Shown here piece by piece: positions 1-16,449 of a stretch of DNA of 16,449 nt. The notes beneath the pieces are model-generated. The model ran no database searches, was not told the DNA's origin, and was given only the letters and a program-made list of their open reading frames with translations. A program made the position numbers and the translations under genes. The DNA is from Promethearchaeota archaeon. GTDB taxonomy: Archaea; Asgardarchaeota; Lokiarchaeia; Sigyniarchaeales; SOKP01. Numbering within the stretch: the first letter of the stretch is position 1; every line of letters starts with the position of its first letter. The stretch is from positions 1 through 16,449 of the forward strand of contig JBHLMQ010000061.1 in assembly GCA_048938005.1 (NCBI GenBank), written 5' to 3'.

Positions 1-358
1 AACCCCCAGGAGCTAGCTCTTCATCTCCTGAAGTTGCATTCACTATCCAATTGCCTACATAAACACTAATACCTTTCGCAGGTAATGGTGTTCCCTGAAA
101 TTCATCTGTAATTTTACCTTTAGCTACTACTATTTTGGAATAAATTTCTGGGGGAATCTCTCCATTCACCCATCCCGGTTTTGATGACCAATTTATAAGA
201 TACCATTCAGAAGGGTAAACTGAGAAGTCTGGTATTCTTTCTGTATTAGCACCCTCATAGGTCCATTCTTGTGCTACACCTGTTCTTTGCATCAAAAAGA
301 GAGGCAATATCATTAAAGTTAAAATACTAAATAGTATAATTTTCTTTGAATTTTTCAT
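1..358 (-). CDS. Secreted or surface protein of unknown function, N-terminal part (runs off the window edge)
   Basis: Not in the ORF track. Manual translation from ATG 358-356 is open to base 1: MKNSKKIILFSILTLMILPLFLMQRTGVAQEWTYEGANTERIPDFSVYPSEWY... The basic N-terminus, hydrophobic core and G-V-A|Q site fit a Sec signal peptide. Confidence 0.8.
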   Translation of the reverse strand, partial: MKNSKKIILFSILTLMILPLFLMQRTGVAQEWTYEGANTERIPDFSVYPSEWYLINWSSKPGWVNGEIPPEIYSKIVVAKGKITDEFQGTPLPAKGISVYVGNWIVNATSGDEELAPGG

Positions 359-381
359 ATTTTTATTCACATTGAATTATA

Positions 382-410
382 AATTTTGTATTAAATTAAT
401 TTACAAAATT
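382..410. promoter_or_regulatory. 9-bp perfect inverted repeat (AATTTTGTA-N11-TACAAAATT), candidate operator for the secreted-protein gene
   Basis: Arms at 382-390 and 402-410, 24-52 nt upstream of the ATG at 358. The region is AT-rich, so chance is not excluded. Confidence 0.3.
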
Positions 411-562
411 GTTGTTTGAGATGTAAGTATAATTCATATTTAAATCTTATATATCAAGCTAAAAAAGAATCTTAAATTAGGGTTATCAATATTTTTAAAA
501 TTATGAGTATGAGTTTCTTGATTATCTCTATAAACAGTCTAATTTAACATAATTTATATCTG

Positions 563-587
563 AAAGAAAAGAAAAAGAAAAAAAAAG
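563..587 (-). terminator. Pyrimidine/oligo-T tract, candidate archaeal-type terminator downstream of the HAD gene
   Basis: Plus strand GAAAGAAAAGAAAAAGAAAAAAAAG gives consecutive U tracts on the minus-strand transcript. Confidence 0.35.
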
Positions 588-695
588 TGAATTTTTAAAA
601 TTTATATTTTCTTTTAGTGTTTTCTGATGGGAATTGAAGTGATTCCAGCGAAAAATAATTGTTAAAGATCTGTGAGTCTCTGGTTCTGCGATGAT

Positions 696-1430
696 TTATT
701 TTTCTATTAAATTTAATAATTCATCGAGCGAATCAATTAATAAATCTGGGTGTTCTTCTGCGAGTATTAGTTTTTGACTAACCCCACTAGTAATTGCAAT
801 AGTCCAAAATCCAGCCTCTCGACCAGCAATAATATCTGATGGCATATCACCTACCATTATAAATTCATCTCTTTTTCTTTTATCATATACTTCTAAAGGT
901 GGTTGAAGCGCCATGGGATCTGGTTTTTGCACAGGTATTTTATCACTTCCATAAATTCCTTTAAAAAAGTTATTAATGCCTTCATTTTCAAGATGTTCAA
1001 TAATAGTTTCAGTCTTATTGTGAGAAACAATAAAAAGATCTGAAATTTTCTTTAATTTTTTTAAGAGGGGTTTCACAGATGGAAACAATGGAGCCTCTTT
1101 AGAATATTCCAAATATTTAGAAAAAATTTCTATTGCTATACGTAATTTTTTAAAATATGATAGATCTTTGAGGATTGTGATATGTTTGAATATCTCATAA
1201 GATTCAAGAAGGACTTTCGGGAGAGGATATCCTTGAATTGTCTCAAGTAAAGCACCAATTTCTTGGATTGTTGTATCAATATCTGCTCTAATTCCTTTTT
1301 CTTCAAGAACCTCTTTAATGGATTTTTCAAGAAGTTCTCTTACATCCAATATAGTCCCATCAAAATCAAAAACAATTCCCCTGAAAAAGCCATTTTTAAG
1401 TCGACTTATTAATTCTTTCCCTTTATTCAT
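696..1430 (-). CDS. HAD-superfamily hydrolase (phosphoglycolate phosphatase/PpaX-like, subfamily IA)
   Basis: Motif I FDFDGT, motif II IVSHN, motif III KPDP, motif IV MVGDMPSDIIAGREAG, and C-terminal PDLLIDSLDEL. Confidence 0.92.
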   Translation of the reverse strand: MNKGKELISRLKNGFFRGIVFDFDGTILDVRELLEKSIKEVLEEKGIRADIDTTIQEIGALLETIQGYPLPKVLLESYEIFKHITILKDLSYFKKLRIAIEIFSKYLEYSKEAPLFPSVKPLLKKLKKISDLFIVSHNKTETIIEHLENEGINNFFKGIYGSDKIPVQKPDPMALQPPLEVYDKRKRDEFIMVGDMPSDIIAGREAGFWTIAITSGVSQKLILAEEHPDLLIDSLDELLNLIEK

Positions 1431-1509
1431 GATTTAATTTCCTAACTTTTATAAAAGATATAATTTATTTAAATAGGTCAAAGACTTTAAAATTTATTTT
1501 AGGAATCAT

Positions 1510-2196
1510 TCAAGAAAGCTTATATTTTAAAGACCCATATCCAAGCATAATACTACATATTAGTAAAGTATATATCATTATTTTTTGCCCTGCTGCTTGG
1601 ATCAGTAATCCTTCTGGAGTTCTAATATTTAAATTAAAATATAATAATACAAAATATATTCCTAAAATAAGTGCTGAAATAATTAATATGATTGCATAGA
1701 AATTAGAAAATTCTCTACTTTGATAGATTGTTATGGAATATATGATAATACTGATAAAAATTGAAGAAAAAGCAGCTATAACAAAAAAATCATGAATTTG
1801 ATATAAGAGATTAGATGGTGTAAAAGCAATCCCTATATAACATATTCCAGCGATAATTCCCAGAAGTGATCCTATATAGGAAAGAATTCTTAAATTTTTA
1901 CTCTGTTTAAATAAAAATGTGAAAGTAATGAAAAATGGAATTTGTAAGAAACCCCAGATTGAAAGAGTTATAAAAAAAAGAATAAAAGCAATTCTATTAG
2001 AATTCCCGGAATGAGCAATTGTTCGACCTAAATCACTAAAGACATTATACAAGAATTGATAATTAGTAGTGGTTGGATCCACATAAGTACCACCTGTATA
2101 AAAGAACATTGCAATGCTAGTTAAGATTATAAATTGAACACTACCAATTATATCTAAAATAGATGTCCATTTCTTGAGAATTATCCTTGAAATCAC
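1510..2196 (-). CDS. Multi-pass membrane protein, DUF998-like
   Basis: 228 aa with about 5-6 hydrophobic helices. FSDLG follows the first helix and a His precedes helix 4, as in DUF998 proteins. GTG start with GGTGA about 10 nt upstream. Confidence 0.7.
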   Translation of the reverse strand: MISRIILKKWTSILDIIGSVQFIILTSIAMFFYTGGTYVDPTTTNYQFLYNVFSDLGRTIAHSGNSNRIAFILFFITLSIWGFLQIPFFITFTFLFKQSKNLRILSYIGSLLGIIAGICYIGIAFTPSNLLYQIHDFFVIAAFSSIFISIIIYSITIYQSREFSNFYAIILIISALILGIYFVLLYFNLNIRTPEGLLIQAAGQKIMIYTLLICSIMLGYGSLKYKLS

Positions 2197-2503
2197 TTTA
2201 ATATATTCACCATTTCATTAAATTTTTTTATAGAAATAAGGGTTATAAGAAAGATTACAAATAATGCTAAAGATAATATAAACCAAAATCGTTATTTTTG
2301 AATATATTGCATATTCTCTTTTAACTTTATTTCATTTGATAATAATTATTCGTTTATTTTAAATAATAAAAGAAAAAATGATTTGTATTTTTTAAAGTTA
2401 AAGAGATAGAATTTTTCAGTTTCAATATGATTTTTTTTATTCTAGGGAATATTTTATTCAGATGTTGCCTATTTAATCACATTATAATAGTCAAAGGAAT
2501 AAC

Positions 2504-3262
2504 ATGAAAGAATTCATCTTTTTCATTCTTTTATTAATTTCATTTGGTTTTTCTTCACTTATAGTTTTTATAGTCCTATTTTTTATAACTGCTGGATATG
2601 GTCAACATATAAACAAAAAATGGGGGCCTGCTATTAATAACAAATTAGGTTGGTTTTTAATGGAGGTTCCTACAATAATAATTTTCTTTATTTATTATCT
2701 AATAGGAAACCGAAAGACAGACTTGATGTCATTAGTTTTTTTAAGTATTTGGATGTTGCATTATTCTCAACGTACGTTTTTGTTTCCCTTATTAATCCGA
2801 GGAAAACAACCAATGCCAATATTAATTATTTCACTTGGATTCATATTTAATGGTATTAACAGTTATTTACAAGCTAGATGGCTCTATAAATTCTCTCCAC
2901 CTTATTCTCAGAATTGGATCTTCAATCCTTTATTCTTAATAGGAATTATTGTCTTTTTTTGTGGGTTTATTATCAATCTCCATTCAGATAACATTATTCG
3001 CAGGTTACGAAAACCAGAAGAAACTGAATATAAAATCCCTTATGGAGGTATGTTTAAATATGTAAGCTGTCCAAGCTATTTTGGAGAAATTACAGAATGG
3101 ATAGGTTGGGCTATAATGACATGGAGCATTCCAGGTCTTGTTTTTGCCCTATGGACTTATGCAAATTTAGCTCCAAGAGCACGATCTAATCATTTATGGT
3201 ATTTAAATAATTTTCCAAATTATCCAAAAAATCGAAAGGCACTTATTCCCTTTATTTATTAA
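2504..3262 (+). CDS. 3-oxo-5-alpha-steroid 4-dehydrogenase (SRD5A/DET2/TECR family) membrane NADPH-dependent reductase
   Basis: Family motifs YG-x-H, WFLMEVP, HYSQR, NLHSDNIIRRLRK, YKIPYGGMFKYVSCPSYFGEITEW, NLAPRA and the canonical C-terminus YPKNRKALIPFIY. Confidence 0.92.
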   Translation: MKEFIFFILLLISFGFSSLIVFIVLFFITAGYGQHINKKWGPAINNKLGWFLMEVPTIIIFFIYYLIGNRKTDLMSLVFLSIWMLHYSQRTFLFPLLIRGKQPMPILIISLGFIFNGINSYLQARWLYKFSPPYSQNWIFNPLFLIGIIVFFCGFIINLHSDNIIRRLRKPEETEYKIPYGGMFKYVSCPSYFGEITEWIGWAIMTWSIPGLVFALWTYANLAPRARSNHLWYLNNFPNYPKNRKALIPFIY

Positions 3263-3273
3263 AAATTAGTGGA

Positions 3274-4338
3274 TTAATATAAATTTGAGCGAGATTTGAT
3301 ATAGATCCGATTTCGTGAATCTATTAACTGTAAAGAACCCCATTTATCAAATAATGTCTCTGTTTTTCCTAAAATTAATATTCCATTCTCAACTAATCGA
3401 TTTTCAATAATTTTTAAGAATTTGTCTCGATTTGTACGATTAAAATAAATTAATAAATATCTACAGAAAATGATATCATATCTATAAGGCTTTTCATGAC
3501 TTTTTGTCACATCTTCAACTAGAAATTCAATTTTATTTTTTATTTTCTCATCGATTAAATTATAGTATCCAAAATAGGTTTTTTTTTTTGTGAAATATTT
3601 CTTTTCGAAATAATCTGAAATTTCTTTCATTGAATCATTAGTATAGATTCCCTTTTTTGCTTTTTCTATAGCTTCATAAGCAATATCAGAGGCTATAATT
3701 CTATACTTAGGAAACCGTGGAACTTGCGATTCCAGATTATTTAAAATCATTGCTATTGAATATGGTTCTTCACCAGTAGCGCATGGACAAGACCAAATAT
3801 TAATATCATTATTTACACCAGAACCTAACTTTAATTTCTTATAAAAAGAGAGTCGGTTGAGAAACACGAAGATATCTGTATAAAATCTTTCTGGTTTATC
3901 ATTTAATCTCCTATTTTTAAGCGAATTTTTAGCAGCATTATTTTTTGTTCTAAATTGAGCTAATTTTTTTGGATTTGGCCGTATTCCTGCTCTGAGCTTA
4001 TTCTTATTTACATTTAATCCATGAATAAATAAATCTTGAAAAGTCTCAAATATATCATAATCTCGAAAAAAGAAAGAATAATTTACTGTAAACTTTTCAG
4101 TAAATTTTTTAATTTCAGCACTATTTGATGATATGTATTTATAATATTGATTGAGTGTTTTACAGGGGACTCTTATCATTCGTGATTTTATACGTTTTTC
4201 AATAAATTTCTTATTATAATATTCAAAATTTAGCCCTGTTTTCTTTTTTAACAACTGAACTAATGAGTTATAAGAATTTTCATCAACAGTGATGTCATTA
4301 ATAAGATTCCATTTATTAAGTTCAGAATCGAAACTCAT
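3274..4338 (-). CDS. cheR: CheR-family protein-glutamate O-methyltransferase with an internal basic insertion
   Basis: N-terminal helical domain (KKTGLNF..Y..K...RI..R), FTVNYSFFFRD, IWSCPCATGEEPYSIAM, IIASDI, YDIIFCRYLLIYF and LILGKTETL. Confidence 0.88.
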   Translation of the reverse strand: MSFDSELNKWNLINDITVDENSYNSLVQLLKKKTGLNFEYYNKKFIEKRIKSRMIRVPCKTLNQYYKYISSNSAEIKKFTEKFTVNYSFFFRDYDIFETFQDLFIHGLNVNKNKLRAGIRPNPKKLAQFRTKNNAAKNSLKNRRLNDKPERFYTDIFVFLNRLSFYKKLKLGSGVNNDINIWSCPCATGEEPYSIAMILNNLESQVPRFPKYRIIASDIAYEAIEKAKKGIYTNDSMKEISDYFEKKYFTKKKTYFGYYNLIDEKIKNKIEFLVEDVTKSHEKPYRYDIIFCRYLLIYFNRTNRDKFLKIIENRLVENGILILGKTETLFDKWGSLQLIDSRNRIYIKSRSNLY

Positions 4339-4515
4339 ATACTTTTCTATTACTTTATTAACATTATCAAATTGTATATCACTAAATATTTAATTCCATA
4401 ATAGGTTTTTTGAATTTATATCTTCTTAAATAGGAAATAATTTAGAAAAATAAGAAAAAAGCACTCATACTTTAAAATTAAATGAAATAGAAAATTAAAA
4501 ATAAAGAAACCAGTA

Positions 4516-6876
4516 TTAAATTACAGTATGTTCAGTTCTTTTAATTATTTCATCCTGCAAAGTTGACCCTAGATTCACAAAATAGTCACTATAACCTGCA
4601 ACTCGTACTATCAAGTTTCTATATCTTTCTGGATTTTTCTGTGCCGCTCGTAAAGTATCTTCTGAAACCACATTGAATTGAATGTGATGACCATTCATTT
4701 CAAAATATGCTCTAATTAGATGAACTAATGCATTAATCATATTTTGATCTGAAAAAAAATGAGGTGAAAATTTTTGATTCAATAAAGTTCCTCCCGTTCG
4801 TAGATGATCTATTTTACCAGCAGATTTTATTACAGCGGTAGGGCCTTTAACATCCATTCCTTGAACTGGAGATATACCTTCTGACAATGGTGTAAATGCT
4901 TTCCTACCATCAGGAGTTGCAGCTGTTACTTTACCAAAATATATATGAACGGTTGTTGGTAAAAGATTAATTCTATGCTCACCACCTCTTGTATTAGGAC
5001 GTCCATTTATTGCATCATATACAATTTCAAACACCTGCTGAGTAATTGAATCTGCATAATCATCATCATTTCCATATTTAGGGGTTTTATATAATAATTT
5101 TTGTCTAAGATCTTCATATCCATTAAAATTATTTTTTAGGGCTTCTAAAAGGTTCTCGATATTTAAGATATTATTATCATATATGTTATACTTTAATGAA
5201 GTTAAACAATCTGTTATACTCCCCATACCTACGATTTGTATATAAGAAGTATTATATTTCGCACCCCCATTATTATAGTCCTTACCTTTCTTAATACAAT
5301 TTTCAATTATTATAGATAAGAAGGGAGAAGGATTTTGAGTCCAAATCCGTTCAATAATTTGGTTGCCTTTTATTTTAATATTTACAAAATGATTAATTTG
5401 TTTTGAATATGCTTCCATTAACTCATTAAAACTTTTAAAATTTGTAGGATTTCCAGTTTTTAATCCAAACTGCTTTTTAGTTAGAGGATCAAAACCATTA
5501 TTAAGAGTGATTTCGAGAATTTTCACTAAATTAAAATATCCTGTTAAAATATATGCTTCTTTCCCGAACGCACCAGCTTCAACGCAGCCACTTGCTCCAC
5601 CATTTCGGGCATCCTCTATAGACTTGCCTTGTCTTGTTAATTCTTGAATAATTGCATCACAATTGAACACAGATGGTTGGCCAAAACCAGTCTTAACAAT
5701 CTCAAGTGCTCTTTTTAAAAACCTATCTGGAGTTTTAGTACTAATCTGAACATTACTACTTGGTTGCAGTATTCTCATTTCTTGAATGACATCTAGGAGA
5801 ATATAGGACATTTCATTTACTCCTTCAGAACCATCCTCTTTAAGTCCACCGAGGTTTATATTGCAGAAATCAGTATAAGTATTGCTTTCTTCAGCAGTAA
5901 CACCAACCTTTGGAGGTGCAGGTTGATTATTAAACTTCACCCAAAAAGCTTGAAGAAGTTCAAATGCTTCTTCTTTTGTCAATATTTCATTAACAATATC
6001 ATTATTATAGAAAGGATAAAGATGTTGATCTAAGCGCCCTGGATTGAACGAGTCCCATGTATTATATTCAGTTATTACACCCAAATGGATGAACCAATAG
6101 TGTTGGAGTGCTTCCCAAAAAGTTCTAGGTGCGTGAGCAGGTACATGAGAACAAATCTCAGATATTTTTTCCAATTCACTTTTTCTTTTTGGATCTAACT
6201 CTTGGTTAGCTAATTGTTTAGCTTTTTGAGAATGGCGTTCAGCAAAAGCAATTATTCCATCAGCAGCGATATTCATAGCAATTAATTGTTCTCTCTTATT
6301 ATAGGCTTCGGGATCATTATAAAAATCTAATTGTTCTATACTTTCAGAAATTTCTTGTTTAAAGTCTAAAAATCCCTTATTCCATATATTTTTCCCAGCA
6401 ACTGTATGTCCTGGTGCTCTCTGTTCCATAAACTCTGTAAAAATTCCTGCTTCGTAGGCATCAATCCATTTTTCATCAACTTGAGTGAAGATTTTATCTC
6501 GAATAGACCGTCCTTTCCAGAAGGGAATAATTTTATTTGCTGCCTTTTGTCTTGTTTCTTCAGATACCTTAAAAGAAATTTTTTCACGTGTGTTCAAGAT
6601 ATCTAAATCATGTAAACTATGACAACAAACTTCTGGATATGTAGGAGTTGCTTTTGGCTCTGGACCGCGTTCACCAACAATTAATTCACCCTCATTAATA
6701 CATATTTTCTTGTTATCCAATATATATTTAAATGCTTTTGCTCTCGCAACTGGAGGAGTATAAATATGAGCTGCTCCAGTTTCATAGAATTCCGTTATTA
6801 ATAGTGCCCGTTCCAAGGAAATATATGGAATTGCTTCACGACTTTGTTTTCGTAAACTCTTAATTCGCTCATTCAT
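4516..6876 (-). CDS. hypD: Glycyl radical enzyme, trans-4-hydroxy-L-proline dehydratase (HypD) type; intact copy 1, 786 aa
   Basis: Cys loop SGCVEAGAFGKEAYILTGY and Gly loop RVAGYS. HypD-type substrate motifs FTEFMEQRAPGHTV, WDSFNPGRLDQ, ESNTYTDF and LPTTVH match those recalled for Clostridioides difficile HypD. Confidence 0.88.
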   Translation of the reverse strand: MNERIKSLRKQSREAIPYISLERALLITEFYETGAAHIYTPPVARAKAFKYILDNKKICINEGELIVGERGPEPKATPTYPEVCCHSLHDLDILNTREKISFKVSEETRQKAANKIIPFWKGRSIRDKIFTQVDEKWIDAYEAGIFTEFMEQRAPGHTVAGKNIWNKGFLDFKQEISESIEQLDFYNDPEAYNKREQLIAMNIAADGIIAFAERHSQKAKQLANQELDPKRKSELEKISEICSHVPAHAPRTFWEALQHYWFIHLGVITEYNTWDSFNPGRLDQHLYPFYNNDIVNEILTKEEAFELLQAFWVKFNNQPAPPKVGVTAEESNTYTDFCNINLGGLKEDGSEGVNEMSYILLDVIQEMRILQPSSNVQISTKTPDRFLKRALEIVKTGFGQPSVFNCDAIIQELTRQGKSIEDARNGGASGCVEAGAFGKEAYILTGYFNLVKILEITLNNGFDPLTKKQFGLKTGNPTNFKSFNELMEAYSKQINHFVNIKIKGNQIIERIWTQNPSPFLSIIIENCIKKGKDYNNGGAKYNTSYIQIVGMGSITDCLTSLKYNIYDNNILNIENLLEALKNNFNGYEDLRQKLLYKTPKYGNDDDYADSITQQVFEIVYDAINGRPNTRGGEHRINLLPTTVHIYFGKVTAATPDGRKAFTPLSEGISPVQGMDVKGPTAVIKSAGKIDHLRTGGTLLNQKFSPHFFSDQNMINALVHLIRAYFEMNGHHIQFNVVSEDTLRAAQKNPERYRNLIVRVAGYSDYFVNLGSTLQDEIIKRTEHTVI
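4852..5409 (+). repeat. Direct repeat copy A: 558 bp identical to 10130-10687, inside hypD copy 1
   Basis: Line-by-line comparison at offset 5278 shows no mismatch. First mismatches are 4851/10129 (C/T) and 5410/10688 (T/C). Confidence 0.95.
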
Positions 6877-6930
6877 TATTTAACTATTAACTGAGATATT
6901 AAATCCAGATAATTAATGAAAATAAAGAAT

Positions 6931-6957
6931 CGGTAGAATAAAAAAATAATCCTACCG
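6931..6957. promoter_or_regulatory. Imperfect hairpin CGGTAG...CTACCG in the hypD copy 1 leader
   Basis: GC-containing arms around an A-rich loop, 55-81 nt upstream of the ATG, with T-rich sequence following on both strands. Confidence 0.3.
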
Positions 6958-6987
6958 CACTTTTTAGTAAAGAAATTTTTTTATTTC

Positions 6988-7024
6988 TGAAGTATTCAAT
7001 GATACATATTCATAATATACTTCA
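6988..7024. promoter_or_regulatory. 15-bp imperfect inverted repeat in the hypD1/DUF362 divergent promoter region
   Basis: TGAAGTATTCAATGA (6988-7002) vs reverse complement of 7010-7024, TGAAGTATATTATGA: 12/15 matches with a 7-nt spacer. Adjacent to the TATA-like TTTATATATAA at 7029-7039. Confidence 0.35.
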
Positions 7025-7304
7025 TGAATTTATATATAATTAAATCGAAAAGTGGAAAAATGCAAAGAGAAAAAATTGAAAATTAATAGTAATTTAGGCT
7101 ACTTCATAAATGTCTTACTCTTCTGATCTTTCTAATAAAACTCAATTTTTTTTCAATTCGTTTAAACTTAATTTATCTTCTAATATAATCAACGAACGTT
7201 TTTCCATTTCAGTTTTATTCTGAAATTGTAAATATTTAAAAATAAAAAAGTATGAATATTTACTAATATCTAAACATAATATATAGCGAAAGGATAATTT
7301 CAAC

Positions 7305-9695
7305 ATGAATAATCAAAAAACGCTAAGTTTTAATTCCTCCTTGGGAAGACAGGAGAGAGATTCTTCTGGTTCTCAAGTTGGAGTTGTTAAAATGGATGCT
7401 TTTAAATCATATGTGGGTATCGGTGAATTACTTCAAAAATTTATAAATACTTCCGATCAAGAAAGTTGGAATGAAATAAAAGCGAAAATCGATTATACTT
7501 ACAATAACCTCGATTATGCACTCTCTCCATTGGAGCAAACCACTTCTTTTATCCATCAGATGAAGGAAAAATTAGAAAAGGGTCAGAAACTTCTATTTAA
7601 GCCTAATATTGTTTGTCCTAGCTGTATAAACTCGCAAACTCATGGTTCAGTTTTTGCTGGACGAGGTAGTAATGCTTGTACGGATTGGGCATTTATTGCT
7701 GCCTTAATGAGATGGTTTCATGAAAAGGCTGGAATAAGTTATTACCAGATGTCCCTTGGCGAAGCTTCAACTGCAACTACTTCAACAGCTAATTTATTTT
7801 CAAAAATTAATCCAGAAGAGAAGGAAATTACTCCTGAAGCTGTTATCGAAGGAAAATGTGGAGATTTTTACGGCGGGTGGGGATTTTATTTTGTTCGTAA
7901 GTACCTTGCCGAATCATTGAAAGAAGGTGAGAGTGATGATCCTCTCAAGGGTTATGAAGAGAGTCTTAACGGGACTTATATACCACCTGGACTCGTTACT
8001 GATAAATTGATGGTATATGATCTGAACCGAATATATGATGACCCGAGTAAGGGAAGGGCGTGCGAGATACCAGATGGTGTCAATTACAAATCGATCGTCC
8101 TTCATAAAGTTATTACTGGTGGTAATCTAGATAACCTTGAAGATATGAGAGCTTATCCCGGATGCATTTTGATCAATGTTCCTAAAGTTAAAGTTCATTC
8201 TTCTGCTCTTTTCTCAAATATCATAAAAAACCTAAGTATGGGGCTTTATCCAATGCTATATGCCAGCAAAGGAGATAAGAAATGGGATTACGCTAGACCT
8301 CACGGTACTAAGATCGTTGGTTTGAAAGTCATACCACATCAAGTCTGGATTCCTGAAATGGATGATGAAAGTTCCCTGCCCAAAAAGGATGCTGAAGGTA
8401 ATTATATCTTAAAAAAAACTGGCGGACTTACAGCTACAATGATTGACATTATTAAAGCAGTGGACAATCTGGGTATTTTGATAGTTCATGTAGTTGATGG
8501 GATTGAAATGATTAATTTTGATCATACAGGACGTGGATTAAAAACTGCTGAAGGGATGGTTTTTGCAGGTTTGGATCCCGTTGCTACCGATCTCTTATGC
8601 GCCCGATATATGTTCTCCAACGTCCCGCTCAAAGAGTCTCTTGAAGTTAGATTGGAGGGTGGAACTGCTTGTGGATTCCCTCAGAAAGTACCCATACCCA
8701 TAAAGGATGGAAAAAATATCATATCTACAGCAGGATATGATTGTCCCCTAGCTCGAGATATTACATTTGAGAGAGCAGAAAAGAGAGGTTTAGGGCAAAT
8801 GAATTATTATGTAATGGGTTATGATATTTTAACCGATTCACGAATGATATCATTAAACGGGCACTTAGGCTCGGTAAAAAACGATAATTTTTCAGATGTA
8901 GTAACTAAAACCCTTTTTTATAATATTGTTAAGGTACCTTGGGATCTACAGCGTACAAGCTTCAATTATTTAGCTGCTGTAGATGAATTAGAGGGTACAA
9001 AATTAAAGGAAGAATTTCTTCAGTATTATGATGAAGATAATGATGGCGTGGTCTCTTATGAGGAATTTGGAAAAAAAGGATCAAAAACATTAAATAGTCA
9101 TTTTGTTGCTGACTACGTTTCTTTAATGGGTAAAGAAAAGCTGGGTTATCTAAAAGGACATTTTAAACTAATGACTTCAACGTATAGATACAGCAACAAG
9201 CAGAATAATTCCGATAATCACGATATAATGGAAGAGAGTTTACTTGCTACGACTTGTCGTTTTGCTTTTATAATTTCTCAAGTTAATGTGGATATTCCTG
9301 ATCCTTTCATTCCAGGATTAACGTACGGCAAAGGGAAATGGCCTAGTATTCAGTTTGTAGGGTTTTTTCAAATAGGAAATATGATTTATGGTCGAAGCTT
9401 TCCAGGCTCAATCGCTTATCCAAGCCTTTACAGTATTGCTCTATTTTATGCTGATTTGACTCAAAACGGAGGCAAATACGCTGGTAAATTACGCAGTCAT
9501 CCAGATCCTCAAGCTATTAGTAATTATGTTTCTGATGTGGCAAGCAATGAGATAGATCCCCTAGATTTTGTTTTATACGTACCAACAGGATTTAATACTT
9601 TATCTGGAGTAAAAATTCCGAATGTTGAAATCACAGATGATCCTTTGAAGATATTCACTGCAAATTTTCAAAATAGTAAAGAGATCTGGTCGTAA
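7305..9695 (+). CDS. Large DUF362-domain protein (796 aa) with a C-terminal extension carrying an EF-hand loop
   Basis: DUF362-type motifs LLFKPNIV, LGEAS, INVPKVKVH, IKNLSMG, VVDGI and GLDPVATDLLCARYM. EF-hand loop DEDNDGVVSYEE at residues 576-587. Confidence 0.78.
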   Translation: MNNQKTLSFNSSLGRQERDSSGSQVGVVKMDAFKSYVGIGELLQKFINTSDQESWNEIKAKIDYTYNNLDYALSPLEQTTSFIHQMKEKLEKGQKLLFKPNIVCPSCINSQTHGSVFAGRGSNACTDWAFIAALMRWFHEKAGISYYQMSLGEASTATTSTANLFSKINPEEKEITPEAVIEGKCGDFYGGWGFYFVRKYLAESLKEGESDDPLKGYEESLNGTYIPPGLVTDKLMVYDLNRIYDDPSKGRACEIPDGVNYKSIVLHKVITGGNLDNLEDMRAYPGCILINVPKVKVHSSALFSNIIKNLSMGLYPMLYASKGDKKWDYARPHGTKIVGLKVIPHQVWIPEMDDESSLPKKDAEGNYILKKTGGLTATMIDIIKAVDNLGILIVHVVDGIEMINFDHTGRGLKTAEGMVFAGLDPVATDLLCARYMFSNVPLKESLEVRLEGGTACGFPQKVPIPIKDGKNIISTAGYDCPLARDITFERAEKRGLGQMNYYVMGYDILTDSRMISLNGHLGSVKNDNFSDVVTKTLFYNIVKVPWDLQRTSFNYLAAVDELEGTKLKEEFLQYYDEDNDGVVSYEEFGKKGSKTLNSHFVADYVSLMGKEKLGYLKGHFKLMTSTYRYSNKQNNSDNHDIMEESLLATTCRFAFIISQVNVDIPDPFIPGLTYGKGKWPSIQFVGFFQIGNMIYGRSFPGSIAYPSLYSIALFYADLTQNGGKYAGKLRSHPDPQAISNYVSDVASNEIDPLDFVLYVPTGFNTLSGVKIPNVEITDDPLKIFTANFQNSKEIWS

Positions 9696-9775
9696 ACTCT
9701 TAAAAGAGTTAAACTTGATTTCCAATTTGCTTTTTTATAGGAAATTCGGATATTTTTAACTGAATATTCTGTCGA

Positions 9776-9790
9776 AGGAAAAAAAAAGAA
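9776..9790 (-). terminator. Oligo-T tract immediately after the full-length hypD copy 2 stop
   Basis: The minus strand reads TAG CAGTTCTTTTTTTTTCC (A9 at 9779-9787 on plus), just 3' of TAG at 9796-9794. Confidence 0.5.
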
Positions 9791-9793
9791 CTG

Positions 9794-12154
9794 CTATAAA
9801 GCAATATGCTCGGTTCTTCTAATAATCTCTTCTTGTAAGTCTTGTCCTAAGTTTACAAAATAGTCACTATATCCCGCAACTCGCACAATTAGTTCTCTAT
9901 ATTTTTCCGGATCTTTCTGTGCGGCACGTAAAGTATCTGCTGAAACTACATTAAATTATATATGATGACCATTCATTTCGAAATATGCTCTAACTAAATG
10001 GGCTAAATTATTAATACTATTTTCCTCTGAAAAAAAACGAGGTGCAAATTTTTGGTTTAATAAAGTACCGCCTGTTCTTAGATGATCTATTTTTCCAGCA
10101 GATTTAATGACAGCAGTTGGACCGTGAATATCCATTCCTTGAACTGGAGATATACCTTCTGACAATGGTGTAAATGCTTTCCTACCATCAGGAGTTGCAG
10201 CTGTTACTTTACCAAAATATATATGAACGGTTGTTGGTAAAAGATTAATTCTATGCTCACCACCTCTTGTATTAGGACGTCCATTTATTGCATCATATAC
10301 AATTTCAAACACCTGCTGAGTAATTGAATCTGCATAATCATCATCATTTCCATATTTAGGGGTTTTATATAATAATTTTTGTCTAAGATCTTCATATCCA
10401 TTAAAATTATTTTTTAGGGCTTCTAAAAGGTTCTCGATATTTAAGATATTATTATCATATATGTTATACTTTAATGAAGTTAAACAATCTGTTATACTCC
10501 CCATACCTACGATTTGTATATAAGAAGTATTATATTTCGCACCCCCATTATTATAGTCCTTACCTTTCTTAATACAATTTTCAATTATTATAGATAAGAA
10601 GGGAGAAGGATTTTGAGTCCAAATCCGTTCAATAATTTGGTTGCCTTTTATTTTAATATTTACAAAATGATTAATTTGTTTTGAATACGCTTCCATTAAC
10701 TCATCAAAATTTTTAAAAACTATGGGATCCCCCGTTTTTAACCCAATCTGTTTTCCAGATGCAGGATCTATTCCATTATTAAGAGTGATTTCGAGGATTT
10801 TCACTAAATTAAAATATCCTGTTAGTATATAAGCTTCTTTTCCAAAAGCTCCAGCTTCTACACATCCACTTGCCCCGGCTTTTCTTGCATCGACCAATGA
10901 CTTTCCTTGGCGTATAAGTTCTTGAATAATCGCATCAGCATTAAATACAGAAGGTTGACCAAATCCAGTTTTTATAATTTTAATAGCTCGTTTTAAAAAA
11001 TCATCAGGAGTTAATTTACTAATTTGCACATTACTACTTGGTTGTACGATGCGCATTTCTTCTATTACATTCAGAAGAATATATGATAATTCATTAACAC
11101 CATCAGAACCATCTTCTTTTAGTCCACCTATATTAATATTGCAAAAGTCTGTATAAGTGCTACTTTCCTCAGCGGTAACACCTACTTTAGGTGGAGCTGG
11201 TTGGTTATTAAATTTTATCCAGAACGCTTGAAGCAATTCTACGGCTTCCTCTTTAGTGAGGTTACCCTCGGAAATATCCTTTTTGAAAAAAGGATATAAA
11301 TGCTGATCGAGACGTCCTGGATTGAAAGAATCCCAAGTATTATACTCAGTTATAACACCCAGATGAATAAACCAATAATGCTGTAATGCTTCCCAAAAAT
11401 TTCTCGGAGCATTTGCTGGTACATAGGAACAAATTTCAAAAATTTTTTCTAATTCTTTCTTTCTTATATGATCAGTTTCCTTTTCAGCTAAAATTTTCAC
11501 TTTTTCAGCATATCTATTAGCATAAACGATAATTGCGTCTGCTGCTATGCTCATAGCATTCAATTCTTCTCTCTTATCAAATGCATCAGGATCGGTAAAA
11601 AAATCTAATTCTTCTATAGAATTTTTAATTAATTCTTTAAACTCTAAAAATCCCATACTCCAAATATTATCTCCTGCCACAGTATGTCCTGGTGCTCGTT
11701 GTTCCATAAATTCAGTAAATATTCCTGCTTCATAGGCATCAATCCATTCTCGGTCAACTTGGGAAAAAATCTTCTCTCTAATCGTTTTGCCTTTCCAATA
11801 AGGAATAATAATTTCTTTTGTTTCTTTCCTTGATTTCTCTGATACTTTAAATGATATTTTTTCTCGAGTATTTAAAATTTCTAAGTCTTGTAAACTGTGA
11901 CAGCATACTTCAGGATATGTTGGAGTTGCTTTTGGTCCTGGACCACGCTCTCCAACAATTAACTCTCCTTCATTAATACAGATTTCTTTATTCTTTAAGA
12001 TATATTCGAATGCTTTTGCTCTAGCTATTGCAGGAGAGAATTTATGAGTTGCACCAGTTTTAAAGAATTCGGTTATTAATAATGCTCGTTCTAAAGAAAG
12101 ATAAGGAATTGCTTCACGACTTTGAGTACGTAGTTTTTTTATTCTTTCATTCAT
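9794..12154 (-). pseudogene. hypD: HypD-type glycyl radical enzyme copy 2, interrupted by an in-frame TAA at codon 733 (nonsense allele, read-through or sequence error)
   Basis: The ORF track ends at 9956 (732 aa, ...MNGHHI*). The same frame continues [53 protein letters not shown] to TAG 9794, for a 2361-nt gene, the same length as copy 1. GCVE and the HypD substrate motifs are intact. Confidence 0.85.
10130..10687 (+). repeat. Direct repeat copy B: 558 bp identical to 4852-5409, inside hypD copy 2
   Basis: Direct sequence comparison. Flanking paralogous sequence has frequent synonymous differences. Confidence 0.95.
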
Positions 12155-12265
12155 ACTTCTACCAGGGATAGAAAAAACTAAATCTGTTTTTCATAATTTC
12201 TAGGACTAAGGTAATAATAATATGTTTTTCAATAAAATTGTTTTTACAATATAAGATAAGTAGAA

Positions 12266-14098
12266 TTATTTTTTAGAGCTCTGAACTTCTGAAGTCGTAT
12301 AAGTTGGATGCCAATCCAGACTTTGATGTTCAAAATACTGCTTATATAATTGAGCATATTTTCCACCTCTAGCAAGTAAAGACTTATGATCACCTTCTTC
12401 AATGATTTCCCCATGATCCATGACTAATATTCGATCAGTATTAACTACTGTTGACAATCTATGTGCTATAACAATTGAGGTTCGATTAGATAATAGAACA
12501 TCTAGAGCTTCTTGAATTACTGCTTCTGTGTATGCATCTACACTTGAGGTTGCCTCATCAAGAATTAGGATTTTTGGATTAGTTAAGAGTGCCCGAGCAA
12601 AACTAATTAATTGTCTTTGGCCTGCTGAAACTCCCTTTCCTCTCTCACCTACTTGTGTTTGAAATCCTTCTGGTAAATATTCAATTAATTCTTCTGCATG
12701 GACTGCCTTAACAGCTCTCCATAAATCCTCCTCTGCCGCATCCTGTCTCCCATATCGGATATTTTCTTCTATAGTTCCTGAAAATAAAAAGACATCCTGT
12801 GGAACCATACCAAGGTTTTTTCTATATGATTCTAAGGTCATATCTCTGATATCAATTCCATCAATCTTAATTGATCCTCCTTGAAATTCATAATACCTCG
12901 CAAGTAGTGAAACTAAAGATGTTTTTCCAGAACCGGTATGTCCAACTATAGCAAGTTTCTCGCCTTTTCCTATTTTGAGATTTAAACCTTTAAAAACCCA
13001 CTCATTGCTATTATAACTAAAATCGACATCTTCAAATTCAATATCTCCTTCAAGCTCCTCCACATCAATAGCATTAGGATTTTGGATAACATTTGGTTTT
13101 GAATCAAGAATTTCTAGAATGCGTTCGTATGCAGCCATACCTGTACTGAATTGAGGGAAAAAAGTTGCGAGTACCATAATAGGACGGAAAAATGTTGGAA
13201 GATAAAGATAAAATACAAACAGCCTCCCGGGACTTAACAAATCTCTAAAGACAAATTGACCTCCTATATATATTATAATAATAAATGTAAGAGTAGAGAT
13301 AAAACCAAGCAGCCTCCTCCACAAATGAGTCACGGCTGTCAATCTAAACCCCGATTTAAAATAATTTTTATTTATCTCATCAAATTGTTCAGAAATCATT
13401 GATTCTTGCCCATAACTTTTACAAACATGTATACCCTCGACTAATTCAACCATAGATGTATTGACATTATCTAAAGCTTTCCTATACCTTCTACTTACTC
13501 TTCTTGCGAGCTTTCTAAGGGAAACCATCAACAATAAGATAATGGGAACTGTTGCAAGGGCAATAAGAGCCAGAAAAGTATTTAACCAGATAAGGATACC
13601 AAGAGTTAAACCACTCAGAAAAAGATTTCCAATTGTCTCCACTATTAAAAATGTTATATCACCAAAATCAACGACATCGTTAGTAACTCTTGTGTTTAAT
13701 CCACCAGTTTGATGATTATCGAAAAAACTCATATCTTGCTCTTGCAACTTATCAAAAATGTCCATTCGGAGTCGTTCTGCAAAAAAGGGAACAAATCTAG
13801 CTATCTCTTTATATTGTAGATAAAACATCAACCATATTACACCATATAATATAATATAAAGGAATGAAGCACCAAAAATTAGAAGAAAATTCGGTTCGAT
13901 CTTAATAAACTCATCTACAATATACGAAAGCATTAGAGGATTAAGTATATCTGCTCCTGCCGAAATTACAATGAAAAGTGCTATACGAATAACACTTTTT
14001 TTAAAAGGATTAATTCTCTTGACATATCGAACAAACAATTCCCTATCGGAATAATTTCGTTTTCGTTCTTCTTTCATTAATCCCGCATAAAGGCCCAT
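12266..14098 (-). CDS. Heterodimeric type IV ABC exporter half-transporter (TMD+NBD), TM288-like subunit
   Basis: N-terminal TM domain, Walker A GHTGSGKTS, Q-loop VPQD, degenerate signature VSAGQRQ, Walker B ILILDE and H-loop IAHR. Confidence 0.92.
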   Translation of the reverse strand: MGLYAGLMKEERKRNYSDRELFVRYVKRINPFKKSVIRIALFIVISAGADILNPLMLSYIVDEFIKIEPNFLLIFGASFLYIILYGVIWLMFYLQYKEIARFVPFFAERLRMDIFDKLQEQDMSFFDNHQTGGLNTRVTNDVVDFGDITFLIVETIGNLFLSGLTLGILIWLNTFLALIALATVPIILLLMVSLRKLARRVSRRYRKALDNVNTSMVELVEGIHVCKSYGQESMISEQFDEINKNYFKSGFRLTAVTHLWRRLLGFISTLTFIIIIYIGGQFVFRDLLSPGRLFVFYLYLPTFFRPIMVLATFFPQFSTGMAAYERILEILDSKPNVIQNPNAIDVEELEGDIEFEDVDFSYNSNEWVFKGLNLKIGKGEKLAIVGHTGSGKTSLVSLLARYYEFQGGSIKIDGIDIRDMTLESYRKNLGMVPQDVFLFSGTIEENIRYGRQDAAEEDLWRAVKAVHAEELIEYLPEGFQTQVGERGKGVSAGQRQLISFARALLTNPKILILDEATSSVDAYTEAVIQEALDVLLSNRTSIVIAHRLSTVVNTDRILVMDHGEIIEEGDHKSLLARGGKYAQLYKQYFEHQSLDWHPTYTTSEVQSSKK

Positions 14099-14127
14099 CC
14101 TTAATCATCTCTCTCTTTTTTTAAGAA

Positions 14128-15888
14128 TTATACTTGATTGAGTATTTTTTTACCAAAAATTCGTCGATAATCCTCTGAACTCTGTAACAATTCATTATGC
14201 TTCCCTTCTGCTACAATTTTTCCATGCCTAAGTACAATTATTTTATCTGAAGTTCTTATTGTATGTAAACGATGAGTAATTATTATCGTAGTCCTATTTC
14301 TTAAGATATTTTCCATGGCAAGACCTATTTTCTCTTCAGTTTCACTATCAACTGCGGAAACAGAGTCATCAAAAATGAGTATTTTTGGATCTGTCAAAAA
14401 TGCTCGAGCAATGGCTATGCGTTGTTTTTCTCCTCCAGAAAGTCGTATTCCCCTTTCACCAACAATAGACTCATATCCGTTAGGGCGCTGTTTAACAAAA
14501 TCATCAACTTGAGCTAACTCCGCAGCTTTAAATATCTCTTCTTCAGTAGCATCAGGTTTGCCGAATTTGATGTTTTCTTTTATAGTTCTTGGATAAAGAT
14601 AAATTTCTTGCTCAATATAACCAATATGTTTTCTTAAAGCTTCACGAGGATAATTTCTTATATCTACTCCATCTAAAAGAATTGATCCTTCTTGTGGTTT
14701 ATAAAGAGATAAAATTAATTTTGCTAAAGTTGATTTCCCACATCCAGTAGGACCAACAAGAGCAACTCTTTCAAATGGTTCAATACTAAAGGTTATATTG
14801 CTTAGGGTTGGTCGAGGATTTTTAATTTCATTCTCATGAGTAAATGATACATTATTGAATTCAATTTTTCCTTTGAATTTCTCTGGCCATTCTACAGTCG
14901 TATCTTTATCTGTCTCACTTTCTCCTCTAGAAAGCGAAGCATATAATCGCGAAGCGGCAGCAAATCCATTCATCATATCGTTTGTAGACCAATGAATCAT
15001 CCTTGTAGGTTCGATAAGTGCTATAAGAAGGATATTGATAGCGACTAGGTCTCCTACTGTTAGTGAATTTTGATAAACTAAAAAGGAGCATATTAACAAC
15101 GTGCATCCTATCAATAGATAAAGGATTAGTAAAGCATAATATCTAGCTTGGACTATGTTTTGCCCAACCATATTATTCTTGTAATCAATTACAGACCTTC
15201 TAAACTTTTTTCTTTCTAACCTTTCAGCATTAAAAGCTCTGACTACATTTGCACCACTTATTGAGTCTTGTAGCACTACGGCTAAATTTGAATACTTTTT
15301 CATTCGGTTAGTAACAAAAGGAGAAAGATTTTTTCGATAATACAAAATAAAATAAAAGTATAAAACTATGAAAGGCAAACTAAATAAAGCTAAACGATAG
15401 TCTAAAACTTCGATTAACAAATATAAAGTTATGAATATTTGGATGAAAGGATAAATAAAAAAACTTCCGTGGGCGACCATTGTATTAATTACTCGAACAT
15501 CATTCGTAGCAAATGCAAGTAAATCCCCAGTTCGAATATTATCGTGAAAATTTAACGTTTTTAACTGAATTGTGTCAAAAAATTCTTGTCTCATATTTTT
15601 TTCAATTTTCAAGCCAAAAAAATGCCCCAGCATCATTACCAAATAATCAGATAAATTATATGCAAGAGATACAGAAAGTCCGATAACAAGTAATATCAGT
15701 AAATTACCTAAATTTCGAGTTATTAAGACATTGTCAATGATACTACCAATTATTATTGGCATTATAGTGACACCTAAACTTACCACAAAGATTCCTATAA
15801 TAACTAACATTACAAGATATTTTTGTCTAAGGAGGTGTTTTAGAAGCCATTTCCTATATTCTTTATTCTTTTCCTTATCTTTTTTCAT
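14128..15888 (-). CDS. Heterodimeric type IV ABC exporter half-transporter (TMD+NBD), TM287-like subunit
   Basis: TM domain, Walker A GPTGCGKST, signature LSGGEKQR, Walker B ILIFDD (catalytic Glu replaced by Asp) and H-loop ITHR. Lies 29 bp upstream of its partner. Confidence 0.92.
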   Translation of the reverse strand: MKKDKEKNKEYRKWLLKHLLRQKYLVMLVIIGIFVVSLGVTIMPIIIGSIIDNVLITRNLGNLLILLVIGLSVSLAYNLSDYLVMMLGHFFGLKIEKNMRQEFFDTIQLKTLNFHDNIRTGDLLAFATNDVRVINTMVAHGSFFIYPFIQIFITLYLLIEVLDYRLALFSLPFIVLYFYFILYYRKNLSPFVTNRMKKYSNLAVVLQDSISGANVVRAFNAERLERKKFRRSVIDYKNNMVGQNIVQARYYALLILYLLIGCTLLICSFLVYQNSLTVGDLVAINILLIALIEPTRMIHWSTNDMMNGFAAASRLYASLSRGESETDKDTTVEWPEKFKGKIEFNNVSFTHENEIKNPRPTLSNITFSIEPFERVALVGPTGCGKSTLAKLILSLYKPQEGSILLDGVDIRNYPREALRKHIGYIEQEIYLYPRTIKENIKFGKPDATEEEIFKAAELAQVDDFVKQRPNGYESIVGERGIRLSGGEKQRIAIARAFLTDPKILIFDDSVSAVDSETEEKIGLAMENILRNRTTIIITHRLHTIRTSDKIIVLRHGKIVAEGKHNELLQSSEDYRRIFGKKILNQV

Positions 15889-16102
15889 AATTTTTTAATA
15901 TACTTCGATATTTTTCATAAATTAAAATCTTACATAAATAAACCACTACTTTAATGTTATAATACTTCAATCTTTTTCTACATTTTCAAAATTTAAAGAA
16001 CCTTGTTTATTTCTTTAAGTAGAGAAATAGAAAAAAGGTAAAAGAATGGGGTATTCTTAGGGTAGGATTAGGAAACTAAAAAACGATAATAGGTGGATCT
16101 TC

Positions 16103-16449
16103 TTATTTTTGAACTCTTTTTGCTTCTTTTTCTCTTAAAGTACGTCGTAAAATTTTACCAATTGCACTTTTTGGTAAAGAATGTACAAATTTTACTATTC
16201 TTGGATATTTATACGCTGCCATATTTTCTTTTGACCAATTAATGATATCCTCTTCCGAAATCTTATCTTTAAATTCTGGTTTTAAAATTATATGAGCCAT
16301 GATTTCTTCTCCTTTTAATGGATCACTTACACCTATTACAGCACATTCTAAGATGGCTGGATGCTCATATAGAATTTCCTCTATTTCTCTTGGATAGACT
16401 GAATGTCCTTTATATTTTATCATATCTTTTAATCTATCCAAAAGAAAAA
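16103..16449 (-). CDS. AMP-forming acyl-CoA synthetase/ligase (long-chain fatty acid-CoA ligase-like), C-terminal fragment
   Basis: The frame is open to the window end (FLLDRLKDMIKYKGHSVYPREIEEILYEHP). It contains the A8 motif DRLKDMI..KG, AVIGV.D...GEE, YKYPR and the A10 motif PKSAIGKILRR. The true start is outside the window. Confidence 0.9.
   Translation of the reverse strand, partial: FLLDRLKDMIKYKGHSVYPREIEEILYEHPAILECAVIGVSDPLKGEEIMAHIILKPEFKDKISEEDIINWSKENMAAYKYPRIVKFVHSLPKSAIGKILRRTLREKEAKRVQK

Follow-up and report, generated by a model that had tools for sequence, protein, structure and literature searches.

Among proteins of solved structure, the closest to the two genes which are the subject of this study is HypD of Clostridioides difficile (PDB 6vxc), whose catalytic and substrate-binding residues (12 in number) are listed in the accessible text of PMC7077986. 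A second described system of relevance is that of PFL, which, once cleaved, is rescued by the protein GrcA; in the accessible part of a 2026 review (PMC13450708), spare-part proteins of this type are known only for formate lyases, and no archaeal PFL-like glycyl radical enzyme with a characterised function is recorded there. As regards the possible substrate, the accessible text of PMC11316595 states that L-hydroxyproline did not support the growth of a cultured relative of the organism considered here.

The window that we analysed (the whole stretch of 16,449 nt) is the complete contig C2 of an uncultured Asgard sediment MAG of the Promethearchaeota/Lokiarchaeia type (3.72 Mb in 101 contigs, 29.8% GC, 95% complete, 7.23% contamination). 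It carries two hypD genes on the minus strand, separated by 2.9 kb, namely the intact copy 1 (4516..6876, 786 aa) and copy 2, the reading frame of which starts at position 12154 and is interrupted by a premature TAA at codon 733 (9958-9956), directly after the residues GHHI. The truncated frame of copy 2 (9956..12154) therefore comprises 732 codons and the stop. Both products were assigned to HypD with the NCBIfam equivalog NF043068, since their scores (1309.7 bits for copy 1 and 1203.1 bits for the 732-aa product of copy 2) exceed the whole-protein cut-off of 1100 bits of this model. A third, intact gene (copy 3) is located on contig C64, and these three hypD-type genes account for 3 of the 8 glycyl-radical frames of the MAG.

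C. difficile HypD (6vxc/6vxe) can be aligned from end to end with both copies (1062.6 bits for copy 1 and 1043.5 bits for copy 2). In the alignment with 6vxc, all 12 active-site residues given in the accessible list of PMC7077986 (Arg156, His160, Asp278, Lys326, Ser334, Asp339, Phe340, Cys434, Glu436, Tyr450, Thr645 and Gly765 in the numbering of the clostridial enzyme) have equivalents in copy 1, as well as in copy 2 when the latter is read through its stop; the 11 residues of this list that copy 2 encodes ahead of the stop are all present. The archaeal (Asgard) genes differ from the clostridial system in their host, in the stop that cuts copy 2, and in their lack of a neighbouring activating-enzyme gene. 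Only two matches to TIGR02494 exceeded the cut-off in the MAG, one on C97 (directly after a glycyl-radical frame that is not HypD) and the other on C65 (approximately 3.5 kb from such a frame), and no match above the cut-off adjoins any of the three hypD copies.

The two copies within the window are both 2361 nt long and can be aligned without a gap. Where copy 2 has TAA, the homologous codon of copy 1 is CAA. The severed tail of copy 2 (9794..9955, minus strand) consists of 53 open codons (9955-9797) followed by TAG (9796-9794); it encodes a protein segment which shares 42 of its 53 residues with copy 1, retains the motif RVAGYS (with the codon of the radical-bearing Gly761 at 9874-9872, 28 codons downstream of the premature stop) and terminates with the residues EHIAL, at a position homologous to that of the copy 1 stop. 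Six bases further (CAGTTC) there is a run of nine T residues (9779..9787), which is probably an archaeal oligo-T terminator. The TAA at codon 733, the CAA of copy 1, the length and identity of the open tail, the RVAGYS motif, the homologous end and the T9 run had all been described in an earlier note, made from the nucleotide sequence of the window, and each was reproduced by our translation and alignment. The tail, when used by itself as a query, matched positions 73-106 of the 106-position Pfam Gly_radical domain (E 2.9e-13), so its open frame is explained by homology, without any appeal to chance. The 98-nt spacer which follows the tail (9696-9793) has no second copy elsewhere in the MAG.

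As a consequence of the position of the stop, between Cys431 and Gly761, the catalytic barrel and the radical domain of copy 2 are not encoded as one uninterrupted polypeptide, as they are in copies 1 and 3. The severed segment has two elements in common with GrcA/YfiD, the glycyl loop (RVAGYS) and the C-terminal strand, and the NCBIfam GrcA3 model (78 positions) can be aligned with the corresponding region of copy 1 (residues 711-784; 70.9 bits). Unlike GrcA/YfiD, the tail has neither a gene nor a start codon of its own. The complete list of its in-frame start-like codons comprises ATT756, GTG757, ATT777, ATT778 and ATT784; no ATG, GTG or TTG is present in the tail ahead of GTG757, and no ATT ahead of codon 756, that is, until 4-5 codons before Gly761. 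With its 53 residues the tail is also shorter than the GrcA3, GrcA2 and GrcA profiles of NCBIfam (78-126 positions), the initial third of the domain is missing from it, and it scores far below their cut-offs (145-170 bits). The region of copy 1 obtained 70.9, 44.2 and 36.0 bits with the GrcA models, compared with cut-offs of 158, 145 and 170.

To place the stop in the context of the genus, we prepared a codon alignment of 22 full-length, gap-free sequences (the three copies of the MAG plus 19 genus genomes represented by a single hypD each). Codon 733 is CAA in 20 of them, CAG in one and TAA in copy 2 only; L010, which is the closest orthologue of copy 2, has a glutamine codon, as do copies 1 and 3. 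A comparison with orthologues had been proposed in the earlier note as a way of finding relatives with the same stop, and it revealed none, as all 21 other aligned sequences have CAA or CAG at this site.

The best 120 full-length relatives found in a database of 5.8 billion protein clusters are all 784-797 aa long (the closest being 91% identical), and among these 120 there is no 732-aa protein and none cut at codon 733. For the last 111 residues, the closest relative in the database is 87% identical. The exact 732-aa product of copy 2 is absent from a collection of 15 billion proteins, in which copy 1 is entered as the protein of the window itself (P0001) and a second 786-aa entry without sources (P0065) is probably copy 3; the absence of the shorter product would fit with a source annotation in which copy 2 was not called as a protein. 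A second strain bearing the stop was not found in the genomes and protein databases searched.

We consider it likely that a genuine CAA-to-TAA change at Gln733 has turned copy 2, a redundant and recombining paralogue, into a pseudogene of recent origin or into a null allele that is still segregating. The very recent C-to-T nonsense mutation suggested in the earlier note is supported by our data, given that one transition converts the CAA of 20 of the 22 aligned sequences into TAA and that we saw no other damage in the gene. According to this explanation, the mutated codon would either be fixed in the population from which the sample came or represent its majority allele, and the affected gene would be a redundant one, two intact hypD genes being present in the genome. 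Translation should end at the TAA to give a protein of 732 residues that lacks the last 54; without the radical site Gly761, such a protein would be neither activated nor catalytically competent. The tail would probably still be transcribed, as an untranslated 3' end reaching the T9 run, and its intact appearance would reflect only the short time available for further changes.

The remainder of the gene was inspected for other signs of decay, and none were found, whether at invariant columns, among substitutions or at active-site residues. At columns that are invariant in the other sequences, copy 2 shows four changes (D362N, K381L, I721V and the stop itself), and comparable unique changes number 1-12 in each of the other 21 aligned sequences. 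Within nt 1-1350, 13 of the differences between copy 2 and L010 (G024) are synonymous and 17 are non-synonymous (dN/dS 0.335). When the non-synonymous changes in this region were polarised with the other 20 sequences, 6 were derived in copy 2, 6 in L010 and 4 were ambiguous, so copy 2 shows no surplus of them over L010. The value of 0.335 is higher than the long-term ratio of about 0.07-0.1, which could indicate some relaxation of constraint or the excess that is usual for close sequences. In the tail, dN/dS ratios in comparisons with eight relatives are 0.07-0.15, and these mirror the history that preceded the stop. The lack of further decay implies either that the mutation is young or that the sequence has been refreshed by recombination.

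What our analysis chiefly adds to the earlier note is that this locus is a product of recombination. A 558-bp tract of copy 2 (10130..10687, minus strand; nt 1468-2025 of the coding sequence) is 100% identical to the matching tract of copy 1 (4852..5409, minus strand), and outside this tract the identity of the two copies is 76.8%. The tract ends 170 nt upstream of the copy 2 stop. In each 150-nt window as far as nt 1350, the identity of copy 2 with L010 is 95-99%, and their similarity falls thereafter; the last 336 nt of copy 2, which include the stop, are just 72-74% identical to L010 and most similar to L017, L027, L012 and L013 (82-87%). Two of these sequences, L027 and L017, are also, together with L024, among the relatives nearest to the 5' part of copy 1. 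Copy 2 is therefore a recombination mosaic.

The arrangement of the neighbouring genes points in the same direction. The order in the window is AMP-binding, ABC2, ABC1, hypD copy 2, DUF362 (opposite strand), hypD copy 1 and CheR, beyond which lie a steroid-dehydrogenase-like gene, DUF998 and HAD. Upstream of copy 2, the pair of ABC transporter genes occupies 12266..15888 (minus strand), and ABC1 shares 96% identity with the gene that lies upstream of L010, the closest orthologue; the CheR-type methyltransferase gene downstream of copy 1 is at 3274..4338 (minus strand). In the loci of 19 relatives there is a single hypD, placed after an AMP-binding gene in 11 cases and after ABC1 in 3; in 14 of the 19, CheR, the steroid-dehydrogenase-like gene, DUF998 or HAD is found on its other side, and in 9 CheR is at a distance of 1.5 kb or less from hypD. 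The gene located between the two copies in the window encodes a 796-aa DUF362-domain protein (7305..9695, plus strand; convergent with copy 2). This gene is present in 8 of 53 other genus genomes, and a scan of metagenomes and genomes with the protein yielded 21 loci (35-81% identity). In none of the 32 other loci inspected (11 from the genus and the 21 from the scan) does it adjoin hypD.

Comparison of the order ABC1-hypD2-DUF362-hypD1-CheR with the simpler one of the relatives (ABC1 or AMP-binding, hypD, CheR) suggests a lineage-specific duplication. Since a segment of approximately 5.3 kb (5410-10129) is flanked on both sides by the identical tract, the duplication may have arisen by a single crossover in which an incoming circle of DNA, bearing a second hypD together with DUF362, recombined with the hypD already present; an alternative route would be unequal recombination followed by gene conversion, and both routes would account for the arrangement seen.

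A different explanation is that the stop is an artefact, i.e. a systematic sequencing or consensus error, or the product of a contig of mixed strain origin, and that the living genome has CAA. We regard this as unlikely, even though the nature of the material provides some arguments for it: the MAG is fragmented and partly contaminated, copy 2 is a mosaic gene, and the sediment sample contains related strains. We compared contigs of four sequencing runs with the region 7000-10129 of the window, one of which (X1, a sediment metagenome) is the probable source run. Variant contigs with 90-99% identity, which represent related strains in the sample, were detected in both X1 and X2 (one of the X2 contigs, record 16, spans 9614-9998, including position 9958, with 17 differences). 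Among 40 of the 306 variant places in the contigs compared, none falls at 9956-9958. Furthermore, some X1 contigs have loose ends at 9960 and 10041, which point to other sequence contexts close to the stop in the same sample. The 30-letter loose end at 9960 is absent from the MAG even when as many as 3 mismatches are allowed, which counts against an artefact; it belongs to another organism or strain.

A further argument against an artefact comes from X1 contig record 8 (1712 nt, depth 13.5), which covers 8448-10129 and reproduces these 1682 bases around the stop, the TAA included, with 0 differences and 0 gaps. This contig was assembled separately from the MAG, and its agreement excludes an artefact of the MAG assembler; each 31-mer across the stop site must be present in the reads, and a substitution by random error is unlikely at a consensus depth of about 13-fold. 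The comparison was made at the level of contigs, that is, of consensus sequences, which drop minority variants, and the same reads are likely to underlie both assemblies. The base-call error offered in the earlier note as a simple explanation for the stop is thus weakened by a contig identical at every base, and it keeps some weight because of the shared reads.

The organisation of the repeat was also considered in this respect. The X1 contig extends about 30 letters beyond 10129, where it presumably breaks at the repeat boundary, and the two-copy structure across the 558-bp repeat is that of the MAG assembly alone. The reads support a loop in the assembly graph, which is also compatible with a single hybrid hypD and a 5.3-kb circle; in either structure there is one hypD with the TAA and one without. 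A simple mis-assembly in which the two exits of the repeat were swapped was rejected for direct repeats on one contig, as the only alternatives would be the chromosome with two copies, or the single hybrid gene with the circle, each of which keeps one TAA-bearing hypD.

Conditional read-through was among the alternatives of the earlier note. It is improbable, in our opinion, that the stop is leaky or conditionally suppressed, with a near-cognate tRNA acting at UAA to yield a low level of full-length HypD. Near-cognate decoding of UAA often inserts glutamine, and such an event would restore the wild-type residue at position 733. The in-frame and undamaged state of the tail and the retention of all catalytic residues speak for this explanation. 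Several results argue against it, the first being the absence of the stop from the 21 other aligned sequences. Moreover, TAA is the dominant stop codon of this genome (it terminates 1145 of 1546 open frames of at least 300 codons, i.e. 74%), and the context TAA-T, found at the copy 2 stop, is an ordinary one, as it occurs in 435 of the 1145 long frames ended by TAA. No tRNA with a tta anticodon was detected by ARAGORN, although in a weak scan that recovered just 9 tRNAs without introns and 16 with introns, and no recoding element was revealed by Rfam in the region 9600-10000, where the two matches obtained were both far below the gathering scores.

More generally, one might suppose that the stop does not represent simple decay and that the tail is kept in a usable state, either by gene conversion from copy 1, or for a UAA read-through isoform, or as a HypD-type spare part. 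If this were true, tract-wise exchange with copy 1 could switch the paralogue on again, read-through would supply small amounts of another HypD isoform (probably with Gln733 restored), and a spare part of this type would be without precedent beyond the formate lyases. We judge this very improbable. Copy 2 resembles ordinary recent pseudogenes in having one unique stop and no other lesion, in the presence of intact paralogues in the same genome, and in the occurrence of independent losses in sister species, and a comparison with an ordinary recent pseudogene of a redundant paralogue disclosed no distinguishing feature. A related sequence in run X4 (94% identical) contains DUF362 and the tail only up to 9936, followed by 1327 other bases and another hypD 3' end, from which it follows that tail fragments beside DUF362 also exist as plain orphans.

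A functional split of the enzyme, in which the 732-aa body, itself without a radical, would form a heterodimer with copy 1 or would be completed in trans by a glycyl-radical piece made separately, in the manner of GrcA/YfiD, is very improbable, in spite of the precedent of cleaved PFL (accessible part of PMC13450708), the existence in metagenomes of HypD-type glycyl-radical proteins of 73-79 aa with a Met start of their own (P0141, P0163, P0183, P0148 and P0157) and the GrcA3 alignment mentioned above, given that the tail has no usable start ahead of ATT756/GTG757, begins about 22 residues past the point where those small proteins start and covers just positions 73-106 of the 106-position Pfam domain, that the arrangement is absent from the 21 aligned sequences and the best 120 database relatives, that spare parts are confined to formate lyases in the text cited, and that the search of the MAG (95% complete) for stand-alone Gly_radical proteins, put forward in the earlier note together with completion in trans, detected none, all 8 matches lying within frames of 787-836 aa.

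The premature stop in copy 2 therefore looks like an ordinary finding of an already known kind, rather than a new split-enzyme design, and in itself it would matter little, being another young pseudogene or segregating null allele. For annotation purposes, copy 2 should be treated as a disrupted gene, and the hydroxyproline-dehydratase capacity of this organism should be assigned to copies 1 and 3. Of greater interest than the stop are the way in which recombination has shaped the locus and the wide occurrence of HypD-type enzymes in this Asgard genus.

The distribution of hypD within the genus deserves separate mention. A full-length or partial match was identified in 22 of the 24 genus genomes searched. 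In one of them (G005), the hypD gene (L017) is interrupted by a TAA that replaces GAA at codon 440. Of the two remaining genomes, G013 gave a short and weak DNA match only, and in G006, which is complete, hypD is reduced to a 182-aa 3' relic, a full-length gene being absent; the best other glycyl-radical match in G006 is 36% identical. On this evidence, hypD is expendable in the genus, where it has been freely duplicated, recombined and lost.

We showed that the two hypD genes of the window (copy 1 at 4516-6876 and copy 2 at 9794-12154, both on the minus strand) share a tract of 558 bp, at 10130-10687 in copy 2 and 4852-5409 in copy 1, which is 100% identical, whereas the remaining parts of the two copies are only 76.8% identical. 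Such a pattern indicates a recent gene conversion or the footprint of a crossover. Sliding-window identity gave the hypD family a mosaic appearance across the whole genus.

The glycyl-loop-containing tail of copy 2, located beyond its premature TAA, was also found in other genetic contexts, both in the same sample and in other samples, as two sequences show. Record 25 of sequencing run X4, derived from a 94%-identical relative, carries the DUF362 gene and the hypD tail up to position 9936 only, followed by 1327 unrelated bases and another hypD 3' end. In run X1, the probable source of the MAG, a contig with a loose end matches the tail up to position 9960 and is unlike the window beyond this point; the unlike sequence was not found in the MAG.

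The gene separating the two hypD copies (7305-9695, plus strand) encodes a protein of 796 aa, whose sole domain match is DUF362 (residues 288-434) and for which no NCBIfam match was obtained. The gene was identified in 8 of 53 further genomes from this genus. Relatives of its product (56-57% identity) are also encoded in two MAG records of Deltaproteobacteria. Its location between hypD copies was observed only in the window lineage and in the X4 relative. A spacer element of approximately 64 nt (9704-9768), placed between the DUF362 gene and the stop of hypD copy 2, has 77-92% matches in five relatives (G019, G021, G017, G024 and G004), where they are located on other contigs; the DUF362 gene is absent from four of these five genomes. 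Rfam contained no family for the element, which occurs only once in the window's MAG.

The genus shows independent losses of hypD. The complete genome G006 retains only a 182-aa 3' relic (locus L063, G006:C1:2041690-2042235) with an intact glycyl loop, while in locus L017 of another species (G005) codon 440 is TAA, replacing GAA.

The MAG contains eight glycyl-radical frames, but activating-enzyme matches exceeded the cut-off at only two loci, one (C97:31415-32293) immediately after a non-HypD glycyl-radical frame and the other (C65:26182-27063) approximately 3.5 kb from such a frame; no activase adjoins any of its three hypD genes. ARAGORN reported a tRNA-Sec (anticodon tca; 101872-101964, complement strand) in this Asgard MAG, and 9-16 tRNAs in total, so most of its tRNAs escape this program.

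Spare parts for glycyl radical enzymes other than PFL are described as undetermined in a 2026 review (PMC13450708). Five metagenome proteins (P0141, P0163, P0183, P0148 and P0157) of 73-79 aa contain the full HypD-type glycyl loop and start with Met at closely similar positions, which correspond to HypD residues 708-714. Their sequences are similar to the NCBIfam GrcA3 model, and they may be spare parts for these non-PFL enzymes.
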